Shown piece after piece: positions 1 through 41,154 of a stretch of DNA of 41,154 nucleotides; the stretch's first letter is position 1, and each line of letters begins with the position of its first letter. The stretch is from a virus. The position numbers and the translations under genes are program-made. Where the stretch lies: the IMG/VR virus record IMGVR_UViG_3300031541_000022, positions 1-41,154 of that record; one strand, 5' to 3'. A model generated the notes under the pieces. The model worked only from the letters and a program-made list of their open reading frames with translations. It was not told where the DNA came from and ran no database searches.

Positions 1-17
1 AAGGGGGGGGGGGTAAC

Positions 18-140
18 ATGAACGATCAAGAAGATTTGGAATTCAGCAATATTGGACGGAGCGAACGTTTTCTTCCAGGCTGGTGGTTTGTCCCAAGTGT
101 GGTAATTGGCACCATCATTTGGGCTGTGATTCTGTTTTAA
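18..140 (+). CDS. small membrane peptide (40 aa)
   Basis: Hand translation MNDQEDLEFSNIGRSERFLPGWWFVPSVVIGTIIWAVILF; C-terminal hydrophobic helix; G-run upstream; stop overlaps the convergent gene's stop. Confidence 0.55.
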   Translation: MNDQEDLEFSNIGRSERFLPGWWFVPSVVIGTIIWAVILF

Positions 141-850
141 GTGTCAGCCTGCGCTACAACACGTCGCTGACGTAGCTGACTCATACCAGGTAGAAAAACA
201 CCAAGCTGGCGGTAGTAAACAAACTCCGCCTGCTTCCTATCGAATTCGTTTTGTATACCTGCCACATATTGTTTGCGCAACAGTTGCACACCTTGAATAA
301 TCTGTTGGTTACGATCCTTGGTTGCACTGTAGTCACCTAGCTGCATAACTCGCGCTTCAGCCAAACGCAATTGTGGATTGACGTTACCGCGAGCAATAAT
401 ATCTGCCGCGAGCAACCAATTGGCGTTACGCACTGCGTCTGCTAGGTCATAGGTTCCCTCGTCAGCTTGAACAGTTCGCCAGGTCCCAGTATCCAAGAAC
501 AGGCTGAGCAGTGCGTCATAGGCTGCCTGAGGTATGCCTACAATTGGCAACTGTGCACGTAACGCTTTTTGTCTGTTACGCACAAAGCCCACCCACTCAG
601 CGTATGCTTGTGGCTCAGTGTAACCCTGTTCGTCGTCAGGATCACCAATACCATATCCAATCTCAAATTCACCATCTGCATTTATATAACGGACCCCGCT
701 CCAGGTTTTCTGTCCTAGTATCACATCAATCATCGCTTCACTTACGATAGCAATACCAACGTTGATTACGAACTTAACAGCAAACTCATCCTGAACAGTG
801 AATGTGTCCCACTGTATACGTCTATTAGCATCAGGCAAACGAAGTATCAT
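137..850 (-). CDS. baseplate-associated lysozyme-like (GH24-fold) protein, probably catalytically degenerate
   Basis: IGYG, PQAAYDALLSL..DTG and LRLAEARVM resemble phage lysozyme motifs; ATGA-coupled to the gp5-like gene. Confidence 0.55.
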   Translation of the reverse strand: MILRLPDANRRIQWDTFTVQDEFAVKFVINVGIAIVSEAMIDVILGQKTWSGVRYINADGEFEIGYGIGDPDDEQGYTEPQAYAEWVGFVRNRQKALRAQLPIVGIPQAAYDALLSLFLDTGTWRTVQADEGTYDLADAVRNANWLLAADIIARGNVNPQLRLAEARVMQLGDYSATKDRNQQIIQGVQLLRKQYVAGIQNEFDRKQAEFVYYRQLGVFLPGMSQLRQRRVVAQADT

Positions 851-2610
851 GCAAAGCCTCCGCTTGTATGACGGTCAATAGTTGAGCGAGCATATGCAGG
901 TACACTGCGGTTAGTGTAGTCGCTACCCCAGCCTGCGCGAGCTCCATCACGGGCATCAAAATGCAAACTGCCTCCATTATAGACACCAATACCACGAATG
1001 CCAACGGAAGAGGCAATTGCGATGAGATTTAGTCTATCGTTATCTGTTAGTCCGCCGCCGCTAATGTCAACAGCCTTACCAAGTTGGTGTTGTGATCTCC
1101 TAGCGCCGCCAACCTTAGCATTATAGCTAGGTGAGCGGAAGCCACTTGTTACAGTAAGTGGTCGTCCAAAGCGGCGGGCTACTTCTTCAACTTGGCTGAG
1201 CAATGTAGGATCAATACGTCTGTCAACGTTGCTGCTGAACTGTAGGAATGCACCGCTTTCGCTTTGTGCTGGTGGGAAGTTGTTGATATCAAAATCACCA
1301 GTCTGGTCATTGTAACCTGACAAGTCAGTTGGTGTTCCGTAATAGTAGCTGTTACTGTCGCCTTGTGCTACTGCACCGCTTGCACTGGCAGTATCAAGGA
1401 CACTGACATCCAAATGTCCAGCCCACGGCTCTGCCTCTGGTACACGGCGCGACACACTCTCTGTAACGTTGAGGTTACCTGCAAGCTGTGTAACTTGTGG
1501 CACTGCCGCAGCCGCAGCCGCTGGTCCGTTCATGTCAATACGTGCCGCAGTTTCACGATAGTTACCTGCAATACGCACGTTGCCATTGGCATCAGCGGTG
1601 AGGTTCATGTTAGCTGCACATTTCATATTAAAGCTTCCACGTGTCGCTTCCATTTTGATGCCCTCAGCACCAAGTGCTTTCATGTTAATATTACGTCCCG
1701 CTTGCATATTAAAGCTACCACCAACGTGTAAGTTGTAATCACCTTGTGTGTGCACGTTTAAGCTACCACCTGCGTAAATGTCTAGGTCGCCATTACGGTT
1801 GAGTTCAATCCACACATTGCCTTCACGGTTAACGATATATGTGAGTCCATTTGTGTCGTCCATTAGGATCTGTGCACCACCTGCGGTACGCATACGCATA
1901 CCTAGGTTGTCGCCATCTTCCAAACTACCATCGTCCATTGTGATTGCATGACCTGTTGGGCTGCTAAATCCATTGACACGGCTGCTTGGATCACGAATTG
2001 GTGTTGCAAAGTTCTGTCCACGAATACGGTCACGATCCAAACCCTGTGTGCGCAATGCTTCTGCTTGTGGATGCTCAGGTGGTGGCTCACGTGTAGTGTT
2101 TGCTGTGGCAGGAACTTCCTGACCAATTGTGGTCTCGCCAGTATCAGTTGAACGAGTGCGGCCAGCGCCTGCAACACCTTCTTGACGGTCAATGTCAGGC
2201 AGGACACCAATAACAATACCACTATGAGTGTCACCGCTGAACGCAACAAGAACTTCATTACCATTATCTGGCGGACTACCAAAAACACCGTAAGCAATTT
2301 GTCCTGTCCCACCACCATCAGCTGCGGCTGGTGCAGTTGTACCGCCATATGGTGTTAACTGGCGGCACCACATAGCACCAAACCATTCATTACCATTTGT
2401 TGCAGTGCCAGGATCTAGTCCAGGAGGTGCCATGCCATAAAATTTGTGTATTTGTACTTTGATACGACCTTTACGCTCAGGGTCTTGGTTGTTAACAACC
2501 ACGCCTCTGTAAACACCTGCAGGAATTTTAACGCCTTTGTTCATGACATTCTGGTTATAGTTGTCACGTACTCTGCGGCTCGGGGTATCTACTGTTCTAT
2601 TAATTGACAT
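847..2610 (-). CDS. gp5: gp5-like baseplate hub/spike with C-terminal peptidase M15 domain
   Basis: N-terminal GVVVNNQDPERKGRIKV (gp5/VgrG OB fold); beta-helix-like repeats; C-terminal VTSGFRS..YNAKVGGARRSQHQLGKAVDI...LHFD. Confidence 0.85.
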   Translation of the reverse strand: MSINRTVDTPSRRVRDNYNQNVMNKGVKIPAGVYRGVVVNNQDPERKGRIKVQIHKFYGMAPPGLDPGTATNGNEWFGAMWCRQLTPYGGTTAPAAADGGGTGQIAYGVFGSPPDNGNEVLVAFSGDTHSGIVIGVLPDIDRQEGVAGAGRTRSTDTGETTIGQEVPATANTTREPPPEHPQAEALRTQGLDRDRIRGQNFATPIRDPSSRVNGFSSPTGHAITMDDGSLEDGDNLGMRMRTAGGAQILMDDTNGLTYIVNREGNVWIELNRNGDLDIYAGGSLNVHTQGDYNLHVGGSFNMQAGRNINMKALGAEGIKMEATRGSFNMKCAANMNLTADANGNVRIAGNYRETAARIDMNGPAAAAAAVPQVTQLAGNLNVTESVSRRVPEAEPWAGHLDVSVLDTASASGAVAQGDSNSYYYGTPTDLSGYNDQTGDFDINNFPPAQSESGAFLQFSSNVDRRIDPTLLSQVEEVARRFGRPLTVTSGFRSPSYNAKVGGARRSQHQLGKAVDISGGGLTDNDRLNLIAIASSVGIRGIGVYNGGSLHFDARDGARAGWGSDYTNRSVPAYARSTIDRHTSGGFA

Positions 2611-2618
2611 GACTATCC

Positions 2619-4703
2619 TTAAATTAATCCTCTAGAGATATTTTCTTGAAGCTGTGCAAGATCGATACCTGCTTGTCGTGTGCGGCTATTACTTAGTGAC
2701 GGTGCTGATGCATCTTCTCTGTCTAATGCGTCTGCGGCTGTTGGTGTATTTGTACCAGCATCGCGCACTGAGTTGAGTATCATTGTAAACTGACCATCAC
2801 GATACCTAGCAATAACATCACGCACCGTGTAATATCCACTTACTTCATATTCTGGGCTTGGCTTACGGCGGCCCTGACTATCTTCAAATGGCTGTGGCAG
2901 GTTAAGCTTGAGGAAGAATCCATGTGTGCCACGCTCATAATTAGCAAGTCCAGGATCTTCAGCCAATCCAGTATTGTAAAAACTGTTTGGACGACCGAGC
3001 CAGTATGGGTCACCTCTAATCATCAGTTCTATCTTGGCAAGGTCAGCTGGGTTATCAATGTTTGCTTGCAATGCACCAAAGCGCAACATACCACCGCGAT
3101 TATCATTGTCACTGCTGTTACCACCATCATCGTCATTAACCACGTCAGTTGCAAAGCGCATTTGCAGCGCGAGAGTATCTGGTGAATAACCAATCTCGTT
3201 TAATATCTGATTGTATTGTGATGCAGCATTACGGAAGTTGCTTCTTGATGTTGTAATCTGTACGTCAATTGCACCCAATGCAGCGTCAAGAACGCCGCCT
3301 GCTTGTGGCAAATCAAATTTTAGTCCTGCGCGTTGACGTTCCAGTCTGGAAATCTCAGCACGTTCTTCACCAATAACTCCCAATAGGCGGCCTGCTTCCT
3401 CTTCTAGTCTTGAGAGTGGATTGTCAGTTGATTGGCTTTGCACTGGTGAAAGATTGTCAGCATAACCAAATTGTCCGCCGCCGTATGGCGTGACATAGTA
3501 GTAAGCGCGGTCAAATTTAATGTCAAACTCTAGAACCTCAGTGTTCTTTCCAGTGTAAATGTATTCGTATTTCTTGCGCAACAATTCACTTTGGCGCAAA
3601 TTCTCTACACGCTGTCTTTGAATTTGTGAATTATTAATTCCGTTAATATAAACCTGCGGACTGATAATTTCATCAGCGATAATGTAAGGCTTGATACGAT
3701 ATGTGATTTTCTTGGCATACTCACCGCGCAAAATATCATACTCACCATATTCCAAGTTTGCTTGTACTTTGTGAAAGACAGGTAATTGGTCCAGTTTATG
3801 TCGTGGATCTTCGTTTGGACGTTCACGCGCATATTCTCTGCTTCCATTTCCTTCAAGTAGAATGTTTTTGTATTCCGCAGTTAGTCCAAGAATTACTGTA
3901 ACGATGTCTGTCAAATTAGAACCGTTGTTAATTGTGATTTGCAGTTTGCTATCTCCTGCACCTGACGATATAATGTTGAAGCCACTGTGCGTTTCTTTTT
4001 CAGCCAAGGCTTGGAATTGCCATTGTTCCCAACTGCTAATTGATTCGTCAAACTCATAGTTAATGGTGTCAGCGTAGAGCTGGTCAGTTGAATATGTAAT
4101 TGCTTCTTCTGCTGACTGATTAATACGTTGGTTGAATAGGTCGAAAAACTCACCCACTGTGGCCGCTTCAATTGTAATCTGATTACGTATAACGTTGTTC
4201 AAATAGTTGTAGGCTGTGGTGCTGTTTTCGTGGGCAGTGATGTAATACATTGTGCCGCCCTCGTCAACCTTAAATTCAAACTCTCTGATCACCACTGGGT
4301 AATAAAATACCTGAGGGTGTTTACGCACTGCCCCGTTAGCGGTGCGTCCATTAAACTCAATTCTGAGAAGGTAGATAGCTTGCTGGTGATTGACAATCCC
4401 CAGCCTATTTGCTGCTTTGCGAATTGTGTCTAGCAATGTTACACCATTTGGTTCTGACACTGTGATGTTAAAACGATGACCAAATGCACTGCGTACCTTG
4501 TTGTGACCAGACACATAATGCTGTTCCAAGTCGCTAATGTTGTAACGGGCCTCTCGAGCATTATCAATGATGAGAACACTACGACCTGACAGGCTGATAT
4601 TGCGTTCCATTTCTGGAACACTGTCAGGTCGGATCATAAACATTGAAATGTTATATGTATAGGTATCGTAAACATTAAGTTGGTTTTCGAGATATTCAGT
4701 CAT
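2619..4703 (-). CDS. baseplate hub / tail protein (gp27-like)
   Basis: 694-aa ORF between the gp53-like and gp5-like genes; C-terminal IELMIRGDPYWL and SGYYTVRDVIARYRDGQFTMIL typical of hub proteins. Confidence 0.6.
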   Translation of the reverse strand: MTEYLENQLNVYDTYTYNISMFMIRPDSVPEMERNISLSGRSVLIIDNAREARYNISDLEQHYVSGHNKVRSAFGHRFNITVSEPNGVTLLDTIRKAANRLGIVNHQQAIYLLRIEFNGRTANGAVRKHPQVFYYPVVIREFEFKVDEGGTMYYITAHENSTTAYNYLNNVIRNQITIEAATVGEFFDLFNQRINQSAEEAITYSTDQLYADTINYEFDESISSWEQWQFQALAEKETHSGFNIISSGAGDSKLQITINNGSNLTDIVTVILGLTAEYKNILLEGNGSREYARERPNEDPRHKLDQLPVFHKVQANLEYGEYDILRGEYAKKITYRIKPYIIADEIISPQVYINGINNSQIQRQRVENLRQSELLRKKYEYIYTGKNTEVLEFDIKFDRAYYYVTPYGGGQFGYADNLSPVQSQSTDNPLSRLEEEAGRLLGVIGEERAEISRLERQRAGLKFDLPQAGGVLDAALGAIDVQITTSRSNFRNAASQYNQILNEIGYSPDTLALQMRFATDVVNDDDGGNSSDNDNRGGMLRFGALQANIDNPADLAKIELMIRGDPYWLGRPNSFYNTGLAEDPGLANYERGTHGFFLKLNLPQPFEDSQGRRKPSPEYEVSGYYTVRDVIARYRDGQFTMILNSVRDAGTNTPTAADALDREDASAPSLSNSRTRQAGIDLAQLQENISRGLI

Positions 4704-4990
4704 TATAGTCCTGCAATAAAGCCACGCGTTGGCACACGGATTGTTTTGCCAGTTGTGAAATCATTAATTGGGTCTACGATTGTATTGCGATTGTAGAGCG
4801 TAAAGACCCACCAATACGCGGCTTCGTCATATAATTCGTATGCTAATAGGTCCGGACGTCTGTTGTACTTTTGGACCAGTGTTAATTCTTCTGTCTGTGT
4901 AAAGTCTGGTGTAAATGGTGGATTGTAGATATCTGCATATCCGTTTATCACTGTAACGTTTCTTAGGTGACTTGTCTGCTTGTATGCCAT
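4703..4990 (-). CDS. gp53: baseplate wedge protein, gp53/LysM-like
   Basis: RPDLLAYELYDEAAYWWVF..N...DPI.DFTTGKTIRVP motif. Confidence 0.8.
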   Translation of the reverse strand: MAYKQTSHLRNVTVINGYADIYNPPFTPDFTQTEELTLVQKYNRRPDLLAYELYDEAAYWWVFTLYNRNTIVDPINDFTTGKTIRVPTRGFIAGL

Positions 4991-5634
4991 TAAATAAATC
5001 CTCCACCTTGTGAACGGTATCCCTGCCCTGTAGCTAGCTCACCAAGTCGAAAATTGTTTTGTTGCTCTGGGCTATACTGTGGTAGTAGGTCCATAGCAAT
5101 TGTCATGATGGCTGGGATTTGCACCGTCTCACCAGCCGTCTCAACTTCAATGTAATCAACACCATCTTCGTAGATAAAGTTAAAGCTGCCAACCAATACT
5201 GGGATGCGACGGAAGTTGTAATTTCCGTATGCGCTAAACTCCAAAACTGGGGGCGGCGTGCCTGCTTCCGGATCGCCTGGGCCAAAGTTCATCTTGGTTA
5301 CAACACGTAGGAAGTGCATTACTCCCACGGTATATGCTGCTTCAGCTGGTGTGCTGCTAGCAAACATTGCAGTAACCTGAATATTAGGGTTACGTGTTCT
5401 GCTATATGCATTCTGCTGATAGTTTGTGTGCACTAGGTCGTACTGGCTGTAATCAACTTGGTGCGCAACTGAAATGTTTGGTGTATAGGGGAACAATATT
5501 CCGCCTGTGCGGCGTAGGGCGTTGCCCGGGCCTTGGAATGGCAAGTCATAGGTCACGTTGAAGTTAGACGCCTGTGTGCGACCTATCTCTGTGCCTCTTG
5601 TAGCTAATCTTGCTCGTTGGTCTGCTCTTGCCAT
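4990..5634 (-). CDS. baseplate / tail tube initiator-like protein
   Basis: FPYTPNI and GTPPPVLEFSAYG motifs of contractile-tail tube-initiator proteins; first gene of the baseplate operon. Confidence 0.65.
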   Translation of the reverse strand: MARADQRARLATRGTEIGRTQASNFNVTYDLPFQGPGNALRRTGGILFPYTPNISVAHQVDYSQYDLVHTNYQQNAYSRTRNPNIQVTAMFASSTPAEAAYTVGVMHFLRVVTKMNFGPGDPEAGTPPPVLEFSAYGNYNFRRIPVLVGSFNFIYEDGVDYIEVETAGETVQIPAIMTIAMDLLPQYSPEQQNNFRLGELATGQGYRSQGGGFI

Positions 5635-5698
5635 GTCGTGATCCCGATAAATATATGTGTAAATGCCGCTAATCCAACATTCATCACTATCTAACTGA

Positions 5699-5705
5699 TA
5701 TTTAT
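5699..5705 (-). promoter_or_regulatory. T4-like late promoter for the baseplate operon
   Basis: ATAAATA on the minus strand about 65 nt upstream of the 5634 start; the same motif precedes most structural operons. Confidence 0.7.
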
Positions 5706-5721
5706 CAGCCTGAAAACCGGC

Positions 5722-5750
5722 TTGACTTCAATGGGTTAGGGCGTTATACT
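5722..5750 (+). promoter_or_regulatory. sigma70-type promoter for gp55
   Basis: TTGACT-N17-TATACT, followed by AAGGA RBS and ATG at 5771. Confidence 0.75.
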
Positions 5751-5770
5751 GGTATCAACAAGGAAACCTA

Positions 5771-6664
5771 ATGGCCAGGAAGAAATCCACAAAATACTTA
5801 AACAACAAAGATATGTTAAAGGAAATCCATGCAAGCAAGATGAGTTTCTGTTATGCACTGGATGATCAATCCAAACAATTTGATATTATTGTAGACAGCG
5901 TCGAAGAAATTACACCAGACATTGTCCAGCAAGCGAAAGAAAACAAAGCGTCGAGACTCAGTTCATTAGGATACGAACGTGGCATTGACCACTGGTATGA
6001 CACAGACGGCAGTCGTAACACAAAACCCAAGCAGGCTGACTTTCGTGTAGACCCAAACAGCATCTCAGATGAAGACGTGGTATTCCGCGTTATGACATAT
6101 GGTCATATTCCTGAGACGCCTGGAAGAAAAAAGAATCCAAAAACTGAAGCAGACCGCCATACCCGTCTCAACTTCCCACCGTTTAAGCACTATGCGTTTA
6201 TCAACGGTGAGTTGCGCGAAGTTCTTCGCAGCCATTGGGAAGGCGGACTTGATAATGGTCACTTCCGTATGGATCATGGTAGCCTAACACCTGAATTGGC
6301 TCGCATGATGATGAAGTTGGTGGAGCGATACGGCATGCGCGGCAACTGGCGTGGCTACACATACAATGATGAGATGCAATCTGCCGCCTTGCTACAATTA
6401 AGTGAAGTAGGCTTGAAGTTCAACGAGGCTCGCAGCCAGAACCCATTTGCCTACTACACTGCAACAATTACCAATAGCTTTACTCGTGTGCTCAATCTCG
6501 AAAAGCGTAACCAAAACATCCGTGACGACATGTTACAGGATGGTGGTTACATGCCAAGCTTTAACCGTCAGCTAGACGACGAAGCAGCGCAGCAACGAGC
6601 ACGTGAAGAAGATGAAGAAAAGAAACAACAGGAACTCAGAGATGCAGGGTATAACACCATCTAG
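5771..6664 (+). CDS. gp55: late-transcription sigma factor (T4 gp55-like)
   Basis: NWRGYTYNDEM, KFNEARSQNPFAYYT...NSF..L..EKR; T4-like synteny with gp47 and gp46. Confidence 0.9.
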   Translation: MARKKSTKYLNNKDMLKEIHASKMSFCYALDDQSKQFDIIVDSVEEITPDIVQQAKENKASRLSSLGYERGIDHWYDTDGSRNTKPKQADFRVDPNSISDEDVVFRVMTYGHIPETPGRKKNPKTEADRHTRLNFPPFKHYAFINGELREVLRSHWEGGLDNGHFRMDHGSLTPELARMMMKLVERYGMRGNWRGYTYNDEMQSAALLQLSEVGLKFNEARSQNPFAYYTATITNSFTRVLNLEKRNQNIRDDMLQDGGYMPSFNRQLDDEAAQQRAREEDEEKKQQELRDAGYNTI

Positions 6665-6827
6665 ACAGAAATTCAAATTAACATGGCTAAACGGCAAAGT
6701 GCCAACTGACTCAATTGCAGAACAACTTCAACTCATTGAAGAGCAACATTTATTTGAACCAGCTGATGGAACAACTTGGTATCCTATTGAACACAATGAG
6801 GAAACTTTTCATGTCCAGGTTGCTTGA
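6642..6827 (+). CDS. hypothetical protein
   Basis: ORF fills the gap between gp55 and the gp47 promoter; start uncertain. Confidence 0.35.
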   Translation: MQGITPSRQKFKLTWLNGKVPTDSIAEQLQLIEEQHLFEPADGTTWYPIEHNEETFHVQVA

Positions 6828-6852
6828 CAACCAGCGTCTAACCTGTTAATAT
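6824..6852 (+). promoter_or_regulatory. sigma70-type promoter for gp47/gp46
   Basis: TTGACA-N17-TAATAT with extended -10 TGn; GAGGT RBS before TTG at 6878. Confidence 0.75.
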
Positions 6853-6877
6853 CATTACATAAATTGAGGTCGCACTC

Positions 6878-7897
6878 TTGACAAACTTATTCAGCAAAGC
6901 CGCGTGTTTTACTGACATCCACTTTGGCAACAAAAATAACAGCCGCCAGCATAACATTGACTGTGAAGAATTTGTTATCTGGTTTGTAGAAGAAGCCAAG
7001 GCTAGGGGTTGTGAGACATGCATATTCGCAGGTGACTGGCACCACCATCGTGCAAGCGTAAACGTGTCAACGCTCAACTATAGCGTGAGCAACCTACAAA
7101 AGCTCAGTGAAGCTTTTGAGAATACCTATATCATTGTTGGCAACCACGACTTGTTCTACAGAGAAAAGCGTGAGATCAACAGTTTCCCCTACGCAGAGCT
7201 ATTTGGCAATATCCACATTATCAACGACGACATCTTCCAGCAAGGTGACGTTGCACTAGTCCCTTGGCTAGTTGGTGATGAATGGAAAAAGATGAAGAAG
7301 CTGATGAGCAAATATGTGTTTGGGCACTTTGAGCTACCACACTTCATGATGAATGCCATCGTAGAGATGCCAGACCACGGCGAGCTCAAAGCAGACGATT
7401 TTAAAACTGCGGACTATGTCTTTAGTGGACACTTTCACAAGCGTCAAACTAGCGGCAAGGTCCATTATTTAGGTAGTCCTTTTGCGCATAATTATGCAGA
7501 TGTGTGGGATGACGATCGTGGTGCAATGTTTTTAGAATGGGGAGGTGAGCCTGTATATGTCAACTACGACGGGCCCCGTTACATTCGTCTCAATCTCAGC
7601 GACCTGATTGAGCGGCCAGAGGACTACCTAAATAGCAAAACGTATTGTCGCGCAATGCTTGATGTTCCTATCAGCTACGAAGAAGCGAACTTTATTAAAG
7701 AAACATTTATGACTCAGTTCAATCCACGTGAACTCAGTCTTATTCCTCAAAAGAAAGAGGACTTGCACGTCGATCCTGCACAGGACGGCGACTTTATTGT
7801 TGAGAGCGTAGACCAAATTGTCTACAACCAACTGCAAAGCGTGGAAAGTGAGATGATCAGCACAAAGACGCTAACAGATATATACAAGGACTTGTAA
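6878..7897 (+). CDS. gp47: recombination endonuclease subunit (Mre11/SbcD-like)
   Basis: Metallophosphoesterase motifs DIHFG, GDWHH, GNHD, GHF, SGHFH. Confidence 0.95.
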   Translation: MTNLFSKAACFTDIHFGNKNNSRQHNIDCEEFVIWFVEEAKARGCETCIFAGDWHHHRASVNVSTLNYSVSNLQKLSEAFENTYIIVGNHDLFYREKREINSFPYAELFGNIHIINDDIFQQGDVALVPWLVGDEWKKMKKLMSKYVFGHFELPHFMMNAIVEMPDHGELKADDFKTADYVFSGHFHKRQTSGKVHYLGSPFAHNYADVWDDDRGAMFLEWGGEPVYVNYDGPRYIRLNLSDLIERPEDYLNSKTYCRAMLDVPISYEEANFIKETFMTQFNPRELSLIPQKKEDLHVDPAQDGDFIVESVDQIVYNQLQSVESEMISTKTLTDIYKDL

Positions 7898-7899
7898 AC

Positions 7900-8151
7900 A
7901 TGGACAAGAAACAAGAAAATATCAATGAAATTCACGCACAAGTAACTGGGTGGACTGAAAAATGGGATGCAGATGGGCGACCAGAAATCGACCCGACCGA
8001 TCCCGAGTTTGTAGACATGATTAACACCCTCATGGATCAAGACATGGACACACTGCTAGTGCTCATGGGCAAAGCTGCACAGGAGGCAGGTATGAACGAA
8101 ACACTTAATATGCTTAATGATATCAATGACGAAGGTATGGGCAACGGCTAA
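7900..8151 (+). CDS. hypothetical acidic protein
   Basis: 83-aa ORF tightly packed between gp47 and gp46, with an upstream AAGGA. Confidence 0.7.
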   Translation: MDKKQENINEIHAQVTGWTEKWDADGRPEIDPTDPEFVDMINTLMDQDMDTLLVLMGKAAQEAGMNETLNMLNDINDEGMGNG

Positions 8152-9921
8152 ATGATCCGTCTAAAAAACATTACAATCAAAAACTTTATGAGCGTGGGCA
8201 ATGTAACCCAAGCTATCAACTTCCAGGACGCAGGCCTGACGCTTGTACTAGGTAACAACCTAGACCTTGGTGGTGATGGCTCACGTAACGGCGTGGGTAA
8301 AACCACAATGATTAACGCCCTCAGCTATGCTCTTTATGGCAATGCAATCACTAACATTCGCAAAAACAATCTCATCAACAAGACCAACAGCAAGGGCATG
8401 TTGGTAACAGTTGAGTTTGACGTGAATGGTACTGAGTATCGTATTGAGCGAGGACGTGGACCAAACATCCTCAAGTTTTTGGTTAACAATGTTGAGATGG
8501 AGAAAACAGATGAAGGCCAGGGTGAGATGCGTCTTACCCAGGAGGAAATCGAACGTGTGATTGGTATGAATCACATCATGTTCAAACACCTAATTGCCCT
8601 TAACACTTACAACGAGCCATTCCTGGCACTGAGGGCAAATGACCAAAGAGACATTATCGAAAACCTACTGGGAATCACTATGCTCTCAGAAAAGGCAGTT
8701 GTACTTAAAGAACTACTCAAAACAACCAAAGACCAGATCAAAGAAGAAGAATACCGCATCAAGGGGGTTGAGAGCGCAAACGAACAAATCAAGAAATCAA
8801 TCGACGATCTCAAGCGCCGCCAACGTATCTGGAAGGCGAAAAATGATGAAACGATACAAGATTTGGAGAGGCAAACCGCAGAGCTCGAAGAGCTCGACAT
8901 CGAACACGAGCTTGCGCAGCACATTGCTCTTGACTCTTATAATAGAACTAGGACTGAACTGGATGACTTTAACAGAGCTCTTGCCGGATTTGAGGCTTCG
9001 ATGCTTAAAGAAAAGCGCAGCCTTGACAAAGCTAGTTCAGACTTGGCAGCGGCACAAGATCACAAGTGCTATGCATGTGGACAAGACATACACGATACTG
9101 CCACAGTTCAAATCATCGAGACAAAAACCCAGGACGTCGACTCCGCTCAGGCAGCTATCAATGAAGCGCAGGAAGCTATTGACGAAATCATGGCCGCCAT
9201 CAGTGAAGTCACCCTCCCGGATGAAATTCCAGTTACTAAATACGCAACAGCGCAAGAAGCGTACGAGCAACAGAGTCAGCTTGCTACCCTAAAAAACAAG
9301 CTAGCTGACACACTCGCTGCTGAAGATCCATACTGTGACCAGATCAAACAACTGGAAAACAACGGATTGCAGCCAATAGAATGGGAAGTGATGAACAACT
9401 TGCATAATTTGCGTGAGCACCAAGAGTTTCTACTCAAGCTGCTTACCAACAAGGATAGCTTTATCCGCAAGCGTATCATCGAACAAAACCTACAATATCT
9501 CAACAGTCGTCTCAACTACTACCTTAACAAGCTGGGCTTGCCCCACGAGGTTGTATTCCAGAGCGATCTCAACGTAGAGATCACAGAACTGGGACGTGAG
9601 CTAGACTTTGACAACTTGAGCCGAGGAGAAAGAAACAGGCTGATCCTCGGACTTAGCTGGGCATTCCGTGACGTACACGAGAGCACCAACACACCAATTG
9701 ACTTCATGGCTATTGACGAATTGATTGATAGCGGCATGGATAGCAACGGTGTTGAGAGTGCACTTGGCGTACTCAAGAAAATGCACCGTGACCGCAACAA
9801 GAACATCTTCCTCATCTCACACAGAGAGGAATTGATTGGACGTGTTAACAACACACTCTACGTGGTCAAGGAGAATGGATTTACCAGCTTCAGCCCTGAC
9901 CAGGAGTTTGACATTGAGTGA
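8152..9921 (+). CDS. gp46: recombination ATPase subunit (Rad50/SbcC-like)
   Basis: Walker A NGVGKTT, coiled coil with zinc hook CYAC, signature LSRGE, Walker B AIDE, ISH. Confidence 0.95.
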   Translation: MIRLKNITIKNFMSVGNVTQAINFQDAGLTLVLGNNLDLGGDGSRNGVGKTTMINALSYALYGNAITNIRKNNLINKTNSKGMLVTVEFDVNGTEYRIERGRGPNILKFLVNNVEMEKTDEGQGEMRLTQEEIERVIGMNHIMFKHLIALNTYNEPFLALRANDQRDIIENLLGITMLSEKAVVLKELLKTTKDQIKEEEYRIKGVESANEQIKKSIDDLKRRQRIWKAKNDETIQDLERQTAELEELDIEHELAQHIALDSYNRTRTELDDFNRALAGFEASMLKEKRSLDKASSDLAAAQDHKCYACGQDIHDTATVQIIETKTQDVDSAQAAINEAQEAIDEIMAAISEVTLPDEIPVTKYATAQEAYEQQSQLATLKNKLADTLAAEDPYCDQIKQLENNGLQPIEWEVMNNLHNLREHQEFLLKLLTNKDSFIRKRIIEQNLQYLNSRLNYYLNKLGLPHEVVFQSDLNVEITELGRELDFDNLSRGERNRLILGLSWAFRDVHESTNTPIDFMAIDELIDSGMDSNGVESALGVLKKMHRDRNKNIFLISHREELIGRVNNTLYVVKENGFTSFSPDQEFDIE

Positions 9922-10264
9922 CATTAGTGCTACAATCAACCCATATAAAGAAATACCAGCTGGCTTAACTACTACGAATACGGTTAGCTCAGCAACATTA
10001 AACGTTAATTCAACCAGTAGTAACGGCAGTTATTGGATTGGTGACGGTACATATCGCCCAGACCAAATATACACTATGACTAGCCCAACTACGCAAACTG
10101 ACTATACGTATATCACAGCACCGTATCCGTCAACAACTGATATAAATGAAATAAACAAATGGGCAGCCCGTCGCAGTGCAGTAACACCAGACGGTGAGCG
10201 AGCAGAAATGCATCCAGACAGTAAATCTGGACACCTAACATCGGAGCTCTTTAATGATCTATAA
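9914..10264 (+). CDS. hypothetical Thr/Ser-rich protein
   Basis: Likely TTG start at 9914 after CAGGAG; overlaps both neighbours. Confidence 0.55.
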   Translation: MSDISATINPYKEIPAGLTTTNTVSSATLNVNSTSSNGSYWIGDGTYRPDQIYTMTSPTTQTDYTYITAPYPSTTDINEINKWAARRSAVTPDGERAEMHPDSKSGHLTSELFNDL

Positions 10265-10538
10265 AGACAACTATGACTATACCAAAAAATGGGTTCACAA
10301 CGAGTGGCCGAAAGAACGCGGCCCAGATATATCAGACAGTGAATACGAAGAAATTACAAAGCTTGTGGAAGAAATCCGTCACGGAAACGAAAAAATTGAT
10401 TGGGTTAATAGAATTAACCAAAATACTGGAACTGTACAAGTTACAACAAACGAAGACTATGATGAAGAAAGAGATGAGGTAGAACCTGACGAGACTGTTG
10501 GTCCTCTTCTCGCTGAAATTTTTAATAGTGACATCTAA
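10254..10538 (+). CDS. hypothetical protein
   Basis: 94-aa ORF with GGAG RBS, coupled to the upstream gene. Confidence 0.6.
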   Translation: MIYKDNYDYTKKWVHNEWPKERGPDISDSEYEEITKLVEEIRHGNEKIDWVNRINQNTGTVQVTTNEDYDEERDEVEPDETVGPLLAEIFNSDI

Positions 10539-10599
10539 AAGCAAGGCAAAAGGCAGCTCATGGGAACGTGATGTTGCCAAGTATTTGACAGAAACTTAA
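10528..10599 (+). pseudogene. N-terminal remnant of an Hjc-type Holliday junction resolvase
   Basis: GTG-start (M)TSKSKAKGSSWERDVAKYLTET then TAA; matches the K.KG...ER..A..L N-terminus of Hjc-like resolvases; no continuation found. Confidence 0.65.
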
Positions 10600-10620
10600 A
10601 TATTTGTATGTTCCGCATCT

Positions 10621-10628
10621 TATAAATA
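10621..10628 (+). promoter_or_regulatory. late promoter
   Basis: Perfect TATAAATA upstream of GGAG RBS and ATG at 10652. Confidence 0.75.
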
Positions 10629-10651
10629 GATGCAATAAATGGAGTATACAT

Positions 10652-11551
10652 ATGGGAGAATATGGACACTGGCAATATCCAGGAGACATTAATGTTAACG
10701 ATTGGTTTGGGTTCGTTTATCGTATTGTAGAATTAGATACTGGTCGTGAATATATTGGGAAAAAACAATTCCATTCACATACTCGGAAAAAAGTTGCAGG
10801 TCGCAAAAACCGTAAACGTGTTATTAAAGAAAGTGATTGGAAAACATATACTGGTTCATCTAAATCATTAAATGAACGTATGAATGAAATAGGGAAAGAT
10901 AAATATTCCTTTTTCATTGAGTCACTGCATGAAACTCGGGGAAGCTTGTTTTATGCTGAAGTTGAAAAACAAATCAAAGAAAATGTTCTACGAGAAAAAT
11001 TAGATGACGGCACACCAAAATATTACAATCGGTTAATAGCAGGCGTAAAATTTACACCACCTGAGTCAACAGAAATTGAAGACTGCGCCAATATAGAAAA
11101 CTACATTCTTATTGAGCCATTCAAATCTAATCATGATGTTTTTCTTGGTGAAGATAATCCAATGTATGGTAAACAAGACGTTAAAAATGGTTTAACATAT
11201 GAGCAATATTATGGTCCTGTACGGGCTGAAGAAATTAAAAAGAAACTAGCAGAATGTAATGAAGGGAAAATTAGCCAACATAGAGGAATAAACATCCATT
11301 CTGAAGAACAGATTAAAAAATGGAAGAATGATGATCGACGAAAATTCACTGGACCAAAAAATGGTATGTATGGTAAACCATGTCATTATAAAATGACTGA
11401 AGATGAAAAAGAACGTTGGAAGGGAAATATAAGTGCTGCCACTAAAGGAAAACCTAAAGAACAGGTAACTTGCCCACATTGTGGGAAACAAGGCGGGAAA
11501 CCGCCTATGATGCGATTTCATTTCGACAACTGTAAACAAAAGAACCATTGA
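10652..11551 (+). CDS. GIY-YIG (Seg-like) endonuclease with NUMOD3-like repeats and C-terminal zinc ribbon
   Basis: GFVYRIVELDTGREYIGKK, SDWKTYTGSS; GEDNPMYGK and GPKNGMYGK; CPHCGK...HFDNCK; AT-rich. Confidence 0.85.
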   Translation: MGEYGHWQYPGDINVNDWFGFVYRIVELDTGREYIGKKQFHSHTRKKVAGRKNRKRVIKESDWKTYTGSSKSLNERMNEIGKDKYSFFIESLHETRGSLFYAEVEKQIKENVLREKLDDGTPKYYNRLIAGVKFTPPESTEIEDCANIENYILIEPFKSNHDVFLGEDNPMYGKQDVKNGLTYEQYYGPVRAEEIKKKLAECNEGKISQHRGINIHSEEQIKKWKNDDRRKFTGPKNGMYGKPCHYKMTEDEKERWKGNISAATKGKPKEQVTCPHCGKQGGKPPMMRFHFDNCKQKNH

Positions 11552-11985
11552 GCTTGAGGTTCTAAAACTGCAAGCTTCCTAGCGGCTACAATAGGCTATC
11601 CTAAGACCACCTCAGAACCCTGACTATAGCGGCTCTATTCGAGCCTTGAGTTTGTGTAACCCATTGGTTGTACCGACGGATCTGGCATGCCGCAGTCTAT
11701 ACGCACTCATCCTGACAAATGAGAAATGAGCAGGCTCTACTGACCAATTGTAACCTGCAGACAGCGTTCGTGTTATCGTAACAGCACGGCGTGGTTCCGC
11801 GTTGAGAGTAGAAAGTAAAAGGGTATCGCTCAACCGCCCTTCCCTGGCTATACAAGGTTTTTCTGTTACGGTGTGGCTCGTCTTGACGAGTTGGCGACGG
11901 TAAACGTCACATAAGCCATAACCATACTTGGCCGCGGACAGGCTAAGTGTGGTTATTGGACTCTGGTAAATGCCAAATAGTTCAA
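11551..11985 (+). ncRNA. large structured non-coding RNA of unrecognised class with multiple predicted pseudoknots
   Basis: No credible ORF; more GC-rich than the adjacent gene; dense stems including a 16-bp stem 11918-11933/11941-11956; wobble pairs are G-U on the + strand; three loop-to-distal pairings. Confidence 0.7.
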
Positions 11986-12035
11986 ATGATTTGTTTCCAA
12001 CCGCTTTTAAACAACATATTGATTAGAATAAAAAA

Positions 12036-12106
12036 CGTTATGAGCATGATGAGTCGAACGAAGTGGAGACGAATGATGCGAAATAACGATGGTTCGAAGA
12101 ACCATC
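12036..12106 (+). other. tandem ssDNA-type hairpins with C(GAA)G triloops and GA/GA mismatches (candidate origin or primosome-loading signal)
   Basis: CGTTAT..ATAACG long hairpin with three GA/GA steps, then perfect GATGGTTC-GAA-GAACCATC. Confidence 0.55.
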
Positions 12107-12122
12107 AAGCACTTGATATTAA

Positions 12123-12141
12123 GTCAACCTTTACGGTTGAC
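12123..12141. terminator. hairpin between convergent transcription units
   Basis: GTCAACC-tttac-GGTTGAC just past the stop of the 12157 gene; weak U-tail. Confidence 0.4.
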
Positions 12142-12156
12142 ATCAGTCTGAATTGA

Positions 12157-12408
12157 TTATCGGAATTCCTGGCGTGGTGATTGTGGTCCTTGAGGACCAT
12201 TCATTTCCCCTGCAACCATCTTCTGTGATACCTTGTTAGGGTTCTGCTTTTCGGCCCTTTCTCGTAAAACTTCACCCAGGATGCGGCGTTCTCTATTGGT
12301 CATGTTCATGACATTCTCGTATGGTACATCGCTATAGACACTGAGGCGCATAACGTCTCTGATCAGTTCATCTCCGATTTTGTTGTAGCGATCTACCAAC
12401 TCCTTCAC
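12157..12408 (-). CDS. gp51: gp51-like baseplate hub/tail assembly protein, probably the -1 frameshift extension of the upstream gene
   Basis: YENVMNMTNRERRI motif typical of gp51/T-like chaperone tails; frame open back to the slippery site at 12453-12444. Confidence 0.65.
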   Translation of the reverse strand: MKELVDRYNKIGDELIRDVMRLSVYSDVPYENVMNMTNRERRILGEVLRERAEKQNPNKVSQKMVAGEMNGPQGPQSPRQEFR

Positions 12409-12425
12409 CTCCTGATAATCAGTGG

Positions 12426-13268
12426 TTAAAGCGAGCTGGTTCCGAAAAAATTTGCGGGATCAAATGTCACCTCCACAGAGAAATCATGTGAGCACTGTGG
12501 GCAGACAATCTTCATGTTACGATCTACACATTCCGTACTGAGCTCTTGTACTGCATCACGGATCTTTTGATATTCAGGTGCGGTGAGTTCAACCAGCCAT
12601 TCGTTGATAAATTTTGGATCGTCAACTATTTCGCCTTCAGGTGTTTCCACACTGACGATATGATTACTTGCAACTTCGAAGATCAATTCACTGCCGCGCT
12701 TCATCATTTCAGCAAGCTGTTTTTGATGCTCTTCCTTTTCAGTCACCGCTGCCAATTCAAACTGTCTAGCTGCACGAGCAATCTGTACCTGAAATTGGCT
12801 GAGGATTGTAGATGATTCAGCAGTGTGCGGTCTCAATTTAACTTTGAGATCACCAATTGTGATTTCATCTGGTGCCGTAATTTGTGTTGCATTAGCCAGA
12901 ACGTTGGTTAGGTTGATCTGATATTCCTCATCATGACCACACTTGGGACACTTGGCACCCACGTCCATGGTATCGCCATATGTTGCAATACGCATACCAA
13001 CAATGATGATATCAAAGTCTGGTGTGGGTATTTCACTGGCACGTTCAATTCCAGGTGCAATATGTTCCAAGACTTGGAAGATGCCATCGCTGTTCATAAG
13101 CCCGTCTGGGTTTTTGATTTTGAGTTCATCGCCCGCAGTCATGGGGCGAATTTCCAATTCACCATCTGCGCTCAAACGTGGTCGAGTTTTATAAAATCTG
13201 CCGCCGCTGGGCAATGTAACATAGGTCCCAGGACGTTCACTGTACTTTTTAAGTGGATTGTCTGTCAT
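12426..13268 (-). CDS. gp26: gp26-like baseplate hub assembly / tail chaperone
   Basis: YVTLPSGG, IRPMTAGDE, two CxxC pairs (CPKC, CPQC), ends ..NFF.. Confidence 0.8.
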   Translation of the reverse strand: MTDNPLKKYSERPGTYVTLPSGGRFYKTRPRLSADGELEIRPMTAGDELKIKNPDGLMNSDGIFQVLEHIAPGIERASEIPTPDFDIIIVGMRIATYGDTMDVGAKCPKCGHDEEYQINLTNVLANATQITAPDEITIGDLKVKLRPHTAESSTILSQFQVQIARAARQFELAAVTEKEEHQKQLAEMMKRGSELIFEVASNHIVSVETPEGEIVDDPKFINEWLVELTAPEYQKIRDAVQELSTECVDRNMKIVCPQCSHDFSVEVTFDPANFFGTSSL

Positions 13269-13288
13269 TTTGGGGATTCTCCGTGCGG

Positions 13289-13324
13289 ATAAATATCATG
13301 ATACCGCTCTCTACGGGTATTTAT
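13289..13324. promoter_or_regulatory. face-to-face late promoter pair
   Basis: ATAAATA (+) at 13289-13295 for the tape measure gene and ATAAATA (-) at 13318-13324 for the gp26-like gene. Confidence 0.7.
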
Positions 13325-13345
13325 CACGGGAAAAAGTAGCACTTA

Positions 13346-15715
13346 ATGGCACAAGGTGAAGCAACATTAACAGGTGATTCAGTACAAGGTAATTGGGCAA
13401 CTGAAGAAACCATGACAGCTCTACTTGATGTTATGGAAAACGCCTATGGCCGTAAGGGCAAAGGCGGTGGTGATACTGACAAACAGCAGAAGAAGCACAA
13501 CGAAGCAGTTGAGCACTCAAGCAAACTTTTCCGTAACCTTAACCAGCGTATTGAAGATGCCAAGTCTGCAATCAAAGACCGTATCAAAAGCGAGCGTGAA
13601 CTGGCTGAAAAATCAACACCGCAATTGGTTGAAGCTTTTGATGTCATGAAGGACAGTGGCCGCATGGCTGGCAAAGGCATTAAGAATTTGGGTAGCAGCG
13701 CCGCTGGTGCAGTTGAAGAATTCGAAAAGATGGAAGACACTGCCAAGGGCGTTAGTGATACTTTCTTTAAGGTTGTTGGTGGTGCTGGTGCGATTGGTAC
13801 TGCATTTGGTGTAGCTGCTGGTGTACTTGATGAGTTTATTGAATTCCAGACTGGTGCAATCCAGCGTGGATTTAGTTTTAGTGGTGCACTTGTAGACACT
13901 CGTACAGAAGTTGCTGAAGTTGGTTTGCGTATGCGCCAGTTGGGCGATGTTATTGCAATGAACGGAGAAGCTTTACGATTTTTGGGTAGCAACGGACGTG
14001 ATGCAACCAGCACATTTATTGGCATGATTGATTCCTACAGAGAACAGACACGTCAATTTGGATTTTTTGGTGCCACCACAGAAGAAATGGCTGGCCAGCT
14101 AATTGAGCAAGTAGATATCCTACGCCGTGGCGGTATGCAAGAGAATTTAGTTAGAGCACAAGCTGTTGACAGCCTAAAGATGCTCAACGAAGAAACATAT
14201 GCGCTATCACGTTTGACTGGTGTTGAGCGACGTGAGATTATGCGTAACAACCTAGAAATGCAAGAATCAAATGCACTTCTATTACATAACTTGGGCAACT
14301 TGGGTCCAGAAGCAATGGCTGGCTATAACAGCATGATGCAAACTCTAACAGGTAGCTTGGGTGGCGACAGTCCTGTTATTGAAATGATCAACAACATGCT
14401 ACGCACCTATTTTGCGGATGGTCAGATCAAATTAACACCAGATGAAATTGCAGCTATGAACATGGTACCTGGTCTGCAAGCTGCACTACAGGACCTAGTT
14501 GACGACTTCACAGCACGTAGTGGTGCAGTGACACAGGATCTACAATTTGCTGATATCCGTGGCATTGCTGAGATTTTGGGTCGCCAAAACGATCAAATTG
14601 CTGATCAAGTTGAAATACTAGGTGAAGAAGACGGCATGGGCGCAATACTATTGGGTCTATTGCAGAGTGAACAAAATGCACGTAATATTCTTAGTCGTAC
14701 ACTTGATGAAGCAGAACGCATTCTAGCTGAAGACATATCAGATAGCGAAGCTGAAATGCTCATGCTACGTGACAGGATTCGTGTTGTACAACAGGAAATC
14801 ATGGCAAGCTTCCTACGTTTGTTCCAGCTAGATGACTTAGAAGATTTAGCTAATGATGAAACATTTGAAGCAGTTCGTGCAAATGTTGCGGCATTTGGTG
14901 ATGGACTAGAATCAATCAGCAACGGTATTGAACGATTGGCTAGTATTTTTGGTGATGGTGATGGTACTATTGTTGACGAAATGTTAGTCGGTGCTGGACT
15001 GATTTTTGCAGCAAAAGGCGCGGTTGCACTGGCCCTGGCAGCAGGTGCAGCATCAATGTGGTCAACTGTAATGGGAACAGGCGCGGCGGCGACCGCAGGT
15101 GGCGCTGGTGCAACGACTGGTGCAGGCGGCGGACTTCTCAGTAAGATATTGCCAGGTGCACGTAAGCTACCATATATTGGTGCAGCCATTACGGGCGCAA
15201 TGGGATATTTCGACCAAGACTATCGAGATGCTGGTTATGGAGGCTTGGACCGCGCCGCACTTGGAGTTGGCGAGGGGGCCCTAGACTTAGTTGACGGATT
15301 TGCAAACATCTTTAATTGGGGAATAAAGGAAGCACTTGGTGTTGGTCCAGGATGGGATAATGGATCAGATTTAAGTCAGTCATTTAAGGACTGGGCAAAT
15401 AGTGATGATGGACAATGGTGGATGAGTTTTGGTCAACGCGGCGGCACCACACAAGACGCTGGCGGATCACAGACTTTTGGTAACATGAACTTTTTGGAAC
15501 AACAGGAGATGCGTAACAGAATGGCAGATGATATTCCTGGCAGTTACGCAACACTCGACAGTATGCGAGCGGCAGGCAGTCTCGATTCAGAAACACATGC
15601 AATCCTAACAGGACGTCCACTTCCAAGAGAAGTACAAGAATATCAGAACCGACAAATTGAATTGCTCAACGAGCAAAACCGTATTCTCAAATCAGTTAAT
15701 GAGAATCTTCAATAA
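13346..15715 (+). CDS. tape measure-like protein
   Basis: 789 aa, helical, Ala/Gly-rich hydrophobic segments, N-terminal ATEETM..LL motif; next to chaperone genes. Confidence 0.7.
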   Translation: MAQGEATLTGDSVQGNWATEETMTALLDVMENAYGRKGKGGGDTDKQQKKHNEAVEHSSKLFRNLNQRIEDAKSAIKDRIKSERELAEKSTPQLVEAFDVMKDSGRMAGKGIKNLGSSAAGAVEEFEKMEDTAKGVSDTFFKVVGGAGAIGTAFGVAAGVLDEFIEFQTGAIQRGFSFSGALVDTRTEVAEVGLRMRQLGDVIAMNGEALRFLGSNGRDATSTFIGMIDSYREQTRQFGFFGATTEEMAGQLIEQVDILRRGGMQENLVRAQAVDSLKMLNEETYALSRLTGVERREIMRNNLEMQESNALLLHNLGNLGPEAMAGYNSMMQTLTGSLGGDSPVIEMINNMLRTYFADGQIKLTPDEIAAMNMVPGLQAALQDLVDDFTARSGAVTQDLQFADIRGIAEILGRQNDQIADQVEILGEEDGMGAILLGLLQSEQNARNILSRTLDEAERILAEDISDSEAEMLMLRDRIRVVQQEIMASFLRLFQLDDLEDLANDETFEAVRANVAAFGDGLESISNGIERLASIFGDGDGTIVDEMLVGAGLIFAAKGAVALALAAGAASMWSTVMGTGAAATAGGAGATTGAGGGLLSKILPGARKLPYIGAAITGAMGYFDQDYRDAGYGGLDRAALGVGEGALDLVDGFANIFNWGIKEALGVGPGWDNGSDLSQSFKDWANSDDGQWWMSFGQRGGTTQDAGGSQTFGNMNFLEQQEMRNRMADDIPGSYATLDSMRAAGSLDSETHAILTGRPLPREVQEYQNRQIELLNEQNRILKSVNENLQ

Positions 15716-15723
15716 ATACCTAC

Positions 15724-16257
15724 ATGGAATACTACGTCTACATCTATCTTGAGAACGATTCACCATATTATGTTGGTATGGGTAAAGATCGTCGTTACAA
15801 ACAACCGCATAAGTATGTAAACGTACCGCGCGATTGGAATAATATTTGGATGATTCGAGGATTAACCCAAGATGAAGCGTGGAATATTGAAGAAATATTA
15901 GTAGATAGTATTGGTATGCAAATTGAAAACAAAGGACCATTGCTTAATCTACAACGTGGTGGTAAACCAGTACCAGGTGGATGGCACCACGCACCAGAAA
16001 CAAAGAAACGTATTTCTGAAAAACTTCGTGGTGTTTTAAAAACAGAAGAACATAAATTAAATATGTGTAAACCCAATACAAAAGAACACAATGAAAAAAT
16101 ACGTTTGGCTAACCTTGGACGTAAGGATGATGGCCGTAATATTAAGATAGGTAAAACCATGTCTAAGAAACGCTGGTACAATGATGGATCAATAACTAAA
16201 ATGTATGAGCCAGGAGATGAACCAAAAGGCTTTAAGCCTGGAAGAAAGGTAACATAA
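15724..16257 (+). CDS. free-standing GIY-YIG homing endonuclease with NUMOD3
   Basis: YYVYIY....PYYVGMGK; HAPETKKRISEKLRG; AT-rich; between the tape measure and portal genes. Confidence 0.8.
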   Translation: MEYYVYIYLENDSPYYVGMGKDRRYKQPHKYVNVPRDWNNIWMIRGLTQDEAWNIEEILVDSIGMQIENKGPLLNLQRGGKPVPGGWHHAPETKKRISEKLRGVLKTEEHKLNMCKPNTKEHNEKIRLANLGRKDDGRNIKIGKTMSKKRWYNDGSITKMYEPGDEPKGFKPGRKVT

Positions 16258-16258
16258 A

Positions 16259-17977
16259 ATGGCTGGATGGAAAAAACACTTCCAAACGTATCAAGGCACA
16301 CAAAGTCCGATCTCTGGCAAACAACGCCAGGGAAGCAAAGCTGATGGCACAAGCCGCTTTCAAAGCTGGCTGCCAGAGGTTTATACTGGACAGCCTAACC
16401 GCCTTGAGCGTTACATTCAGTATGACCAGATGGATATGGACAGTGAAATCAACACTGCATTGGATACGATAGCTGAATTTTCTACACAAGAAGACGCAGA
16501 AACAGAGGCGCCATTTAAAATCAAATGGGAGAGTACACCTACTGAGACCGAAAGCGAAGTTATTCAAACTGTTCTAAAACAATGGTGCCGTGTTAATGAA
16601 TGGAACCTACGTTTGTTCAACACTTTCCGTAATACAATCAAATATGGTGACCAGCCGTTTGTGCGTGATCCAGAGACATGGAAACTGTTCTATGTTAACC
16701 CTGGTGATGTTCTGCGTGTGGTTGTTGATGAAGCTAACGGCAAGGAACCAGCACAGTATGTGATTAAGAACCTCGACCCTAACTTTAACAATCTCACTGC
16801 AACTGCACCAGCAGGTGGCGGCAACTACACCGCAGGCGCTGTTAACCCTAGCGCAATGAACACAACTGCACAGACCCGCAACCCAGGGCAGGTAAACAAC
16901 GCTCAGGGCATGGGTGCAGACACTGAATTCCTAGTTGATGCAAAGCACGTTATTCACCTTGCACTAACAGATGGCATGGACTTGGCGTGGCCATTTGGTA
17001 ACTCAATCCTAGACGCTATCTTTAAAACATACAAGCAGAAAGAATTGCTTGAGGATAGCATTATTATCTACCGTGTGCAACGTGCACCAGAACGTCGTAT
17101 TTTCTACATTGACGTAGGTGACATGCCAACCCACCAAGCTATGGGCCACGTTGAACGTGTTAAAAACGAAATTCACCAACGCCGTATTCCAAGCAGAACT
17201 GGCGGCGGTAACAACATGATGGACGCACAATACAACCCACTATCCATTATGGAAGACTACTTTTTTGCACAGACCGCTGAGGGCAGAGGCAGTAAAGTAG
17301 ACACACTTCCAGGTGGTCAGAACCTAGGTGATATTGACGACCTCAAATTCTTCAACAACAAGATGGCACGTGGTTTGCGTATTCCGTCAAGCTACCTACC
17401 AACAGGTCCAGAAGATGGAACTGCATTGTTCAACGATGGTCGAGTTGGTACTGCATTTATTGAAGAATTCCGCTTTACACAATACTGTCAGCGTTTGCAG
17501 CGTATTATTCAAAAGACGCTTGATAAAGAATTCAAGATGTTCCTCAAGCATCGTGGTTATGAACTAGACTCTAGTCAATTTGTGCTGGACTTTGTTGAGC
17601 CACAGAGCTTTAGTGATTATCGTGAAATTGAGATTAACAGTGCTCGTGCTGGCGTATTTGGTCAGGTTGAGGGTGTTGATTATCTCAGCAAGCGTTTCAT
17701 CCTCAAGAAGTATCTACAACTTAGCGAAGATGAAATCATTGAAAACGAAAAGATGTGGAAGCAAGAAAACCCAATTAAAGGCAGCGAAGAAGGTGCTGTT
17801 GATGGGGACGAATTCAGCGACCTTGGCAGTGTAGGCGTACAAGGTGGCGGCGATGGAAGTCTTGATGACTTTGAAGCAGATGAAGATTTTGAAGGCGACG
17901 AGGACCTAGGTGACACTGATGCATTTGGTGACGAAGGCGAATCAGCAATCAGCGGCGCTGAAGGTGAGGAAACCTAA
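16259..17977 (+). CDS. gp20: portal vertex protein
   Basis: LLEDSIIIYRVQRAPERRIFYIDVG, EDYFF, TLPGGQNLGDIDD; acidic tail. Confidence 0.97.
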   Translation: MAGWKKHFQTYQGTQSPISGKQRQGSKADGTSRFQSWLPEVYTGQPNRLERYIQYDQMDMDSEINTALDTIAEFSTQEDAETEAPFKIKWESTPTETESEVIQTVLKQWCRVNEWNLRLFNTFRNTIKYGDQPFVRDPETWKLFYVNPGDVLRVVVDEANGKEPAQYVIKNLDPNFNNLTATAPAGGGNYTAGAVNPSAMNTTAQTRNPGQVNNAQGMGADTEFLVDAKHVIHLALTDGMDLAWPFGNSILDAIFKTYKQKELLEDSIIIYRVQRAPERRIFYIDVGDMPTHQAMGHVERVKNEIHQRRIPSRTGGGNNMMDAQYNPLSIMEDYFFAQTAEGRGSKVDTLPGGQNLGDIDDLKFFNNKMARGLRIPSSYLPTGPEDGTALFNDGRVGTAFIEEFRFTQYCQRLQRIIQKTLDKEFKMFLKHRGYELDSSQFVLDFVEPQSFSDYREIEINSARAGVFGQVEGVDYLSKRFILKKYLQLSEDEIIENEKMWKQENPIKGSEEGAVDGDEFSDLGSVGVQGGGDGSLDDFEADEDFEGDEDLGDTDAFGDEGESAISGAEGEET

Positions 17978-18165
17978 TGACTTGGGAAGAAATAGCCAGA
18001 GATCTATATGATCTACTCGATGAGATCGACACTGCAAGCGATTTAGCAAAGGACAACGATAAGCTCTACAGAAACCTAGTTGATAAGCAACACCGTAAGC
18101 GTTTTGATTATGCAACTACAGACGGTTATACTGTTGAATTTAATGTTGATGGAGAAGAGACATGA
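17977..18165 (+). CDS. hypothetical protein
   Basis: TAATG-coupled to portal and ATGA-coupled to the next gene. Confidence 0.65.
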   Translation: MTWEEIARDLYDLLDEIDTASDLAKDNDKLYRNLVDKQHRKRFDYATTDGYTVEFNVDGEET

Positions 18166-18368
18166 GAGGACATGAGATCCTAAAAGAACTCTATGATGAG
18201 AAAGACGACAAGTATACGTTTATTAATATCGATCACCACCGTCGACCACGTATTACTTTGCGTCACCTGCAAAAGCTGCGCAAAACTCGCAGCATTGAAG
18301 ACCTAGAGCAGAAGCAGCGAATTGACGATGTGGCGTACATTTATGGACGCCCAGACGCTGAAGAGTGA
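18162..18368 (+). CDS. small basic head-region protein
   Basis: RRPRITLRHLQKLRK; GGAG RBS; position after portal. Confidence 0.7.
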   Translation: MRGHEILKELYDEKDDKYTFINIDHHRRPRITLRHLQKLRKTRSIEDLEQKQRIDDVAYIYGRPDAEE

Positions 18369-18451
18369 TTACTTAGTCAGGTAACTCACCGAATTAAAAC
18401 ACACTTTTTGCCCTTTTTCATGCCTTTTTATAAGGTAAGGCGTTTTGTTTT

Positions 18452-18458
18452 GTAAATA
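18452..18458 (+). promoter_or_regulatory. late promoter for the head operon
   Basis: GTAAATA upstream of AGGAG RBS and ATG at 18512. Confidence 0.6.
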
Positions 18459-18511
18459 CTATTTGAAGTAATGTAAAACAGTGCCTCATGAGAGGCTTAG
18501 GAGTGTGAAAA

Positions 18512-19417
18512 ATGACAAAATCAAAACTCGAAAAAGTGTTGGAGTACATGGTAAATGGTGAGCGTGAGCTTGCTAGTGAAATGCTACACGAGCATATCAT
18601 CGAATCAGCACGTGAGATTTATGCAGATCTTGCTGAAGAAGATGAAATGGTAGAAGAAGAGCTAGAACTTGACGAAGATGAGGATCTAGACGAAGCAGCT
18701 GATGAGGACCTTGATGAAGGTTACCACGAAGATGACTCAAGCGGCGACTTTGCTGATGACATTGAAACAATGGAAGATGAAATTGAAGCTGAAGAGCATT
18801 TTGGTGAAGCTGACGAAAAAGACGAAGAAGCAATGGATGACCTAGAAGGCGAAATGGACATGGATCTAGACGCTGAAATGGGTGATGACATGGAAGCAGG
18901 TGGCGACGCTGAAGAAGCTATGCAAAATGTCGAGGACGCAATGGACGAGCTCAAAGCAGTATTTGCTGATATTATGGGCGACGACATGGAAGACGAAATG
19001 TACGATGAAGTTGCTGACGAATTTGCTGGCGATGACTTGGACATGGACGACGACATGGACGACAACATGGACGATGATATGGAAGAAAGCTTCATGGAAG
19101 ATGAAGATCTTGAAGAAGAAGATCTTGAAGAAGGCGCAACAATGCACAAGCACGGTAACGTGACAATGGCAGGCGACGAAGATGGTAAAGCATCTCCAAT
19201 TCCACAGAATGCAGCAGACATGAGCCAAGGACACGCAAAGCGCGTTGACTTTGCTGGTGGAGCAACTGAGGGTGACAAAGGAACAGGCGGTTCAGCTAAA
19301 AAGATGAGCGTAACTGGTCCACAAGAGCAAAAAGGCAAAATGGACAAAAAAGTCCCAGCGCCAAAGAACTCAAGTGAAAAAGCTCACTCACTTCTTAACA
19401 AGAAGAAAGTAACCTAA
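18512..19417 (+). CDS. highly acidic prohead core / internal scaffold protein (gp67-like)
   Basis: Extreme D/E content; position between portal and protease. Confidence 0.7.
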   Translation: MTKSKLEKVLEYMVNGERELASEMLHEHIIESAREIYADLAEEDEMVEEELELDEDEDLDEAADEDLDEGYHEDDSSGDFADDIETMEDEIEAEEHFGEADEKDEEAMDDLEGEMDMDLDAEMGDDMEAGGDAEEAMQNVEDAMDELKAVFADIMGDDMEDEMYDEVADEFAGDDLDMDDDMDDNMDDDMEESFMEDEDLEEEDLEEGATMHKHGNVTMAGDEDGKASPIPQNAADMSQGHAKRVDFAGGATEGDKGTGGSAKKMSVTGPQEQKGKMDKKVPAPKNSSEKAHSLLNKKKVT

Positions 19418-19431
19418 GGGAAAGATAACTG

Positions 19432-20067
19432 ATGTTTACACCACTAAGAGAAGTTATTACACCTGACGCAGCGTCAATTACCACTGAAAGCCGTGATAAC
19501 GGCCAAGGTGGTAAGGACCTGTATATGCAGGGTATCTTCATCCAAGGTGATAAGCGCAATCAGAATCAACGAGTTTACCCAGTTAATGAAATCTCTAGCG
19601 CAGTTAAAACGCTAAAGGAAAAGATTAACGGTGGATACTCAGTCCTTGGTGAAGCAGATCATCCAGATGATCTGAACATCAACATCGATCGTGTTAGCCA
19701 CGCAATTGTCGACATGGACATGCGCGGAAGCGACGGTATCGGTAAACTAAAAATGTTGCCCACCCCAATGGGCAATATCTGCAAAACACTACTTGAAAGT
19801 GGTGTAAAGCTCGGGGTCAGTTCACGCGGTAGCGGTAACGTTGATAGTTCAGGCAATGTGTCAGAATTTGAAATTGTTACGGTTGATATCGTAGCGAACC
19901 CAAGTGCGCCTGATGCGTATCCGGATCCGATTTATGAGCAAATCATGAATCACCGTCGTAGCAGCACATTTTGGGACGTAGCACAAAGCGTAAACCACGA
20001 TCACAAAGCACAGAAGTATCTCAAAGAAGAGATGATTCGATTTATCCAAGACCTAGGGAGAAAATAA
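19432..20067 (+). CDS. gp21: prohead protease
   Basis: GIFIQ...NQNQRVYP, LGEADHP, GVSSRGSG, DIVANPSAPDA. Confidence 0.96.
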   Translation: MFTPLREVITPDAASITTESRDNGQGGKDLYMQGIFIQGDKRNQNQRVYPVNEISSAVKTLKEKINGGYSVLGEADHPDDLNINIDRVSHAIVDMDMRGSDGIGKLKMLPTPMGNICKTLLESGVKLGVSSRGSGNVDSSGNVSEFEIVTVDIVANPSAPDAYPDPIYEQIMNHRRSSTFWDVAQSVNHDHKAQKYLKEEMIRFIQDLGRK

Positions 20068-20069
20068 AC

Positions 20070-21185
20070 ATGCCTAAGTCATTTAAAGATATCCTCGGCA
20101 GCGACGTTCTTAATGAAGAACTTCAGTCAGAGCTAAACGAAGCGTTTGAAGCACGTATTGCGGAAGAGCGTGAAGCACTGACAGCGGAATTGCGCGAAGA
20201 GTTTGCGTCACGTTATGAAAATGACAAAGCGCAGATTGTTGAAGCAATGGATGCAATGCTAACAGATGCTATCAAGACTGAACTCGAAGAGTTTGCTCAT
20301 GATAAAGCTAAGGTTGCTGAAGACCGCGTTCGTTACAAGAAAGCGGTTAAAGAGCACGCCAAAATGCTAGAAGCATTTCTAAACGAAGTCCTTGCAAAAG
20401 AGATCAAGGAACTGCGTGAGGATCGTAAAACACAAAAGGCTAACTTTGGTAAGCTAGAAGAGTTCGTGCTCAAGCAGCTATCCAAAGAACTTAACGAATT
20501 CCACGATGACAAACGTGCTCTTGCAGAGCAGAAAGTTAAAATGGTACGTGAAGGTAAGAAGGTCATTGAAGAAGCAAAGCGTAACTTCATCAAGAAGGGC
20601 GCGGCGCAGCTCGAAACCATGGTTGAGGGTGTTATGCGTAAAGAGCTCACAGCTCTACGTGAAGACATTCAGACAGCTAAGGAAAACGAGTTCGGACGTA
20701 AGATCTTCGAAACATTCGCAAGCGAGTTTATGACAAGCACCCTAAGCGAAAGCACACAGGTAGCTAAACTTGCGAAAGAAATTATGGGTCTCAAAGCTCA
20801 CATTGCAGAGTCAAACGAAGTAATGGAAGCTAAGGATCAAGCTCTAACTGAAGCGAAAAAGGCGGCTCGCATTGCTGAAGACCGCAGTGAGCGCAAGCAG
20901 ATTATGAGCGAAATGCTTGGTCCTCTAAACAAAGGCCAGAAGGAACTAATGGGAACACTACTTGAAACAGTCAAGACTAAACAGTTGAAATCTGCATACA
21001 AGAAGTATCTTCCAAGCGTTCTAGCTGAAGATGCCGATGTTAAGACAACAAGCAAAAAGGCAAACCTCACTGAGAGCAAGCGCCAAGTGCGCGAAGTCAG
21101 CGGTGACAAGCCTAAGAGTACCCAACAAGATGTTGGCGGCTCAGCTGATATTATTGAACTAAAGAAATTAGCAGGACTAAGCTAA
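20070..21185 (+). CDS. gp22: prohead core scaffolding protein
   Basis: Coiled-coil protein between protease and capsid; ATG at 20070 after GGGAG. Confidence 0.85.
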   Translation: MPKSFKDILGSDVLNEELQSELNEAFEARIAEEREALTAELREEFASRYENDKAQIVEAMDAMLTDAIKTELEEFAHDKAKVAEDRVRYKKAVKEHAKMLEAFLNEVLAKEIKELREDRKTQKANFGKLEEFVLKQLSKELNEFHDDKRALAEQKVKMVREGKKVIEEAKRNFIKKGAAQLETMVEGVMRKELTALREDIQTAKENEFGRKIFETFASEFMTSTLSESTQVAKLAKEIMGLKAHIAESNEVMEAKDQALTEAKKAARIAEDRSERKQIMSEMLGPLNKGQKELMGTLLETVKTKQLKSAYKKYLPSVLAEDADVKTTSKKANLTESKRQVREVSGDKPKSTQQDVGGSADIIELKKLAGLS

Positions 21186-21198
21186 AGGAGTATTACAA

Positions 21199-22359
21199 AT
21201 GGCAGACGTTCTATTCGAAAACTGGTCAGCAACCAAGGACGCACTTGTCGACGGTTTGACTGGTAACAAAAAAGCAGTAATGGAAAGTGTCCTCGAAAAC
21301 ACAAAGAAGGCACTAACAGAATCTGCAACAGTAGGTGCAACATCAGCAGGTAACATTGCGACACTTAACAAAGTGATCCTTCCAGTTATCCGCCGTGTTA
21401 TGCCAACTGTTATTGCAAACGAACTCGTTGGTGTCCAGCCAATGACAGGTCCGGTTGGTCAGATCCACACCCTCCGCGTTCGTTATGCAGAAACATTTGC
21501 AGGTGCAAATGCAGGTGATGAAGCACTAAGCCCGTTCCAGATTGCTAACGGTTACTCAGGTAACGAGACAACTGAGCGCGCAGAAGCAACTTCTGTTCTT
21601 GAAGGACAGGCAGGTCGCAAGCTAAACATCCAGGTCCTCAAGCAGACCGTCGAAGCGAAATCACGTAAGCTTAGCGCACGTTGGACTTTCGAGGCAGCGC
21701 AAGACGCACAAGCTATGCATGGCCTAGACGTTGAAGCAGAGATCATGGCTGCACTAGCACAGGAAATCACTGCGGAAATCGACCAGGAGATCTTAGCATC
21801 TCTGCGTAGCCTAGCAGGCCCAGCACAAGGTACATATGACCAGGCTGGTGTTTCTGGTACAGCTACATTTGTTGGTGATGAACACGCTGCACTAGCAGTG
21901 CTTATCAACAAAGTAAGCAACGACATTGCTGCACGTACACGCCGTGGCGCAGGTAACTGGATGGTTGTTAGCCCAACAATCCTAACTGTTCTACAGGCTG
22001 CTACAACTTCAGCATTTGCCCGCACAACTGAAGGTCCTTTCGAGGCACCAACAAACACCAAGTTCGTTGGTACACTAAACGGCTCAATGCGCGTTTATGT
22101 CAACCAGTACGCAACAGACGATAACATCCTTATCGGCTACAAAGGCTCAAACGAGACAGATGCAGCGGCATTCTACTGCCCATACATCCCACTAATGAGC
22201 TCAGGTACTGTACTTGACCCACAGACATTTGAACCAGTTGTCAGCTTCATGACACGTTACGGTTACGTAGAACTAAGCAACCAGGCTTCATCACTTGGTA
22301 ACGCTGCGGACTACCTAGCACGTATTGATGTCACAACTGGCAACCTAAGCTTCACCTAA
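21199..22359 (+). CDS. gp23: major capsid protein
   Basis: GVQPMTGPVGQI, VEAKSRKL.A.WT.E.AQD, FYCPYIPL, FMTRYG. Confidence 0.98.
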   Translation: MADVLFENWSATKDALVDGLTGNKKAVMESVLENTKKALTESATVGATSAGNIATLNKVILPVIRRVMPTVIANELVGVQPMTGPVGQIHTLRVRYAETFAGANAGDEALSPFQIANGYSGNETTERAEATSVLEGQAGRKLNIQVLKQTVEAKSRKLSARWTFEAAQDAQAMHGLDVEAEIMAALAQEITAEIDQEILASLRSLAGPAQGTYDQAGVSGTATFVGDEHAALAVLINKVSNDIAARTRRGAGNWMVVSPTILTVLQAATTSAFARTTEGPFEAPTNTKFVGTLNGSMRVYVNQYATDDNILIGYKGSNETDAAAFYCPYIPLMSSGTVLDPQTFEPVVSFMTRYGYVELSNQASSLGNAADYLARIDVTTGNLSFT

Positions 22360-22383
22360 GTCTATAGGATACACAAGATAACA

Positions 22384-22405
22384 GAAGCGGCCCTAGGGCC
22401 GCTTC
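22384..22405 (+). terminator. terminator hairpin after the capsid gene
   Basis: GAAGCGGCC-ctag-GGCCGCTTC perfect 9-bp stem; weak U-tail. Confidence 0.7.
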
Positions 22406-22567
22406 ACTCTTGATAAAATAAATCGTTATAGCCGACCAAATATGTTGGCCTACTCACTACTAAAATTTAAGACCAACTTGTCCACGATATACGTCGCTTC
22501 AGCATAGCGGCTACGTCTGGTCTTGCACTATCCGCTCCGTGCTCTTCTTATGCTATTAATATAAGCG

Positions 22568-22574
22568 ATAAATA
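22568..22574 (+). promoter_or_regulatory. late promoter for the fibre cluster
   Basis: ATAAATA upstream of the 22603 start. Confidence 0.7.
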
Positions 22575-22602
22575 TCGTAAAGTCAAGAGGATTCTACAGA
22601 AA

Positions 22603-23652
22603 ATGCCAATTAATATCGACCACAGTGGTAACGTCATTAACACAAGCGACGGCCTTCTTGACTTTGACACAACTGGCGCAATCAAGGTTCCAGCAGGTAC
22701 AACTGCACAGCAACCCGTAGGTCGTCCGGGTGACATAAGATATAACACTACAACAGGACAATTTGAAGGATTCAACGGTGCATGGTCTAGCTTGGCTGGC
22801 GGCAACGGTAGTCCTGGCGGACTAGACACACAATTACAATTTAACAATGCCGGAAGCTTTGCAGGTGATGCTGACCTTATATGGGACGGTACGAGTCTTA
22901 ATGTAGGCCAACCATCAAATACAACACGTGGTGTCGTTCGCACATTAGGCGGTATATACGACTACGCTAGCACCGGTAATGGTGGTTATGGAGGGTTTCA
23001 ATCTGCACTTAGTACAGGCGGCGCTAGCTTTCGCGCTTATAGTGGTGATCCTAATATAGATACATTTGTTGATTTTGATTCTCAAGAAATCACGTCAGCA
23101 GACCTTGATGTTAGATTTGGACGCAACACAAATACCACTGGAGAAATGAACTTTCTTATATTTGCAGGTGATGGTACGTCTGTAGCAAATTACTCAATGT
23201 CTAAGACATCTGCGCGCTTCACAAACAGACTTGCACTCGGTGGACAGTTTTCACCACAAGTCATTCTAGATATCGATGCAACAGATGCTATTCAATTACC
23301 TACTGGTACTACTGTAGAACGTCCAGCGCCAGCGGTCGGTATGATACGGTATAACACAACACTTAGCACTTTTGAAGGCTATACTAATTCGTGGAATGAT
23401 CTTCTTGATACACTAACTGGTTCTGAAATTGTTGATTTAATTGATGTAGAACTTGGCAATACTGATTGGCAAACAGGAGCAAGTATTGCAACAGGCGGCG
23501 GCAATGACCAAATATTTTGGGAGAATGAAATAACAGTAACAACTGATTATACGATAACCGATAATCGTAATGCAATTAGTGCAGGACCTATTACAATTAA
23601 CACTGGTGTAATAGTTACAGTTGGCACTGGAGAGACTTGGACAATAGTATGA
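22603..23652 (+). CDS. fibre / virion structural protein
   Basis: Two AI..P.GTT...P....G.IRYNTT...FEG repeats; PGGLDTQLQFN; C-terminal ISAGPITI..GV.VTV. Confidence 0.75.
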   Translation: MPINIDHSGNVINTSDGLLDFDTTGAIKVPAGTTAQQPVGRPGDIRYNTTTGQFEGFNGAWSSLAGGNGSPGGLDTQLQFNNAGSFAGDADLIWDGTSLNVGQPSNTTRGVVRTLGGIYDYASTGNGGYGGFQSALSTGGASFRAYSGDPNIDTFVDFDSQEITSADLDVRFGRNTNTTGEMNFLIFAGDGTSVANYSMSKTSARFTNRLALGGQFSPQVILDIDATDAIQLPTGTTVERPAPAVGMIRYNTTLSTFEGYTNSWNDLLDTLTGSEIVDLIDVELGNTDWQTGASIATGGGNDQIFWENEITVTTDYTITDNRNAISAGPITINTGVIVTVGTGETWTIV

Positions 23653-24026
23653 GTGAAATAAGAGCAAATAAAATAAGTGATATATCAGGCATAGGACCGA
23701 TTGCACTTACAAAACAATATACCGCTAAAATGTGGGTGCAAGCAAGTCTTGCTGGAACAGCAACTATATTTGATAGTGTTAATGTATCATCGATCACCGA
23801 TCTCGGTACCGGTACTCCTCAATTTAATCTTACTAATGCACTAGACTCAAGAAATGGAACTGTTTCGGTTTGTTGCGGTTTATATAGTACTAATATTGAA
23901 GTAGCAGTTCAAATTGGTGGTTACATAGTATCGACTACTCAAATTAAAAACCAATGGGGGAGTAATACTACTGCACTTAATGATTGGATTGAAGGATATT
24001 CAAGTTGTTTAGGAGACTTGGCATGA
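23649..24026 (+). CDS. fibre-associated small protein, paralog 1
   Basis: MSEIRANKI...S.NVSSITD.G.G...GDLA; ATGA overlap. Confidence 0.7.
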   Translation: MSEIRANKISDISGIGPIALTKQYTAKMWVQASLAGTATIFDSVNVSSITDLGTGTPQFNLTNALDSRNGTVSVCCGLYSTNIEVAVQIGGYIVSTTQIKNQWGSNTTALNDWIEGYSSCLGDLA

Positions 24027-24391
24027 GTACAATTAGAGTAGATAATGCAACGCCACAAAGCGGCGGAACTGAATACAGCTTGACACAAGGTGTATCAAAA
24101 GCCAATGGCAGATTCAACGGTGAAACAAACACTATCAACTATTCAGTAAACACATCATCACTGACTGATGATAGTGTCGGTAACTTTACTTTACAATGGA
24201 CAAATCCATTTACTAGCATTACTGATTATTTAGGTGTTGGTTCTACACACGATACTTTAGAATTTTGGATGGCAAGCCCAGCATTGCTTCTACAAAGCGG
24301 ATTAGGTAGTCAATATTCTGTTGCATCTGTATCTGGTGTACTACAAGATTCCGAAGAAAACACATTTGCTTATTTTGGAAATCTACTATGA
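24023..24391 (+). CDS. fibre-associated small protein, paralog 2
   Basis: MSTIRVDN...SVNTSSLTDDSVG.F...GNLL; ATGA overlap. Confidence 0.7.
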   Translation: MSTIRVDNATPQSGGTEYSLTQGVSKANGRFNGETNTINYSVNTSSLTDDSVGNFTLQWTNPFTSITDYLGVGSTHDTLEFWMASPALLLQSGLGSQYSVASVSGVLQDSEENTFAYFGNLL

Positions 24392-24771
24392 GTACAGTTA
24401 GAGCAGACAATTTTGGAAACAGACTAGGTACTGAAACCGTCGGTGCAGATGTTGTAACGAACGGTCCTTCAAAGACCAATATCCAATTCAGTATGACAAT
24501 TAATACAATTCAATATTCTTACAATGTATCAAGTATAACAGATAATTTAGTAGGATTTTTTGACGTCAATTTAACAAATGCAAAACAGAGTGCAAGTTAT
24601 CCTGTAGTCACAAGCTCGGGTGCAATTGTATCAACAAATGGCGTTACGGCAGTAACCAACACAAAAACATCAACTAGCTTTAGTCCTGCAACCTGTAATG
24701 TAGACATCGGGTCAAATAATCTAGTAGATGTTGCACAATGCTACGCTGCAACTTATGGAGATCTTGCATGA
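24388..24771 (+). CDS. fibre-associated small protein, paralog 3
   Basis: MSTVRADN...SYNVSSITDNLVG.F...GDLA; ATGA overlap. Confidence 0.7.
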   Translation: MSTVRADNFGNRLGTETVGADVVTNGPSKTNIQFSMTINTIQYSYNVSSITDNLVGFFDVNLTNAKQSASYPVVTSSGAIVSTNGVTAVTNTKTSTSFSPATCNVDIGSNNLVDVAQCYAATYGDLA

Positions 24772-24956
24772 CAGACTGGGTAAAAGACTGGCATAAGTAT
24801 TTGCCGCAACAGACTGGACAAAGTAATACACGAATTGAAATATGTTTGAAATGCGACAGCCTTGAACCTAAGTTTCGGAAGTGTCGCGAGTGTGGTTGCT
24901 ATATGGATCTCAAGACACGACTAAAGAATTCAAAATGTCTACTAGGAAAATGGTAA
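24768..24956 (+). CDS. small Cys-rich metal-binding protein
   Basis: ICLKC...CRECGC.M..K.RL....C.LGKW. Confidence 0.7.
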   Translation: MTDWVKDWHKYLPQQTGQSNTRIEICLKCDSLEPKFRKCRECGCYMDLKTRLKNSKCLLGKW

Positions 24957-25438
24957 TGACCGAAATCAATTATTCAGAATACAAGCTATGGGAACGCGAA
25001 ATAATCTTCGCTCAGGAACATAAAGACCTACCTGAGCCAAATTATGCTATTATTTGGGAAGATCCACGATCACCTGATGATCCGATGAAGATCACAGTGC
25101 CTAGCCCAACTTGGCTTGCAATGGCAATGCATGGTGGCATTCTACCACCAGTTGAAGTTTATTGGGAACTCAAGAAAGACGAAGCCCAGTCTGGCTTCAA
25201 GAGTCACACACGCGGACACTTGTTACATGATACGCCGCCTATCCCAGTAATGACTGAAGAAGAGGCAATGGAATATCTTGTGCAAAAAGACATACCCCCG
25301 CACGTATGGCACAACTATAATGGCAACAGACAGATAATTAAGATTGTACCACGCAATTTGATCCCAACGGACCGTTCAAACAGGAATGCGTGGAGAATAA
25401 ACCAGATGGGAGAGACTGATGACACAATCACTAGTTAA
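24956..25438 (+). CDS. fibre-cluster protein, possible assembly factor
   Basis: TAATG coupling; ends IPTDRSNRNAWRI, a motif seen in fibre assembly proteins. Confidence 0.6.
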   Translation: MTEINYSEYKLWEREIIFAQEHKDLPEPNYAIIWEDPRSPDDPMKITVPSPTWLAMAMHGGILPPVEVYWELKKDEAQSGFKSHTRGHLLHDTPPIPVMTEEEAMEYLVQKDIPPHVWHNYNGNRQIIKIVPRNLIPTDRSNRNAWRINQMGETDDTITS

Positions 25439-25769
25439 CATCGATGGAGTAACACGTGACGCCGCAGAACTCACATTCCCTGCTTCTGGCAGAGAGTTTC
25501 GCGCGGCATGGCAGTTGAGTGGCGATGTTGTGTATATAGATATGCCCACAGCACGTGATATTTGGCGTGATAAGCTACGAGGCCTACGACAGCCAGTGTT
25601 GGAACAATTGGATACAGACTTTATGAAAGCATTAGAGACTGGCGCTGATACAACTGCAATTGTTGCACAGAAGCAAGCATTGCGTGACGCACCTGCTGAT
25701 CCAGCAATTGACGCGGCTACTACTCCTGAAGAACTTATGCTTGTTTACCCAGCAGGGCTATCAAGCTGA
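25419..25769 (+). CDS. tail fibre assembly chaperone-like protein
   Basis: FRAAW, R...L..LD..FMKALE, KQALRDAP. Confidence 0.7.
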   Translation: MTQSLVNIDGVTRDAAELTFPASGREFRAAWQLSGDVVYIDMPTARDIWRDKLRGLRQPVLEQLDTDFMKALETGADTTAIVAQKQALRDAPADPAIDAATTPEELMLVYPAGLSS

Positions 25770-26182
25770 TCAACAATTGTTTTGATTTTGCTCAAAATCC
25801 TAGGATTTTGCAAAACTAACTTCGCGCCTGGATGAAGAGGGACTGGATAACGGTCGTAATTTACCCAGGCGTATCCTTCACTTTCACCATTTATTTGCGG
25901 CGTAAATTCATGCGGCACAGTTGCAAGAAATGTGTCGTATTCAAACGATTCGTCATTGCTCACCATTTTATGTAGTGGATAAAACTTAGTGATTTCTGGC
26001 AGGAAGCCTAGCTCTTCTGTGAGCTCACGCTCAATAGTTTGTACAGGCAGTTCATCGTTTTCACTGCCGCCTCCCCAGAATCCCCAATAGTTTTTGCGTT
26101 TGCGGTCAGGGGTTCTTAGTTGTAAAAGTATTCGCTTGGTGTCCTCACTGAGGAGTATACACCCGCTAGCTTTTATTGTCAT
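25745..26182 (-). CDS. NUDIX hydrolase
   Basis: Nudix box GGGSENDELPVQTIERELTEELG. Confidence 0.9.
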   Translation of the reverse strand: MTIKASGCILLSEDTKRILLQLRTPDRKRKNYWGFWGGGSENDELPVQTIERELTEELGFLPEITKFYPLHKMVSNDESFEYDTFLATVPHEFTPQINGESEGYAWVNYDRYPVPLHPGAKLVLQNPRILSKIKTIVDQLDSPAG

Positions 26183-28091
26183 CACAAATCCATTCCCATT
26201 CTATTTTCCCACTGTCCCATATTTTTAATGCGCCAAGCTCTTTAGTTGCTTGTGATTCAGTCATACCATTGTCAATTGCTTCGGCAAGATGCGGGAATTT
26301 CTTTTTAATATTTGATTTCATAAATTGTTGTTTATGAAATGCAAAACCATTTAAAACATAAAAATAATTTGGATTATGAGTTTTTATATAGTTAAAATTA
26401 TTTTTATTATACACATCGCCAGTAAACCATCGATTGTCTGAAAATGAAATAACCCTTTTAAATCCTATATCGCGCTGCGCATATTTGAATACTTTACTAA
26501 ACAACCCAGGAAAATTGGTGTTCGGGATAGTAACCCACCTTTTAAGTTCAAATCTTCGATTTTCTTTCGATCCTCTTGTCCATCCAAAAATCATCGCTCC
26601 AACCAACAAGTTATCATGATTGTATGCTGCATACGAATGAGTACCAGTAGCATGTCCTTGTAGGTGATGGGTATCAAATAAATTTTTGACATCTGACATG
26701 TTAACTTTTTTTATTGTACATTTTCGTGCACCATACGTGTTAGTTATTTTAGAAAATTTTGATTTTAATAAATTTTGAAATATCTCTTTTTTATTGTGCC
26801 AGTCAGCTTCTCCAATGGATATTAAGTGAATATTCGCATCGTTACATGCTTTCCATTTTTGATAATGATAATGTCGGTCTTTAAATATATCACTGTGCCA
26901 ATAGTCACCATTACATTCGATACCGAGATTCATCGATGGAATATAGAAATCAATTTCATATGGTTTGATACTTTGACGGTCATTTTTGATATATTTAATA
27001 TTATTTGAATCCAAAAAGACAGCCAATTGCAATTCAAAAGAACTGTGATCTTTAATAATATTAATTTTATCTTTACAGTTAAATGCAATGATTTTATTAT
27101 AAACAGTGCTAGTATTAACTCCTAACGATGATGCTATATCTAAAATCTTCTTATTATTACAATAAGAAACAAACTTATCCTTGTCTGTCAGAATAGGGAT
27201 ATTATTATGATTGATATGATGATATTGAATATTTTTTACACCATATTTTTCGACCATTGTATTGGATCTACGGTCTTTGGTTTCCTGTAAATTCATTTTG
27301 TTTTTGTGTTTGTTTTTAATGTTATTACAGTCCATAACATTTTTAACCCCATATTTTTCAATATTAGTTTTTTCAGCCTTAGCTCTATTAGAGTAAGTTT
27401 CATCATTATATTTTTGTTTTTTAGATTTTTTTGTCTTTGTAGAAATTAATTCTGAATTATGAAAAAAACCGTCATATTTGTCAATAAAGGTCTGTTTTGT
27501 TTTCTTTTTGATATCATCATTTTGGGATGGGTAGCTGCATCCATATTTCTTTAAATTTGTTTGAATGGCTTTTTCTTGATTAGTGTAAAACTCATTGTCA
27601 TATTTTTGTTTTTTTGTATTTCTTGATTTAGATTGTGACTCAACTGATCCGCCAGCATTCTCAACACCATATTTTTTTAAATTTGTTTCAGTAATTTTTT
27701 TACGAACTTCAGAATTTCCCCAAGGATTTTCAGAACCATATCTTTCTAAATTAGTTTTTTTTCTTTTTTCAGAACCCTTCTTAATAAAAGATTCATAATC
27801 GCCATATCTTGATAATATAGTGGATTTTGTCTTATTGATAGTATTTGGATCAGATGATGAACATTTTTTTGAACAAAACTTTCCATAATAAGATCTTTGC
27901 CATTTAGTATCGTTGTTACAATCAGGATGATTGCATTTAGGTATTGTGTGAATTTTGTGATATAAATGCCAGACAATTTGTCTGGCTGATGCAGTATCAA
28001 TAATATCTTGTGGTAATACTGATGTATCGATATCAGCAATTTCACTCATACGTATAGAACGTTTATGGTATAAATTATATAATAGCGTCAT
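26166..28091 (-). CDS. Hef-like free-standing endonuclease: KYG repeats, Vsr/PD-(D/E)XK domain, GNAT/Mom-like C-terminus
   Basis: Repeated TN..KYG; PYEIDFYIP..NLGIECNGDYWHS; very AT-rich; ATG at 28091 follows ATAAATA-N5. Confidence 0.8.
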   Translation of the reverse strand: MTLLYNLYHKRSIRMSEIADIDTSVLPQDIIDTASARQIVWHLYHKIHTIPKCNHPDCNNDTKWQRSYYGKFCSKKCSSSDPNTINKTKSTILSRYGDYESFIKKGSEKRKKTNLERYGSENPWGNSEVRKKITETNLKKYGVENAGGSVESQSKSRNTKKQKYDNEFYTNQEKAIQTNLKKYGCSYPSQNDDIKKKTKQTFIDKYDGFFHNSELISTKTKKSKKQKYNDETYSNRAKAEKTNIEKYGVKNVMDCNNIKNKHKNKMNLQETKDRRSNTMVEKYGVKNIQYHHINHNNIPILTDKDKFVSYCNNKKILDIASSLGVNTSTVYNKIIAFNCKDKINIIKDHSSFELQLAVFLDSNNIKYIKNDRQSIKPYEIDFYIPSMNLGIECNGDYWHSDIFKDRHYHYQKWKACNDANIHLISIGEADWHNKKEIFQNLLKSKFSKITNTYGARKCTIKKVNMSDVKNLFDTHHLQGHATGTHSYAAYNHDNLLVGAMIFGWTRGSKENRRFELKRWVTIPNTNFPGLFSKVFKYAQRDIGFKRVISFSDNRWFTGDVYNKNNFNYIKTHNPNYFYVLNGFAFHKQQFMKSNIKKKFPHLAEAIDNGMTESQATKELGALKIWDSGKIEWEWICDDNKS

Positions 28092-28102
28092 GTAGTTATT
28101 TA

Positions 28103-29461
28103 TTAAATATACAAGCGCCACCATCCTTCTCTGTATGTTCCTTCATAGCTGTCTTGCCAAACTTCGCCAGTCCATTCAAATTGCTTACTGCTAGCTAGGT
28201 TGGTAACATAGTCTGGTCCAGCATTTGCACTTGCATCAAAACTCACAACCCAAGCTGATCCGTTATATTGGATGATGTCATTGGCGTTTGCACTAACGGC
28301 GCCCCAAGGACCTGCAGGCTGATCAGAAATATCATCAAGTATAAGATACCTCTGTCCATTTGTTGCCGCTGGTAACTGTCCATCACCAGGATAGTTAACC
28401 TGTGGATTGATAATTGCATCCACGTTGCCTTGTGTGTCGCTTGCAAGTGTATCAGTATCAATTACAACATTCAATCTCTGTGGATTGTTAAGGTCATAAC
28501 TGATTGTACCAATTACATCGTTCTCAGGGTCTGTAACGTCATTGCCTTGTCGCAATCTTATCTGGCTGATGCCCTCACGTAGCTCGCCATATGCTGCAAA
28601 TACGTCGTCTTTCCAGCTTATTACACTGCCGTCACCACCTTGATCTTCTCCTCCACGTTCAAGCAATAGCGCACTGCCATTCTCGAATCTAATCCAATAG
28701 TCCTCAAGTGTAGTAACAACAAAACTTGAATCTGGTCCTGTCAGGGTATCAACAGTCCAGGTTTCAAACTCCTCTAAGTTTAGCGGATGAACTTGTGTAA
28801 GGATTGTTTGAATGATATTCATACGTTGCACACGAACAGGTGGGTTGATATAGATAGGCATCTGGAAAGTCAGTGTTGCGATATCAATAACAGTGTCCGC
28901 ACCGCTTGGCAGTGTTCTGCTTGACCAGCTGGTGTTGGTCAATTCACAATATGCTAGCGCAGTCCAATCTAATACATTTGTGTTCGTATGCAAGTTGACG
29001 CCTGGATTGAATAGTACGAGAATTTGTTCAAGCAACTGGAGTTTTTGATCCGTGTTACTGGTCCAGACGTCAACATTCATTGTGAGCATATAAGGCACAG
29101 GCTGGTAACGTGTTACGTCATAGCTCTGTCCAGGATCCTCAGTGTAGCGATGTTCTGATTCATCAAAAGCCTTCTCGATGACTTTGAGTGTTTCTTCAAA
29201 TTGCGGATAACGACGCAAGTCAGGATTCATATCAAGGCTGTTAATGTAACAACTGATAAACGGCACGGCGTTTAGTGTGTTCTCACTATTGTCCTTGAGA
29301 ATGTGGTTAACTTGTCTTGACGCGTCGCCGTAGCGAGCAGGCACTTTTTCATAGACAGGATTTCCTTGTTCATCCCATCCTTTTTGTACTGTGAAGTTAC
29401 CAAACATGCGAATGAATTGTAACAAATATCGGCGAATAGATTCATCATAGAAATATTGCAT
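28103..29461 (-). CDS. gp15: tail terminator / sheath stabiliser with C-terminal extension
   Basis: YFYDESIRRY, VP..YG, PVPY.L...VDVWT.N..QKLQLLEQILVLFNP. Confidence 0.88.
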   Translation of the reverse strand: MQYFYDESIRRYLLQFIRMFGNFTVQKGWDEQGNPVYEKVPARYGDASRQVNHILKDNSENTLNAVPFISCYINSLDMNPDLRRYPQFEETLKVIEKAFDESEHRYTEDPGQSYDVTRYQPVPYMLTMNVDVWTSNTDQKLQLLEQILVLFNPGVNLHTNTNVLDWTALAYCELTNTSWSSRTLPSGADTVIDIATLTFQMPIYINPPVRVQRMNIIQTILTQVHPLNLEEFETWTVDTLTGPDSSFVVTTLEDYWIRFENGSALLLERGGEDQGGDGSVISWKDDVFAAYGELREGISQIRLRQGNDVTDPENDVIGTISYDLNNPQRLNVVIDTDTLASDTQGNVDAIINPQVNYPGDGQLPAATNGQRYLILDDISDQPAGPWGAVSANANDIIQYNGSAWVVSFDASANAGPDYVTNLASSKQFEWTGEVWQDSYEGTYREGWWRLYI

Positions 29462-29483
29462 GTATTATCCAATCCTTTAAGAT

Positions 29484-29507
29484 TATTTATCAAATTTTTG
29501 ATAAATA
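29484..29507. promoter_or_regulatory. back-to-back late promoters forming an 11-bp inverted repeat
   Basis: TATTTATCAAA-tt-TTTGATAAATA; serves gp15 (-) and the endonuclease (+). Confidence 0.75.
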
Positions 29508-29512
29508 TTTTT

Positions 29513-30442
29513 ATGACTTACAAATGTGTGAAGGAGAGATTAATGTATGATGGGCCAGAACCTAAAAAAATAAATGAAAATTTTAATAATCATACTTATG
29601 ATCGCATTGTTTGTTTGATCAATGGAGAATATAAAAAATCAATGACAAATCGATATTTGCAAAAATTCGGTTATACTCGTGAAACATATCAAGAAAAATT
29701 TAAGAATGCACCACTCATTTCACATGCTTCACGAGATGCATATCGTAAATCATCATTGAGTGATGAAGGTAGGAAAATAAGATCAGATAATTTAACGAAA
29801 CTTAATTCAGATAAAAAATTTCAATCAAAAAGAAAAAAAGGAGTAACAACATTCTGGAAATCTGAATCAAGTAATGTAAGACGAAAAAATCAGTCAATCA
29901 GAGCAAAAGAACAGCATAAAAATGGACAAGCAAAATATATACAAAATTATTTTAATACAAAATTCAAAGGTTCTTCAGATCAAATAGCAAGATCAAAGCG
30001 TATGACCGAAAATAATCCTGGAAGCGATCCAGATATTCGAAAAAAAATGATTGCTACTTATTTAAAAAATTCTAAAAACGGTGTTCATTATAAAGAAACC
30101 AGAATCAAAAAGAAAAAGTTTAAATCAACAGATTTGATATTCCAGTCTACTTATGAGTATGATTTTTTAGAATTATGTGAAAAACATGGTTGGTTAAGTA
30201 GGGTTTCTAATGCACCATGTTTGACACATAATTTATACCCATATAATTTTTATGAACCAGATTATTTAATTGATAATAAATTATGTATTGAGATAAAATC
30301 GTGGTATATAGAAAAATTACAAGAATCTAAATATCCTGGAATAAAGCAATTAAAAACTTGGTTAGTTGAAAAATATAAATTTCAAATGGTTTACATCTTA
30401 GATAAGGATTATAGTGAATTTATTAGTATTATGCAGTCATAA
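29513..30442 (+). CDS. free-standing PD-(D/E)XK homing endonuclease-like protein
   Basis: C-terminal FQSTYE..F...YEPDYLID....IEIKS; Lys-rich linker; very AT-rich; opposite strand to flanking genes. Confidence 0.75.
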   Translation: MTYKCVKERLMYDGPEPKKINENFNNHTYDRIVCLINGEYKKSMTNRYLQKFGYTRETYQEKFKNAPLISHASRDAYRKSSLSDEGRKIRSDNLTKLNSDKKFQSKRKKGVTTFWKSESSNVRRKNQSIRAKEQHKNGQAKYIQNYFNTKFKGSSDQIARSKRMTENNPGSDPDIRKKMIATYLKNSKNGVHYKETRIKKKKFKSTDLIFQSTYEYDFLELCEKHGWLSRVSNAPCLTHNLYPYNFYEPDYLIDNKLCIEIKSWYIEKLQESKYPGIKQLKTWLVEKYKFQMVYILDKDYSEFISIMQS

Positions 30443-30464
30443 AAATATTGCAAATTGATATTCC

Positions 30465-31520
30465 TTATTCTTCTAGGCCTGTATCACCATCATAGTCTGG
30501 GCGTGGTAGAATTGCATCAGTAATTGACTGACGGCTGTCATATTCACCAGTTGAATTAACATCAGTAGCTTGATCATTAATAAATGTGCTGCCATTGAAT
30601 GTTCTGTCGCTCCAAGTGTCCTGTGCAATTTCGTCATATCGTCTAACCCAACGGCTTTCATGGTATTGAAAAAGACGGTTGGGTTGAAAGTCGCTACGAA
30701 TGAAAAAATCTCCTTGGTTTGGATTGCTTGGAAACGCATTGCCAATTGCTACATTACTACCTGTAAAGAATGGATCTTCTGTATCTTCAATATAATTATA
30801 CAAATGCGAGGTTAGTTGTGTCGGGCCACCCAATGGGTCTTCCTGGAATGCGCTTTCAACAACAGAATCACGAATATCGATTTCAGCTGCATATGTACTA
30901 ATAATATTACCCAGGCTACCCTTTTCTTCACTGCTACCTAAGATATCATCAAATTCCTGGCTGTCTGTGATTGGTTCTAATTTACAACGCCAAATATGAG
31001 GCCACCATGTTGAACTAAACCCCTCCCCACCACGATTACCATCGCTCACGGTGTAAAACTTGGGTATTGGCGGTGTATCTGCATCTAAACCATATTCTTC
31101 AATCAAATGTGGTAATTCAATTACATCTCCACTCATTAATTTGCGCCCTAGTATTTCTGTCATTTCATTAAGGTGAAATGTCATGTATAATGTATCATTA
31201 GTTAGAAACAGGCCGAATTGGGTCAAGTCGAAATCATTATCACTTACATTATAAATGCCCCGTAATTCATATAGATCTTTGTCGTATTTGCGATCTCTGT
31301 TTTCAAGTAGCAGTAAATCTTGAATAGTTGTCTCATTGATTACATCATCGTTTTGATAATCTGGACGAGAAGGATCCACCAAGTTTGGATTTTCTTCTGG
31401 TCCTAAATATTTGTGCACAATAGCACCAGTACCACCAACATGGAATTGTTCGCGAATTATTCTATCATGAAATTTGTAATCATTGGTCTTCTTAGGAGAC
31501 CACATTGATAATCTTGACAT
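30465..31520 (-). CDS. gp14: neck / head completion protein
   Basis: DLTQFGLFLTNDTLYMTFH, GDVIELPHL; gp13-gp14-gp15 neighbourhood. Confidence 0.8.
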   Translation of the reverse strand: MSRLSMWSPKKTNDYKFHDRIIREQFHVGGTGAIVHKYLGPEENPNLVDPSRPDYQNDDVINETTIQDLLLLENRDRKYDKDLYELRGIYNVSDNDFDLTQFGLFLTNDTLYMTFHLNEMTEILGRKLMSGDVIELPHLIEEYGLDADTPPIPKFYTVSDGNRGGEGFSSTWWPHIWRCKLEPITDSQEFDDILGSSEEKGSLGNIISTYAAEIDIRDSVVESAFQEDPLGGPTQLTSHLYNYIEDTEDPFFTGSNVAIGNAFPSNPNQGDFFIRSDFQPNRLFQYHESRWVRRYDEIAQDTWSDRTFNGSTFINDQATDVNSTGEYDSRQSITDAILPRPDYDGDTGLEE

Positions 31521-31549
31521 TTTTGATCTTTCATATTATAAGTATATTT

Positions 31550-32971
31550 ATGGATATTTCTGACAGATTAAAGCAATTTCATACTAGCAAGACAGGTGCT
31601 GTGAAATTTAAAACATTGCCTGAAGAATATCATGCAGATATTATTGCTGCTACATCAGAATACAAATCTTATCATGATGGTCATATAAAAATACGAGCTT
31701 GGATTCTTGTCAATGATAAGGATATTCCGAAATGTGAAAAATGTAATAAAACATTTTATCCAAAATCACAATGGGAATGGAAGCGTGAAGTTAGGTTTTG
31801 TAGCAAAAAATGTGCTAATTCATCAGATGCAACCCGTACAAAATTTAAACAAACTATGCTTGAACGTTATGGTGTAGATAATCCAAGAAAAAGTCCAGAA
31901 ATTATTAAGACCGCTAGAAAACGCAATTTATGTGAATATGGTGTAATGAACACCAGGTTACCAAATGAAGTAACTAAGATTCTAGAATCTAAAGATTTAT
32001 TAGATGAACAGCTTGGAATATATTCGGTTCCACAATTAGCTGAGAAGCTGAATGTTGATATGACTACAATTTACAAATATGCAAATCAATATGATATTGT
32101 TCCATATAGATTTGATGGATTTGAACAGAATGTTATCAACATTTTAAAAGATATGAATGTTAGTTATACAAGAAATTCTAGAAAAATTATTAAACCATTG
32201 GAAATTGATATATTTCTGCCAGAACATAATATTGCAATCGAATGCAACGGCGATTATTGGCATTCACATGAAAAATTACAAGACAAATTATATCATTATA
32301 CCAAATGGAAAATGTGTAATGATCGCGGTATTCATTTGATTCAAATATTTGAAAGTGATTGGAATAAACATCAAGATAAATTTGAAGCAATGATCTTAAG
32401 TCTTATTGGATTGAAAGATGATGGAACTCCTGCTAGAAAATGTTTGATAACTCGAATTGATGCTAAAATTGCTAGGCCTTTTGTTGATGAATATCATCTG
32501 CAAAATTTTGTTGGCGGAACACATTTCGGAGCGTTCGATAATGAAAACAAGTTAGTTGGTGTGATGACCTTTGGATATACACGTGGGTCAAAAGAATCAC
32601 GTCGATTTGAACTTAAACGCTGGGTAACAGATAATAAGACACATCCTGGATTATTCAGTAAAACGTTTAAGTTTGCACAACAAGAAATGAATTTTCACGA
32701 AGTTGTGTCATTTTCAATGAATGATTGGTTTACAGGTGACGTTTATGAAAAATGTGGATTCTCAAAAGGTCGCGTTCTAATGCCAGGATACTCATATTTA
32801 TTTAAAAATCAAAGAACACATCTTTCAAATTTCACAAAAGCAAATATTAAAAAGAAATTTCCTGACATATTTAATGAATCATTGACAGAGAGGGAAATGA
32901 TGGAAAAGTTAGGAATACCTAAAATTTATGATTCAGGAAAAATTGAATGGATTTGGTCTATTCATAAATGA
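31550..32971 (+). CDS. Hef-like free-standing endonuclease, paralog of 26166-28091
   Basis: FCSKKC, ERYGV, PLEIDIFLPE.NIAIECNGDYWHS, FGYTRGSKESRRFELKRWVT; AT-rich. Confidence 0.8.
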   Translation: MDISDRLKQFHTSKTGAVKFKTLPEEYHADIIAATSEYKSYHDGHIKIRAWILVNDKDIPKCEKCNKTFYPKSQWEWKREVRFCSKKCANSSDATRTKFKQTMLERYGVDNPRKSPEIIKTARKRNLCEYGVMNTRLPNEVTKILESKDLLDEQLGIYSVPQLAEKLNVDMTTIYKYANQYDIVPYRFDGFEQNVINILKDMNVSYTRNSRKIIKPLEIDIFLPEHNIAIECNGDYWHSHEKLQDKLYHYTKWKMCNDRGIHLIQIFESDWNKHQDKFEAMILSLIGLKDDGTPARKCLITRIDAKIARPFVDEYHLQNFVGGTHFGAFDNENKLVGVMTFGYTRGSKESRRFELKRWVTDNKTHPGLFSKTFKFAQQEMNFHEVVSFSMNDWFTGDVYEKCGFSKGRVLMPGYSYLFKNQRTHLSNFTKANIKKKFPDIFNESLTEREMMEKLGIPKIYDSGKIEWIWSIHK

Positions 32972-33041
32972 AATCTTTTACTATATGTAATGTCAATTTC
33001 ATTTATTAGCACTACATCTTCTTTGATATATTCCTTTCCAG

Positions 33042-33064
33042 TATTTATAGCGTGACGATAAATA
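33042..33064. promoter_or_regulatory. back-to-back late promoters
   Basis: ATAAATA (-) at 33042-33048 and ATAAATA (+) at 33058-33064. Confidence 0.7.
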
Positions 33065-33084
33065 CCAATAGTAGGAGTAATACC

Positions 33085-33819
33085 ATGAGTCGCAGTAAAA
33101 TCTCAAAAGAAATAGAGCTAAGGTTAGGTGGTCAAATGGTTGACGTTGAACTTGACCCTGAGCACTATGAGTTGGCAATTGACAAGGCATTAGAAAAATT
33201 TAGACAACGAAGTGAGAATGCAGTAGAGGAAAATTTCCACTACTTTGAAATTCAGCCAGAAGTTGATGTGTATCCATTTCCAGACAATGTGATTGAAGTA
33301 CGAGACCTTTACGGTAACGTGTCAGGCACAAACACTGGTGTTGATTTTGAACCGTTTGAAGCAAACTACTGGAACACCTTTCTATTGGGTTACAATGGTG
33401 GACAATCAGGTGGTATGGCAACATATGACTTCCTAGCGCAGTACCATGAAACACTAGGACGACTAACGGGCTCAGAATATACCTACACTTGGTACCGCAA
33501 CACACATACTCTACGTATTCACCGCCGCCCACGCTATGAGCGCCCAATTTATGCTCACGTATACCAGTATCGTACTGAGGATGATCTATTTGGTGATTAC
33601 ATGGTAATGCCTTGGCTTAAGGATTATGCACTAGCACAAAGTAAATTAATGCTAGGCGAAGCACGAGGCAAGTTTGCGACATTGGCTGGTCCGCAGGGAG
33701 GCACCACACTTAACGGTGAACAGCTCAAAGCTGATGCACTTAACGAACTAGCACAGTTGGAAGAGGACATCAAGCTTTACAAAGAAGGCAGCGTTGGGCT
33801 AGGTATTATCATCGGTTAA
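33085..33819 (+). CDS. gp13: neck protein
   Basis: LRLGGQMVDVEL, WLKDYALA..K.MLGEARGKF...GPQGGTTLNG; AGGAG RBS. Confidence 0.92.
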   Translation: MSRSKISKEIELRLGGQMVDVELDPEHYELAIDKALEKFRQRSENAVEENFHYFEIQPEVDVYPFPDNVIEVRDLYGNVSGTNTGVDFEPFEANYWNTFLLGYNGGQSGGMATYDFLAQYHETLGRLTGSEYTYTWYRNTHTLRIHRRPRYERPIYAHVYQYRTEDDLFGDYMVMPWLKDYALAQSKLMLGEARGKFATLAGPQGGTTLNGEQLKADALNELAQLEEDIKLYKEGSVGLGIIIG

Positions 33820-33824
33820 ACTAC

Positions 33825-34070
33825 ATGACAAAACCCAATACAAAATTTGAGCTCGATGTCAATGACATCGAACAGATCGAGTCAGCTTTGCGCGGACAAC
33901 TTGCTTCATCTACGCCTGAAGAATCATATCGTATTAACTCATTATTGGGTAAGATACATCATCAAAAGATCTGGTACCGTCCCAAGAAAAAAATTACATT
34001 TCTGGTTGACAAACCAAGGCACTTTGCTTATATTATAAGAGTAAGCAAAGGAGATACCCAATGGAACTGA
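33825..34070 (+). CDS. hypothetical protein
   Basis: 81-aa ORF directly after gp13; its 3' end overlaps a promoter. Confidence 0.55.
   Translation: MTKPNTKFELDVNDIEQIESALRGQLASSTPEESYRINSLLGKIHHQKIWYRPKKKITFLVDKPRHFAYIIRVSKGDTQWN
34006..34034 (+). promoter_or_regulatory. sigma70-type early promoter
   Basis: TTGACA-N17-TATATT; AAGGAG RBS before ATG at 34061. Confidence 0.8.
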
Positions 34071-34432
34071 CATACGAGAACGCAGTTGACTTCCTGATTG
34101 AAGCAATTAAAGCCGACTACCTGGACTATACGCTCCGCAGCGGCGGAATTGCTGGTTGTGAAGTTGACTTTGAAGGTCTCAGCGCAGTTAACCACCGCAT
34201 GATCGAAGATTTTAACTCCAGCTTCACCGTCAAGCACGGTCGGAAGTACACCAAAATCATCAAAGATGGCGGTGTTTGGGGGTTTGTTGTCGCCACTGAC
34301 GACGACGTTAAGTTTCCCAAGGGCACAATCCTTATGGCCGCTGGTTGGGCTGCACCTGCCCGCAACCACAGCCGTGGTAACATTCTCACTGGCAACTACC
34401 AGATCCAGTGGACTGGCCCACTTTATATGTAA
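34061..34432 (+). CDS. conserved early phage protein of unknown function
   Basis: GRKY.KI, V.GFV, G.IL.AAGW.APA.N..RGNI pattern recognised from small proteins of large phages. Confidence 0.75.
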   Translation: MELTYENAVDFLIEAIKADYLDYTLRSGGIAGCEVDFEGLSAVNHRMIEDFNSSFTVKHGRKYTKIIKDGGVWGFVVATDDDVKFPKGTILMAAGWAAPARNHSRGNILTGNYQIQWTGPLYM

Positions 34433-34441
34433 GGGATGAAC

Positions 34442-34597
34442 ATGGAAAAGGAACAGATGCTCGCCCTACTTGAAGAGCAAAAGAACGGATACATTTCCCG
34501 TGAAGGCTATCGTGAATACTTGTGCCTCCTGGCGCTTGTTGAAGACGGCGTAATTAGGTCGTTCAAGGAGCTCGCCGAATGCGGTGTGGAGAAGTAA
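34442..34597 (+). CDS. hypothetical protein (51 aa)
   Basis: Hand translation MEKEQMLALLEEQKNGY...ECGVEK; AAGGGA RBS; TAATG coupling to the next gene. Confidence 0.6.
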   Translation: MEKEQMLALLEEQKNGYISREGYREYLCLLALVEDGVIRSFKELAECGVEK

Positions 34598-34839
34598 TGA
34601 CAACCATCCCTTGCAATCTTAGCCAATTTAATAAAGCATGTTCTAAGTTCATGCGTGAGATTGGCAACAAGAATAACACCCAGGAAAGCATTTCGGGGCT
34701 TTACAAGGGTCTCACTTTGCATTATCTTGGTCTACAAGATCTTACTGACGATGAAGTCGAAACGGCCGCGATAATCTTCAAAGTGATGACCGACAATGCC
34801 CTCGCGCGTGGTTGGTCCCTTGATGAACATATGGTATGA
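34597..34839 (+). CDS. hypothetical protein
   Basis: TAATG start with GGAG RBS. Confidence 0.6.
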   Translation: MTTIPCNLSQFNKACSKFMREIGNKNNTQESISGLYKGLTLHYLGLQDLTDDEVETAAIIFKVMTDNALARGWSLDEHMV

Positions 34840-34853
34840 AAGCGAAATGATAC

Positions 34854-35066
34854 ATGAAACTATATAGCTGGAAAGACTACAACACCTATCCTTATGCAGG
34901 AGGTATGGTAACGGTAGTTGCTAACAGTGAAGAGGAAGCGAGTGAAGTCGCTGAGGCGATGGTCAAACAGGCAGTCTATAGAGGTTCTGGCTATGATTTG
35001 AGCAGCGACCCACTAGTCCAGGAAATTGCACCTGGAAACGGATTTGCGTATTATTGGGAAGAATAA
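34854..35066 (+). CDS. hypothetical protein
   Basis: 70-aa ORF with a VVANSEEEA motif common in small phage proteins. Confidence 0.65.
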   Translation: MKLYSWKDYNTYPYAGGMVTVVANSEEEASEVAEAMVKQAVYRGSGYDLSSDPLVQEIAPGNGFAYYWEE

Positions 35067-35231
35067 ATGCCACGCCGTAAGCAAAATAAGATCGCCAAGC
35101 TACGGAACCCTGTGGCTTCGACCTTAAGGGATCCTGCGAGTGGCTTCACGCAACGCACAATACCAGACAAGCGCCGTCCCAAGCTGGACCGCAAGCGCAA
35201 GCACAAAGGAGGGGATCATGATCAGTTATGA
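35067..35231 (+). CDS. small basic protein, ArfA-like (54 aa)
   Basis: Hand translation MPRRKQNKIAKLRNPVASTLRDPASGFTQRTIPDKRRPKLDRKRKHKGGDHDQL; fills the gap exactly. Confidence 0.6.
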   Translation: MPRRKQNKIAKLRNPVASTLRDPASGFTQRTIPDKRRPKLDRKRKHKGGDHDQL

Positions 35232-35478
35232 TGACCCACGTTCTGAACGTGTGAAAAAATTAATCAAAAAACTGTTTGATGAAGCAAGTGAAGTTGACAA
35301 GCGGACACCTAATGTCTATGCAGGCGCCATGCGTGATGGTTTTGTCAAGTATTTTCTTCTAGCATTGTATCAGAGTTTGGATGAAGATAGTATGTTCGTG
35401 GATCACTTCCCGAACTCCCTGCAAAATCTGATCAATGAAATTGGTGAAACTGAAGTGATAAAGAAGTTGGAATCATGA
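35218..35478 (+). CDS. hypothetical protein
   Basis: ATG at 35218 after AGGAGG. Confidence 0.65.
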   Translation: MISYDDPRSERVKKLIKKLFDEASEVDKRTPNVYAGAMRDGFVKYFLLALYQSLDEDSMFVDHFPNSLQNLINEIGETEVIKKLES

Positions 35479-35726
35479 CACAGGACGATCAAAACAAAAT
35501 TGATCTCCGTCGCATGGCTGAGATGCGCGCCCGTGCATTGGATTTACTTGATGACTTCCGTGAATGGCAGAGCATGGATGCAACCAAGGTGGGTAACCAA
35601 ATCATTATCATTGGGTTGCAGCGCGATATCCTACGCGGCACTGAAGATGAATTGGATCGTCTTATCAGTGAGATGGAAGATCGCAACAACCAATCACTTA
35701 TGAAGAAGATGAGTAAGGGCTGTTAA
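35475..35726 (+). CDS. hypothetical protein
   Basis: ATGA-coupled 83-aa helical ORF. Confidence 0.6.
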   Translation: MTQDDQNKIDLRRMAEMRARALDLLDDFREWQSMDATKVGNQIIIIGLQRDILRGTEDELDRLISEMEDRNNQSLMKKMSKGC

Positions 35727-35732
35727 CTAAGA

Positions 35733-35933
35733 ATGGATGTCGATAAAGTATATGGGAAATATTGCGAGTTTATGTCTTGGAAACGAGATAAATCAGATCT
35801 ATTAGTAGATGATTATCATTTTAAGCGTAAATATCAGAAAATTGAATTAATGTCGGTATCTGAACGTATTAACTATTATTTCTTTCTTGAAGATCAATGT
35901 GAGCGTTATATGCTTGATAAACTAAGTTCTTGA
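35733..35933 (+). CDS. hypothetical protein
   Basis: 66-aa AT-rich ORF in a run of co-oriented genes. Confidence 0.5.
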   Translation: MDVDKVYGKYCEFMSWKRDKSDLLVDDYHFKRKYQKIELMSVSERINYYFFLEDQCERYMLDKLSS

Positions 35934-35980
35934 TTTCACTCCAATGTTGTGTTATAAGTAAAGAACACGCTGGAGATCTC

Positions 35981-36610
35981 ATGACAAGAAAAATAATTGG
36001 AATCTGTGGCTTTATAGGCAGCGGTAAAGGCACAGTAGGCGATATCCTCATTGAGGATTATGGATACACCAAACTAAGTTATGCTGATAGACTTAAAGAT
36101 ACCATTGCAGTGATGTTCGATTGGGACCGTGCAATGATGGAAGGCGACAACCCTCAGAGCCGTAAATGGAGGGAAACACCAGATGAATTTTGGTCAAGTG
36201 AACTGGGATACGAAGTCACACCGCGTCTAGTTATGCAGCGCGTTGGCACTGATTGTATGCGCAGAGGCTTTGATGATCAGGTATGGTGTCTGTTCGTAAA
36301 GAAGACGCTGCTAGACAACTCCACTACAAATTATGTGATACCTGACGTTCGATTTTTTAACGAGCGCCAGCTTGTTCGTGACATGGGAGGTGAGGTTTGG
36401 CGTGTCAAACGAGGCAGGGACCCTGAGTGGGTAACTAAAGCAATCAACGACAATCGTTACGATACAAGTTGGATGGCAAAAGAGCATCCAGATATCCACG
36501 AGAGCGAATGGCGTTGGCTCGACAACAAAGATGAGTTTGATCGTATGATTCCCAATGAGGGCGGATTAGATGCGCTCACCGCAGAAGTTCGTAAGATCAT
36601 AGAGCGTTAA
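35981..36610 (+). CDS. gp1: deoxynucleoside monophosphate kinase
   Basis: IGICGFIGSGKGT, YADRLK, TPR.VMQ..GTD..R, IPDVRF.NE; preceded by TTGATT-N17-TATAAGTA and GGAG. Confidence 0.93.
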   Translation: MTRKIIGICGFIGSGKGTVGDILIEDYGYTKLSYADRLKDTIAVMFDWDRAMMEGDNPQSRKWRETPDEFWSSELGYEVTPRLVMQRVGTDCMRRGFDDQVWCLFVKKTLLDNSTTNYVIPDVRFFNERQLVRDMGGEVWRVKRGRDPEWVTKAINDNRYDTSWMAKEHPDIHESEWRWLDNKDEFDRMIPNEGGLDALTAEVRKIIER

Positions 36611-36654
36611 CCACGTAGTTATTCGCATAACCACCCAAGATAAGTAGCCATCAA

Positions 36655-36661
36655 ATAAATA
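36655..36661 (+). promoter_or_regulatory. late promoter for the sheath gene
   Basis: ATAAATA upstream of AGGAG RBS and ATG at 36698. Confidence 0.75.
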
Positions 36662-36697
36662 CTGTTAGAGCATTTCAGGCTTTGACAGGAGATTATA

Positions 36698-39160
36698 ATG
36701 ACTACACTAGTATCACCAGGCGTAAGCGTCACAGTTGTTGACGAAAGCGCATATGCTAGCCCAGGTGCTGGCACAATTCCTCTCGTCATTGTTGCTACAG
36801 CACAAGATAAAACAGACCCAACAGGTACAGAAACTGATGGTATCGCTCGCTTCACTAAGCAAACGGCTGCAAATCTTGTTGTTCCAGTAACATCACAGCG
36901 AGAGCTAACACAATTCTTCGGAGACCCACTATTTGCTGAAGCAGACGCAGCAGAAACAAGCGAGTACGGTCTTCTAGCAACTTACAGCTACCTAGGTCAA
37001 GGTAGCCAGGCATACGTTGTTCGTGCCGATGTTGACCTTGCAGAACTCGAAGCAACAGACGCAGAGCCAACAGGTCCTGCAAATGGCAACCAGTTCTGGG
37101 TTGACACCGACGGCAGTGCATTTGGCCTCCACACATGGAACGTCAGTGCAAATAGCTGGGTCCTACAGAACGTAACAGTTGAAGTTAACCTAGCAGCGGC
37201 AGCAGGTGAAGTTGCAGATCCAAAATCTTACGCACCAACAACCACAGTACCAGCAGCTGGTAACTGGTTGGTAACAGTTCTAAACGATGGTCCAACTACT
37301 CAAACAGGTGTTGCAGTTGGTTATTTCTACAGTGACGGCGCAGCATGGCAGAGTGTAGACCAAGCAAACGCAGCTAACCTAGCAGCAACCACAGTCACAT
37401 ATGATGCACACTATAACAGCCCTGCAACTCCAGCAGCGGACGACATTTGGGTTAAAACAACCCAGCCAGGTAACGGTCTTAACCTAGTCATTTACCAGTC
37501 AAACAGCCAAGGCGTATTTGGTCTTGTCGAAGTTGAAGGTGTATCAAACGACGGTGGTACAACATACGTTGCACAAGATGGTTCAAGTGCAACTGACATT
37601 GTGTCAGACATGACAGACGGCAATGTTGCTGTTAACTTTACCGCAGCAAACGGCGGCTTTGAATTACAAGAAGTTGACAGCACACCAATGGCAATTGACA
37701 ACATCATCTATGCACAGGACTCAGAGCCAACAGGTACTCCATTACCAGGTCGTCTATGGTATGACTCAACACTAACCAACCTCGAGCTATGGATTAACGC
37801 TTCAAACACATGGGAAAAGATCGACCCAGCAAACGTTACCTACTCAACAGTTGAACCAACTGGCACACCATCAAACGGTGACATTTGGGTTGAGACTGAT
37901 GCGCCAGAGAGCGATTATCCGCGCATTTACCGTTATGCAGCAGGTCAGTGGTTGCTATATGACAACACAGACCAGAGCACAGAGCGTGGTGTAATATTTG
38001 ATGACATTACAGCAGACGTAACAATTACACCAGGTTCAGCGTTTGATTCAAACAGCACTGACTTTGACAGTGCACCTGATCCACAGCTATATCCTGCAGA
38101 CATGCTACTCGTTAACATGGCTCTTAGCCAAGGTACAGTGCGTGTTTGGCAGACAGGTATCCCAATCAACGACGGTGCTAGCACTGTTGATGCATGGGTC
38201 AACGCTGCGGCAAACAACGCGAACGGCAGCGGTGTATTTGGACGCCTAGCACAGCGCAAAGTTATTGCGGTTGCGATGCAGGCGGCAGTTGCAGGCAACG
38301 AAGATCTACGTGATCCAAACCGTAACTTCACATTGCTAGCGGCTCCAAACTTCCCAGAGCTAACAGACGAACTTGTTACACTCAACAGCGACCGTGGCGA
38401 GACAGGCTTTATCCTAATCGATACTCCAATGCGTCTCGACCCAACAGAAGCAGTTGCATGGGTAAACGGAGTTGGTGCAACAGAAAACGGCGAAGAAGGT
38501 CTTGTAACCAAGAACACCTACAGCGCGGTTTACTACCCACCAGCACGTTCAACAACACCAGATGGACGCACAGTAACCGTTCCTTCAACACATGTAACAC
38601 TATACACCTACGCTTACAACGACAACATTTCATACCCATGGTTTGCGCCAGCAGGTTTGACACGTGGTGTTGTACAGAATGGTAGTGCAGTTGGTTACAT
38701 TACTGAAGAGGAAGAGTTTAAAGCAGTTTCACTTAGCCAAGGTCAGCGTGATGCGCTATACCTCAACAAGTGTAACCCAATTGCTAACTTCCCACTCGAA
38801 GGCGTGGTTGTATTTGGTCAGAAATCTCTGCACCCAACAACCAGTGCACTTGACCGTGTTAACGTTGCACGTCTAGTTGCTTACCTACGTGAGCGCTTCG
38901 ACGAGATTGCACGTCCGCTATTGTTCGAACAGAACGACAAGCTAACACGTGACCGTGCAGTGCAGTTGTTTGAAAGCTTCCTAAGCGATTTGCTTACTAA
39001 GCGAGCACTAACTGACTTTGCAGTGGTTTGTGACGAATCCAATAACACACCAATTCGAATCGACAGAAACGAACTATATATTGACGTAGCGATTGCCCCA
39101 ACAAAGGCAGTGGAATTCATTTACATTCCGATCCGTATCGTTAATACTGGTGCACTGTAA
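36698..39160 (+). CDS. gp18: tail sheath protein
   Basis: LVSPGVSV, PWFAPAGLTRG, FGQKSL....SALDRVNVARL, VCDESNNTP..IDRNEL. Confidence 0.97.
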   Translation: MTTLVSPGVSVTVVDESAYASPGAGTIPLVIVATAQDKTDPTGTETDGIARFTKQTAANLVVPVTSQRELTQFFGDPLFAEADAAETSEYGLLATYSYLGQGSQAYVVRADVDLAELEATDAEPTGPANGNQFWVDTDGSAFGLHTWNVSANSWVLQNVTVEVNLAAAAGEVADPKSYAPTTTVPAAGNWLVTVLNDGPTTQTGVAVGYFYSDGAAWQSVDQANAANLAATTVTYDAHYNSPATPAADDIWVKTTQPGNGLNLVIYQSNSQGVFGLVEVEGVSNDGGTTYVAQDGSSATDIVSDMTDGNVAVNFTAANGGFELQEVDSTPMAIDNIIYAQDSEPTGTPLPGRLWYDSTLTNLELWINASNTWEKIDPANVTYSTVEPTGTPSNGDIWVETDAPESDYPRIYRYAAGQWLLYDNTDQSTERGVIFDDITADVTITPGSAFDSNSTDFDSAPDPQLYPADMLLVNMALSQGTVRVWQTGIPINDGASTVDAWVNAAANNANGSGVFGRLAQRKVIAVAMQAAVAGNEDLRDPNRNFTLLAAPNFPELTDELVTLNSDRGETGFILIDTPMRLDPTEAVAWVNGVGATENGEEGLVTKNTYSAVYYPPARSTTPDGRTVTVPSTHVTLYTYAYNDNISYPWFAPAGLTRGVVQNGSAVGYITEEEEFKAVSLSQGQRDALYLNKCNPIANFPLEGVVVFGQKSLHPTTSALDRVNVARLVAYLRERFDEIARPLLFEQNDKLTRDRAVQLFESFLSDLLTKRALTDFAVVCDESNNTPIRIDRNELYIDVAIAPTKAVEFIYIPIRIVNTGAL

Positions 39161-39188
39161 CACGCAAGTAACAAAACAACTAAGTAAA

Positions 39189-39220
39189 GAGGGGCGGTGA
39201 AGATACAAACTCCGCCCCTC
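39189..39220 (+). terminator. GC-rich hairpin after the sheath gene (terminator or leader structure)
   Basis: GAGGGGCGG-N14-CCGCCCCTC; TAAGTA late-like element at 39181-39186 directly upstream. Confidence 0.5.
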
Positions 39221-39243
39221 CATCTATTTGAGGACCAATAAAC

Positions 39244-39696
39244 ATGAACATGAAATTCTGGAAGTTTTGGACGATACTGATATTATGTGCGTTTGCTGTG
39301 GCAACAGGCCAAATTTATTTTGGACTATTTGAATTTATCCTAGCATATGATCAGACTTACCTCACATTCGTCAATATGGGAATACTTGCCTTGACGCACC
39401 TTATGATGCTAAGGCTACACTGGAAGGGAAAATACCTAGACAGTGATCACCGCATGGTACGTTACATGGGTGAAACAACAGTTGCAATTGGACTCACAGG
39501 TACATTGATTGGATTCATGATTGTAATGTGGAGTGTGTTTGGTCCAGGCGTGGTAATTGACACAACAGATGTAGCAGCAATGACAGACATCTTGGTACAG
39601 ATGAGCCAAGGTATGGCCGCTGCACTTATTACATCACTTAGTGGTATTGTGGTGTCAACTATTATTAACTTCCAATTGGTGGTCCTTGAAGAATGA
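39244..39696 (+). CDS. MotA/TolQ/ExbB proton-channel family protein
   Basis: Four hydrophobic segments; IGLTGTLIGF and GMAAALITSLSG channel motifs. Confidence 0.85.
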   Translation: MNMKFWKFWTILILCAFAVATGQIYFGLFEFILAYDQTYLTFVNMGILALTHLMMLRLHWKGKYLDSDHRMVRYMGETTVAIGLTGTLIGFMIVMWSVFGPGVVIDTTDVAAMTDILVQMSQGMAAALITSLSGIVVSTIINFQLVVLEE

Positions 39697-40304
39697 CAAC
39701 AGGAACCTTACGACTAGCCTTTCTGGATATTGTGTTCAACTTGCTGTTGGGCATAACTGTAATGTTCATTGTATCGTTCCTATTAATCAATCCTCCTCAA
39801 GATGGCGGTAAAGTTGACCCGCCAATTAAGTTCATGGTCGAAATGGAATGGAGTCAAGACAGCGAAGTTGACATTGATTTATGGGTAAGAGGTCATGGCG
39901 GCGATTGGACAGGATTCAGCCGCAAAGATGGCAGCTACTTTATTCTTGAACGTGATGACCGTGGAACCCAAAACGATACTATTGAAGTCAACGGCGAGCG
40001 CGTAGTTATTAAACGCAACTATGAAAACATTCGCTTTACTATACTTCCAGCAGGCGAGTATTTTGTCAACGTTCATTACTTTAGTGGCTCAGGTATACCA
40101 GAACTTGTTGAGGTAAAACTCACAATGATTGAGCCGTTCAAGAGCATCTGGTCAGGTGAAGTTTTAGTCAGCCCACGTCAAGAGGAAACCGTTGTTAGTT
40201 TCATAGTTGATGAAGATGGCAAGATAACTGAACTTAGAACTGATATACAACTTCCACATGCAGGGCTAGGCAGTGGAGGACCAGCAGGAGAAGTCCCATG
40301 GTAA
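39693..40304 (+). CDS. ExbD/MotB-like single-TM partner with a YfaP/DUF2135-like periplasmic domain
   Basis: N-terminal TM with conserved Asp (AFLDIVFNLLLG); DIDLWV..LERDD.G..ENI..GEY.VNVHYF. Confidence 0.7.
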   Translation: MTTGTLRLAFLDIVFNLLLGITVMFIVSFLLINPPQDGGKVDPPIKFMVEMEWSQDSEVDIDLWVRGHGGDWTGFSRKDGSYFILERDDRGTQNDTIEVNGERVVIKRNYENIRFTILPAGEYFVNVHYFSGSGIPELVEVKLTMIEPFKSIWSGEVLVSPRQEETVVSFIVDEDGKITELRTDIQLPHAGLGSGGPAGEVPW

Positions 40305-40768
40305 TTTTACTAGTGTTCACTATATTTTTTACGATACTACTGGCGTTCATGATTTACACATCAGACGCTCACTGGACTATCAAAGCACTTGCCCTAGCAG
40401 TCTTTTTGGTGTTTGATGTTATTGCATTTGAAAATTACAGAGAGATGTTAGGCGCCCCTATACAAGCTCGCCCAGATGGTGAATTTGCATACGTTTGGCA
40501 TACTATCACAGAAGAACCTGAGATCGTTGTCTGGCTATTTGATCGTGAACGAGGTTATCGTCTATACCAATATGAGTATACTAGGGATGACGCGGAAGAG
40601 CTAGAGAAAATGCGCCAACGTGCCGCTGAAGGCAACGGTGATCAGCAGTTTCTCAGATACAGCGATCCTGCAGGCGAGGGCCTGCAGGAATACGAAGGCT
40701 GGATACACAAGAACCAAAATCGTCTCAAGCCACCCGATCAGGATGGCTTAAACTTTGGTGGTCCTTAA
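40298..40768 (+). CDS. two-TM membrane protein, third gene of the operon
   Basis: Two N-terminal hydrophobic helices; overlapping start with AGGAG. Confidence 0.7.
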   Translation: MVILLVFTIFFTILLAFMIYTSDAHWTIKALALAVFLVFDVIAFENYREMLGAPIQARPDGEFAYVWHTITEEPEIVVWLFDRERGYRLYQYEYTRDDAEELEKMRQRAAEGNGDQQFLRYSDPAGEGLQEYEGWIHKNQNRLKPPDQDGLNFGGP

Positions 40769-40769
40769 T

Positions 40770-40856
40770 TTAAAACATTACAGGGCCAAACGTGTTGACG
40801 AATTGGGTTAGCTGAAGCGTCAGCATGATCACGGCGTTTTCAAAAGTTGCAGTCAT
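40770..40856 (-). CDS. 28-aa hydrophobic peptide
   Basis: MTATFENAVIMLTLQLTQFVNTFGPVMF; AAGGAG RBS; dedicated promoter. Confidence 0.6.
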   Translation of the reverse strand: MTATFENAVIMLTLQLTQFVNTFGPVMF

Positions 40857-40881
40857 AGCTTTTCTCCTTTTTTACATCACC

Positions 40882-40910
40882 ACAATAAAGCAAAGCGCCT
40901 TACCTGTCAA
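40882..40910 (-). promoter_or_regulatory. sigma70-type early promoter
   Basis: TTGACA-N17-TATTGT on the minus strand. Confidence 0.7.
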
Positions 40911-40929
40911 GGAAAAAAATGGGTATCGG

Positions 40930-40936
40930 ATAAATA
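40930..40936 (+). promoter_or_regulatory. late promoter for the tail tube gene
   Basis: ATAAATA upstream of GAGGAG RBS and ATG at 40971. Confidence 0.75.
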
Positions 40937-40970
40937 CTCTTAGCAGAGCGCATTATGAGGAGATAGACGA

Positions 40971-41154
40971 ATGGCAGTTCTTGATAAGCTAAGTGTCCCA
41001 GTCAATGGTGAAAGCCAGGGTACATTGATGCCTAAACTACAATACCGCTTCCGCGTTAACTTCATCAACATGGGTGCAGGCGACACAAAAGTTGCAACAA
41101 ACAACGTTGTCAGCGTCACTCGTCCAAACCTTACACATGATGAAGTTCTTGTGG
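40971..41154 (+). CDS. gp19: tail tube protein (5' part, runs off the window)
   Basis: MAVLDKLSVPVNGESQGTLMPKLQYRFRVNF...V.RPNL; downstream of sheath. Confidence 0.85.
   Translation, partial: MAVLDKLSVPVNGESQGTLMPKLQYRFRVNFINMGAGDTKVATNNVVSVTRPNLTHDEVLV

Follow-up and report, generated by a model that had tools for sequence, protein, structure and literature searches.

The window, that is, the whole stretch of DNA analysed (41,154 nt, positions 1 to 41,154 of the IMG/VR record IMGVR_UViG_3300031541_000022), belongs to a T4-like jumbo phage whose 110-kb record is 30% complete. The nearest relatives of its baseplate hub gene are found in phages Phosso, Atu_ph07, GAP32, and PA5oct. The locus considered here contains, in this order, the genes of a late sigma factor, gp47 and gp46, a resolvase stub, a SegE-like GIY-YIG endonuclease gene, a gap of 605 nt, a small convergent gene, and gp26 (Table 1). 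The order of the small gene and gp26 is kept across related loci. The late sigma factor (5771-6664) has 297 amino acids; the T4 gp55-type profile covers residues 171-277 only, leaving a long N-terminal part unexplained. Three further genes resembling homing endonucleases are located at 15724-16257, 26166-28124, and 31505-32971, one of them immediately upstream of the portal gene.

Table 1. Coordinates of the features of the locus, in positions of the window.
Feature	Coordinates	Strand	Remarks
Holliday-junction-resolvase stub of the PD-(D/E)xK type	10528..10599	+	23 codons; truncated where the endonuclease gene begins
T4-type late promoter motif (presumed)	10621-10628		upstream of the GIY-YIG gene; read from sequence
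SegE-like GIY-YIG endonuclease gene	10652..11551	+	PF19835, E 8e-36; neighbour, not a required part
Optional 5' hairpin	11551..11576	+	compensatory changes in 3/6 closest relatives
5' module, exchangeable	11622..11723	+	stems 11629-33/11689-93 and 11643-45/11684-86; hairpins 11654-73 and 11706-23
Hairpin of two stems with internal loop	11730..11758	+	11730-34/11754-58 100% paired, 11738-40/11750-52 99% paired (40 sequences)
Double-pseudoknot core	11760..11870	+	covariation, 40 sequences
Direct repeat, copy X1	11899..11904	+	5' of the terminal hairpin
Terminal hairpin	11918..11956	+	many G-U pairs; 97.5% paired over 12 pairs; no U-tract behind
Direct repeat, copy X2	11965..11970	+	likely 3' end of the RNA (one data point, PA5oct ncRNA004)
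AT-rich spacer	11975..12045	.	mean AT 0.66-0.68 vs 0.52-0.57 inside the RNA (114-locus set)
GAA-triloop mini-hairpins, DNA-type	12058..12106	+	12058-64 and 8-bp 12088-12106; predicted single-strand signal
Small conserved gene and gp26-like baseplate hub gene, convergent	12157..13268	-	phrog_150, PF12322; syntenic marker

When the genome was searched by tblastn with the intact resolvase of a related locus (L348, PF24608), the only match was to residues 1-23. A stub cut at a near-identical codon and followed by an extended GIY-YIG gene is seen in the window (10528-11551) and in L001, L009, L011, and L012. The motif between the two genes is read as a late promoter of the T4 type. The gene upstream of the gap is GIY-YIG in 82 of 98 loci, the resolvase in 10, neither in five, and both in the window alone. 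The two families are mutually exclusive at this site, and the complete genome G001 has GIY-YIG and no resolvase, which suggests that the nuclease has taken the place of the resolvase. Inversions are common in the region, which makes it a hotspot of rearrangement; they affect the flanking genes (gp46-gp47 or resolvase) of L001, L006, L008, L010, GAP32, PA5oct, and Phosso.

The gap had been called exceptional in length for so tightly packed a genome by an earlier, sequence-only reading. It is not unique, as the same genome has a 1150-nt gap at 93232-94381, which contains no long ORFs and, by HMM, no copy of the element described below.

Fold of the RNA

Comparison of related loci indicates that the gap encodes a real RNA: large, of plus-strand sense, pseudoknotted, non-coding, and with a conserved fold of about 420 bases. 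Homologues were collected by an endonuclease search (80 loci) and by short patterns (120, 23, 107, and 22 stretches). After removal of redundancy the class of the window comprised 49 loci, of which 39 were aligned with it (n=40); the other 10 were near-duplicates or poorly anchored. Alignment columns that the search pattern prescribes cannot vary. Outside the pattern, positions 11799-11803 are invariant in all 40 sequences.

The corrected structure is 92.2% paired and has compensatory changes in 35 of 55 pairs, so that the covariation proposed as a check on the RNA was indeed found. None of 500 shuffles reaches this value, and controls slid along the alignment are 38-45% paired. When mutual information was scanned unsupervised over all 50 sequences, the same helices ranked first, the top two covarying pairs lying in the hairpin at 11730..11758. 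The plus strand, originally deduced from G-U pairs in the hand-paired stems, is borne out by 272 G-U cells against 23 A-C cells. Comparison with shuffled sequences, another check proposed, is weak as proof of an RNA: the plus strand has z = -1.52, with 9 of 100 shuffles folding equally well, and the minus strand does better (z = -2.49).

All 14 pairings listed in the sequence-only reading can be formed in the window. The hairpin 11730-34/11754-58 (compensatory changes in four of its five pairs), the hairpin 11819-24/11836-41 (98% paired), the 16-bp stem 11918-33/11941-56 (90%), and the pseudoknot 11777-84/11863-70 (90%, compensatory in 8/8 pairs) are conserved. The hairpin 11769-72/11785-88, which is 66% paired in the alignment and compensatory in 4/4 pairs, caps a longer covarying stem. 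The six closest relatives have 12, 13, and 11 double changes in the hairpins 11654-73, 11706-23, and 11877-90, respectively, and the hairpin 11551-76 is kept in three of them. The hairpin 11956-85 is uncertain. Two of the three pseudoknots proposed are retained on the basis of covariation. The second of these, 11801-06/11829-34, is reduced to four pairs, 11801-04/11831-34 (100% paired), its two extra pairs being formed in 34%. The third, 11736-41/11807-12, is abandoned: it is 68% paired, has one compensatory cell, and one of its pairs is broken in 32 of 40 sequences. Its place is taken by the local stem 11738-40/11750-52 (31 compensatory cells) and the stem 11811-15/11859-63. Likewise, the hairpin 11631-45 is broken in all six relatives and is replaced by the two stems of the 5' module, and the hairpin 11896-908 is intact in only one of the six.

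The resulting core consists of a stem, 11760-97, whose loop pairs with 11864-70, a single strand, 11801-04, pairing with 11831-34, and a three-way junction formed by 11811-15/11859-63, 11819-24/11836-41, and 11843-45/11855-57.

The functional unit goes past the coordinates first given (11551-11985) and reaches about 12106. A direct repeat of 6-7 bases, X1 and X2, brackets the last hairpin. In an alignment-free test, the longest word shared by X1 and X2 is 7.0 within a locus and 5.3 between loci (105 of 114 loci scored), and this holds within each class; the two copies change together. The reverse complement of X has no consistent position within 1.5 kb in 98 loci. Pairing of X inside the RNA was considered and rejected, as there is no consistent partner.

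Downstream of the AT-rich spacer, six relatives have 20 double changes in the hairpin 12088-12106 and form no G-T pair in it; it is one of two such hairpins in the 110-kb genome. The GNA mini-hairpin motif occurs in 91 of 107 loci on the RNA-sense strand and in 43 of 107 on the opposite one, the values for shuffled sequences and for an upstream control being 15% and 17/100. Long GNA-triloop hairpins occur just downstream of the RNA at 0.35 and 0.12 per locus per 50 nt, compared with about 0.01 elsewhere. Hairpins of the GNA type are described as less stable in RNA and much more stable in DNA, and as present at the primase-dependent priming sites of G4, St-1, alpha3, and RSF1010 ssiA (PMC13037366).

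Family members and likely homologues in cultured phages

The covariance model of the core matches a second, larger class at E-values from 1e-20 to 1e-3. One core pseudoknot is present in 60 of 64 loci of this class, with 11 different sequence pairs. A third, diverged class occupies the same site in L007, L012, L013, and L207. The same pseudoknot signature is kept in L007, L012, and L013, with 5-6 pairs (6 pairs are reached by 1-6% of shuffles); L012 has a long AT-rich insertion. With the core model, 10 larger IMG/VR records, including the complete G001 and the 99%-complete G003, gave one copy each, and an eleventh, the complete G007, gave none. One carrier, G009 (87227-87462), is classed as a provirus by IMG/VR. 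For one sub-pattern of the RNA, about 1,200 IMG/VR stretches are estimated.

In L002, L003, and L235 the same core is directly preceded by the Rfam motif Polynucleobacter-1 (RF01718); in L235 the match scores 90.6 bits and lies 14 nt upstream of the core. The 5' module is thus exchangeable, with Polynucleobacter-1 in its place in other members. The window itself does not match the Polynucleobacter-1 model (more than 37 bits needed), even to E 10.

In bacterial genomes of GTDB, seven of 85 pattern matches are true, six of them on bin contigs beside phage genes and one on a contig of 1.7 kb. No match was observed in 72,556 plasmids with queries from the GAP32 class and the main class. A blastn search of cultured phages with the RNA of the window gave chance matches only, and none of the related loci sought by gp26 patterns was confirmed.

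Phage GAP32 has a gap of 805 nt at the syntenic site. Elements of the GAP32 form were found in 72 cultured records, at 4-5 places each in the 60 records listed. GAP32 itself has five copies, at 35, 99, 177, 261, and 341 kb, all on the plus strand; every copy has a TG-extended sigma-70-type promoter, a pseudoknot, and a twin repeat. They carry 2-3 mini-hairpins each on the plus strand and none on the minus strand. The twin repeat is altered in both positions in the GAP32-form copies L397, L398, L399, L401, and L402. In the GAP32 copies L380, L383, L387, and L396 a small conserved sub-hairpin is inserted at differing points, and it is missing from one copy; modules are shuffled among the GAP32 paralogues. 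Co-oriented copies are also present in BF, Munch, and EJP2 (five each), and in Sharanji (four). The spacing of the Rak2-like copies is even, the probability of so small a largest gap being 0.0008-0.02; these genomes are related and do not count as independent.

Three copies are present in PA5oct, at 12.9, 75.9, and 246.1 kb; they are not evenly spaced (P 0.5), and in two of the three the mini-hairpin lies on the opposite strand. The 246.1-kb copy coincides with the published ncRNA004 (246116-246734, plus strand), which accounts for 0.08, 0.03, and 0.02% of phage reads, and whose published 3' end coincides with the final base of its X2, a single data point (PMC7318152). Another published RNA of this phage, ncRNA003 (103065-103368, L408), is separate, GC-richer, and lacks the signature.

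The covariance model and HMMs of the class of the window do not match the GAP32 or PA5oct copies, and thus the evidence on copy number and transcription transfers to the window only via synteny and a descriptor of the fold. The descriptor recovers all five GAP32 copies among eight plus-strand matches (controls 1 and 0), two of three PA5oct copies, and the RNA of the window; it was written after the GAP32 and PA5oct copies had been seen, missed the copy in G001, and has 4-10 background matches in own-genome controls. Judging from synteny, architecture, and the descriptor, these copies are very probably homologous to the RNA of the window.

At the syntenic site of Phosso, RsoM2USA, XacN1, and Xoo-sp13 there are gaps, each present as a single copy and linked to the RNA by position only. 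In Phosso the 1-kb structured gap (L202 6843-8244) adjoins an RNase HI gene; this is only a lead, as the kinship of the gap to the RNA is positional. A comparable gap is lacking at the site in Atu_ph07 and SCTP-2.

Candidate functions

The reading we favour is that the RNA is the pre-primer of an RNA-primed (R-loop) origin of replication resembling that of ColE1 RNA II. We give this reading slightly less than even confidence. We infer the following mechanistic steps. The folded RNA would stay hybridised close to its 3' end; the last hairpin would pull X2 off the template, and X1 would pair with the template DNA of X2. The 3' end of the RNA could then prime leading-strand synthesis, while the displaced RNA-sense strand would fold the mini-hairpins, which might load primase or helicase. 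ColE1 provides a precedent: a folded RNA of 550 nt, a persistent hybrid, and a helicase loaded on the displaced strand (PMC5043065).

Several observations point in this direction. The mini-hairpin cassette is conserved outside the transcript, it is independent of the neighbouring genes in 98 loci, and the likely homologues of Rak2-like phages are co-oriented, spaced, and promoter-bearing. As the promoter and the downstream DNA are duplicated together with the RNA, the unit is a DNA locus. Joint change of X1 and X2 with no complementary partner is expected of RNA-DNA pairing in cis; twin protein sites would fit equally. Taken together, the low-abundance early RNA, long and folded, with its promoter and no U-tract at its 3' end, and behind it the AT-rich stretch and the displaced-strand hairpins, all duplicated as co-oriented, spaced units, suggest the anatomy of an RNA-primed origin.

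On the other hand, GC skew at four-fold-degenerate sites does not differ between the two strands of GAP32, PA5oct, G001, and the genome of the window, and reveals no replication bias. The skew at third positions shows no switch at the RNA, such as a bidirectional theta origin would require, and the third-position bias of GAP32 vanishes at four-fold sites. Recombination-dependent replication, which is dominant in T4 (PMC7824862), could erase strand bias. The single copy in each of the 10 environmental records and the lack of one in G007 also argue against an origin, and most Rak2-like genes lie on the same strand as the copies. RNase HI (PF00075) was found in two of five genomes; the RNase H-like gp325 of PA5oct, mentioned in PMC7318152, was not found by PF00075. 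There is no sigma-70 promoter directly upstream of the RNA in the window. One promoter-like site on its minus strand, a candidate for an antisense RNA, is at chance level (4 found, 5.7 expected).

A stronger version of the origin reading is a self-guided initiator. The core and the terminal hairpin would hand X1 to the template strand of X2, the origin being opened and primed through programmable RNA-DNA pairing with no initiator protein, and several cassettes along a 350-kb chromosome would form a multi-origin system. We consider this version unlikely.

Somewhat unlikely, in our view, is an early RNA acting in trans by binding a protein of the phage or the host, as a decoy, regulator, or RNP scaffold, with X1 and X2 as sites of a dimeric protein and the copies raising the dosage. 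The co-changing twin sites fit co-evolution with a protein as well, the exchangeable 5' modules suggest a scaffold, the GAP32 copies have their own promoters, and there is no strand skew. However, this explanation accounts neither for DNA-type hairpins outside the transcript nor for even spacing, and 0.02-0.08% of phage reads is little for such a role when ncRNA001 and ncRNA002 of PA5oct make up 1-5% (PMC7318152).

A self-cleaving, ligating, or self-processing ribozyme, with the pseudoknot core as the active site and the repeats as reaction sites, appears improbable. The compact double pseudoknot and the invariant 11799-11803 would suit it. However, Rfam ribozyme and intron models do not match, even to E 10; no gene is interrupted, close relatives have an intact resolvase upstream, and the 110-kb, 30%-complete record contains no second exon. 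The order of helices, which we take to differ from group I and HDV-type folds, was also counted against it. Of the functions initially suggested (primer, ribozyme, or scaffold), the primer is the best fit, and scaffold and ribozyme are poorer ones.

The element could also be wholly a structure of single-stranded DNA, such as a priming, recombination, or packaging signal, with transcription incidental. The downstream mini-hairpins are DNA-like, and comparative methods separate ssDNA from RNA unreliably (PMC5737381), but the core has 272 G-U cells where the downstream hairpin has no G-T pair, and the likely homologues have dedicated promoters and a discrete transcript, making this very improbable. 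Least probable of all is a guide or cofactor RNA of the upstream nuclease: 83 of 98 loci have a GIY-YIG gene at most 1.5 kb upstream, on the same strand in all 60 checked, but in five of the six closest relatives its place is taken by an intact resolvase and in one by another gene, the family is missing from GAP32, PA5oct, and Phosso, and no variable guide-like segment was seen. As the upstream gene varies in this way, the RNA is not an intron, nor is it tied to the nuclease as an obligate partner.

If the primer reading is true, the replication start sites of giant T4-like phages are identified, and the cassette gives exact coordinates of candidate origins in cultured phages, among them Sharanji, which grows on E. 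coli K-12. The twin repeat allows RNA-DNA pairing to be told genetically from protein binding. Whatever the function, this is a widespread class of RNA with a new double-pseudoknot core. The orphan motif Polynucleobacter-1 is explained as a module of a larger RNA, and ncRNA004 of PA5oct gains a structure via its likely homology.

Comparison with known systems

The earlier statement that the RNA belongs to no recognised class holds for the window, which matches no Rfam family at the gathering threshold or to E 10. It does not hold for all relatives, since Polynucleobacter-1 forms the 5' module of some and ncRNA004 is a likely homologue. Thus the class is large and undescribed in its whole form, one module and one likely homologous transcript having been catalogued with no function assigned. 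A literature search, with subscription journals outside its scope, found no description of the whole RNA or of the cassette. In keyword searches of PMC5259590, PMC7824862, and PMC6892783 (CBB, MIJ3, and a jumbo-phage review) no replication origin was named for this group of phages. Candidates listed in Fremin 2023 are 29-151 nt long (PMC10690425), and fragments of the RNA may be among them.

Like ROOL, GOLLD, and other large ornate RNAs, the element is large, multi-junction, pseudoknotted, and associated with mobile elements; the ARRPOF, GEBRO, and PAGEV motifs are linked to plasmid-replication regions (PMC5737381). Unlike them, it has no Rfam match and no tRNA in the window (ARAGORN, 0 genes), and its likely homologue is of low abundance. 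ROOL, GOLLD, OLE, HEARO, RNase P, tmRNA, group I, and group II models have no match to E 10 in the window, nor were these classes found in scans of 32 related loci. A likeness to RNase P, seen in short motifs, was rejected as it has no Rfam support.

Group I introns with homing endonucleases are known from td, nrdB, and nrdD of T4. The locus resembles them in having a GIY-YIG gene beside a folded RNA and after a truncated gene. However, an intron around the endonuclease was rejected: there is no second exon in the 110-kb, 30%-complete record, the RNA follows intact resolvase genes in relatives, and no Rfam intron model matches.

The Rfam model of Polynucleobacter-1, the only part of the element listed in Weinberg 2010 (PMC2864571), is 141 nt long and covers none of the core, the repeats, or the downstream DNA; the 5' module of the window is different. 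PA5oct ncRNA004 (Lood 2020, PMC7318152) overlaps a paralogue of the syntenic-gap element and has the same pseudoknot signature and repeat-hairpin-repeat end. It differs in being longer and in having no profile match to the class of the window; that paper lists it as transcribed, giving neither structure nor function.

The closest parallel is ColE1 RNA II. Both are folded non-coding RNAs of several hundred nucleotides with a host-type promoter (here in the GAP32 and PA5oct copies, with none directly upstream in the window) and with a single-strand signal, here a predicted one, immediately behind the RNA on the displaced strand (seen in 91 of 107 loci, five of five GAP32 copies, one of three PA5oct copies). 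Unlike RNA II, the GAP32-class and main-class RNAs have no plasmid sequence match, and no antisense RNA was found; the phage RNA has a double-pseudoknot core, a twin repeat at the terminal hairpin, and up to five chromosomal copies, and its priming is proposed by analogy. Most likely, the RNA would work like ColE1 RNA II but stand outside that family.
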